A stretch of DNA of 36,868 nt from a virus (lineage: Duplodnaviria > Caudoviricetes): IMG/VR virus record IMGVR_UViG_3300023173_000043, positions 1 through 36,868 of that record; one strand, 5' to 3'. A model generated the notes under the pieces. The model did not search any database. It was not told where the DNA came from and saw nothing but the letters and a program-made list of their open reading frames with translations. Below are positions 1-36,868 of the stretch, one piece after another. Position 1 is the stretch's first letter. The number at the start of each line of letters is the position of its first letter. The translations under genes were made by a program, and so were the position numbers.

Positions 1-1137
1 AGGGCCACCTCCAGCCACGGGAACCTTGGCTATCTCATCGTCAACGTACCCCATAGTCGCGGCATGGGTTTCTGCCTCGGGATACTTAACGTGATACAGG
101 CCAAGCTCACCACCCGATGCGCTGATGTAAGTGCCGCCAGAACCCTTGATGCGGAAACTGTTAGCAACCTCGTTGGCCTCTGCCTTGCCCAGCTTGGTAT
201 CAACCAACGTCTGTTGCTGAACCTCACCCGCCTCAACTCGGCTTAAGATTTGAGCCTGTAATATCTCACCCTGCTCAACCCTCGCACCCAAGGGCGAACA
301 CGGGAGCCATGCATTCATTGCAAAGACAAACAACTCCAGCCGAACAGTGTCGTACCAGCACTGCCCTTCCTCTGAGTCAGCGGGGGCCGTGTCTGAGACA
401 ATCGTGCCAGGGGGAAGCTCACCCAGCTTGTCCTCTACCCACACCTCTGTGGCGTAGCCATCAAGGTTTACATCACCGGCCTCGATGTTGTTGATTGCGG
501 TGTAAAAGAATTCATTAACGTCACGCTGGTTATTGAGGTTATCAAGCTCTTCGGGCGTACCAATGAACTGGCCCTTGTCATTGCGGAAGGGGTTAGGGTT
601 TACAGCAATAAGGTCTGTAGTGATTTCCTTCCATGTTTTAGAACCGTCTGATCCTTCCCTGTAAGCAAGCCATTGGTCATTCATACTGCTGTTTGGCCTT
701 CTGACATAGCCAGTTAGGTCAACAGATCCACCAGAACCAGAGCCAGAGCCACCACCACCGCCAATTGCCTTGTAGTGAACCTCGCTTATAGTGCCGCCCT
801 CACTAAGAGGCATCTCCACCATGTAGCTCGAGCCGTCAGTCAGGTGCATCACGATGGCGTTGTCTACTTCCTGCTCAATGCGAGCAATGCCTACACCATC
901 GTCACCGTCCTTACCGTCCTTGCCGTCTTCCCCCTTCGGACCTTTATCGCCCTTTAGCCCACGATCACCCTTTGGCCCTTTGTCTCCTTTTGGACCTTGG
1001 ATGCCTTGACCGCCAACCTCGCCCTTCTCGCCTTTTTCTCCGGCGGGTCCGATTATTTTCTTGACTTCTCCAAGCTGAGACTTCTTGATCTCATCACGGA
1101 CAATCTGAAGTATTTGATAGAGGCTTAGATCACTCAC
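1..1137 (-). CDS. Collagen-repeat fibre-like virion protein, 3'-truncated by the window edge (absent from the ORF track)
   Basis: Manual translation: GTG at 1137 overlapping the portal stop, GAGGGAG RBS upstream, frame open to base 1. Contains ~17 Gly-X-Y triplets, a GGGGGSGSGSGGS linker, an 'EEGQCWYDT' motif and the fibre motif 'ATMGYVD'. Confidence 0.85.
   Translation of the reverse strand, partial: MSDLSLYQILQIVRDEIKKSQLGEVKKIIGPAGEKGEKGEVGGQGIQGPKGDKGPKGDRGLKGDKGPKGEDGKDGKDGDDGVGIARIEQEVDNAIVMHLTDGSSYMVEMPLSEGGTISEVHYKAIGGGGGSGSGSGGSVDLTGYVRRPNSSMNDQWLAYREGSDGSKTWKEITTDLIAVNPNPFRNDKGQFIGTPEELDNLNNQRDVNEFFYTAINNIEAGDVNLDGYATEVWVEDKLGELPPGTIVSDTAPADSEEGQCWYDTVRLELFVFAMNAWLPCSPLGARVEQGEILQAQILSRVEAGEVQQQTLVDTKLGKAEANEVANSFRIKGSGGTYISASGGELGLYHVKYPEAETHAATMGYVDDEIAKVPVAGGGP
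895..1050 (-). repeat. Collagen-like (Gly-X-Y)~17 coding repeat
   Basis: GPA GEK GEK GEV GGQ GIQ GPK GDK GPK GDR GLK GDK GPK GED GKD GKD GDD. Confidence 0.9.
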
Positions 1138-3139
1138 TGAAAGTTACTCCCTCTAGCATTTGTGCGTTTTGTCCTAGCATCTGCTGAAGTGCTTGCTGTT
1201 CATTTTGTTTTTGAAGCATTTGGTCTTTTGCCATTTGCATCTGCTGAAGTTTCTCTTCTCTTGCAATCTGGTGTTGCTCTTCCTTCATGAGCATTTCGGC
1301 AATTTTCAAACGCTTCTCAATGTCGTCGTCAGTCCTTCCGTCCTTGTCTGAATCCCCATACTTGAGGATGAGCTCTTGCGGATAAAGATCAGCCTCGGCG
1401 CGATACTTATCGGCCCGTGCCGCTGACTCCTCGGCCTGACCCTGAATAGCTCGGATCTGCGCCTCTTGCAGTGCCATCTGAATTTGTTGAATTTGTTGCT
1501 GTTGTTGCTGTGCCTCGGGGTTGGGCTGGCCCATCCCATCAATGGCGGCTAGTAACTTATCCTTAGACGTTACGTTCAGGTGTTCAACGATGGCTCTCAT
1601 GATGACTGAGTGCAAAGGAGAATCCGGCGGAGTAACTTGAAGGATCTGCGCTAGCTGACCCACCTCATATTCCCGCGCAATCACGCCTAAACTACTGACA
1701 ACCGTGAAGGTAAAGTCCTTGACCGGGTAAGTCTCTGGATCGTATTGCTGATATCGCCACGCCAGCTTCTTAATCAAGGGCTTAAAGAAACTCTCTTGAA
1801 AGTTCACCAAGGTTCGGCGTTGACGCTTCATCACCGCACCCATCGACATGGAAATACCTGCCGCTGTGGTGTCTGAGCTCGGACCTTGGGCTAACTGTGC
1901 GCTATCAACCGCACCCGTTGCCTGTTGAACCATCAACTGAAGGGCTTGTGCCTGACCAAAAGTAATCTGATTAACCTGACCAAAGTTAAATGGCATCAGC
2001 GATTCAGCCGGATTGCCGTTGGTCAAGATCATCTTGCCAGGTCTTACTTCAAAACGGGAATCGCGGGGCATCTTTGCCGCATCCACCGCCATCATCGGGT
2101 GGGTAGTCAGTGCGAGGGCATCAATACGTGCGCGCATTTCCGCATCAAGAGCCTTCTGGCTCATGTAACCCTTCTCGCATACCCCGCGACCCCAAAACCT
2201 ACCGGGAACCTTGTCCCAGCTAAAGGCCGTAATCGGTCTGTCCTGACACATATAAGGATTAGGAAGGGCTTTTAGGATCTCACCATCGGCAATCACCACT
2301 ATAGCCTCAACAAACTCGCCCTTCTCCTCGATATCTTCCTCACTTACCCCTGCTTCCTTAAGAAGATCACGGGGTACGTGGCCGTAGTACCGCTTAACCC
2401 GAATTGTTCCCTCTGGCTGGACTACTAACTCGGCATCCTTTGCCAAATCTAGGTCAGCGGCGTCTGAATTAAGGAGAACATCACGGTAAACACCCTGCTC
2501 AATCAGCATTTTTACGCTGTGTAGGCTTACCATCTCGTCAACACACACGCCCTGAGCACTTGAAATGCACGTAGCACTGGGCTCAATCAAGAAATTCTTA
2601 GGCAAAATGGGCTTAAGGCGGATAAGAGGGCGGGTAACCTTCTCAACCCCGTACTCTCCTAGCTGTGCGCCCTCCATTCCGTCCATCGGGCGGGTGACAG
2701 GGCGGTATTCCGTAGACTCTTCAATGACTAACTCACCAATTCCCGTCCCGTAGACCGCAGAATTGATCAAAATTTCCCCAATAGCAGGTCGGACATTGGC
2801 TCTTTCAAAGTCTTTGTGGAGTAATTTCTGGATTAACGCGACATCCTGGGGGTTTTCATCGTCATCATCTAGCTCAAACAGGGTGCTCTGAGAGAATGTG
2901 GCTGTCTCAATCTCCGCAACATTGCTCTCTACGGCTTGCTGTAGCGCAGGCGCAATCAGTCGAGACCGCTCACTGTCACGAGTACGGTCTTCCTCTGTCC
3001 AGATTCCACGCCAAAGCCTGAAATACTCATCATGGGTATTCAGGTAGTTGTTTTCGTAGTGATGTCTCCACGATTCCGTAAGGTCAAAGACCCAATCGTG
3101 AAGATCCTCTTGGATTGCAATGTGATCTAAGTCTTCCAT
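1130..3139 (-). CDS. Portal protein (podovirus/P22-like, Q-rich C-terminal coiled coil)
   Basis: 669 aa directly after terL; motifs 'VYGTGIG', 'PGRFWGRGVCEK', 'RARIDALAL'; helical Q-rich C-terminus. Confidence 0.9.
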   Translation of the reverse strand: MEDLDHIAIQEDLHDWVFDLTESWRHHYENNYLNTHDEYFRLWRGIWTEEDRTRDSERSRLIAPALQQAVESNVAEIETATFSQSTLFELDDDDENPQDVALIQKLLHKDFERANVRPAIGEILINSAVYGTGIGELVIEESTEYRPVTRPMDGMEGAQLGEYGVEKVTRPLIRLKPILPKNFLIEPSATCISSAQGVCVDEMVSLHSVKMLIEQGVYRDVLLNSDAADLDLAKDAELVVQPEGTIRVKRYYGHVPRDLLKEAGVSEEDIEEKGEFVEAIVVIADGEILKALPNPYMCQDRPITAFSWDKVPGRFWGRGVCEKGYMSQKALDAEMRARIDALALTTHPMMAVDAAKMPRDSRFEVRPGKMILTNGNPAESLMPFNFGQVNQITFGQAQALQLMVQQATGAVDSAQLAQGPSSDTTAAGISMSMGAVMKRQRRTLVNFQESFFKPLIKKLAWRYQQYDPETYPVKDFTFTVVSSLGVIAREYEVGQLAQILQVTPPDSPLHSVIMRAIVEHLNVTSKDKLLAAIDGMGQPNPEAQQQQQQIQQIQMALQEAQIRAIQGQAEESAARADKYRAEADLYPQELILKYGDSDKDGRTDDDIEKRLKIAEMLMKEEQHQIAREEKLQQMQMAKDQMLQKQNEQQALQQMLGQNAQMLEGVTFSE

Positions 3140-4393
3140 TTAGTATCCAGCCACGGCGTCGAGAGGTTCGTAGTCGTCATTGTCAAAATCAGTCCTTGTG
3201 TAGTAAGGAACACGGGCCATCTGGTCTACATAACTGAGCGCATCAATAAGATCATCATGAACTAAGACAGAAGGGAAATTTCCTGCTTCATCTTCAAATC
3301 GGGCGTTCCACGCGCCTTTCTTGAGGTGAATAAGCCTGTTCTCAAATCGACCTGCCAGAGCCCACAAAATGCGGTCTTCTTTCTTTTGGTTGCCGTGAGA
3401 TAAGGGTTCCAGCCTGAACACCCTGCTAGTGCGGCGCATCATGTCCTGTAGCGGAGAAAACACCGCCTGTTGTGCTATCCCCTTCTCAATACCTGTGATA
3501 ACAGGCCGGTGCTTTTCTACGGTGCTAAAGATATTTTTAGCTGTATCATCAAGAGACCACTGACCGTGGATGATATCTTCAACGTACCAGTGACCTTCAT
3601 CGTTGACGTACACCACAGCAATGGCTGAGTCGTCACGCTTCTTAGACTTACGCATCCCCACGTTTTTAAATCCAGCTAAGTCAATGCCTAGATAAACGTC
3701 ATACCTTCCTTGGGGTCTTTCTTCGTAGTAATCAAAGCTATCTGGACTGAAGTGTCCTTGCGTCTTAGCGTCAAAGGACGCCATGTACTCTTGTAAGAAG
3801 GCGTAATTAGGAAGGGTGCTTCTTGCGTGTTCGATCTCCTCCCTATCCACTATCGGATTATCAAAGGAGGTGTAGTGGAAGTGAGCCCAATCTTTCCAGT
3901 CGTGAGCACCCAAATAAAGATCATAAAAATGGTTCCGGCCTTCGGGGGTTCCGATAAACAACGCCGTGCCTTTCCTATCAGATAACGCAGGACGCAAGAT
4001 ACTTTCAAATACATCTGGCTTCATGAACGCATATTCGTCCATGACCAAATGCTTTAAGCTAACACCCCGCAATGTGTCCGGCCTGTCTGCGCCCTTTAGG
4101 TGAATCTTGTGCCCACCGTGCAAGGTTAGCTCCAGATTGTTAATGTTTTGGTGGGTAATAAACTGACCGGCTACCTCATACAAGGTATTCCACATAACGT
4201 CCCGCGCTTGACCTTGGGTCGGAGCCACGTAAAAGACCTTGCCAGGCTTTCCATTAAGGGCAGATAGAATCAGGCTTACCGCCGCCAGATAGGACTTTCC
4301 CGTCCGTCTACCAGCGGCAATCACCTTAAATCGGGCGGCGTTCGAAAGAACGTCCCGTTGCCAATCCAATAGCGATAGGTCTAAGGTTTCCAC
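3140..4393 (-). CDS. terL: Terminase large subunit
   Basis: Walker A 'AAGRRTGKS', Walker B 'LVMDE', 'GTPEG' coupling motif, nuclease motifs 'GIDLAG' and 'HDDLIDAL'. Confidence 0.95.
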   Translation of the reverse strand: METLDLSLLDWQRDVLSNAARFKVIAAGRRTGKSYLAAVSLILSALNGKPGKVFYVAPTQGQARDVMWNTLYEVAGQFITHQNINNLELTLHGGHKIHLKGADRPDTLRGVSLKHLVMDEYAFMKPDVFESILRPALSDRKGTALFIGTPEGRNHFYDLYLGAHDWKDWAHFHYTSFDNPIVDREEIEHARSTLPNYAFLQEYMASFDAKTQGHFSPDSFDYYEERPQGRYDVYLGIDLAGFKNVGMRKSKKRDDSAIAVVYVNDEGHWYVEDIIHGQWSLDDTAKNIFSTVEKHRPVITGIEKGIAQQAVFSPLQDMMRRTSRVFRLEPLSHGNQKKEDRILWALAGRFENRLIHLKKGAWNARFEDEAGNFPSVLVHDDLIDALSYVDQMARVPYYTRTDFDNDDYEPLDAVAGY

Positions 4394-4397
4394 CTAC

Positions 4398-4629
4398 CTA
4401 GCCCTTCTTTCGCGGGGGGCCATATCCCCGTCCTTTTCCGTGGGCAGATTTTGCAGGGCTCTTTCCATCTTTTCGAGTTCTATCCCATCCGCCGCCTTTT
4501 GGCGGAGTTTTATTCAAGACTTTTACGATCTTGCCACAGCCCCGCTTACACTTCTTCCTAGCCTCAGCCGCAGAATTAGCGTATATGCCGGTATTACGAC
4601 CGACCCTCGAAGAAATACAATTTCGTCAA
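4398..4629 (-). pseudogene. Small basic protein gene with an apparent 1-nt frameshift (sequence error or pseudogene)
   Basis: GGAGG RBS plus TTG at 4629 gives MTKLYFFEG; the +1 frame continues GRNTGIYANSAAEARKKCKRGCGK...GYGPPRKKG* to 4398; span is 232 nt (3n+1). Confidence 0.55.
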
Positions 4630-4676
4630 GGGGAGCACCCTCCTGCTGGCCGCGCCAACTGCCTTTGGACCAATTA

Positions 4677-5024
4677 CTAATCCTCTTCGATATCCAAGAT
4701 TTCACCATGCCCATTCGGGGCATATATGTCTTCGGCATCGGATACCGTCTTTTCTTCTATCTTCGCTTCCAAACCCGAGATGTTAATTTGAATGGCCGAT
4801 CCACCATGATTCGGAATGCTTGAAAAAGAAACCTGGGGAAGAAGTCTGCTAGAAACCTCCTTGATCGCAACGTGCTGACACTTATGGTCATCATCCATTG
4901 CTGTCTGAAAAAGGAAATCGACAAACTCCTCTACCCGATCATTCGACAAAAACCTCGATTTCATCCGGTGAAGCTGGTCAGACATCTCCATCTTCGTTAA
5001 TGCTCGGATATGTTTCTGAGGCAT
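4677..5024 (-). CDS. Probable terminase small subunit
   Basis: Upstream of terL; 'AMDDDHKCQ..AIK....RLLP...IQINISGL' pattern recalled from TerS-position genes of marine podoviruses. Confidence 0.65.
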   Translation of the reverse strand: MPQKHIRALTKMEMSDQLHRMKSRFLSNDRVEEFVDFLFQTAMDDDHKCQHVAIKEVSSRLLPQVSFSSIPNHGGSAIQINISGLEAKIEEKTVSDAEDIYAPNGHGEILDIEED

Positions 5025-5059
5025 TTTCCTAAAAACCTTACAATTCGGCCTGAGAAGCC

Positions 5060-5088
5060 CTTATAAGGGTAATTAGGGGGGATAGCAA
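5060..5088 (-). promoter_or_regulatory. Sigma70-like promoter upstream of terS
   Basis: TTGCTA-17nt-TATAAG on minus; the -10 lies within the perfect palindrome CCCTTATAAGGG (5058-5069). Confidence 0.45.
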
Positions 5089-5281
5089 GTGTAAACGAGG
5101 GGTTTGCTAGTCTTTTTCTTTTTTTGCTACTGGAGCCCTCTGGTGGCTTTGTAGGCCATGTGTCGCTTTTGGCTACATGTTCTACGTGGAACATTCGGTT
5201 TATTCGATAAAAATTAAGTTATTGATCTGGAAGGTAGATCAATTCTATTTTCTTTTTTGAAAGTTGAGGTGGGTACTATCA

Positions 5282-5434
5282 ATTGTGCGAAGTACTGACC
5301 CCTCCCTCGGGGTCTATCCCGGTCAGAACGGACGTTTCTGCTGACATTCATAGGATCAATCCTAAGGGATTGACCTATTCACCAGCAGAATGTCCTTATC
5401 TTCCGTGGGATAGGCCCTCGGTCAGTACCATAAT
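5282..5434 (+). repeat. Long imperfect inverted repeat (~150-nt hairpin)
   Basis: Nested pairs GTACTGACC/GGTCAGTAC, GGGTCTATCCC/GGGATAGGCCC, TTCTGCTG/CAGCAGAA, ATAGG/CCTAT, TCAATCC/GGATTGA. Confidence 0.8.
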
Positions 5435-5543
5435 GGAATTAAGTAGACCGCGTGGATCGTGTAGGCTGAGAAATAGGAGTGTGAATGGGGGAAGGAGCCA
5501 CCGAAGGTAAATAACAACACCATCACGGAGGGTTATCGCTCGT

Positions 5544-5652
5544 GTATTGAAAAATAACCCAACCGTAAATTATCCGTAAGACGGATAATTATAAAGAAGT
5601 CGCCGGATTGCTCCGGCTCCATCTTATATACGGTTGAGTCATTTGTCAATAC
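5544..5652 (-). promoter_or_regulatory. Branched stem-loop containing a consensus sigma70 promoter (Frpo/sso-like)
   Basis: 25-bp stem with 3 mismatches (5544-5567 with 5629-5652) plus two inner hairpins; minus strand reads TTGACA(5649-5644)-17nt-TAAGAT(5626-5621). Confidence 0.7.
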
Positions 5653-5664
5653 GTCTCGCTACTC

Positions 5665-5739
5665 GTATCCCTTCGGGATACAGAAACCTTCGGTTTCCAT
5701 TCGCCAAAAAGGAATCTTACGCACCTGCTCCGCAGGCGC
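5665..5739 (-). other. Cluster of three mini-hairpins with C-GNA-G triloops on the minus strand
   Basis: Minus strand: GTATCCC-GAA-GGGATAC, GAAACC-GAA-GGTTTC, CCTGC-GGA-GCAGG. Confidence 0.8.
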
Positions 5740-6242
5740 AGTCATTGGACTGGCGTTAAGCCTATGGCTTATCGCGTGTCCATGACGGCTCAAGCTAGCC
5801 CAGATCATCCCCGGCAAAACCAGCCGATCAAGATGTTTCGTTGCAACGTTCTTTGTCTTACCCGCCCAGATGGGACTTTAATAGATTCTCCCCGGCTGGA
5901 TTTCCCGGCTCTGTCTGAGCGAGCTTTATCCCTCTTGGTAGTTGTAATCGTATAGCCGACGCCTGATCTGATTCATATCTGGATTGTTCAGGTTTTCTGA
6001 CCATTTTTCGCGCCATTGGGAAGCGGCTAATATCCCAGCAGAGCCCCCGGCAAATCAAGGGTCGGAAAAATAGCGGTCTCCCAGCAGATATTCCGGCATA
6101 AATCCCTTCGGGATTTGCCTCCATTTATCTGCTGTGACCCTCCGCGATTTTTCCGAGTCCTGCGGACCAAGCCCTTGATTTACCGGTGTCTCCGTGGGAA
6201 TTGCCGCTTCAGCCAATGTCGGCTGAAAAATGGAGAAAACCC

Positions 6243-6530
6243 ATGAACAATCCAGATTTGAACCAGGGCGTCGCCTATACGAACAACTACAGCAAGAGCG
6301 ACAAATCTCCCTCACACAGAGGGGAAATCAACATCCGAGGAGAGATCTTTAAAGTCTCCATCTGGACAGGCAAGACAAAGAACGGCAACGAATACATCTC
6401 GATGCGGTTTCAAGATCCAGTCGAGGCTGATCTGGCCCAGCTTGAGGCCCTCAAGGAGAAGTACGAAAATAAGCCGGAGGCTGAACGCATCAGTCACAAT
6501 GACGATCACCGGCAGGAGAAGGAGGCGTAA
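6243..6530 (+). CDS. Small DUF736-like beta-rich protein, putative ssDNA-binding; first early gene
   Basis: GGAG RBS plus ATG at 6243; 'NQGVAYTN...KSPSHRGEINIRGEIFKVSIWTGKTKNGNEYISMRF' matches the recalled phage P-x-Y/H-x-G...W...G..Y/F.S family. Confidence 0.7.
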   Translation: MNNPDLNQGVAYTNNYSKSDKSPSHRGEINIRGEIFKVSIWTGKTKNGNEYISMRFQDPVEADLAQLEALKEKYENKPEAERISHNDDHRQEKEA

Positions 6531-6543
6531 GCCTCCTTTTTTT
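6521..6543 (+). terminator. Rho-independent terminator
   Basis: GGAGGC-GTAA-GCCTCC followed by T7. Confidence 0.85.
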
Positions 6544-6741
6544 GCTCATGAGAAACCTTCAAGCAACCAACCCGCTAACCATCATTGACCATCCAACCAC
6601 CCGGAAGGATGGGAAATGTGGAGATGTGGAGATGCGTCTTGTGCCAACTCGCACACGACACACGCAACACACCAAAGATGTGCCACAACGCAAGATACCT
6701 GGCACGTTGCAACACTTACTATCCAACTAAGGAGAAATACC

Positions 6742-7134
6742 ATGGGACTAGATCAATACGCATTTGCAACCCGCGAAGCCATTGGCACTGAAGATAAAAC
6801 ACCAAAAGAAATAGGCGATGGCTTTTACTGGCGCAAACACGCCAAGCTACAGGCATTCTTTGATAGTGCTGTCAGCGCGGGTGAGGTAGAGCTCTTCAAT
6901 AAAGACGATACCTTCAACTGTAACCCCATCAAGCTCACACTTGAGGTCGTGAAAACACTTGAGCGTGTGCTCAATAACAGAGGTCTGCCTGAATCTTATG
7001 GTGGTTTCTTCTTTGGTCATCAGTTCCAAGATGAATCTGCTCTTGAGTACAGGGAACAAGACCTTGCCTTCTGTAAGTGGGCCGAGAAATCTATCAAGAA
7101 AGGCCACCATGTTTACTACGACTGCTGGTATTAA
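6742..7134 (+). CDS. Conserved phage hypothetical protein (MGLDQY...YWRKH...GFFFG family)
   Basis: TAAGGAG RBS before ATG 6742; recognisable motifs. Confidence 0.8.
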   Translation: MGLDQYAFATREAIGTEDKTPKEIGDGFYWRKHAKLQAFFDSAVSAGEVELFNKDDTFNCNPIKLTLEVVKTLERVLNNRGLPESYGGFFFGHQFQDESALEYREQDLAFCKWAEKSIKKGHHVYYDCWY

Positions 7135-7144
7135 GGAGGAGCAC

Positions 7145-7363
7145 ATGGCTACGTATGAGCTTTATTACAACGAACATTTGGTATGTGCTGAATGCGGTAA
7201 GCAGGACTACCACATGAACTTTTCCTTTCACCTACCAGAAGCCAATCTGTACGACGACGAAGAGTGTGCAACTTGGTGCCATATTTGTGAAACAGAAGCC
7301 AGCTTGCTCGAAGACTGGGAATACGAACTCAAACAGAAATCTTTAAAGGAGAACAAGCAATGA
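7145..7363 (+). CDS. Hypothetical Zn-ribbon protein
   Basis: TAAGGAGG RBS; CAEC...CHIC. Confidence 0.75.
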   Translation: MATYELYYNEHLVCAECGKQDYHMNFSFHLPEANLYDDEECATWCHICETEASLLEDWEYELKQKSLKENKQ

Positions 7364-7794
7364 GAAAAGACTACTTGTGTTTTGTTTCAATGGGCATGGG
7401 CTCTTGCTGGGGATACGGCGAGACACCTGCCGAAGCCGTTAGCTATATGCTAATAGAAATCAATGATTGGGCTGATTACTACAAAGTATCCGACATCTAT
7501 ATACCTTCAACCATCTATGACCTCACTGAGTACGGTGGATTTGTTGCTGATCACAGAGGTTTATACGGTCAACTGCCGGGCGATGGCGAAGGGGAGATGC
7601 AATACTCCGAGAAACCCCTTGAGCCCTCCCAATATGCCCTGTCCAAAACACCCAAAACAAGAACAAAAAACGGTCGATGGTCAGAGCTTAAGTCTTTGAG
7701 GTCAGCCCTAACAACACACTTCTACCCAACCTATAACGAGGTCATGGAAGCTAAAGACCAAGCACAAAAGGAAGCAAATGATGGAGATAAGTGA
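7360..7794 (+). CDS. Hypothetical protein
   Basis: ATGA overlap, AGGAG RBS, 144 aa. Confidence 0.75.
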   Translation: MRKDYLCFVSMGMGSCWGYGETPAEAVSYMLIEINDWADYYKVSDIYIPSTIYDLTEYGGFVADHRGLYGQLPGDGEGEMQYSEKPLEPSQYALSKTPKTRTKNGRWSELKSLRSALTTHFYPTYNEVMEAKDQAQKEANDGDK

Positions 7795-8002
7795 AGAGCC
7801 AAAGACAAAGTATTACGTTCAGTTTTATTCCATAAAAGATTGCAAATGGATAACGCTTCATAAATATCAATACTATTTTGATGCCGTTATTTATCTTGGA
7901 CAGGTGATGAAGTCTTCACCCAAAGAAGATCATCGCGTACTGAAAGTTAATAGCGAAACTGCCATCGAAGTTCCATCAATTGATAAAGAACTAATGGAAT
8001 AA
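7778..8002 (+). CDS. Hypothetical protein
   Basis: Overlaps the preceding gene, AAGGA RBS. Confidence 0.65.
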   Translation: MMEISEEPKTKYYVQFYSIKDCKWITLHKYQYYFDAVIYLGQVMKSSPKEDHRVLKVNSETAIEVPSIDKELME

Positions 8003-8163
8003 ATAAAGCCGAGCGGCAACACATAATTAACGACACATACTATGTCGATGTCGTGAAATGATAACCGAAAGATAGTGCATCTTTGGCATTCTTGGTGCAT
8101 TATTAGCAATGTTAGTCACACATGGGCTAACTTAAACAACTGTCAATATTATGGAGAAACATT

Positions 8164-9012
8164 ATGGCTGACAGAAAAGATCGATATCAACGTATCGTTG
8201 ATCTTATATTCAAAGCAATGGAGACGCCTGAGTCTTGGCAAAAGACCTGGCAATCCATGTCAACACGCCCCCGAAATCATGTCAGTGGACACAAGTACAC
8301 AGGCATGAACGCCATAACTTGCATGGTGGACATGGCAATTAACGAGTACAAGGACGGACATTACGTCACTTTCAACCAAGCAGAGCAGTTAGGTCTGTCA
8401 GTTAAAGGGCAGAAAGCAACGCCTATTATCTTTATGGGCAAAGCAAAAGATAAGAAGTCAGATGATCCAGAAAAGACTTACAAGTTTGCCAAGATTTACA
8501 ACTGCTGGAACATCAACAAACTAGGGCTCTATCTTCCAGAGCCTGAGATCAAACCCAACAAACTAGAAGCTCCGCACGTTATAGCTGACGCTCTCTGCGT
8601 AGCAGTAGAGAATAATGCAAGCTATGACCCATGCTATATCCCAAGCATTGACACCATCAAAATGCCGATGGAGGGACAGTTTGAGCGAGAGCATCACTAT
8701 CAATCTACCTTCTACCATGAGTGTGTCCATGCAACTGGCGCAAAGAAAAGGTTAGATAGGAAGATAGAAAATCCATTCGGGTCTGAGCTCTATGCTATCG
8801 AAGAGTTAGTGGCAGAGATAGGCAGTGTCTTGTTGTGTGCTGATCTGGGTATCAAATATGAGATTCAGAATCATGCAAGCTATCTAAATAGCTGGAAGAA
8901 AGCTATCAAAGAAGACAGTAACATACTGGTTAAGTCAGCAAGAAAAGCACAGAACGCCGTTGATTATATCCATAGCCAGATGGATCTAATGAAGCAACAA
9001 AATGCGGCGTGA
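8164..9012 (+). CDS. ardC: ArdC-like anti-restriction protein (ssDNA-binding N-domain plus zincin-like metallopeptidase)
   Basis: 'WQKTW...PRNHVSGHKYTGMN', 'YVTFNQA...VKGQKA', 'D.I.MP...F', 'FYHECVHATG...RLDR', 'YAIEELVAEIGS', 'HASYLNSW'. Confidence 0.93.
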   Translation: MADRKDRYQRIVDLIFKAMETPESWQKTWQSMSTRPRNHVSGHKYTGMNAITCMVDMAINEYKDGHYVTFNQAEQLGLSVKGQKATPIIFMGKAKDKKSDDPEKTYKFAKIYNCWNINKLGLYLPEPEIKPNKLEAPHVIADALCVAVENNASYDPCYIPSIDTIKMPMEGQFEREHHYQSTFYHECVHATGAKKRLDRKIENPFGSELYAIEELVAEIGSVLLCADLGIKYEIQNHASYLNSWKKAIKEDSNILVKSARKAQNAVDYIHSQMDLMKQQNAA

Positions 9013-9069
9013 TTCGCACGGAGCCGGTGTCCGTTCCCTTACGGGGACACCGGTCTCCGCACTCATCAC
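9009..9069. repeat. Imperfect hairpin downstream of ardC
   Basis: GTGAT/ATCAC, CGGAG/CTCCG, CCGGTGTCC/GGACACCGG; no T-tract. Confidence 0.7.
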
Positions 9070-9082
9070 TTAGGAGAAACCT

Positions 9083-9499
9083 ATGAGTAATCCAGTTAAA
9101 TGGACAACTGCTTACGTCAGTCGATTATGTCCACAGTTATTACGATGTGAAGCAGACATCGTACTAGAAGAATGTCGGGTTAGAACTTCATCAGATGGTG
9201 ACATCTATCCCGACTTGGTAATTAGTGTAGCCAAAAGTTTATTCCCTGAAGTGCTAAGCAATCGTGATTCAGTGTTGCCGTCAAAAAAGATTGACTCGCT
9301 AGAAATAGCAATGAATGCAATAGACATTGCGCGCAAGTGCCTTCAGCAAATACCTAATGATATGAAATCAGATGGTACTGCCAGGGCAGAACTAGAACTC
9401 GGCGCCCAGTGGCACTACCTAATGAACGAACTCAAGGAAATAAAAGATGGAACAGGACAATACCCCGGAGTCAAAACAAAACCAGTGGCGTACATTTAA
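9083..9499 (+). CDS. Hypothetical protein
   Basis: GGAG RBS, 138 aa. Confidence 0.7.
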   Translation: MSNPVKWTTAYVSRLCPQLLRCEADIVLEECRVRTSSDGDIYPDLVISVAKSLFPEVLSNRDSVLPSKKIDSLEIAMNAIDIARKCLQQIPNDMKSDGTARAELELGAQWHYLMNELKEIKDGTGQYPGVKTKPVAYI

Positions 9500-9653
9500 T
9501 CAGATGTTAAAAAAACGGGAAGTGATAACCAAGATGTACATTGATCTTTGTGCATCAGAAAACAAAGTGCCCAGTAATGCAGAGTTTGAAGCCTTCAAAA
9601 TAGAGATGGAAACTTTCGCTACACACTGGGCTATGAATGAAGATAAAACTTGA
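9447..9653 (+). CDS. Hypothetical protein
   Basis: AAGGA RBS, 68 aa, within the operon. Confidence 0.6.
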   Translation: MEQDNTPESKQNQWRTFNQMLKKREVITKMYIDLCASENKVPSNAEFEAFKIEMETFATHWAMNEDKT

Positions 9654-9663
9654 GGAGAGAACG

Positions 9664-9933
9664 ATGTCAAAAATTAGTAATTTCGGACAGGCCAAAGCAA
9701 TGAGAGATGCACGGCGAACAGGTGTTATGCCTTTTGAATACGAATTTGATGTGGATTCTAAAGCGGGTGACTTCACTATCATGGTGACAGGACATACAAC
9801 AAGAGAAAATGATTTAGGTCTCGTTGCTGTTTACTGCGAAAGCATTACCTGCATGGGCCGTGACTGTTCACACGTTGTTGATGACGCAATTGTTACGCAA
9901 TGGATCTTTGATGAACTAGGAGTAGAACAATGA
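9664..9933 (+). CDS. Hypothetical protein (paralogue of the next gene)
   Basis: GAGGAG RBS before ATG 9664; 'PFEYEFDVDSKAGDFTIMVTG'. Confidence 0.7.
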   Translation: MSKISNFGQAKAMRDARRTGVMPFEYEFDVDSKAGDFTIMVTGHTTRENDLGLVAVYCESITCMGRDCSHVVDDAIVTQWIFDELGVEQ

Positions 9934-10172
9934 GTAGTGAATCAAACCCGTTTAAGCCTTTTGCCTATCGGTTTGAGGTTAAGTCCGATGCAGGAATCTT
10001 TGATGTTATTGCGAGAGGTAATTCTCATGAGGATTCAGAAGGATTCTTCAGCATATTTATTGAGTCAGTAACAGACATAGATGACAACAACGTTGTTGGC
10101 ATTGACTGGTCAATCATCTCAAAGCGAGTCATGGGAAGACTAGAAGAGGAGGATGCACAAAATGGTATTTGA
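9930..10172 (+). CDS. Hypothetical protein (paralogue of the previous gene)
   Basis: ATGA overlap; 'PFAYRFEVKSDAGIFDVIARG'. Confidence 0.7.
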   Translation: MSSESNPFKPFAYRFEVKSDAGIFDVIARGNSHEDSEGFFSIFIESVTDIDDNNVVGIDWSIISKRVMGRLEEEDAQNGI

Positions 10173-10482
10173 TTTCGAAACCGAAGCCGCAACAAGCGGT
10201 ACTTGTCTACAAGGATACGCTCTTGCCACAAGGCAGGAGCTTATTCAAATATTTGGTGAGCCAAATGAGAGTTACCTGGATGATAAGTGTAACTTTGAAT
10301 GGTCGTTACTGTTTACCAATCCAAAAGACAGCACGGACACAATACGCGCAACCATTTATGACTGGAAGTGTGAGCCCGGCAACCTATCTGAAACTATCAG
10401 CTGGCATATCGGTGGTGATGGATTAGATGCAGTTCACTGCGTGGCTGGTCATCTCTTGGCGCACAGGGAGAAAGCCGCATGA
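10162..10482 (+). CDS. Conserved phage hypothetical protein (LQG...FGEP...EW...ATIYDWK...WHIGG family)
   Basis: GAGGAGG RBS; recognisable motif series. Confidence 0.8.
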   Translation: MVFDFETEAATSGTCLQGYALATRQELIQIFGEPNESYLDDKCNFEWSLLFTNPKDSTDTIRATIYDWKCEPGNLSETISWHIGGDGLDAVHCVAGHLLAHREKAA

Positions 10483-10820
10483 AACAAGGAGGCAGACCAG
10501 TCGGAGGTAAGTGGCAAAAGTTGTACCAGTCTGTGCTTAAGTCAACGCTATACCTAAGCGGCAATACATTTACCTGTCACGACATAGCTTTTAGGCACAA
10601 GGTCAAGCCGCAACAGGCAACCAAGGTGTTAATGGAGCTAATCAAAGACGGGTATCTAAATGGGTATGGCAACGGAGGACAAGACTTCAAAAACTACATC
10701 CGAAGGGCAAGACATTCAGACCTTGGAAAAAGAAAGTTAAGTAACTACACCCCACCTATTCAACCCAATGAGTTAACAGCAAGCACAAGATTTATTTACG
10801 GAGGAAGAATCAATGGCTAG
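10479..10820 (+). CDS. Putative winged-helix DNA-binding protein
   Basis: 'FTCHDIA......QQATKVLMELIKDGYL' HTH-like pattern; basic. Confidence 0.55.
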   Translation: MKQGGRPVGGKWQKLYQSVLKSTLYLSGNTFTCHDIAFRHKVKPQQATKVLMELIKDGYLNGYGNGGQDFKNYIRRARHSDLGKRKLSNYTPPIQPNELTASTRFIYGGRING

Positions 10821-10992
10821 CTTTATCTGTAGTTCCTGCGACGAGCAATTCAAAAGTTGGAATGCCGCTGACATAGACCTTGTCATGTACCCAGAACTAG
10901 AAGGCAAAGCCTACTGCCTAGACTGTCTTGAGTATGTAGAAGATGAGATCCAAGCTGAGCGACACGCTGACTACCAACATGGAGACATCTAA
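10813..10992 (+). CDS. Small Zn-finger protein (59 aa, below the ORF-track cutoff)
   Basis: GGAGG RBS; MASFICSSC...YCLDCLEYVEDEIQAERHADYQHGDI*. Confidence 0.75.
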   Translation: MASFICSSCDEQFKSWNAADIDLVMYPELEGKAYCLDCLEYVEDEIQAERHADYQHGDI

Positions 10993-11156
10993 TGAGTAAG
11001 CATGAACAACTCATCTTGGATATATGCCAAATATCTGAAGCGTTAGCTGACGATCCTGAGTATGACCAGGATTGGAAGCCGCGCTTAGAAAGGTTGCTTG
11101 GCTTTGTAGAAGCCCAAGCTGAACGACACGCTAACTGCCAGCACGGAGATATCTAA
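10992..11156 (+). CDS. Small hypothetical protein (54 aa)
   Basis: TAATG overlap; MSKHEQLILD...FVEAQAERHANCQHGDI*. Confidence 0.7.
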   Translation: MSKHEQLILDICQISEALADDPEYDQDWKPRLERLLGFVEAQAERHANCQHGDI

Positions 11157-11426
11157 ATGGAATATGAACAAGACTTTCCTTTCAAAGAGTACCGCACTGA
11201 GGGAGGAGACTTCTTCAGCAGTATAGACGAAGCCCTTGATGCTGGCTTTGAGATGGATCAGATCTGGTCTGTCACTGAGTCAGGCGAGAATGACTACTGC
11301 CATATCTATGGGCCTCCCCATCACTGGGTCAACCTCCTTGGATATACAGCCACCAAGGAACGGCACGACAACAACACCTACTACATCGAGGACTGGAGTA
11401 ACTTCATGGAGGCATCTAATGAGTAA
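11157..11426 (+). CDS. Hypothetical acidic protein
   Basis: GGAG RBS; 'QIWSV...YGPPHHWVNLLGY'. Confidence 0.75.
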   Translation: MEYEQDFPFKEYRTEGGDFFSSIDEALDAGFEMDQIWSVTESGENDYCHIYGPPHHWVNLLGYTATKERHDNNTYYIEDWSNFMEASNE

Positions 11427-11577
11427 CCAAGAAAAAGCTACCTTAGAAAAGCTAGAACAGATTCATTTCTGCATATCTGAACACATAGACAAAGAAGATC
11501 TAGACCTACATCTGCTTGAGATGGCATTGGAATTGGTAGAGGACATAAGAGAACCCTACCTCCCCGGCAAATGTTAG
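11419..11577 (+). CDS. Small hypothetical protein
   Basis: GGAGG RBS, ATG 11419, 'ALELVEDIREPY'. Confidence 0.65.
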   Translation: MSNQEKATLEKLEQIHFCISEHIDKEDLDLHLLEMALELVEDIREPYLPGKC

Positions 11578-12119
11578 TACGTCTTAGCCCTGAAGATGTC
11601 CACAACTGCACCCTAATGGGCCACGATACTGTGGCTCTTTGCGAGATGCGGGGAGTTCCCCCTCGTCTTGAGAATAAAAACCAAACCAGAGAAGAAGCCA
11701 ATGCTCTTGGATTCAAGGCAGAGTTTGCAGTCGCCAGGTTACTAGGCACGAACCTACCTACAGTCAACGTGGTTACTGATGGCGGTATTGACCTGTGGTT
11801 TGGTGATGTCTCTATTGATGTAAAGTTTACTAACAAGCAGAGCAATGGATTGATCTTTGATAACGAAGAGAAATTTAAAGCAAGACTAGCAGTGCTTGTC
11901 ACACCGACAGATCATGATGATGTTATGAATATTGTAGGCTGGATAGGCAGAAAGCAATTCTTACACGTAGCTAAAGTCAAAGACTTTGGATATGGCCCAA
12001 GGCTGGTTGCTGTTGGGCACAACCTAAAGCGTATTGAAAGCTTATGGAGACGGTTGCACGAGTGGAGTCCCGGCGAAGGAAAATGGGAGACTCGTAAAGA
12101 AACCTGCGGTGAGCGATAG
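11571..12119 (+). CDS. PD-(D/E)XK restriction-endonuclease-like protein
   Basis: 'GFKAEFAV...DGGIDL...SIDVK' catalytic pattern. Confidence 0.6.
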   Translation: MLVRLSPEDVHNCTLMGHDTVALCEMRGVPPRLENKNQTREEANALGFKAEFAVARLLGTNLPTVNVVTDGGIDLWFGDVSIDVKFTNKQSNGLIFDNEEKFKARLAVLVTPTDHDDVMNIVGWIGRKQFLHVAKVKDFGYGPRLVAVGHNLKRIESLWRRLHEWSPGEGKWETRKETCGER

Positions 12120-12242
12120 GGGAAACAGGGCGTGATGGTGTTCCCCGCTAGATATGCAACGAGAGAAAGGAACCCCCTGTCCAACCAAAAGCGGAGGAAA
12201 GAATTGGCAAGGAGCCTGCCGAGGCGGGAAGATGTTCATGTC

Positions 12243-12446
12243 TTAGGCATCAAACCCAGCAAGCTCCTGTTCTTTTTTTCCTTCGGGGAATGCTTTGTTC
12301 AAAGCTGATCTCGTTGTGAACGGCTTGCCCTTTCCATCTACCATGTAAGGAATGCCTTGAGACTCAAGAACCTTCATTAATTTGGGAGATGTGCCGCAAT
12401 CAAAGATATCGAATAGCTCTGAGTGCTTAACAAATTCCATCTTCAT
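12243..12446 (-). CDS. DUF4224-like (excisionase-type HTH) protein
   Basis: 'EL..........L.SQGIPY.VDGKGKP.TT' pattern; TAAGGAG RBS. Confidence 0.65.
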   Translation of the reverse strand: MKMEFVKHSELFDIFDCGTSPKLMKVLESQGIPYMVDGKGKPFTTRSALNKAFPEGKKEQELAGFDA

Positions 12447-12459
12447 TCATACTCTCCTT

Positions 12460-12483
12460 AAAAAAGGGGGAGACTAGCTCCCC
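12460..12483 (-). terminator. Probable intrinsic terminator
   Basis: Minus: GGGGAG-CTAGT-CTCCCC-C-T6. Confidence 0.65.
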
Positions 12484-12501
12484 AAATATGCCACCACAGC
12501 A

Positions 12502-12765
12502 TCAAAAGGGTATCTCAAGATCTTCTTTCTTTTTAGAAGATCCTTCATAGTTATTGACGGAAAAGTAAATACTCTCACCCGACTTTGCTTCTAAGAGCTC
12601 AAGGTTTAGCCATTCCGCGCCAGGATTTTCGTCTCGCTTTGACCTAAGCCAAGGCAAAAACTCCTCCCATTTAACACCTACTGTTGCCTTAACAAAATCA
12701 GGCATTGAATCCAGTGGCTTCTTTGCGTAAAGCCCTGCCACAAATTCTTTGTCGTTGTTACTCAT
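12502..12765 (-). CDS. Putative SSB-like protein with acidic 'EIPF' tail
   Basis: Follows the SSAP gene; C-terminal DLEIPF resembles the SSB interaction tail. Confidence 0.55.
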   Translation of the reverse strand: MSNNDKEFVAGLYAKKPLDSMPDFVKATVGVKWEEFLPWLRSKRDENPGAEWLNLELLEAKSGESIYFSVNNYEGSSKKKEDLEIPF

Positions 12766-13367
12766 GCCGCCGCTCCTTTTCTTACTGCATTAAATTCATC
12801 GGTTTTGAAGTACGCTCTTTCTTGGGTGGTGAATACACCGCCCTTGGTTGAAGCAACCCATAAGGATTCTTGATCTTCATTAGATATATCTTGCAAGTTC
12901 TCAAGAACCTTATAAGGATCATTTGCTCTGATACCTTCTTTGATATTAAAGATGGCTTCAAAGTTAGCCTTCATTGCCTCATTGTGTTTAACAAGATGCT
13001 CGACAGCCTCTTGTGTTTTCTGCTGATTGATTGCCCCAGCTACCTCGTCTGCGCTAGCAATCTCTGACCCAGCAAGGCCGAAGAATGCCAACGCTCGACC
13101 CACAGCACTGGTCTCAGCGTTTTCAAATGCAGAGGTTTTGTTGATGCGAGAAGCGGATCGTACTTCCTCAGCAAATCCAGTAGAGATAACTCGACCGGAC
13201 TCATCTGAGATCTCTGTCTTGATAACAACCTTCTCGTCATCAGCGACAACAACATTACTTGCGATAGTGTAATTAGGGTGCGCTTGTCTGAACTCACTTA
13301 CCCGTAAGGCTACGGTTTTGTATGCCTTACCATGAATGTCGACCACACCTGTATCACCCTTGCCCAT
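12762..13367 (-). CDS. Single-strand annealing recombinase (Rad52/Sak-like)
   Basis: TAAGGAG RBS before ATG 13367; 'IHGKAYKTVALRV..FR', 'TGFAEE', 'ENAETSAVGRALAFFG'. Confidence 0.7.
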   Translation of the reverse strand: MGKGDTGVVDIHGKAYKTVALRVSEFRQAHPNYTIASNVVVADDEKVVIKTEISDESGRVISTGFAEEVRSASRINKTSAFENAETSAVGRALAFFGLAGSEIASADEVAGAINQQKTQEAVEHLVKHNEAMKANFEAIFNIKEGIRANDPYKVLENLQDISNEDQESLWVASTKGGVFTTQERAYFKTDEFNAVRKGAAA

Positions 13368-13411
13368 AACTTTTCTCCTTAATAAATGCAAAGTATCCCG
13401 AAGGACAGCAA

Positions 13412-13475
13412 TAGTATAAACACATGGGAAAAGATTAGCAACACTTGCCAAAGATGCATTAATACATGGTAAACT
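13412..13475. promoter_or_regulatory. Divergent sigma70-like promoters
   Basis: Minus: TTGCTA-18-TATACT (13441-13412); plus: extended -10 TGgTAAACT (13467-13475); AT-rich divergent intergenic region. Confidence 0.45.
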
Positions 13476-13513
13476 TCTATGTTCTTTAGCAATCCTTATA
13501 AAAGGTTAAGAAA

Positions 13514-14671
13514 ATGCCGCCAGAAAGTTATGATTACTTACAAGAAATCGCCATCCTCGAAGCGAGACAAGCCAAAGAACATCACTTCAATCTAGATTTA
13601 GATGCCAATTCATTAGAACACCAGCACTATCAACGCAATAACAAAGATCCTCTTTCCGACCTGGACACCAGTGATGAGATCGAATCCACCTACGAGCGGC
13701 TTGGCCGCGAGGGGTACTGGATACCGAAGATGATTAAGAAGACTAGCACGGTGGTCTTGTTTGCAAAGCCCAACGGAGGAAAGACCCTGCTAACCATAGC
13801 CGCGCTAATAGAAGAGATAAAAAAAGGAAACATCAAAGGCGAAGATATTATCTACTGCAACGAAGACGATGGGCTCAATGACTTAGAACAAAAGCGAAAA
13901 ATCTTTAAGTCTTACGGTATTCGTTTAATGTCTAGCAGTATGAAGCAGATAAGCACCCAACAGCTTCAATTTAATCTCCACCAGCTAGCCGTTGCCGGCC
14001 ACCTTAGAGACAAGCTGGTTGTCTTTGATACCTTAACCAAGTTCTGTGACCTAAACACCAGCGAGGTCGCTGATTTCCTACGCTTTACACGACTTATCAA
14101 CACTCAAGGAGGAACCTGCTTGTTGCTGTCCCATGCAAACAAACATGAGGATGATGATGGATGGCCTATATTCAAGGGATTGCAAGACCTAGAAGATAAC
14201 TGTGATGCCATGTATTCCATGCGAGCACTGACCGACAAAGAGAAGCTTGTTCAGCTTGTGCACATGAGACGGGGAAAAGACAGGGGCGGGATGGATAAAG
14301 AGTTCTTCTTTGAGTTTGAGAAGTCGGAGATTCTTGGGTATGAGCACATGATTCGGTCATTCAGGTTTGTCGATGAAAGCAAGAAGATAAAGATCGACAA
14401 AGAGAATGCCGCTAAGAGAAGAATCTGGGACTTCGAGGATGAGTTTCTATTTCTCAGGAATGTATTGCGAGGGCAGGGCGAGAAGTCTCAATCAGATATT
14501 CTTGCTGACCGACAAGATCCAGAGCTCAACCCAAATTCAGTAGGCAGAAACAGGGTAGCCAAAGCAATCAAGGTCTTAAGAGGCCTTGCTATTAACGTTA
14601 GGGTTGATAGGGCAAGCAACAATACCAAGTGGATCAGTTGGCGTGAGGAGGTTGAGTCGCTTGAAAGCTAG
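13514..14671 (+). CDS. RecA-fold AAA replicative helicase/initiator (AAA_25/RepA-like) with possible C-terminal wHTH
   Basis: Walker A 'AKPNGGKT', Walker B 'LVVFDT', 'LLLSHANK', 'KDR' arginine-finger region. Confidence 0.75.
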   Translation: MPPESYDYLQEIAILEARQAKEHHFNLDLDANSLEHQHYQRNNKDPLSDLDTSDEIESTYERLGREGYWIPKMIKKTSTVVLFAKPNGGKTLLTIAALIEEIKKGNIKGEDIIYCNEDDGLNDLEQKRKIFKSYGIRLMSSSMKQISTQQLQFNLHQLAVAGHLRDKLVVFDTLTKFCDLNTSEVADFLRFTRLINTQGGTCLLLSHANKHEDDDGWPIFKGLQDLEDNCDAMYSMRALTDKEKLVQLVHMRRGKDRGGMDKEFFFEFEKSEILGYEHMIRSFRFVDESKKIKIDKENAAKRRIWDFEDEFLFLRNVLRGQGEKSQSDILADRQDPELNPNSVGRNRVAKAIKVLRGLAINVRVDRASNNTKWISWREEVESLES

Positions 14672-14680
14672 TGTTTATGC

Positions 14681-14789
14681 GGTTTCCCTAGTTTCCCTAG
14701 TTTCCCTGTATTTCAGAGAGGGGGTGGTTAGTGACCACTAACGACCCTTCCTCGGTAAGCCGGGGAAACCGGGGAAACCCGGGAAACCA
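14681..14789. repeat. Inverted sets of 9-bp iteron-like repeats; candidate replication origin
   Basis: 3x GTTTCCCT(A/G) facing 3x (G/C)GGGAAACC, with central palindrome GTTAGTG-AC-CACTAAC. Confidence 0.75.
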
Positions 14790-14823
14790 AACAACGATGC
14801 GGGTTTTAGGAGATGACAAGTAC

Positions 14824-15258
14824 ATGGGAAACAGTTGGGTTATAGACAATAAGGATAAGGCAGAGTTTTTTAAGAACTTTATTGACGATCAGTTAAACCA
14901 AGGTGTCACGATGGTCTACACATTATCGGTGGGATCGCGCACTCAGCGTCAGAATAACGCACTGCACCTTTGGTTTAGGCAGATTGCAACGCTCTTTAAC
15001 GACTCCGGGCAGGAGTTAACTCACCCCCTTGTCCCCACCATGGACATTCCTTGGACAGAGAACATCGTCAAGGAAGTCCTGTATAAGCTCGTCATCAAGA
15101 AAATGTACGACAAGGGGTCTACCACAGGGTTGTCTGCTAAACAGCTCTCTGAGGCCGCTGAGACGCTCTCACGGTGGCTTGCCCAAGAGTGTGGGATATA
15201 CGCCCCGTTCCCCCAGACATTGAAAGACTCGCTTAAATCAGCAGAGGAGGTAGTATGA
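14824..15258 (+). CDS. ninB: NinB/YbcN-like recombination protein
   Basis: 'RTQRQNNALHLWF..IA' and 'STTGLSAKQLSE'; AGGAG RBS. Confidence 0.7.
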   Translation: MGNSWVIDNKDKAEFFKNFIDDQLNQGVTMVYTLSVGSRTQRQNNALHLWFRQIATLFNDSGQELTHPLVPTMDIPWTENIVKEVLYKLVIKKMYDKGSTTGLSAKQLSEAAETLSRWLAQECGIYAPFPQTLKDSLKSAEEVV

Positions 15259-15680
15259 ATATCAAAATCAATGCGGCAGATCGACACTTTAGCAAGTGCG
15301 TCAGGGAAAGAACGGACTACACCTGCCAAGGATGTGGCAAGCAATACCCTCGGGAAAGCACAGGATTGCACTGCTCTCACTACTTCTCACGAGGAAGGTG
15401 GGCTATCCGATATGACAAAGACAATGCCTTTGCTCACTGCTATGGATGCCATAAGAAATACGGCTCCAACCCTGAACACTTTAGGGATCATTACCTGGAC
15501 TGCTACGGCGAAGGAACCCTAGAGCTTCTGAAAGAAAAAGAGAGGGACTTGGGAAGGGCCAAGCGAATGCATAAGGAGTTCAAAGACATTGTTTACCACT
15601 ACCGGGAGGAGCTAAAAGAAATGAAACAGATAAGAACGAAAGGCCATGCCGGATGGCTAGACTTTGTATCGTGGGATTAA
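15255..15680 (+). CDS. ninG: NinG/Rap-like HNH-type nuclease
   Basis: 'D..FSK.VR.R...CQGCG...LHCSHYFSR....IRYD..N..AHCYGCH'. Confidence 0.8.
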   Translation: MNIKINAADRHFSKCVRERTDYTCQGCGKQYPRESTGLHCSHYFSRGRWAIRYDKDNAFAHCYGCHKKYGSNPEHFRDHYLDCYGEGTLELLKEKERDLGRAKRMHKEFKDIVYHYREELKEMKQIRTKGHAGWLDFVSWD

Positions 15681-15682
15681 CG

Positions 15683-18600
15683 CTATCTTGGCTTTCTTTC
15701 TAGCAAACGCTCAGTAATCTGCTCTGTAGTTTCAAATCCAACTAGATCAGAAGCATTCCTGATACCCCTTAGAGACTGCTTAACAAAGGGGAGTGCGTCA
15801 ATGACAGGCTCTCGAAGATACCTGCTACCTGTCATAGCCCCGAGTGTTCTCTCTGCCACATCGTAAGGCCTGTCAAGCACAACAGGACGAGAACCCTCTA
15901 AAAATGTACTAATCCATCCATCTTCTTGTATTCTGCCCCATTGATAATCATTAAGACCAACGGTATTCATGGTCAGCAATGATGCCCACGCATCACCGTA
16001 ACCCCTAACCATTCCTCCGATGCTGGCATTACCATCACCAAACAAGAACTGTCTACCCTCATTGATAACCGCAAAACCACCAGCACCCCACAAAGCATAA
16101 CGCTTAAGAAAGCCCACAGCTTTATCAACCTCACCTCTCCGAAGGTTATCCACAACCTCACGCAGAGCAAGAGCCTGTTGCTTGATGACAAAACCACGCA
16201 ATGCCCACAAGCCCCGAAGGTCTGGATGCCTAGCCCATGCCGCTGGCCTACCAGCAGATGAGATAAGCTGTTGTTGGCCCAGCGCGGCGACTAATAACTG
16301 CTCAATCAGGTCTGCTTGCTCAGGAGTATAGGCATCAAAGTCCTTGCCATGTTTAAGTAATCCTTTCTTGATTGCAGATAACTCTTGCGGAGTAAAGTAA
16401 AAGCCCCACATATCAGCAAGGTTATCTTCTTTAGCCAGCTTGATCGCGCTATTCCACGCAGTGTCCATAACACCACGCTTACCTACTCGGTCAAAGGCCG
16501 CAAACAAAGACCCCTTCATGGCAAAGTCCGTCAGGTTCCTCATGTTAGAAGCCAGCTTATGCATCCTTCCTCGATCTACAGCAAGGGATTCATTTATCCT
16601 ATTAACAAATTCTCCGTAGGTCTGGTTGTTTAAGCCCATCCTCTGAAGATCTAGTGGGCTCTTAGTAATCGCATCATCTAGCATCTCTCTTGAGCCAAAC
16701 TTGGCGGCGGATAATGGAACGTCAGCCAGATTCAAGATCGCAGACATAGGACCAGCAAGAGTGGTTAGATAGGTAAAAGAATTGAGTGCTTGCAATAAGG
16801 GATGCGGGGTTCTGGAGGATCCCGTTATGTTTTGAGTAATAAGGCTTATCGCATACTCAGCCTTGTCAGCATCTATCCCTCGGCGAATAAGATCATCCTG
16901 CCAAGCCTTCATAAATTCTTCGGGAGTCATGGGAACTAACTGACCCTTCTTATTCTTCTTTAGATTGGTTGGTTTAAAACCAGTCATCCTAGAAATCTGA
17001 TACAACTTCTCCAGGTTAAACGTGCGCTGGATGTCAGTCAGAATAGGATTCTCATAATCATCAGGATTAGGACGCTTTGCCTTGCGTCTCTGATTAACTC
17101 TATCATTTAGATAACTACCCCGGCTTCTTCTCTTCAGCCCTGAATCCGCTGGCAGTTGCGTCCACCAATCATCTTCAGCCTCAATCTCCTCCGGGGGGAT
17201 CTTTTCTTTTTGCTCGTCAGCCATCTTCTTTGCGGCGGCTTTATTCAGGCGCGTTGCGCCATAGGTTACATAGGGATCGTATTCTGCTCCGCTAATCGCC
17301 GTCATGTTTCTTCTGTTCTTTCGCCCTGACCAAGCAATGTATTCCATTAGCGCATTGATTTGTTCTTCATCCAGCTTTCCGGTCATCAAGCGGCGAAGCT
17401 CACTCAGGGAAGTAGCATATCCCTCTCTACCCTTAAGCCCTTTAGATAAAAAGTTAGCAGAGAAATCAAGATAGATTCCCTTGATCTCTTTATCTGTTTC
17501 CATTCTTTGGATGACAGGAGCCAACCTTTCGATAAGTCCAGTTTCATCCATCTCTTTATTGATGGTTCGTAGCCAGGTCTCATCTATTCGCTGATACAAA
17601 GCTCCAAGCCGGGGGCTTACCTCGGCCATAATGGTATCGCTTACGCCACGAAGCCATTCATTGTAGATACCTTTGAAGCTAGCCTTTAATCCCTGCCATA
17701 CCTCACCGACGTTGGTAGCATCACGAAGCCTTGGTGCACCAACAATAGAATCATCGACATTATCAAATGGCCTATCAGCACGGAGGTCACTGAAGACACG
17801 ATTGTAGTCAGAGTTGGGATCTATTTTTTCTGCAATCGACTCAACTTCAGGCGTTCTTTTTATCGACTCAACTTCAGGCGTTCTTTTTGGTGTTGACCTG
17901 CCTCCAAGCATTCCTACTGGCTGTTGCTCCGGCTGGCTTTTCGGCTTTTGCTTTGGCCTTGGCTGGCTTTCTCTGATCTTTTTCATCACAAAGCCGCCAG
18001 TGCTATTGGGCACATTTTCAGCAAACCCTGCGGCCTCAAGCCTATACATTAAAGGAGTTATGCGTTCTCTATAGTCAATACCGAGGATGGTTTCTGATAG
18101 TTTATCTTTGCTAGTATTTCTATTTTTGTTTAGCGTTATTCGATTAAATGTCCCACCAACAGGAATATCATCAAAGTTTCTTGCAAGATCTCTGGCAAGC
18201 TCATCTTTCAATACATCATCTGCACCGGGATCTAAGCCGTCCCAATCTCTAAACAAAGTATATACATCATCATAACCATCTGGCGTTATAAAACGTTCAG
18301 GCACATGACCGTATTTTTTTCTAGCCGCTTCAACTTGTGATTCTTTTTTCTGTGGCTCAGGCCGAGGTTCGGGTCGAGGTTCAGGTCGAGGTTCAGATCG
18401 AGGCCTAGGCTGAGTCTCATATCCATATTGAGCTCTACTACCTAAGTATTCTCCAAATGAATTAGAGGCTGATGATTGGCCGCCTAATTGATTTGTTTTT
18501 GATGCTTGACTGTTGGCTGAAACCTGCTTTCTCGCCTCGTATTGCCGAACCTCTCTTAGTTTCTGGGCTTGCTCATAGGCTTCTTCACTTTGCTGTGTCA

Positions 18601-20665
18601 CCTTGTGGTTAAAGCCTGTGGCATCAACAGTTTCAAGTGAGTCCCGACCAACAGCAAACTGAGACTTTCTGCCATTAACAAGCTGAACCTGTACCCTTCC
18701 GTTCTCTAACTCTCCAAGAACTCTGACCGGCCTCAGGTCTCCCTTATTTGTTCTGTATAAAAGGATAGCTCCGGGCTCTACCTGCTGTTCAATCATATCT
18801 GGATCTACACGATTGTTACCTGTCTTTGCGCCGGGACGAGAGGCTACGCTAGGGTCAAAGATCCTGCCGACAACAGTGCCTACCGTACCGCCAAGAGCCG
18901 CCATTGCCGCCCTCTCTTCTGCGGTACGCCCCGACCCAGCGCCATAGGCAATACCTTCAACGCCTCCGGTAGCCATGTTGCTAAGCCCGTACTTGGCACC
19001 CTGCCTAGCTAGTGCCGTGCCAGTAGCAATGCCAGGGACAAGCTCTTGATACAAAGCACTTACAGGGTTTTCCGTACGATACTGATCCATTTCATTACGA
19101 ACTTCGCCAAGGATGTCAGAGTAAGACCTGTCTCCAAGCAAAGATCTAACCCCGGCTTCAGCCTCATCAGCTAATGCAAAGGTTGCACCTTGAGCAATGT
19201 TTCTTAAGCCGCCGACCAGTATTTTATTCTGCTCGCTCTGCCGTCTTGCCTCTATAGCACGAAGGTCGTCATCAGTAGGCATGAATTCATCGTATAAAGA
19301 TGAATCATCTGTAACTTTTATCGATGGAGATGGGAGCCTTTCGGCTAATTCCTCATCGGTCGGCATAAAGTCCTCATAATTTAGCGGGGCTTTAACCTCT
19401 GGTATGCCCTTACGCTTTTCAGCCGTAACTTCTACCTCTTCCAGCGCAGGTAAATCAAAGGCAGGATCTCCTGTTATTATGCTAGGAGGCGGTGGCCTTA
19501 TGCCCTTACGCTTTTTAGCAGTAACTTCCACTTCGTTTAAGGGAACCCTTATCCCATCACGTTGCTCAGCAGTAACCTCTATCTCCTCTAGAGGAGGCAG
19601 GTCATAATCTGGATTCCCTGTTATCAGCTTTGGGGGCGGCGGTCTAATGCCTTTACGTTTCTTAGCAGTAACCTCAACAGGATTTAATGGCTGTCTTATT
19701 CCATCGCGTTTCTGAGCGGTAACCTCAACCTCTTGCAAAAAAGGGAGATCAAAGTCTGGATTCCCTGTAATTATTTCCGGTCGAGAAGGTCTGAAGTTAG
19801 GGGTTGGTTTCTTTTCTGCGGTGACCTCTACCTCGTTTAAAGGTGGTCTTATTCCATCACGCTTTTGCGCTGTTACCTGTATTTCTTTTAGCCACTGGTT
19901 TGGATCAGCTTTCTTTTTTTGAGCCTCAACTACAATATCCTTTATGACTAAACCAATGGGCACTTTTCTTTTTTGAGCAGTAACGATCACCTCCTCTAAA
20001 GGAGGAAACTCAAAGTCTGGGTTGCCAGTCCTTAGCTTTGGGGGCGGTATATCTTGCGGCCTTAGCTCAGGCTTTCTTGTTGCTGTAACCTCTACCTCTT
20101 TAAGTGGCGGAAGTTTCTTTTTGGCTGTGACTTCCACCTCTTTGAGCTTTGGATTTATTTCTTCAGCAAATGTTCCGACTACTTCTCTAGCGTCTTCTAC
20201 GCTAGTCAAAGCCCTGTTCCCTGCTATACCTTCATAATTGCTATCACCAGATGTAGTAGGGAGACCTGCCCACTCTTTTGCTAGCTCATTAATAAGGTTC
20301 TCAGTAAAATCTCCTTTGCCTTTTTTAGACCTTCTGATCCTGTCATCAATAAGGACATCAGCCATAAGGTCTTGGGTCTCTTCATCAAACAGCCTGTCAT
20401 CTTTAAACCATGACGGCTTTCTTCTCTGAAGATCCTCAAGAGTCTTGTTGATGATTTGGTATTTGCCAGCGGCAGACTGACCACCACTTTCAATCCGCTC
20501 ACGTTGCAACTCCTTGACCTCACCAATAGTCATCTCGGTGAGATCAACGGTGTCGCCTCCATGAAGCACATTGTATCGGTTGTCACTCTCGAGACTTCCA
20601 ATCCAGTTTCTAAGGGAGTCGTAGTTTTCTTTTGGTGCTGGAGCTCTACTCATAAGAAATGCCAA
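15683..20665 (-). CDS. Large internal virion/DNA-ejection protein with N-terminal lysozyme-like domain and TonB-box-like repeats (true start possibly ATG 20653)
   Basis: N-terminal 'ES...YN...DLTEMTIGEV...SAAGKYQII..TL...F....QD...LAKEWAGLP' (lambda-R/GH104-like muramidase); DNA-transfer-protein-like 'QGATFALADEAEA'; last gene of the structural operon. Confidence 0.85.
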   Translation of the reverse strand: MAFLMSRAPAPKENYDSLRNWIGSLESDNRYNVLHGGDTVDLTEMTIGEVKELQRERIESGGQSAAGKYQIINKTLEDLQRRKPSWFKDDRLFDEETQDLMADVLIDDRIRRSKKGKGDFTENLINELAKEWAGLPTTSGDSNYEGIAGNRALTSVEDAREVVGTFAEEINPKLKEVEVTAKKKLPPLKEVEVTATRKPELRPQDIPPPKLRTGNPDFEFPPLEEVIVTAQKRKVPIGLVIKDIVVEAQKKKADPNQWLKEIQVTAQKRDGIRPPLNEVEVTAEKKPTPNFRPSRPEIITGNPDFDLPFLQEVEVTAQKRDGIRQPLNPVEVTAKKRKGIRPPPPKLITGNPDYDLPPLEEIEVTAEQRDGIRVPLNEVEVTAKKRKGIRPPPPSIITGDPAFDLPALEEVEVTAEKRKGIPEVKAPLNYEDFMPTDEELAERLPSPSIKVTDDSSLYDEFMPTDDDLRAIEARRQSEQNKILVGGLRNIAQGATFALADEAEAGVRSLLGDRSYSDILGEVRNEMDQYRTENPVSALYQELVPGIATGTALARQGAKYGLSNMATGGVEGIAYGAGSGRTAEERAAMAALGGTVGTVVGRIFDPSVASRPGAKTGNNRVDPDMIEQQVEPGAILLYRTNKGDLRPVRVLGELENGRVQVQLVNGRKSQFAVGRDSLETVDATGFNHKVTQQSEEAYEQAQKLREVRQYEARKQVSANSQASKTNQLGGQSSASNSFGEYLGSRAQYGYETQPRPRSEPRPEPRPEPRPEPQKKESQVEAARKKYGHVPERFITPDGYDDVYTLFRDWDGLDPGADDVLKDELARDLARNFDDIPVGGTFNRITLNKNRNTSKDKLSETILGIDYRERITPLMYRLEAAGFAENVPNSTGGFVMKKIRESQPRPKQKPKSQPEQQPVGMLGGRSTPKRTPEVESIKRTPEVESIAEKIDPNSDYNRVFSDLRADRPFDNVDDSIVGAPRLRDATNVGEVWQGLKASFKGIYNEWLRGVSDTIMAEVSPRLGALYQRIDETWLRTINKEMDETGLIERLAPVIQRMETDKEIKGIYLDFSANFLSKGLKGREGYATSLSELRRLMTGKLDEEQINALMEYIAWSGRKNRRNMTAISGAEYDPYVTYGATRLNKAAAKKMADEQKEKIPPEEIEAEDDWWTQLPADSGLKRRSRGSYLNDRVNQRRKAKRPNPDDYENPILTDIQRTFNLEKLYQISRMTGFKPTNLKKNKKGQLVPMTPEEFMKAWQDDLIRRGIDADKAEYAISLITQNITGSSRTPHPLLQALNSFTYLTTLAGPMSAILNLADVPLSAAKFGSREMLDDAITKSPLDLQRMGLNNQTYGEFVNRINESLAVDRGRMHKLASNMRNLTDFAMKGSLFAAFDRVGKRGVMDTAWNSAIKLAKEDNLADMWGFYFTPQELSAIKKGLLKHGKDFDAYTPEQADLIEQLLVAALGQQQLISSAGRPAAWARHPDLRGLWALRGFVIKQQALALREVVDNLRRGEVDKAVGFLKRYALWGAGGFAVINEGRQFLFGDGNASIGGMVRGYGDAWASLLTMNTVGLNDYQWGRIQEDGWISTFLEGSRPVVLDRPYDVAERTLGAMTGSRYLREPVIDALPFVKQSLRGIRNASDLVGFETTEQITERLLERKPR
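17835..17888. repeat. Perfect 27-bp in-frame tandem duplication (KRTPEVESI x2)
   Basis: ATCGACTCAACTTCAGGCGTTCTTTTT twice. Confidence 0.9.
19412..20146 (-). repeat. 11 coding repeats of L-x-E-V-x-V-T-A-x-K-R with Pro-rich spacers
   Basis: LKEVEVTAKKK, LKEVEVTATRK, LEEVIVTAQKR, IKDIVVEAQKK, LKEIQVTAQKR, LNEVEVTAEKK, LQEVEVTAQKR, LNPVEVTAKKR, LEEIEVTAEQR, LNEVEVTAKKR, LEEVEVTAEKR. Confidence 0.95.
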
Positions 20666-20696
20666 GCTGTCCCAAGGTCAGTTTTTTTGCCACTTA

Positions 20697-22487
20697 TTAA
20701 ATTCTCCACGCCGTATCTTGAGAAAGATATTCGTCTTGAACCGGGTCTCTATTCCTGCCAAGTTGTTTAATGCGTTCTTCCCAAAGACGATCAAACCTGT
20801 CTTTGTCAAACTCTTCTCCTCTAGCGGCTGATGCTTCCTGAGCCTGTTTTAATTTCTCCTTATATTTTGAGCCTGTACCAAGAGCCATGTCGCCTTCAAT
20901 TCGATTCCATCTATCGGACTTTGCATCAGCTTCCTTTTGTTCTCCTTTCAGGCCGCCACTGACAAGTCCTCCATTGAGCTCGGCATCAAGATCTTCTCTC
21001 ATTTCATCGTAAAGAGTTGGGAACTGATACTCCAATGCGGTGAATAAAGCTTGATTAATTAGCTGGCTTGCCTCCGCTCTACCCTCTGGCGTTGACTGGT
21101 CTATGGCGTTGTACTTTTCCATGATGCTCTCGCCAGCTTTATCCAGGGTGCTATACATTTGTTTGTTGATAGCCTTGCTTAAGGTTTCTGCGTCTTCATC
21201 GCTCCAAGAGGATGGATCAAAGATAGCCGCAAACTCCTCACTGTCTTTCCTAAGACCAGAAAGAACCTTATTTATATCCATCTGCAACTGCTGGGGTACT
21301 GCCTGAGCCAGAGATGCTAGATGCTTGCTTACCTCACCAGCATATTTTTTATTTACTTTTCCAACACCGGCATCCCCTAACAACTCTCTGACCTGATTTA
21401 CTTCGCTCACATACTTTTGATACAGAGTATTGTTTGGGAAGTCGCTTCTTTGTAGCGGGATGTTTTCTGATATCTTGTCACCCAAGCTCTGCCTTGCTTC
21501 TTGCAGTTCAAGCTCAGCTTTTTCTCTGGCCATTGCCGCATCATAGGACGCAAGCACAGAACCCCTTGCCGCTGTTACCCTTGAGCCAATGTCCTTTGTG
21601 TTGTATGGCCTGTACTCTTCCGCACCAAACCTCCCTTCGTACTCGCTCGTTAATGCATCAAGATCTGACTGTGCTTTACTTGCAACTTCGGGATCTTCTG
21701 AAAGAGTAAGGCCAATAAGGTTGGTAGCTTTGGTATTAAACTCGCTTTCAAGGCGAGCGTGCTCAGCTTCCATAATTTTGGCATGCTCGGTTGCAACCCC
21801 TGCTATAGAGGCTTGAATAAACGGTTGATAGTCTTTGTTTATCTGACCATAGTTTCCATCAGTTACTGTATCTGCTCGCCTTTTGTAATTCTCAAACGCT
21901 GTATCACCTAGCTTTCCAGGTGGAAAAATAGCCCTCGACAATCGCTCATTTTTCTTAAGGGCCGCGTCAATCGCTAGCTGATTGGCTTTAATTTGCTGTT
22001 CTTGAGCAATCCAAGAATTTTCTCTTTCCTCTAATCCTTGTCGATAGTCAGTGCCCTCACGCCCTGTGCCGCCATACTTAGCACCCTGACCACCGTAAGT
22101 ATTCATTTGGGAATAGATACCTTCCAATGCCTTTTCCGCCCCAGCCCTTTGCTGTGGGTCAAGATCATTCTTTCTAAGCTCTCGTGTTAGAAGGTCTGCG
22201 CTATTCTGATAAGCTGACATCTTGGTAGTCCACGCTTGCTTCTGCTGTTGGACGCCAAGATCTGTAGCCATCTGAGCATACTTCTGAGCATCTTCATGGT
22301 TCCCATTTCGTCTGGCCCATTCAGAATAGGCCACAAGACTTTTCGGATCGTCGGTATCTAGCTTTGGTGCAGAAAGATCTCTGATAGTCTGGTGCGTCCA
22401 ATCGTATGCCTTGCCCATCTCACCAACATCACTGGCAATCTGAGACAACATCCCCGTTAAGTTTGCCGCTTGTGCTCTTCCTGACAT
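20697..22487 (-). CDS. Probable internal virion/ejection protein
   Basis: 596 aa, helical, between the small and large ejection-like genes; TAAGGAG RBS. Confidence 0.65.
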   Translation of the reverse strand: MSGRAQAANLTGMLSQIASDVGEMGKAYDWTHQTIRDLSAPKLDTDDPKSLVAYSEWARRNGNHEDAQKYAQMATDLGVQQQKQAWTTKMSAYQNSADLLTRELRKNDLDPQQRAGAEKALEGIYSQMNTYGGQGAKYGGTGREGTDYRQGLEERENSWIAQEQQIKANQLAIDAALKKNERLSRAIFPPGKLGDTAFENYKRRADTVTDGNYGQINKDYQPFIQASIAGVATEHAKIMEAEHARLESEFNTKATNLIGLTLSEDPEVASKAQSDLDALTSEYEGRFGAEEYRPYNTKDIGSRVTAARGSVLASYDAAMAREKAELELQEARQSLGDKISENIPLQRSDFPNNTLYQKYVSEVNQVRELLGDAGVGKVNKKYAGEVSKHLASLAQAVPQQLQMDINKVLSGLRKDSEEFAAIFDPSSWSDEDAETLSKAINKQMYSTLDKAGESIMEKYNAIDQSTPEGRAEASQLINQALFTALEYQFPTLYDEMREDLDAELNGGLVSGGLKGEQKEADAKSDRWNRIEGDMALGTGSKYKEKLKQAQEASAARGEEFDKDRFDRLWEERIKQLGRNRDPVQDEYLSQDTAWRI

Positions 22488-22497
22488 GACCTACTCC

Positions 22498-23340
22498 TTA
22501 AAATATACCGTCAAACATACTGCCAGCATTATCCAACACAGAGTCATATAGGTTGCCCTCTAGCTCTGATGCCGCCTTCATTGCATTAACACCAACTTGA
22601 GATCCACCCAGCGCCATCTGTGCAAGATACTGAAGACCTGTTAGCTGTCCTGTCTGTGCTCTATCCGCGTTATTACCACCTAATTGCATCAAAGCCATCT
22701 GTTGTTGCATGGGCAGGAATGATGTCTGGTAATTCTGATTAGCCATCTGACCAAACCCCTGAGCCAATGCCCCTTGATTCATCATCTCCTGCTGTGCCTG
22801 TTGCATAGCCGCTACCGATGCTTGGTTGCTGGCCTCTGCCCGAGCCCTAGCCATAGCCGCGTCCTCAGCAGTGCCACCAAACTGGCTACCACGAATGCCG
22901 CCTCTGCCCATAGCGTACTCACGTGCTTGCTGTGCGGCCTGAGCACGATTAAGAGCGGGGTTCTGCATAGCCATCATGCGGTTGTAAATATCCTGCTCTC
23001 TACCCGCCGTGCTCTGCATGGCGTTGCTCATAGCTTGAAGACCGGCGTCATTATATGACCCAGCTGAGTTCCCCATCATCGGGTTCTGACCAACACCAAG
23101 GTTGATTGAGCCATTTGCACCAACAGTAGAAGTCCCAAGGTTAGAGGTAACACCGTAACCCTTAAACTGAGATTCTTGGTTTAGGTCGGTAAAGTTTGGA
23201 TCATTAACTCCCCCAAGCTCATAAAGATTGCTTACCAATGAGTCAGGTTCATTAGGATTTCCAAGCTCTCTGATCTGATCTGCATTCTGCAATCCCTGCT
23301 GGATTGCGGCCATTGATGCAAGTGCGCCAGGTACGCTCAT
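22498..23340 (-). CDS. Probable small ejection/pilot protein
   Basis: G/A/Q/M-rich 280 aa directly after tail tubular B. Confidence 0.65.
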   Translation of the reverse strand: MSVPGALASMAAIQQGLQNADQIRELGNPNEPDSLVSNLYELGGVNDPNFTDLNQESQFKGYGVTSNLGTSTVGANGSINLGVGQNPMMGNSAGSYNDAGLQAMSNAMQSTAGREQDIYNRMMAMQNPALNRAQAAQQAREYAMGRGGIRGSQFGGTAEDAAMARARAEASNQASVAAMQQAQQEMMNQGALAQGFGQMANQNYQTSFLPMQQQMALMQLGGNNADRAQTGQLTGLQYLAQMALGGSQVGVNAMKAASELEGNLYDSVLDNAGSMFDGIF

Positions 23341-23350
23341 CTCTTTCTCC

Positions 23351-25144
23351 TTAAGCGATCAAACGACCGACTAATGTGTTAATAGAAATCTGTTGCATAG
23401 ACATCTTCTCTCCTATGATGTCTGCGCTAAACCCTATCCTAAGCATCTCACCCGTCCCGTTAAGGGCAGTGGTTGATGTGTAGAATGAGTCACTAATGTT
23501 GTTGTCTGGTTTAGCTTTTAACCTTCGGCTGTACTTCATGTCAGATCCAAAGCCCCAGGTTGCATGGATATTGTCTGAAGTTTTTGAGTGAAAGCTGTAG
23601 CTAACAGACTTAGGAATCACGGTCTGCATGATGTTCCCGGTAAAATTAAGCACTGTGCTTTCATAACCAAACGTGTAAGGTCGTGGCTGTTCGTATCCAA
23701 AGTATCTAAGAACACCACGGTTATCCCTACCTGCAAGCAACGCCAAATCCTTTATTGATGTTCTTACGGTAACTCCGTCATAGAAATCACAGTCAGTCCA
23801 TCGAGTAGTTTTTAGTCCGCCTGTCAATGAAGGTTGTCCTAACTGAAAGACGTAGGCTTCTCGAGTATCAGGAAACAAACACACTGCTAGATTCCTAGAG
23901 GGCATATGAAACAGCTTGACCATGTCTCGCTGGCTATCTATGAGCTCACGGATCACTGTCGCCACGTTCATGCTTGGCTCTGCGAGGGGGCTAGACTTTT
24001 CTTGAATTACCCTGCCAAGAGAACGTACGCCCAAAGAGTCAACGAAAAGATGATCGCTACCAATGTTGCACATAGCATCCTGATTAACCAATCCCACATC
24101 ACTAATAGCGTCCTCGAGCTTAAGACCCTGCTCGCCAGAAGGATCTCCTTGTGCGCCTGAGTAGATAAGAATTGAGTACCTGCCGAACACAATCAGGAAG
24201 CCGTTGTGTGCGGCTATGCCCTGTATCTTGTCCCCACCGTTGGGCCAGTACTCGGCAACGTCAATAATACCTGCCGTATTCTGGTCATCGGTCATCACTG
24301 CTTTACCGTCATACCACTGCTCAGGGACTAGCAGGTCAGAGTAGTAGATGGTCTGATAGTCGTCGTTTACTCCAGACACCCACAATCTACCGTAGGCGGC
24401 ACAAGCTACGTCACCGTTTATCTTCTCTGCAAACAACTCATTGTCGTCTTGCGGCGGCAGATAGTTAGACTTGGCTGATAGTGGCTCGGCTGTCGCGCCG
24501 TCATAGACCATGACCTCTTCATCCTTAGAGAAGACATAAATGCTGTCCTTGAAAGGGACTAGCTGTGCGTTTGCGATGCCGTTCTTTGGGGCTATCTCGG
24601 GGATCGTGATGATCTGATTCCCCTCGATCTTAAACCCAATGTATCTGTCATACTCCACTACAGCCGCAGGAGATATCTCAGGCACTTGCATGAAGTTAGG
24701 ACGCTGTGCTGTCTCAAGTGCGCCGTTCCACTCGTCGACATTCCACTCGGCCTGATTCCACTCAGTCTTCCCTCTAACGCCCTGATAGCCCAAACCCATG
24801 AGCCCAAAGGTCATATCCTCTGCTATCTCCTCATTGACTGACCTTGCAGACCACTCAGAGAACCCCCACGTAGCCTCACCCCACTCAGCCCTGATTGCTG
24901 ACCGGATAACCGCTTCCGTCTCAAGGCGACACATCCGAACAACATCATAAGATGGCTCAGCAAAGTCCACGTTATTAATAAAATCCGCAAAGGCTTCGCG
25001 AGACGTTATCCTCCCTATCCTATCCACCACAGCGTTATCGGCTCTTAAGGCAAACTCTGTCCCTCCCTGAAAGGGAGACTGCTCACTGTTTAACCCTTGC
25101 CCACCTGGGGCCGGTATGCCAATTTGATTAAGCTGTTGCGCCAT
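23351..25144 (-). CDS. Tail tubular protein B / P22 gp10-like nozzle
   Basis: 'APGG.GLNSE.SP', 'ADNAVVDRIGRI.SR', beta-propeller-like segments 'AYGRLWV', 'HNGFLIVFG', 'IGSDHLFVDSLGVRSL'. Confidence 0.8.
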   Translation of the reverse strand: MAQQLNQIGIPAPGGQGLNSEQSPFQGGTEFALRADNAVVDRIGRITSREAFADFINNVDFAEPSYDVVRMCRLETEAVIRSAIRAEWGEATWGFSEWSARSVNEEIAEDMTFGLMGLGYQGVRGKTEWNQAEWNVDEWNGALETAQRPNFMQVPEISPAAVVEYDRYIGFKIEGNQIITIPEIAPKNGIANAQLVPFKDSIYVFSKDEEVMVYDGATAEPLSAKSNYLPPQDDNELFAEKINGDVACAAYGRLWVSGVNDDYQTIYYSDLLVPEQWYDGKAVMTDDQNTAGIIDVAEYWPNGGDKIQGIAAHNGFLIVFGRYSILIYSGAQGDPSGEQGLKLEDAISDVGLVNQDAMCNIGSDHLFVDSLGVRSLGRVIQEKSSPLAEPSMNVATVIRELIDSQRDMVKLFHMPSRNLAVCLFPDTREAYVFQLGQPSLTGGLKTTRWTDCDFYDGVTVRTSIKDLALLAGRDNRGVLRYFGYEQPRPYTFGYESTVLNFTGNIMQTVIPKSVSYSFHSKTSDNIHATWGFGSDMKYSRRLKAKPDNNISDSFYTSTTALNGTGEMLRIGFSADIIGEKMSMQQISINTLVGRLIA

Positions 25145-25869
25145 TAGCGTGTGCTCCAGACATATTCAAGCTCAGAGTTACTAACGTCCCACGAGATAGC
25201 GTCAGAAAGATATTGCTTAGCTAAGGCAAATAATTCTCCGCTTGTCTGACCTCCAACCTCACCCCGCTCACGGGATGAATATGCCAAGGCATAGTACATA
25301 ACAGGGTCAATAGGTAAGCGAATAAGGTCGTCGTCATTCTTCATGGGGGCACTCACCTTGTATCCCTCCATCAAAATGGTCTGCACTCCCGCCGGTTCTC
25401 CGTTGTACTCCGCCTCGGTGTACTCACTGGCCGCGTATTCAGAAACGTCCGCAGTTGAGCCAACGTATTCTTCTCCGGGGACAGGCCAAAACCTAACGGT
25501 GATCTCATTGTTATCGCTGAAGCTGGGCGCGTAATACTGAGGAGTGCCTATCTGCTTCTTCTGTCTTGAGATCCAGCGTTCATTTGCTTCCTTCAAGCAG
25601 TTGCTAGTGCCTGCCCATCGTACTGTATAAATCGAGGCAGACTCATTTGAATCCGGTATGGGGTATCCAGCCACATCAAAACCTAAATCGACAAGCCATA
25701 TCTTTCTTTGAGCATTCCATGTGTGGGACTTATCAACAAACCGCCTTGCGTCATTCACAAACCTACACACAATCTTTTGCTGTGGGTCATTGTGTTCGTC
25801 ATTGACGGATGTGATCTCATCCTCGCGCATCCTAACCAATACCTCGTTGACCATCTCTAAATACGTCAT
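25144..25869 (-). CDS. Tail tubular protein A / head-tail adaptor
   Basis: Start at 'MTYLEMVNEVLVRMRE' (ATGA overlap at 25869); 'FVNDA', 'G.PQYY', 'FWPVP'. Confidence 0.8.
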   Translation of the reverse strand: MTYLEMVNEVLVRMREDEITSVNDEHNDPQQKIVCRFVNDARRFVDKSHTWNAQRKIWLVDLGFDVAGYPIPDSNESASIYTVRWAGTSNCLKEANERWISRQKKQIGTPQYYAPSFSDNNEITVRFWPVPGEEYVGSTADVSEYAASEYTEAEYNGEPAGVQTILMEGYKVSAPMKNDDDLIRLPIDPVMYYALAYSSRERGEVGGQTSGELFALAKQYLSDAISWDVSNSELEYVWSTR

Positions 25870-28121
25870 GCGAGCATTCCCATTCCTTTTGTCATATCGC
25901 TGTATAGCTTTTCTCTTGCGCGTTGCCACTTGTCTATCTTCATATACTTAAACAGCGGCCCCCACTCAGGGTCTTCGCTTACCTTGTTTCCACTTCCGAC
26001 ATTGCCAGAGAGAAGACCTGCCGCCGCACCAGCACCAGCAGGAAGCATCCACTCCGCGACACCTGAACCACCACCAGCGGCAGGTAAAGTCCACTCTCCG
26101 TAACTGTTACCACTACCCGTGCCTAATTCTTGATCTGATCCAGAGTTAGAGCCAGCAATTGTTGAGCCCTCCTCTGAGGACGCTAGATAGTTTTCAAGCT
26201 CCCGCTCATACTTCGCTCGCTGTTCTGGGTCTGTCTCTCTCAGGATAAGCTCGTAGATCTGCTGTGCCGTGACATCTCCGCCAAACAATCCACTAGAGCC
26301 AGATGGCAACGCGTTAAGATCCCCTGCGTACCGCTCATCTCCCTGCGATAAGGCTTGGTCTTCTCCCCCAGATGCGTCTTGATCTCCCTCCGATGAGTTC
26401 TCTGCTCCTTCTGACGATGTTGAATCCGACGAGGAGGATGATTCCGACTGCGAGGGATTGTCAGAGGTTGACCCTTCGTTAGCCTTTGTTGGTGGCGGAG
26501 TTGTTTCTGGCGTCCCGCCATCCTCAAGAGGAAGCTGAAGAATCCCGAATATCTGAGAGTTTGGATCTCTTGGCGCATCAGTAAAGGAGTAACGCTCATC
26601 AAGCCCTTGATTGGCTGTATTAATAAACTCGTAATTACTTTGATAAAGCTCTAATAATCTTTCGTGATCATTAGGACGCAATGCATTTACACTCCTTGAT
26701 CGTAGGGATTCATACTGAGCCATCTGCTCTTCCGACCAGCTGGACCAAGTGCCGTCGTCTGCTTGAGCATTGAGCCAATCAAGAGCCTCTTGGTCTGTTT
26801 CAGTCCAAGTCCCAAACTCTTCTTGCCTTCGCTCTAGCTGAGTTAGCTCTGCCCACTCCTCGCCATAACCATCATTACTAAGACTTAACAGCCCATTGTT
26901 GTAGCCAACGCCTGAAGTCCACTCATTGAAATAACCGCCAGGATTTGACTTAAATGCCTTAACCGTGGTGCTTGTGCCATCTCCAAAGTCAATAACACCA
27001 TTCTTATCAGCAAAGAATTTATTGCCTTGAGGATCAACAATGACAAACTTTGCCGCACCTAATACGGGATCTAAGATATTGTCGTTGAGCCATCCGGTTC
27101 CGACAGGGTTTACACTATCAAATAGACCGCCAGGGCCAACAAGCCCCGCTAAGTCAGAGCTATTCTCATATATTGTGCCTTCGTACTGAGGTAGCGCACT
27201 CTGTCTTGCATCGGAAAAGTAGTCCCCAACAACATTAATGCCGCCGGATATAAGACCATTAATAGCGGCTTGCTTTAGATCAATCTCACCATCAATAGCT
27301 TGATTGATTAACGTGCCACCACCACCAGTGATAAGACCCTCAACAGCAGACCCAGGGACTATGCCTGTCCAGTCCTGAAGACCCCCTGTCAGACCGCCTG
27401 TAAGGGCTCCAGAAATCACCCCCTCAGCAGTAACATCACCGCTAAGTGCTCCCGTTAAAAGCCCTGTAGCGGCTCCCTTGACTGCTCCTGTGCCAGCGGC
27501 ACCAAGACCCAAAGAACCACCAAGGGCAGTCCCTGCGGCACCTCCTAATCCAGCCCCTATTGTCCCGATAATTGCGGCTTTGGCGACATCATTAATCCCA
27601 AGCCTTGAGTCTTCGTTGATATCGGTACGCATATACCCATTGCCAGTCCACGTATAGGTATCGCCCTTATCGTCTACAATCGTGGGCGCAATGCCGTACT
27701 GATTCATCAATGCCTGATTCTCTTCAGACATTAACCATTGCTGGTATCCGCTCTGACGAGCGTTGTAGTTAGACTGCCTTAAGTCATTAACGTCAGTAAC
27801 CTGACCTGACCCTCTACTAAGATCTTCACCCTCTCTAAGTATTTGAGAAGGAGCCCTTTGGTCTATGCCCTCAGAAGTCCACCAAGACTGGTTGCCAAGC
27901 ATATCGTTGGCTTCACCCATGTAGGCAAGGTAGTTATCAAAACCGCCAAACGTCTGCTGAAGGTGTGGGTCATTGTTATATTGCTCCTGAAGCTGAGCCT
28001 GTGTTGCCGTTCCCCCAAAGTTAGGGGCCGCGCTGTCATCAGCTTGAGCCGCACCAAAGAGTCCAGACTGGCTTCTGGACTGCTCTTGATTAGCAATAAT
28101 GTTATAGATTGTTTCAGACAT
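25866..28121 (-). CDS. Gly-rich putative virion protein with a long hydrophobic G/A segment
   Basis: 751 aa; GxxxG-rich stretch 'AAIIGTIGAGLGGAAGTALGG...'; S/E low-complexity linker. Confidence 0.7.
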   Translation of the reverse strand: MSETIYNIIANQEQSRSQSGLFGAAQADDSAAPNFGGTATQAQLQEQYNNDPHLQQTFGGFDNYLAYMGEANDMLGNQSWWTSEGIDQRAPSQILREGEDLSRGSGQVTDVNDLRQSNYNARQSGYQQWLMSEENQALMNQYGIAPTIVDDKGDTYTWTGNGYMRTDINEDSRLGINDVAKAAIIGTIGAGLGGAAGTALGGSLGLGAAGTGAVKGAATGLLTGALSGDVTAEGVISGALTGGLTGGLQDWTGIVPGSAVEGLITGGGGTLINQAIDGEIDLKQAAINGLISGGINVVGDYFSDARQSALPQYEGTIYENSSDLAGLVGPGGLFDSVNPVGTGWLNDNILDPVLGAAKFVIVDPQGNKFFADKNGVIDFGDGTSTTVKAFKSNPGGYFNEWTSGVGYNNGLLSLSNDGYGEEWAELTQLERRQEEFGTWTETDQEALDWLNAQADDGTWSSWSEEQMAQYESLRSRSVNALRPNDHERLLELYQSNYEFINTANQGLDERYSFTDAPRDPNSQIFGILQLPLEDGGTPETTPPPTKANEGSTSDNPSQSESSSSSDSTSSEGAENSSEGDQDASGGEDQALSQGDERYAGDLNALPSGSSGLFGGDVTAQQIYELILRETDPEQRAKYERELENYLASSEEGSTIAGSNSGSDQELGTGSGNSYGEWTLPAAGGGSGVAEWMLPAGAGAAAGLLSGNVGSGNKVSEDPEWGPLFKYMKIDKWQRAREKLYSDMTKGMGMLA

Positions 28122-28124
28122 CTA

Positions 28125-29036
28125 TTAACAAGCCTCCGGTCCAAACCCTAGTTCGTCACCGCAATCAACAACTTCAACTTCTTCCCCGCCAATGACTACC
28201 CTGACCCTCAAGCCAGCGCCCAACAACGCTCTGATATCGTCTGCGCTTAAATACGATCCGTCAGCACTTTGATACTCACCACTGCTATTAGTGTCAGAGC
28301 TATTGTCGCTAGAATTGTTGTAAGAATCACTCGTGTTATAGCTACCTTCAGTATTTGTTTCACTTGATGTCTCAGTGTTTGTGTTATTCGAGTCAGATGT
28401 TGTTGTTGATGTGTTGGTCTCTGTGCTCGTTGATGTGTTGGTCTCAGTCGTCGTGCTAGTCGAGGCATCTGTCACCGTATTAGTCTCCGTCAATGACTGG
28501 TCAAGAGTCTCAGCCACGTAGTAATCACCACCAACCTGAGTTGTTGCCCTGTTAAGCCCTACCTGAGCCATACCCGTTACCGATCTCATAATGTCTGCGT
28601 CAGTCGCCGCATCCGCTATGGCTACCCTTGCCGCGTTGTCAGACTGGGTTTTGTTTACATCAGCTTGCAAGGCGGCTATGCCAACTTGTCCAAGGGTTGT
28701 CACGAGGGCAGGTGCAACGCTTTTGACCACCGCAAGAGCTTCGTTCTCTTCGCGCTGAAGCGTCACCAACGGGGCATCTTGTTGATCATCCTCGGAGGCT
28801 ACCCTGACCCCCATGACAACTGCGAAGGCATCCGCGCTATCGGGATTGGCCTTGACTATCTCTGCGGCGGCACTCCACATCTGCGCCTGTGCCTGTTCTC
28901 TCTGCAACGCAATAGCTTCTTTCGACTGTTGTTGGACCTTCACCATATCCACCTGGGCCTGCCTGTACTCCCGCTTCTCCTCTACAGAAGTACATCCCAC
29001 CATCATCAACGTCACTGCCACTGCTAATTTCTTCAT
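28125..29036 (-). CDS. Predicted lipoprotein with Thr/Ser/Asn-rich stalk
   Basis: TAAGGA RBS; signal peptide II-like MKKLAVAVTLMMVG|C; T/S-rich region near the C-terminus. Confidence 0.75.
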   Translation of the reverse strand: MKKLAVAVTLMMVGCTSVEEKREYRQAQVDMVKVQQQSKEAIALQREQAQAQMWSAAAEIVKANPDSADAFAVVMGVRVASEDDQQDAPLVTLQREENEALAVVKSVAPALVTTLGQVGIAALQADVNKTQSDNAARVAIADAATDADIMRSVTGMAQVGLNRATTQVGGDYYVAETLDQSLTETNTVTDASTSTTTETNTSTSTETNTSTTTSDSNNTNTETSSETNTEGSYNTSDSYNNSSDNSSDTNSSGEYQSADGSYLSADDIRALLGAGLRVRVVIGGEEVEVVDCGDELGFGPEAC

Positions 29037-29046
29037 AAAAGAATCC

Positions 29047-30326
29047 TTATGGTGTAAGCCCCACAAAATTTACGCCTTGATACTGAGCATCCCAAACCGC
29101 CGACAATGTATTTGGAATGTCTACATACACGCCCCACGCAACACCGCCACCGAGAACCGATCCCTGAAATGCCTTCCACGCCCCTCGATTAGCCACACTA
29201 TATAAATCTAGGCTAACCCCATTAACGTGTAGCTCATTAAGATCATCGTTATTTAATTGAGCCGCAAGCTGGTTTGCGTCAGTGCCAGAAGTACAGCCCC
29301 AGAAATAAAATCGGTTTGTCTCGTCCCTGTTGCCTTCTTTATGCCCAAAGCCGACATACGGAGCCTTGACTAAGTATTCTGGTGGGCTTGTCCTAAACTC
29401 CCAAATCCTTACCGTATTGTTTACTGAGCCAATCGTGATTCTATAGTTGTCTCTAAAAACCGGCTTATCGGATTCCATGTTTCCGACATGGCGTGTATTT
29501 GAGCATCGGTGGAACTCTGGGTTTTCGGAATCTGGCTCCTCTGTAGTGAAGCTAATTTCATCAAGATCAAAACTAATATTAAACGTGCTTCCTGACTCTC
29601 CAAATGCAAACCTGGTAGCGGCGGCATTCCCATCATCACGATTTACAGCCCAAGTAAGATCAATATCAACTAGCCCGTTATCTTCTTCGAAATACTCAGC
29701 TACCGTTTTCTCTGAAACCCATGTTTTCTCGTTATAGCCTTCCGTACCAGTCCAAGTGATAATGTTGATTACGCTTGGACTTTGGTAATAGGACTCGCAC
29801 TGCGCGATTGGATACCCATCAAAATGAACATTGTTCCACACCGCTGACGAGGACCAGTAATGCTCTGAATGAATCTAATAGCACTAGCTACTAACTTGAG
29901 CTTACAGTTAAAATCTGTATCAACGAGCTTCCACTTCTTCATATCAAAAGTGAATTTGGCTTTTCCGTTTTGCCAGTAAATTCTCTGCTTGGTATCTATC
30001 TTGTAGACATTTTGAATTAAGAAACACCGTTTGTTCTGGTAAATATTGGCGCTGGTGTTTGATCTACTAGAATCTAAATTAGGCGGCGCGCCTTGAGGCA
30101 CGTTTGGCCTTTGCGTAAGACGATGCGATAAAGAATCTATCAGCCCTATATCCTCGGCATTATTTGGCCCATATACTTTCCAGAAAAACCTATCAACAGG
30201 ATCAGGATAAACAATCTTGGAGGGCCATATCTTTTCAGTGCCAAGGTAAACCTCCTTGACATCCTGATTGCCCAGCTTTAGCTGGCCTGTCAGTACCTCA
30301 GTGTCACCTTTGTATATAGGGGCCAT
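29047..30326 (-). CDS. Tail-fibre tip/receptor-binding protein, split by a probable frameshift near 29870
   Basis: N-terminal 'LKLGNQDVKEVYLGTEKIWP' motif typically follows fibres ending 'DPNTLYFV'; the two ORFs overlap 73 nt and the second has no evident RBS. Confidence 0.6.
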
Positions 30327-30329
30327 TCA

Positions 30330-32360
30330 TCACACCACGAAGTAGAGAGTGTTGGGATCAGTGCCCGTCTTGCCCACCACAATCTTTATGTCGGACACGG
30401 TGCTACCAGAACCAGCAGATACAGTCTCGCTTTTCAAATAACCCTGACTACCGTGATTCCCCCACGAATGCGCAGAATTCCAGTTGCTAATGTTTGTCGT
30501 TGATATCGACTTAACGTGGCCTGGAACCGTGGGATCAGTCTCGGTGTAGCTCTCAAGATATTGGCTATGGGTGTGATCGCTTCTTGAAACAGTAGCCGCA
30601 GAACCCGAGCCAGCGAAGTTCTTATTGAACGCGCTATTCTTTGGGCTGATGACAGGCTCGTAAACGCCTGAGTGGTTGTGCCCCTTGTCGGCGTACCACT
30701 TATCAGTCTCGGTGCGGTCTACAGAAACAACAGGCTCCGAGGGCTTGCTGTCATCGACAGAGATACCCAGCCCCTGAACAACGTCAGTCACACCTATATC
30801 AGCCATCTCGCCCAAGAGATACCAGCGACTATTCGCATAGCCAATAAAGTTACCGGCGTTTACTACAGTGCCAGAGATTCCCGTCCAACTAGCCGCCGCT
30901 GTGCCTTGCGTGTTATTGACGTAAAGATCGCCCTGCTCCGCCGAGGGAGCCGCTTGAGCAACATTGGTTGAACCCTTAAAGTTCAGTGCAGTCTGTATAA
31001 AATCAAAATTGTCTGCGCTCCATGATGAGCCATTCCAAATGAGCAGATCATCCTTTGTTGGGTTTGACGCGCTAACATCCGAAAGATCATCTAAAGCGTG
31101 ATCGTGATTATCAAAATCATTTCTCAGCGCAGAGATGTCGCCAGCGTTGGTATTGATCTGCCCCTGAAGATTCGCTATGTCACCATCGTGATTCCCGATG
31201 ATAGAGTTACCGTCAGCGTCTAGGTAGTCTTTGGCTTGTACCGTTGCATTCGAGAAATTGACGGCACTGATGTATTTGCCTATCGCAAACTCAAAGTCAC
31301 CGGCGGCGGCATCTTCGCCAATAGCAACGGCAGTATCACCTGCCTTCGCGTTAGACCCTATCGCAACACCACCGATCTTTGAATCAGCGTCAGCGCCAAT
31401 AGCTACTGATCCGCCTTGGCCCTTGACGCGATTCCCTAGTAAAACCTGATCGTTATGATAAATCTCAGTGCTGGGATTCCATCCCAAGATAAGATTGTGG
31501 TTGGTTTCGTTGTTATGCACCCAATCAAGATCGGCCTCTACGTCATTCTTGTCTGGATACCACGTATCAAGCTCAGAACGATCAACACTGACAACAGGCT
31601 CCGATGGCTTTGAATCATCTACCTCAATTGCTGTGCCAGGGCTAACCTTCATCACGCCGGTATCGGCCATGTTTCCGAGCAAGTACCACCTGTTATGGGT
31701 GTCTGCGGCATAGCCAACAAACTTACCGGTAGTTACAGCAACCCCAGACAACACGCCCCAGCTTGCATTTAGTGTTCCGTCCGCGTCAAAGACATAAAGA
31801 TCACCGGCCTCTGGATTGGCCGGGGCATTTGCTGTTGGTGCTATGCCCCCTTTGAAGCGGAGTGCTGTCTGAATAAAGGCAAAGTCATCCGCCACCCAGT
31901 TAGTACCGTTCCAGATAAGCAGGTCGTCCCTGTCTGGGTTGTTGCTCGTAACGTCACTCAGGTCATCAAGAGCGTGTTCATGGTTATCAAAGTCATCACG
32001 GAGGTTGTTAATCTCTGTTTTGTTTCCTGCAACATCGCCCTCAATGTTCGTGATGTTCTCATTGATGGTGTCGATCTCAAGGTTAATGTCTTTGATGGCA
32101 TCGGCATTGGACTCTACGTCTACCTTAATGCCGTCAATCTCAAGATTAATGTCCTTGATGGCCTCAGCGTTGGCGTCTACCTGTATATGAAGGTCACCAA
32201 TCTCACCGTTTTCATTTGTAAGCTCTTGGTGAACATTTTTTAGGTCGGCACTGATGGCCTCGAAGTCTTCGGATAACTCCCGGCCCATAACCCTTTTATT
32301 GGGATCGCCACGCTCAAGAGCGTCCTTGGATCGGTAGTCATGCTTGGGGCGGTATGCCAT
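30330..32360 (-). CDS. Tail fibre with coiled coil, internal duplication and YadA-like head repeats
   Basis: GGAGG RBS before ATG 32360; heptad repeats; duplicated 'LRxDFDNHxHALDDLSDV...KPSEPVVSVDR' module; xAIG repeats; C-terminal 'DPNTLYFVV'. Confidence 0.85.
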   Translation of the reverse strand: MAYRPKHDYRSKDALERGDPNKRVMGRELSEDFEAISADLKNVHQELTNENGEIGDLHIQVDANAEAIKDINLEIDGIKVDVESNADAIKDINLEIDTINENITNIEGDVAGNKTEINNLRDDFDNHEHALDDLSDVTSNNPDRDDLLIWNGTNWVADDFAFIQTALRFKGGIAPTANAPANPEAGDLYVFDADGTLNASWGVLSGVAVTTGKFVGYAADTHNRWYLLGNMADTGVMKVSPGTAIEVDDSKPSEPVVSVDRSELDTWYPDKNDVEADLDWVHNNETNHNLILGWNPSTEIYHNDQVLLGNRVKGQGGSVAIGADADSKIGGVAIGSNAKAGDTAVAIGEDAAAGDFEFAIGKYISAVNFSNATVQAKDYLDADGNSIIGNHDGDIANLQGQINTNAGDISALRNDFDNHDHALDDLSDVSASNPTKDDLLIWNGSSWSADNFDFIQTALNFKGSTNVAQAAPSAEQGDLYVNNTQGTAAASWTGISGTVVNAGNFIGYANSRWYLLGEMADIGVTDVVQGLGISVDDSKPSEPVVSVDRTETDKWYADKGHNHSGVYEPVISPKNSAFNKNFAGSGSAATVSRSDHTHSQYLESYTETDPTVPGHVKSISTTNISNWNSAHSWGNHGSQGYLKSETVSAGSGSTVSDIKIVVGKTGTDPNTLYFVV

Positions 32361-32361
32361 C

Positions 32362-33102
32362 TTATGCCTCCATGCTTTCAATGGTAGATCGCAGGTTAGC
32401 AAGCATATTCTGCTTGTACTCTTCAAAGGTCGATGAGCTCTCTAAGATCAATGACATACGCACAAGGTAGTCATATACGTTCTGGTTTGATCCAAGCTGG
32501 GCTTGCTTGAACTCATTGAACTGCTCAAAATTAATGGAGTCTTGATTGTTCACACCACGGCCAAGGTTTACTACCTTAAAGCCCCCTGCGTTAAAGCTGG
32601 GAATGTGACCGTCATTTGATGCGGGGTCTTGTACCAGCTTCACGCCCCTGCTCAGGAAGAGTGTTCCGGGGGTAACGTCACCTAGCGAAGTATCAGGCAC
32701 ATTGCTCGGATCTGTGTAGCCTACATAAACGTCACCGTGGAATACGTGCTGGTCGTCGTTGCTATCACCAAGCTCGGTTGAGCTATCTGAGGAAATCAAA
32801 CCTTTTACGTGCAACTTCCCTAAAACAAGCTCTGGATCGTCTCCAGTTTCTCCACCATCAAGAAGGTCCAATCTTTCTTCGTGATTGTTGATTCTTAGTT
32901 CGTGCTTAACAAGCTCGTCGTAGGCATTCTGATTAGACTCTAGTTGCGCTTCCTTCCAAGCATCAATCTCGTTTAGCTCTGTAGAGATCGCATTGAAATC
33001 AGCATCGACCTCTGAGCCTTTAATTACTTTGTCCCCGTTGCCTGTCGGGAGCGTATCTTTATCCCCGAAAAAGGTAGGGCCATTAGGTCGTTCAAAACTC
33101 AT
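32362..33102 (-). CDS. Tail fibre/needle-like protein
   Basis: N-terminal anchor 'KDTLPTGNGDKVIKGSEVDADFNAI' shared with the next gene; coiled-coil segments. Confidence 0.7.
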   Translation of the reverse strand: MSFERPNGPTFFGDKDTLPTGNGDKVIKGSEVDADFNAISTELNEIDAWKEAQLESNQNAYDELVKHELRINNHEERLDLLDGGETGDDPELVLGKLHVKGLISSDSSTELGDSNDDQHVFHGDVYVGYTDPSNVPDTSLGDVTPGTLFLSRGVKLVQDPASNDGHIPSFNAGGFKVVNLGRGVNNQDSINFEQFNEFKQAQLGSNQNVYDYLVRMSLILESSSTFEEYKQNMLANLRSTIESMEA

Positions 33103-33122
33103 AACAATCTCCGAAATATGGT

Positions 33123-33143
33123 AAAGGGGGCCTTTCGACCCCC
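33123..33143 (-). terminator. Terminator-like hairpin after the major capsid gene
   Basis: Minus: GGGGGTC-GAAA-GGCCCCC-TTT. Confidence 0.65.
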
Positions 33144-33150
33144 GTGGTTC

Positions 33151-34044
33151 TTAACCTGCAACCCACATGACAACACCGTTGTCTTCACGGTAAACGTCCT
33201 TACCGTAAAGCGTGTCGGCAGTCATCAGGTCTGCAAGGTACTCTTGCTTGTACTGAGTCTGTACACGTACACCCAACTGCTCAGCAAATACCAGAGCGTC
33301 AGTGTGGAACAGAAGACAAGGCTTCTCGCCAGAATTATTGGCGGTCAGGTTGGTAGAGACATAAATGTCTACACCATAGAGCTCACCAATCTTCCCGTTC
33401 ACAACACCACGACCATTTACAAAGTCCGAAGACACGTACCGGTCGATGCCCATGATTTGATTACGAGCCGCAGGCGGGATCACCAGCTTACGGTTGTCCA
33501 TAGGTACATCGTTGTCGTCGAGGACCTGAATCGCATCACGGAAAGCCGCGTCCGAAAAATCCCCTGCTGAGCCGTCAACGGAAGGAACAACTAAACCCGT
33601 ATCAGTACAGTGACCTTGAGTAGTCCACTCGGTCAGCGCAACTTCAATAAGGTCTGAATCAACCTTACGAGCTAACGCATAACCTGCATCCTGAGTGTAA
33701 AAGCGACGAAGACTGCTGAGTGCTTGCACATCAACGATATCTTCAATCAGCTTTGAGTACTCCCAATGCTGGTCAATAACGATTACCTTCTCCTCTTCGG
33801 TGTTGGCAATCAGGGTTACTTGCTGTTCAGCTTTCTTCTCGTTCGGATCAGAGCGAAATGGCTTAGGAATATGGATGGTGTCACCCTTCTTCCCAGTCAT
33901 CTTCATCTGACGTACAAGAGGCTTCATGACGAGCGAGTGCTCGTACTCAGCAATGATTTCGTCACTCCAAATTTCTGGAATGAATGTCTTAGCACGGGTC
34001 TTAGTGACTGCGTCACCCTTTGCCCAAGTCTGGTCTAAAGCCAT
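33151..34044 (-). CDS. Major capsid protein (P22-coat-like HK97 fold)
   Basis: 'FIPEIWSDEI', 'GKKGDTIHIP', 'AGYALARKVDSD', 'NGKIGELYGVDIYVS', 'DTLYG'; follows the scaffold gene. Confidence 0.92.
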   Translation of the reverse strand: MALDQTWAKGDAVTKTRAKTFIPEIWSDEIIAEYEHSLVMKPLVRQMKMTGKKGDTIHIPKPFRSDPNEKKAEQQVTLIANTEEEKVIVIDQHWEYSKLIEDIVDVQALSSLRRFYTQDAGYALARKVDSDLIEVALTEWTTQGHCTDTGLVVPSVDGSAGDFSDAAFRDAIQVLDDNDVPMDNRKLVIPPAARNQIMGIDRYVSSDFVNGRGVVNGKIGELYGVDIYVSTNLTANNSGEKPCLLFHTDALVFAEQLGVRVQTQYKQEYLADLMTADTLYGKDVYREDNGVVMWVAG

Positions 34045-34062
34045 GACCGTTCTCCTTTAAGG

Positions 34063-34869
34063 TTATCTAACTCTCCCCTCGGCATAGGCCATGAGGATTT
34101 CGTCCTCATTGTCCTCATACCACTGGGGATCATTTACTTTTCTTCGGCGCAACTCGCTTCTCTTAAAGATCTTGCGAGATGAATAGCCTTCTGGGTTTGA
34201 TGGTGAATTGCCTGTTGAGGCTTCCTTCACCGCACTTTTTCTGGCTTTAGCTCCAGCTTCCTTCGTTTTTGCGACTGAGCCTTTTAGCTCCTTAAAGTTG
34301 CTAACTAACTCATCTGCCGCTTCTATCGAATACATCTGATCGGCTTCATAATGTAGCCGTTGTCGCACAGGGGTTGCTTGACACCACGCCTTGAACTCTT
34401 CTGAGTTAATGATCTCTCCAAAGTCAGGGTGCTTAGCCAGCATCTTCTGTACTCCAGCCTCACGCTTCATCTGTGCTGTTGCTTGCTTGAATTCCTTGAT
34501 TACCTCGTGGTTTTCAATCGAGCGGCTTACCGCCTTCTTGGGGTCCACAAAATAATCAACGTCATCATCTTCACCAGAATCCGGTTCTTGCTCGGGTTGT
34601 GCCAAGGGCTTAGTAGCTACTTGCTGTCGCAATGCGGATAGCTCGTTACCTTGACGGTGCATAAGTGCCTCAAGCTCACGATGCATCTTGGCTATTTCCT
34701 TCGCAGACTTACCGCGATAGGCAACGCCAAGCTCCTCATCATCTCCAGCAACCTGTTCGGCAGGCTCCTCGTCCACCTCTTCATGAAGCTCATTAGAGCT
34801 CTCCAAGGCTTCCTCGGTCTGTCCTGCTTCCTCTTGCTCTTCTGCCTCTTGTTCAATCCATGTAGCCAT
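34063..34869 (-). CDS. Capsid scaffolding protein
   Basis: Acidic N-terminus, 'YRGKSAKEIAKMH.ELE..M.RQGNEL..LR', C-terminal 'AYAEGRVR'; upstream of MCP. Confidence 0.85.
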   Translation of the reverse strand: MATWIEQEAEEQEEAGQTEEALESSNELHEEVDEEPAEQVAGDDEELGVAYRGKSAKEIAKMHRELEALMHRQGNELSALRQQVATKPLAQPEQEPDSGEDDDVDYFVDPKKAVSRSIENHEVIKEFKQATAQMKREAGVQKMLAKHPDFGEIINSEEFKAWCQATPVRQRLHYEADQMYSIEAADELVSNFKELKGSVAKTKEAGAKARKSAVKEASTGNSPSNPEGYSSRKIFKRSELRRRKVNDPQWYEDNEDEILMAYAEGRVR

Positions 34870-34982
34870 TTTTCCGCTCCTTAAAGGTCTATCGGAATTG
34901 TGTTTCCCCGCTCCACAAAGGGTCTGTCGGGGCTTTATTAGGGATATATTGCTGACTCACCGGAAATAAGTTAGCTATCCCT

Positions 34983-35243
34983 TTACTGAAGTAGCGTCGA
35001 CTCAATGCCGTAACCACCTTCAATCTCTTTCTCGGCATGAAGAATCATGTCTTCATACGCCAGGATGGTTCGCAATGTTGCTAACCGTCCCTTTTGAAAC
35101 ATAAGATCATCTGCGTCTTTGCAGTTATCAATCGTGCAGTCCTGCACCATCTCTCTAACCTGCTCCATAAAGTCTTCCCAGCCCTTGAGCATGAACATCT
35201 CTCGAGCCTCATCGACTTCTTTGTCTGTAATCTGAATCAGCAT
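34983..35243 (-). CDS. Conserved head-module hypothetical protein
   Basis: 'F...GW..F...LMFQKGRL..LR.IL..E' pattern typical upstream of scaffold genes. Confidence 0.75.
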   Translation of the reverse strand: MLIQITDKEVDEAREMFMLKGWEDFMEQVREMVQDCTIDNCKDADDLMFQKGRLATLRTILAYEDMILHAEKEIEGGYGIESTLLQ

Positions 35244-35386
35244 TCAACAGATTCCTCTGGCTTTTTCTGCCGTGGCTTTCTTTCTGCCTTCTGCTCAAGC
35301 GCAGTGATACGCTTGTTCATCTCCGTAAGAATCCTCTCGCAGTTAGCGACCATCTCATTAAACTTCTTCTGATCTACTGGTTGCAT
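35237..35386 (-). CDS. Small coiled-coil hypothetical protein (49 aa)
   Basis: TGATG overlap; MQPVDQKKFNEMVANCERILTEMNKRITALEQKAERKPRQKKPEESVEC*. Confidence 0.7.
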   Translation of the reverse strand: MQPVDQKKFNEMVANCERILTEMNKRITALEQKAERKPRQKKPEESVEC

Positions 35387-36867
35387 CACCAATACCCTTC
35401 AATCGTTATGTCGTACTCTTCGTCTACCACCAGCGTCCTGTCTAGCTTCACTGACTCTTTGTAAAGCCTCAGCACGGTTGTTGAGTAATTCGTCGAACGA
35501 GTCAACTCTGCGGCATACCAAAGCTCGCCGTCCGAATTCCATATCGTCATTCTTCCGAAATTAGTCCACCCGAAATCCGGCCCACTTGTCATCTTGCGGG
35601 TGACGCCATCCAGATCCACGAAACTAAACAAAATGTCAGCGCCGCTGATCGAGAAATATCCATCGGCGGGAGATGACCCCGTTGAATACTTGAACCGCCT
35701 GCCCACGGTAGCGATTGCAGATACAGCGTTATTAACGTAGCCAACGGTTGCGAGGTGGGCGGCTCCGTCTTGCCTGCCCGCGTAGCTAATGGCATCAAGG
35801 CCGCTGGAGTTGTGATAGGTATAGAGCAGATCCCCATTGCTAGCGCCGTTCGTCTTGCCCTTGACGAGAAAGCCAGCGCCATTGCTACTGGCCTTCGTAA
35901 TGACAACCCTGTTGTCCAGCAGTATCCTACTGTTGTTGCCCTCGGATATTGTTTTGTCGCCGGTCAGCCTAATGCGGCCAACCGAATGCAAGCCCTTGTT
36001 GCTCATGTCCAAGTCTTTATTGAACTGGAACCAGCCAGTGCCGCTTGTACCCTGCCAAGTAAGAGATCCGTAAGCATTGGCGTTAGTCTTGTTTGAGAAA
36101 GTCAGTCTAGCGGCAGAGGTGTTGTTGGCTAATTTGCCCTCAATGAGCATAATGGCCTCACCACCCTCTAGCTTCTGTGCCTCTATCCTCGGTGCATTAA
36201 GAGTGCCCGTCAGTTTGCCGCCGGTTAGCTTCAGGTAGCGAGCATCCAGATCAGATATGCTGATGTCTTCCTGATTGATGGCAAAGAATCGAACCTCGCA
36301 CTTATCACCAATCTTGATCTCACCAGAGGATGCCCTAAGCGATACCGATACCTCCAGCAGAGTGCCAGAGCCTAAGTCATCATCAGTCACTACATACAGC
36401 ACGTTGTCATCAGGGTGCTCTAGGTCAACAACCTCAACGTAGTCACCAACCTTGACAGTGCCTAGTGCATGAGTGGTTCCTTTCAAGTCTTCGCTGTTGA
36501 GTATCAGCACGTTTTCTTCAGACGTAAACGCATCCTGCAAACTAAACTGTCCAGGATTGCGTGGGATTGCGTCCTGTAAAAGACCCACGAACTCCCACTG
36601 ACCATGATCTCTTTGGGCGAGCAGTGTGTTCAGCGCAAGGGCAAGTTCCTGTATCTCCGCGTCCAAGATCCTGTCTGCGTTATCAACGTACTCTACAGAG
36701 GCTAAGTCCTCGGTCTTTTCATCAATGAAATCGCTGATCATCCCGCGATTCATCAAGCTCATCGGGTGGCCTGATGGACTGCCATCATATTTAATCGACG
36801 TCGTGTTCACAGGCGCAATGTTGTTGACCTTGATTTGCGCTGATGGCTCCATCTCACCACCCGACAG
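35386..36867 (-). CDS. Fibre-like virion protein, 5'-truncated by the window edge
   Basis: Frame stays open upstream of ATG 36852 (LSGGE-MEPS); fibre motifs 'LDARYLKLTGGKLTG', 'LASVEYVD', 'LATVGYVN'. Confidence 0.8.
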   Translation of the reverse strand: MSGGEMEPSAQIKVNNIAPVNTTSIKYDGSPSGHPMSLMNRGMISDFIDEKTEDLASVEYVDNADRILDAEIQELALALNTLLAQRDHGQWEFVGLLQDAIPRNPGQFSLQDAFTSEENVLILNSEDLKGTTHALGTVKVGDYVEVVDLEHPDDNVLYVVTDDDLGSGTLLEVSVSLRASSGEIKIGDKCEVRFFAINQEDISISDLDARYLKLTGGKLTGTLNAPRIEAQKLEGGEAIMLIEGKLANNTSAARLTFSNKTNANAYGSLTWQGTSGTGWFQFNKDLDMSNKGLHSVGRIRLTGDKTISEGNNSRILLDNRVVITKASSNGAGFLVKGKTNGASNGDLLYTYHNSSGLDAISYAGRQDGAAHLATVGYVNNAVSAIATVGRRFKYSTGSSPADGYFSISGADILFSFVDLDGVTRKMTSGPDFGWTNFGRMTIWNSDGELWYAAELTRSTNYSTTVLRLYKESVKLDRTLVVDEEYDITIEGYW

Positions 36868-36868
36868 A

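Follow-up and report, generated by a model that had tools for sequence, protein, structure and literature searches.

A gene-length fold-back beside the terminase genes of tailed phages, conserved and selected for folding on one strand, probably as DNA

Single-strand folds described so far and the phage locus

In Frpo, ssi and ssp elements, one DNA strand folds into a mimic of a duplex promoter that presents −35 and −10 elements to the host RNA polymerase. These elements often lie upstream of an ssb gene, and their stem also stalls complementary-strand synthesis (PMC11541004; bioRxiv 10.64898/2026.01.09.698686). The rod-like fold-back described here (hereafter, the rod) resembles them in being a stable fold of one DNA strand that is favoured over its complement. 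Frpo elements, however, were sought in upstream regulatory regions of 50–350 bp and the available text of these sources describes no paired coding sequence (CDS) or terminator, whereas in the rod a whole gene is paired. Frpo elements are also part of the T-strand leading region of conjugative elements, while the rod occurs in the terminase, portal and capsid context of a tailed dsDNA phage. Because it lies outside a conjugative leading region and pairs a whole gene, we do not count the rod as a member of the Frpo/ssp group, a comparison made by description. The early promoters of N4 likewise come from a tailed phage and carry C(GNA)G hairpins on the template strand, as do the rods, except for that of locus L199 at a 4-bp stem. 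N4 also employs ssDNA-binding proteins as transcription cofactors; its promoters differ in that a virion RNA polymerase recognises them as hairpins of 5 bp and in having no mirror gene (PMC4496689; PMC13037366). In DNA, mini-hairpins of such stability form with GNA loops only; they have been described from ssDNA origins and from N4 promoters (PMC13037366). No RNA polymerase family was matched among the large open reading frames (ORFs) of the window that were scanned, several of its virion proteins being without assignment.

Integron attC sites are imperfect palindromes that are similarly selected for one-strand folding, with an energy difference between the strands (PMC5371416). They are short IntI substrates without a gene inside, whereas rods span 650–960 nt and the window genome (G000) has no match to the integrase family PF00589. 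A link with a temperate lifestyle was considered and set aside as uninformative: an integrase was found in one of two rod-bearing and none of three rod-less records, and the ORF lists suggest that integrase-like genes were missed. Obelisks, delta-like and viroid-like coding rods are circular RNA replicons, folded as bulged rods of about 1 kb with one ORF. The phage rod is similar in size, bulged shape and single ORF, but it has a fixed phage DNA locus, DNA-type signatures, no Rfam ribozyme match and a mirror derived from the gene. Membership of a known RNA family was also set aside, as positions 4300–7400 gave only three weak eukaryotic Rfam hits, all far below the cut-off; a circular RNA would leave no trace in contigs. 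Ordinary DUF736/PHROG 7364 proteins belong to the same family as the rod gene product but sit in recombination modules, carry an acidic tail and have no mirror. DUF736 is a core (backbone) gene of Mesorhizobium conjugative elements (ICEs; PMC8627217), and a preprint, in its available text, describes a covarying motif upstream of DUF736 genes that is read as an ncRNA (10.64898/2026.10.21.760802) and could bear on novelty. The statement in a first-pass annotation of the sequence that no equivalent is described in tailed phages agrees with our search of the open-access literature, in which no gene-length fold-back was found; subscription papers were outside its scope. The principle of an ssDNA promoter is known from Frpo; the whole-gene mirror and the phage setting were not found described.

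The window, i.e., the whole stretch of 36,868 nucleotides analysed (IMG/VR record IMGVR_UViG_3300023173_000043), is a near-complete 36.9-kb genome of an uncultured tailed phage whose sequence is present in salt-marsh and seawater runs. Its minus strand encodes the large terminase subunit (TerL), portal and capsid genes, while small early genes and ArdC are on the plus strand; the rod occupies the interval from terS to the first early gene (Table 1). The rod-bearing phages are marine, and none of them is in culture. No DNA match to the window was found among cultured phages, the nearest cultured TerL being about 40% identical over half its length. Nor was a close prophage found in genome_contigs, where a single locus (TerL 47%) lacks the rod. 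The AAA helicase-like protein of the window was matched in none of five related records. Two more hairpins, at 5568–5590 (10-bp stem) and 5602–5617, lie just downstream of the leftward promoter at 5649, and short contigs of one marine RNA run cover 5143–5599. On the other side, positions 6560–6760, after the terminator of the rod gene, are C/A-rich with repeated GTGCCA-like words and contain no plus-strand sigma70-like site scoring 6.5 or more.

Table 1. Features of the rod and its surroundings in window coordinates.
Feature	Position	Strand	Remarks
Putative terminase small subunit (terS)	4677..5024	-	Upstream of terL (3140-4393); anchors the genomic position of the element
Sigma70-like promoter	5621..5649	-	TTGACA-17-TAAGAT; faces terS; outside the rod, separate
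Two tandem C(GAA)G mini-hairpins	5665-5681, 5683-5697	-	3' foot of the minus-strand rod
Mirror arm	5692..6106	-	Degenerate counterpart of the gene, without coding capacity, from promoter and leader through CDS to terminator; tracks the gene allele in relatives
C(GGA)G mini-hairpin	5724..5736	-	Inside the distal mirror
Promoter-like site in mirror	6029..6058	-	TTGATT-18-GATATT with extended TG; would be the non-template strand once the promoter folds
Apex hairpin	6100..6116	-	7-bp stem AAATCCC (6100-6106) / GGGATTT (6110-6116) with TTC between; C(GAA)G triloop on minus
Gene arm	6110..6557	+	Leader, RBS, CDS, terminator
Side hairpin C(GCA)G	6157..6167	- (template strand)	Just above the -35 element
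Paired counterpart in gene arm	6175..6203	+	TTGATT-17-GAATTG, without -7T; poor dsDNA promoter score
DUF736-like / PHROG 7364 protein, ssDNA-binding-type	6243..6530	+	95 aa; four strands and a helix, without acidic D..PF tail
Intrinsic-terminator-like hairpin	6520..6543	+	GTAA loop, then T7 run; rod ends 14 nt past it

Geometry, distribution and co-variation of the two arms

The arms align collinearly from the apex out to exactly 5692 and 6557, which makes the proposed fold-back of ~870 nt a real one of 866 nt. A number of 346 columns are matched, next to 47 substitutions and 37 gaps (mostly 1–2 nt), and the gene arm carries one 15-nt insertion relative to the mirror. The outer 6 bp (5692–5697) can form a local hairpin instead. 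On the minus strand, the mirror resembles the sense strand of the gene and pairs with its template strand. The gene arm has the contents ascribed to it, including a GGAG at 6232–6235 ahead of the CDS. Gaps are mostly of 1–2 nt, as had been reported, but interruptions do not recur every ~5–14 bp: perfect runs range from 1 to 14 nt with a mean of 4.5, and regular spacing was discarded since the runs are not significantly more even than expected from interruptions placed at random (p = 0.06). Likewise, the mirrored RBS and ATG are disrupted in the window, yet intact in the relative L006.

A fold-back chimera or misassembly is rejected because the arms are only ~73% alike over their blast alignment, independent identical contigs exist and the sequence words recur in many runs. 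In particular, an independent 8.6-kb contig (L130) is base-identical over 5601–6600 and L183 is identical to the window over its 618 nt. Half or more of the words of 5200–7200 are contained in 12 of the 24 listed runs, two of which are flagged as possible sources.

A full-length mirror is present in 12 of the 13 distinct contigs that include the gene and its upstream DNA. The rod-bearing contigs form at least four sequence groups, with proteins 24–41% identical to that of the window or to each other. Rods occur in two of 80 terL loci (L004 and L006), many loci being too short upstream to tell. A shared-motif search added L083 and, among 103 metagenome loci that are mostly chance matches, L119, L136, L158, L130 and, in part, L183; a single-protein scan with the window gene recovered no locus. 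Among 69 new terS loci, gene and rod occur together in seven and only one of the two in none. Conversely, the rod is absent from all 62 loci of ordinary family homologues, from both Chaseviridae genes and from the second paralogs in G001 and G002. A quick terL tree (48 rows) requires at least three changes for the rod, and a rod ~80% like that of L004 adjoins a TerL of 55% identity. As it is missing from most relatives, the cassette is accessory, and these sequence comparisons indicate that it moves with the early region. A 1.8-kb palindrome of 94% identity without the gene (L134:1–1829) is unrelated, possibly an assembly artefact, and was set aside.

The first-pass annotation had read the rod as a maintained structure rather than a decayed duplication, which the relatives bear out: each mirror follows its own allele, and bulge sites are shared. 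At the sites that differ between two genes, mirrors carry the base of their own rather than the other allele in ratios of 38:0 and 32:1 (45 sites) for L081/L119, 38:3 and 37:3 (49 sites) for L199/L213 and 84:3 and 74:6 (102 sites) for L006/L203, counts that are somewhat inflated by aligning each mirror to its own gene. Upon cross-alignment of one pair, own-allele tracking persists (24 vs. 7 and 19 vs. 6). The closest pair, L081/L136, shows mixed tracking (4 vs. 1 and 3 vs. 4 of nine sites). Synonymous differences are tracked by both mirrors in 13 of 22 and nine of 16 cases. Mirror bulge sites are common to the pair members in 9/12 and 9/14 cases with a null near 1.7, although sharing in L006/L203 is not significant (5/14; p = 0.12). 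As stems follow synonymous changes while bulges stay in place, selection on structure is implied, by compensatory mutation or short-patch copying. It is unusual by itself that hundreds of non-coding bases evolve in step with a protein-coding gene, position by position and on a single DNA strand. L082 is an exception, combining gene allele A with the mirror of another allele so that only the head pairs. In L082:3470–4300 and L083:2170–2692, mirror and gene alleles are reciprocally mismatched across a near-identical 230-nt head; these loci are either natural recombinants or assembly chimeras. The L082 mirror preserves a gene allele not otherwise recovered and, if the locus is real, whole-gene pairing is dispensable for a time.

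Folding strand and nature of the folded molecule

Folding of positions 5680–6570 with DNA parameters yields −306 kcal/mol for the minus and −261 kcal/mol for the plus strand; with RNA parameters, these values are −521 and −453 kcal/mol, the minus strand being better by about 68. Compared with shuffled sequences, both strands are far more stable with either parameter set (z = −24.5 to −33.6; none of 20 shuffles as good in each case). The asymmetry between the strands, which had been anticipated, is present as well: the DNA gap of −45.9 kcal/mol lies beyond all 40 mirrors mutated without regard to strand (mean gap −2.1, sd 6.2 kcal/mol). The mismatches point in the same direction. The window has 13 G.T mismatches on the minus strand vs. 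two on the plus strand, and on the minus strand G.A (13) and G.G (8) make up 21 of the 32 transversion mismatches, close to what the first manual alignment had suggested. Pooling six rods, which are not fully independent of each other, the template strand has G.T in excess of A.C (82 vs. 17), G.G of C.C (35 vs. 2), G.A of C.T (70 vs. 36) and T.T of A.A (35 vs. 11), and all four biases exceed the expectation from base composition. The element is conserved and selected for folding on the template strand of its gene.

Whether the folded molecule is DNA or RNA can be approached from the same mismatches. Across the six rods, the twelve mismatch rates follow DNA energies (rho = 0.88, p = 1e-4) more closely than RNA energies (rho = 0.51, p = 0.09) and, per base, G.T is no commoner than G.A or G.G. 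Among isolated 1x1 mismatches in four rods, G.A is not favoured over C.T (15 vs. 15). C(GNA)G triloops with a stem of at least 4 bp are concentrated at the rods: five of the six on the minus strand of the window fall within 5665–6167, and 13 occur in 12.3 kb of six rod loci vs. four in 86.7 kb of 70 rod-less loci, at least one of those counted in L203 being the terminator of the gene. The L081 group has a side hairpin at the same place as the window, and one triloop hairpin switches between GCA and GAA among alleles; in L199, no GNA triloop sits on a stem of 4 bp. The idea that the TNC loops derive from plus-strand UNCG tetraloops was rejected, as the stems are in triloop register. Taken together, the energy ranking and the mini-hairpin clustering make DNA, as first suggested, quite likely to be the folded molecule. 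A four-way junction was observed on the template strand in the rod head of L199 (1330–1470) and the same region of L213, beside the promoter-like site; it carries C(GAA)G and C(GTAA)G mini-hairpins. Entry with the whole strand single-stranded is disfavoured: elsewhere in the early region, the minus strand has no advantage in folding (−14.1 vs. −15.1 kcal/mol per 150 nt), so exposure of ssDNA is probably local.

Encoded protein, predicted transcription and rival explanations

The rod gene product matches the profile phrog_7364 (E = 4e-11), which is annotated as ssDNA-binding. DUF736 (PF05284) is matched at an E value of 0.01 or better by 45 of 105 aligned homologues, though not by the window protein itself. 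The predicted model (pLDDT 84) consists of four strands and a helix in a topology that fits PC4/Pur-alpha. The structural matches to Pur-alpha (Z = 4.6; rmsd 10.1 over 79) and PC4 (Z = 4.2; rmsd 4.9 over 64) are weak and not clear of background, Foldseek against the PDB gave a best E value of 0.3, and a profile search of solved structures returned nothing credible. From its family annotation and gene context, next to these weak fold matches, the product is putatively an ssDNA-binding protein. In ten inspected loci, ordinary homologues adjoin genes that probably encode annealing and exonuclease-type proteins, i.e., recombination modules. An acidic D..P(F/W) tail, of the kind that recruits host enzymes in SSB biology, was found in 73/101 and in 87/102 other homologues, while it is missing from the copies linked to rods and from the 18 homologues closest to these; rod-linked proteins may therefore shield DNA without recruiting host enzymes.

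In seven of seven rods, matrix scoring for sigma70-like sites 30–65 nt ahead of the start gives the mirror a better top score than the gene arm, with mirror-site spacers of 15–18. Against shuffles, the mirror sites reach p = 0.003–0.23, with p < 0.05 in three of the seven, two of them relatives. The gene strand paired with the mirror site lacks −11A, −7T or the right spacing, and on the plus strand of the window no promoter-like site scoring 6.5 or more occurs from apex to ATG. L006 and L203 have kept TTGCG(A/T)-16-TA(G/C)ATT despite different spacers, paired upstream of the predicted start. In duplex DNA, the mirror site doubles as a normal leftward promoter. All seven rods examined extend from the promoter head to an end that lies between ~30 nt before the stop codon and just past the terminator.

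Based on these observations, we propose, with a probability of about 0.5, that gene and mirror form a fold-back transcription unit that is active only when the template strand is single-stranded. It would work in the manner of Frpo, with the fold extended over the whole gene. The mirror would supply the missing non-template strand from promoter to terminator, including the −35 and −10 bases for the host sigma70 RNA polymerase. The gene's own promoter would be weak in duplex DNA because of the deviations mentioned above, and folding would complete it. Transcription of ssDNA leaves RNA:DNA hybrids unless the RNA is displaced, as seen for the N4 virion RNA polymerase (PMC4496689); pairing over the whole CDS would let the mRNA be displaced and released with no lasting hybrid. 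Bulges and non-Watson–Crick pairs would keep the arms too different to recombine or to extrude from duplex DNA. The product would be an extra, tail-less ssDNA-binding paralog that coats exposed phage ssDNA, so the unit would act as an ssDNA sensor with a built-in response. The weakest step is the source of the ssDNA. Resection from 5' to 3' of the first-injected genome end would be the likeliest, strand-displacement or rolling-circle replication being the alternative. In P22-type phages, packaging is headful from a pac site near terS; combined with end resection, this mode would expose exactly this strand. A more far-reaching version, which we regard as less likely than not, is a programmed ssDNA stage at the first-entering end, in which the gene-length duplex caps the end, completes a promoter absent from duplex DNA and yields a stealth ssDNA-binding protein, which in time would switch the unit off.

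Other explanations account for part of these observations. The rod may be mainly a DNA end cap or self-primer, in which the folded 3' tail of the minus strand keeps the end out of reach of nucleases and end sensors and possibly serves as primer for refilling, while the gene is transcribed normally from duplex DNA. The mismatch bias and DNA energies suit this equally well, as do the position beside terS and, in the window, the GAA motif, which withstands 3' exonuclease (PMC13037366) and forms two mini-hairpins at the 3' foot; fold-back copying would moreover explain the allele tracking. Yet an end cap need not match a transcription unit, whereas the terminator is where rods end, and this gene is the only one they accompany; normal duplex transcription fits poorly with the lack, in the window, of plus-strand promoter-like sites scoring 6.5 or more between apex and ATG, the foot hairpins of L136 are not GNA, and shared distal bulges argue against wholesale re-copying. 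We consider this explanation unlikely. Somewhat less probable still is a minus-strand RNA, i.e., a bulged rod of ~870 nt serving as decoy, regulator or ligand of the encoded protein. The G.U and G.G bias also suits RNA, the RNA folding gap between minus and plus amounts to 38–97 kcal/mol, isolated G.A is not favoured in four rods and one RNA-library contig (5933–6310) spans the apex. RNA energies would, however, put G.T far ahead, which is not observed, the hairpins are in triloop rather than UNCG/GNRA register and no minus-strand promoter-like site exists in the window from 6760 to the right end of the rod. The RNA-library contigs, moreover, carry no strand and may be DNA: pieces from three runs lie on the CDS and one run bridges the apex, while within 4300–8200 two runs cover the CDS only and not the mirror, a missing cover that proves nothing.

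The valid leftward dsDNA promoter in the mirror could also produce, from duplex DNA, a sense-like RNA that pairs with the template strand of the gene as an R-loop and opens or primes it. Its pairing partners would be the same as in the rod, but pairing is conserved upstream of the predicted start, through the −35 and the apex, which would be absent from such an RNA, and we find this scenario improbable. A decayed or repeatedly regenerated inverted duplication without function, its asymmetry due to strand-biased mutation, is very improbable. Its patchy distribution, the discordant locus L082 and G.T as the expected outcome of single-strand deamination fit it; it is at odds with mirrors that track alleles while sharing bulges, with gaps that almost equal substitutions in number and with a strand asymmetry outside all 40 nulls. 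Deamination bias, in particular, is rejected because the ratio of G.G to C.C and the T>G excess are not deamination products.

The rod itself is real, conserved and selected on one strand, probably as DNA, and its function is predicted. Transcription as predicted would mean that an ssDNA state of tailed dsDNA phages is functional and merits regulation, and the rod would be a sequence marker of that state. Single-strand promoters would then no longer be confined to plasmids but include phages, their principle would reach beyond the promoter to the whole gene, and the rod would offer a compact ssDNA-responsive expression module. A programmed stage at the entering end, if true, would make the rod a self-duplexing ssDNA gene, a genetic element of a new class that is possibly recurrent across unrelated phages.

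Elsewhere in the window, at 12502–13451 (minus strand), a putative DNA-annealing gene (phrog_11717) is followed by a second small gene with an acidic EIPF tail, which likely encodes the ordinary SSB, a protein from a family different from that of the rod gene. Short repeats of the GTTTCCC type form inverted arrays at 14673–14778, between the genes for the AAA helicase-like and NinB-like proteins, and are a candidate replication origin. Direct repeats of 43–52 nt span the junctions of three small early genes (10950–11447). Finally, a virion protein of 1660 aa (19404–20165, 17835–17888) has a lysozyme-like N-terminus and numerous repeats of the EVEVTA type, and in its gene a stretch of 27 nt is perfectly duplicated in tandem.

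Follow-up and report, generated by a model that had tools for sequence, protein, structure and literature searches.

The window, i.e., the whole stretch of DNA that was analysed, corresponds to an entire virus record of 36,868 bases, which is estimated to be complete. Family and profile matches in the window show that it encodes a portal, a large terminase, a major capsid protein, a tail fibre and an SU10-type adaptor. The window has no Rfam match, and no cultured relative was found; three loci (L001, L005 and L321) that are 99.96–100% identical to the window were treated as the same phage (self). Adaptor and likely nozzle are followed by three genes of 280, 596 and 1660 aa, which is the layout of the ejection cassette of a short-tailed phage:

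33151..34044, minus strand: major capsid protein (family/profile matches)
25144..25929, minus strand: head-tail adaptor (PF24175, SU10 adaptor, E 6e-11)
23351..25144, minus strand: likely tail nozzle (position; phrog_5107)
22498..23340, minus strand: small ejection-cassette protein, gp14-like by position only, without motif
20697..22487, minus strand: middle ejection-cassette protein, gp15-like by position only, without motif and without family match
15683..20665, minus strand: large gp16-like predicted ejection (internal virion) protein, last gene of the structural operon (fold matches)
20171..20665, minus strand: N-terminal lambda-lysozyme-like peptidoglycan domain, aa 1–165 (phrog_90 endolysin, E 1.8e-11)
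19412..20146, minus strand: array of 11 TonB-box-like motifs in Pro-rich spacers, aa 174–418 (pattern search)
20114–20146, 20072–20104, 19967–19999 and 19913–19945, minus strand: motif copies 1–4
19859–19891, 19808–19840, 19706–19738 and 19655–19687, minus strand: motif copies 5–8
19559–19591, 19508–19540 and 19412–19444, minus strand: motif copies 9–11
19271..19375, minus strand: two copies of another short motif, Y-x-[DE]-F-M-P-T-D, with helices after them in a low-confidence model
18851..19228, minus strand: family-conserved Gly/Ala-rich segment, aa 480–605, located in 115 of 120 family members
15686..17785, minus strand: conserved all-helical C-terminal domain, aa 961–1660 (119 homologues)

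Across 78 related loci, 73 ORFs are homologous to the small cassette gene, and a relative's homologue of the likely nozzle also matches head-closure and tail-appendage families. The large ORF counts 1660 aa from a TTG, the ATG at residue 5 (20653) being the likelier true start, and inspection revealed no signal peptide on its product. When aa 1–165 were used as a profile, lysozyme entries 1am7 and 3d3d of the PDB were matched (E 1e-4); we take both to be lambda lysozyme, a lytic transglycosylase that carries the GH104 label. Glu26, the presumed catalytic residue, is invariant in 19 of 19 aligned sequences and lies outside the stretch aligned to 1am7. By this profile match and the invariant Glu, the N-terminal domain is lambda-lysozyme-like, with predicted activity. 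At the other end of the protein, the model of the C-terminal 700 aa (pLDDT 76) gives fold matches to internal virion proteins C/D (E 5e-7 to 7e-5). These proteins are also among the 115 viral-model matches of the domain at E ≤ 0.001, and in the PDB the PhiM1 ejectosome (8vb2) ranks first, as a weak match (E 0.015). The gene is the largest and the last of the three-gene cassette that comes after adaptor and nozzle. Because gene order, endolysin domain and C-terminal fold matches concur, the designation of the product as a T7-gp16-like predicted ejection protein is well supported; it is from these features that we infer ejection, and a first-pass annotation of the DNA had already spoken of an ejection protein. 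The order of domains is lysozyme, array, conserved membrane-proximal segment and helical C-domain. No strongly hydrophobic helix is present in the Gly/Ala-rich segment of aa 480–605 (no 19-residue window exceeds a hydropathy of 1.2, with constants taken from general knowledge), which would nevertheless be the part that crosses the inner membrane.

The first-pass annotation had described 11 repeats directly after a muramidase-type domain and had called their spacers Pro-rich. Both descriptions were confirmed, the array occupying exactly the span 19412..20146 and Pro accounting for 38 of 255 residues (15%). The repeats follow the pattern L-x-E-[VI]-x-V-T-A-x-[KR]-[RK] and begin at aa 174, 188, 223, 241, 259, 276, 310, 327, 359, 376 and 408, with a start-to-start spacing of 14–35 aa. 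A looser pattern run over the six frames of the window returned the same 11 matches and none besides. One repeat is exactly LEEVIVTAQKR, and two deviate (IKDIVVEAQKK and LNPVEVTAKKR). The later motif copies form a higher-order repeat of 147 bp (49 codons) at 19488–19768. When two of these 49-codon units are compared, 18 codons are identical, 21 differ synonymously and 10 non-synonymously; because synonymous differences exceed non-synonymous ones, the array is taken to be old, and it has been kept as protein. Within the units, non-synonymous changes affect 8 of 33 motif and 11 of 36 spacer codons, proportions which are not clearly different. Recent slippage as the origin of the array is ruled out by the synonymous divergence of the units, and a function of the repeats at the DNA level by their conservation as protein; an autonomous folded repeat domain was rejected as well, no evidence having been found for it. 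The FoldIndex of the array region is near zero, and a single-sequence model of aa 1–472 (pLDDT 40) was uninformative even for the lysozyme domain; disordered spacers are plausible. The array had no match in PDB sequences, NCBIfam, a collection of proteins of 913–2905 aa, cultured phages or the ESM Atlas. In a phmmer search of aa 1–428 against cluster representatives, all of the 150 matches listed were due to the lysozyme domain and none of them carried the array.

For comparison with TonB-dependent transporters, 50 plug-domain loci from the Gammaproteobacteria assembly G001 and 20 relatives were collected, and 40 were retained after removal of 10 near-duplicates. Unsupervised motif finding on the 45 residues preceding the plug gave the consensus LEEIVVTATRT (40 sites, a few of which are probably not true boxes). 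A scan with a transporter N-terminal profile had been suggested in the first-pass annotation, and it bore out the resemblance: scored with background frequencies taken from general knowledge, 8 of the 11 repeats reach 12–23.9 bits, the leave-one-out median of the true sites being 16.9. At the same threshold of at least 12 bits, none of 20,026 positions in the other ORFs of the window was found, and 5000 composition-preserving shuffles contained on average 0.008 such repeats (maximum 1). The match extends to the leading Leu and the trailing basic residues of the transporter boxes, and the hydrophobic face (positions 1, 4, 6 and 8) is retained. At position 5, eight of the 11 repeats have Glu, whereas 34 of the 40 transporter sites have Val, Ile or Thr.

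The profile, which is positional, misses the proven box of BtuB and scores those of FepA and FhuA at 7.3 and 3.5 bits; for this reason we consider that the repeats mimic a non-enteric class of boxes, whose own binding to TonB is assumed from its position before the plug. Where enteric boxes carry Ser/Thr (Thr in both FepA and FhuA), nine repeats have Glu, one has Asp and one has Pro. They follow the non-enteric pre-plug consensus and depart from the enteric-type pattern PROSITE PS00430, which we take to demand Ser/Thr after the first acidic residue. They also depart from the arrangement of a single N-terminal box before a plug, as 11 internal copies lie behind a lysozyme domain, and no plug or barrel was matched. 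Complex prediction of the TonB C-terminal domain of G001 (35-row alignment) with one repeat (4-row alignment) scored 0.29, short of the 0.32 mark, with no folded controls, and counts neither for nor against binding. The earlier equation of the repeats with TonB boxes is to be narrowed: the likeness to the pre-plug motif of non-enteric transporters stands, and identity with the enteric type does not. Judged by sequence, the repeats are likely TonB-box mimics of the non-enteric type and putative TonB ligands. By analogy, the array would work like the box of a group B bacteriocin, and we do not class it as a canonical TonB box.

The distribution of the motif was examined in 119 homologues, in 114 of which the end of the linker could be placed, with a profile built from the 40 transporter sites and 50 motifs of other phages. 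This survey, also proposed in the first-pass annotation, found the motif in the family and showed the array to be dispensable in it: 10 of the 114 homologues carry one to three sites each, 104 have none, and copy number in the family ranges from 0 to 11. Homologue linkers contain 16 sites in 16,143 positions (shuffle mean 0.96), conserved regions 2 in 101,375. In the homologues that carry it, the motif occupies the equivalent linker and is preceded by a LysM, GH24-type or lambda-type domain. All 10 carriers belong to the 50 homologues whose N-terminal extension is long (with domains of LysM, GH24, lambda or SLT type), and none to the 64 short forms; the tree offers too few independent pairs for a comparison of motif and long N-terminus. 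On this tree (FastTree, with long-branch warnings) the 11 carriers, window included, need 10 changes, and 136 of 500 shuffles are as low, i.e., there is no extra clustering. The six proteins nearest to that of the window form its sister group (support 100; 57% identity over the C-domain) and have neither the lysozyme nor the array. In one of them, L006, gene order is kept and the 8 kb upstream contain no site of at least 11 bits. The module of lysozyme plus array is accessory within the family.

The same peptide was found in other phages. A DNA scan of viral contigs for the single motif returned 12 loci, two of them self. The 10 non-self loci all lie in frames of 305–1349 codons, and a control scan with the reversed order gave five loci, all in frames of 22–106 codons; the raw counts differ only as 10 versus 5. 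None of the 10 is a transporter, and nine have a link to entry genes: L184 is a tape measure, L190 a baseplate tube cap and L193 a protein of a tail-tube family, L188 encodes a virion protein close to a hub gene, and L185, L186, L189, L192 and L194 are ejection-cassette genes. The last five amount to about three kinds, L186 and L192 looking identical and L185 being related. The tenth, L183, has no link to an entry gene. Two scans for tandem motifs gave 120 loci (two self), mostly collagen-like, other repeats or out of frame, from which 19 ORFs were chosen by eye. Nine of these match tape-measure, hub, tube-cap or virion families (four tape-measure matches being weak), seven have no family match, six of them adjoining tail or virion genes, and three are non-virion proteins with low-scoring sites. 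Tape measures, a tube cap and a baseplate hub contain 2–7 copies in tandem; the longest non-self array has 7 copies, and the 11-copy array is the longest found here. A tandem scan of metagenomes returned self and one small two-copy gene in an ejection-cassette-like cluster. The motif arrays of three other loci had no meaningful match in cultured phages. The carriers in other phages resemble the 1660-aa protein in the motif only, and what these unrelated phages would share is the periplasmic destination of the carrier. The presence of the same peptide in entry proteins of unrelated phages supports a reading linked to entry.

With respect to the host, the sole cellular link is a 1.1-kb contig in the assembly G001, in which no capsid match was found and which contains 21 plug-domain matches and TonB genes. 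Among 401 sampled genomes of the class of G001, one, G001 itself, gave a strong match, and two gave weak ones (E about 4e-12). The contig, which may be mis-binned, is a weak hint of a host among the Gammaproteobacteria.

Taking these data together, we regard it as on balance probable that the array is an accessory tether which binds TonB by avidity and serves as an optional aid to entry, and not an engine that pulls DNA. The C-terminal domain of TonB operates in the periplasm. The protein would be packaged and, as T7 gp16, ejected N-terminus first, and lysozyme and array would then remain in the periplasm, where each repeat could join the TonB C-terminal domain as a β-strand. In T7 gp16, the N-terminal transglycosylase and the extended segment that follows it are periplasmic (PMC8954989). 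Single box peptides bind TonB at 9–36 μM through a mechanically strong β-augmentation (PMC5413942, PMC7593965); given such micromolar yet force-resistant single boxes, repetition would supply avidity, many copies offsetting the affinity of one. By linking the lysozyme-bearing front end to the inner membrane, the tether, with or without proton-driven strokes, would assist the exit of the protein from the nozzle; it would also keep the lysozyme close to the cell wall and draw the channel up to the inner membrane. For the uptake of DNA itself, the phage would depend on the conserved ejectosome and not on the array. Several observations point the other way: Glu at position 5, the patchy presence in the family, the missed BtuB box, the small margin of the single-motif scan over its control (10 versus 5 loci), the similar conservation of motif and spacer within the units, and homologues with Pro inside the strand (P0007, P0108 and P0116), Pro substitutions being known to disable TonB boxes (PMC9586334, PMC5413942).

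A bolder reading, which we hold to be a minority possibility, is that TonB-box mimics were acquired again and again, in tailed phages of each of the three tail types, by the proteins that reach the periplasm first (ejection, tape-measure, tube-tip and hub proteins), and that strokes of the host TonB-ExbBD extract these and pull the channel onto the inner membrane, the 11-copy array being a stepwise protein ratchet. It is rather unlikely, in our view, that the repeats serve as a molecular tape, its partner being a tunnel, nozzle or core subunit of the phage or some other periplasmic protein open to β-augmentation, such as TolA or a chaperone. In T7 gp16, an extended tape (residues 157–228) directly after the transglycosylase cements gp15 (PMC8954989), and the array has the same position; the variants with Pro and the prevalence of Glu at position 5, which set the motif apart from transporter boxes, also fit a tape, and because β-addition peptides converge, a tape could resemble TonB boxes as well. 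However, no gp15-like partner is common to the tape measures, hub, tube cap and tail tube that carry the motif in other phages, close relatives retain the partner genes without any array, and the match takes in the leading Leu and the trailing basic residues of transporter boxes. Very improbable is a neutral or purely spacing linker grown by internal duplication: its optional presence and variable copy number would suit such a linker, but synonymous differences between units exceed replacements two to one, the match to a host motif goes far beyond shuffles, and the motif recurs in unrelated entry proteins.

The interpretation in the first-pass annotation is partly supported; its weaker parts are a TonB ratchet drawing protein and possibly DNA inward and, alternatively, sequestration of TonB against superinfection. 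An obligatory ratchet, driven by the proton gradient, in which TonB grips successive boxes and drags protein and DNA inward, we consider improbable. The extended repeats are spaced at 5–13 nm, less than the 20 nm by which BtuB extends in a model (PMC5413942), and colicin B can carry short ssDNA through FepA in dependence on its own box (PMC8546555). Nevertheless, a ratchet would be expected to be a core part, and this is weakened because 104 of 114 homologues are motif-free and the six nearest lack the whole module; moreover, an extended array of about 88 nm faces a genome DNA of 12.5 μm, which makes the hauling of DNA geometrically implausible. Filamentous phage, which binds TolA, is imported even in motor mutants unable to use the proton gradient (PMC10424213). 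We likewise see little chance that the ejected array is a decoy which occupies TonB and temporarily blocks TonB-dependent phages or bacteriocins after infection. A free Ton-box pentapeptide does inhibit TonB inside cells (PMC5413942), pIII in the periplasm ties up TolA and makes phage uptake fall (PMC10424213), and 11 copies per chain would add avidity. Sequestration would nonetheless be limited because, with no signal peptide, only ejected copies reach the periplasm, and these few chains (four per virion if T7/PhiM1-like; PMC11440229) would be all that meets TonB; besides, single copies in structural tail-tip proteins suit docking better than titration.

The favoured tether bears on what powers the extraction and the trans-envelope assembly of ejection proteins before transcription. 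The need of some phages for TonB is usually ascribed to the box of the receptor itself; if the tether is real, a phage-encoded array of boxes would be a direct link between a virion protein and the Ton motor. In that case a short motif would also predict the type of host, namely TonB-rich Gram-negative bacteria, and such arrays would be natural multivalent ligands of TonB. As some members of the family have the array and others do not, nature provides pairs with and without it for comparison.

Boxes are known on transporters and bacteriocins. The open-access literature, to which the search was directed (subscription papers lying outside its scope), contained no description of phage virion proteins with TonB boxes, in keeping with the statement of the first-pass annotation that it was aware of no poly-TonB-box ejection protein of phage origin; a phage box array seems to be new. 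Rabsch and co-workers reportedly suggested in 2007 a potential TonB box in a tape-measure-type, pb2-like tail protein of the TonB-dependent phage H8, a single tentative site as opposed to the 11 copies of the array. The best profile scores of H8 pb2 and T5 pb2 are 7.4 and 4.7 bits, with a profile that is weak on enteric boxes.

With the TonB box of transporters (Plug PF07715 proteins) the array shares, in the same register, the consensus L-E-E-I-V-V-T-A-x-R and the alternating hydrophobic face at positions 1, 4, 6 and 8. The phage copies differ in being internal and tandem, with neither a signal peptide before nor a plug after them, and in usually having Glu at position 5, unlike enteric D-T-type boxes. 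The T7 gp16 and PhiM1 tetrameric ejection proteins likewise are encoded last and largest in a three-gene cassette and combine a peptidoglycan domain, an extended linker and a helical C-terminal body (PMC8954989, PMC11440229); here the linker is a long repeat array, and the term TonB does not occur in these two sources. In filamentous phage, as proposed for the array, a pilot protein, pIII, docks in the periplasm on a motor protein anchored in the inner membrane (PMC10424213). That case differs in using Tol and not Ton, a folded N1 domain and not linear repeats, and in that import proceeds without a proton-conducting motor (PMC10424213); by analogy, pIII may be taken as an earlier example of a phage protein that docks on a motor and leaves its energy unused. 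Group B bacteriocins such as pesticin and colicin B resemble the array in that a foreign protein offers its own TonB box (PMC3390615, PMC8546555), and pesticin combines this box with a phage-lysozyme-like domain, the peptidoglycan-cleaving part being delivered to the periplasm (PMC3390615). Bacteriocins have one N-terminal box and enter via a host transporter, whereas the phage protein has many internal boxes behind its enzyme and would enter through the phage's own tail channel.

The linkers of the 1660-aa predicted ejection protein include repeats other than the TonB-box-like motif:

window 19271-19375 (-), a second linker motif, F-M-P-T-D followed by a helix, duplicated, ahead of the conserved Gly/Ala-rich segment
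window 17835-17888 and 18357-18403, a 27-bp stretch duplicated exactly (two copies of KRTPEVESI), along with an EPRP repeat, in the later Pro-rich linkers

At the position matching the F-M-P-T-D motif, a loose F/I-V-V-P-x-[DES] pattern is present in 17 of the 114 homologues whose linker end could be placed, and the motif is possibly a family-specific docking motif. N-terminal cargo is freely swapped among the family members (P0001-P0119), which bear either none, LysM, GH24-type lysozyme, SLT, lambda-type lysozyme or one unnamed domain starting M-x-R-x-D-G-S-x-K-S.

Elsewhere in the window, the following genes were located:

8164-9012 (+), ArdC-like anti-restriction/polyvalent metallopeptidase
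14731-15680 (+), NinB-like and NinG/Rap-like genes, convergent with the end of the ejection gene
25866-28121 (-), a protein of 751 aa that has a hydrophobic stretch rich in Gly and Ala, and a tail rich in Ser and Glu

The 751-aa protein, for which the family search returned no match, is possibly a fourth ejected protein. Neither an integrase nor a DNA polymerase was matched among the 21 scanned ORFs of the window (1-36868), Rfam gave zero matches over the same span, and its termini carry no exact repeat 11-60 bases long.

At two family loci, the TonB-box-like motif is carried not by the gp16-like protein, being found instead in a Gly-rich protein encoded upstream of the adaptor position:

L079:644-3697 (+), 1020-aa Gly-rich protein, one strong motif (17.1 bits)
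L081:226-3288 (+), 1020-aa Gly-rich protein, one strong motif (17.1 bits)

The TonB-box-like motif is also present in T4-like baseplate tube-cap, tail-tube-family and hub proteins:

L190, 263-1456 (-), baseplate tube cap
L193, 4971-5885 (+), tail-tube-family protein
L237, 2-1255 (+), member of this tube-cap/tail-tube-family/hub set
L251, 5559-7220 (-), member of the same set

The tube tip of contractile-tailed phages may dock on TonB. In two of these four carriers the motif lies at the extreme N-terminus, as it does in colicins.
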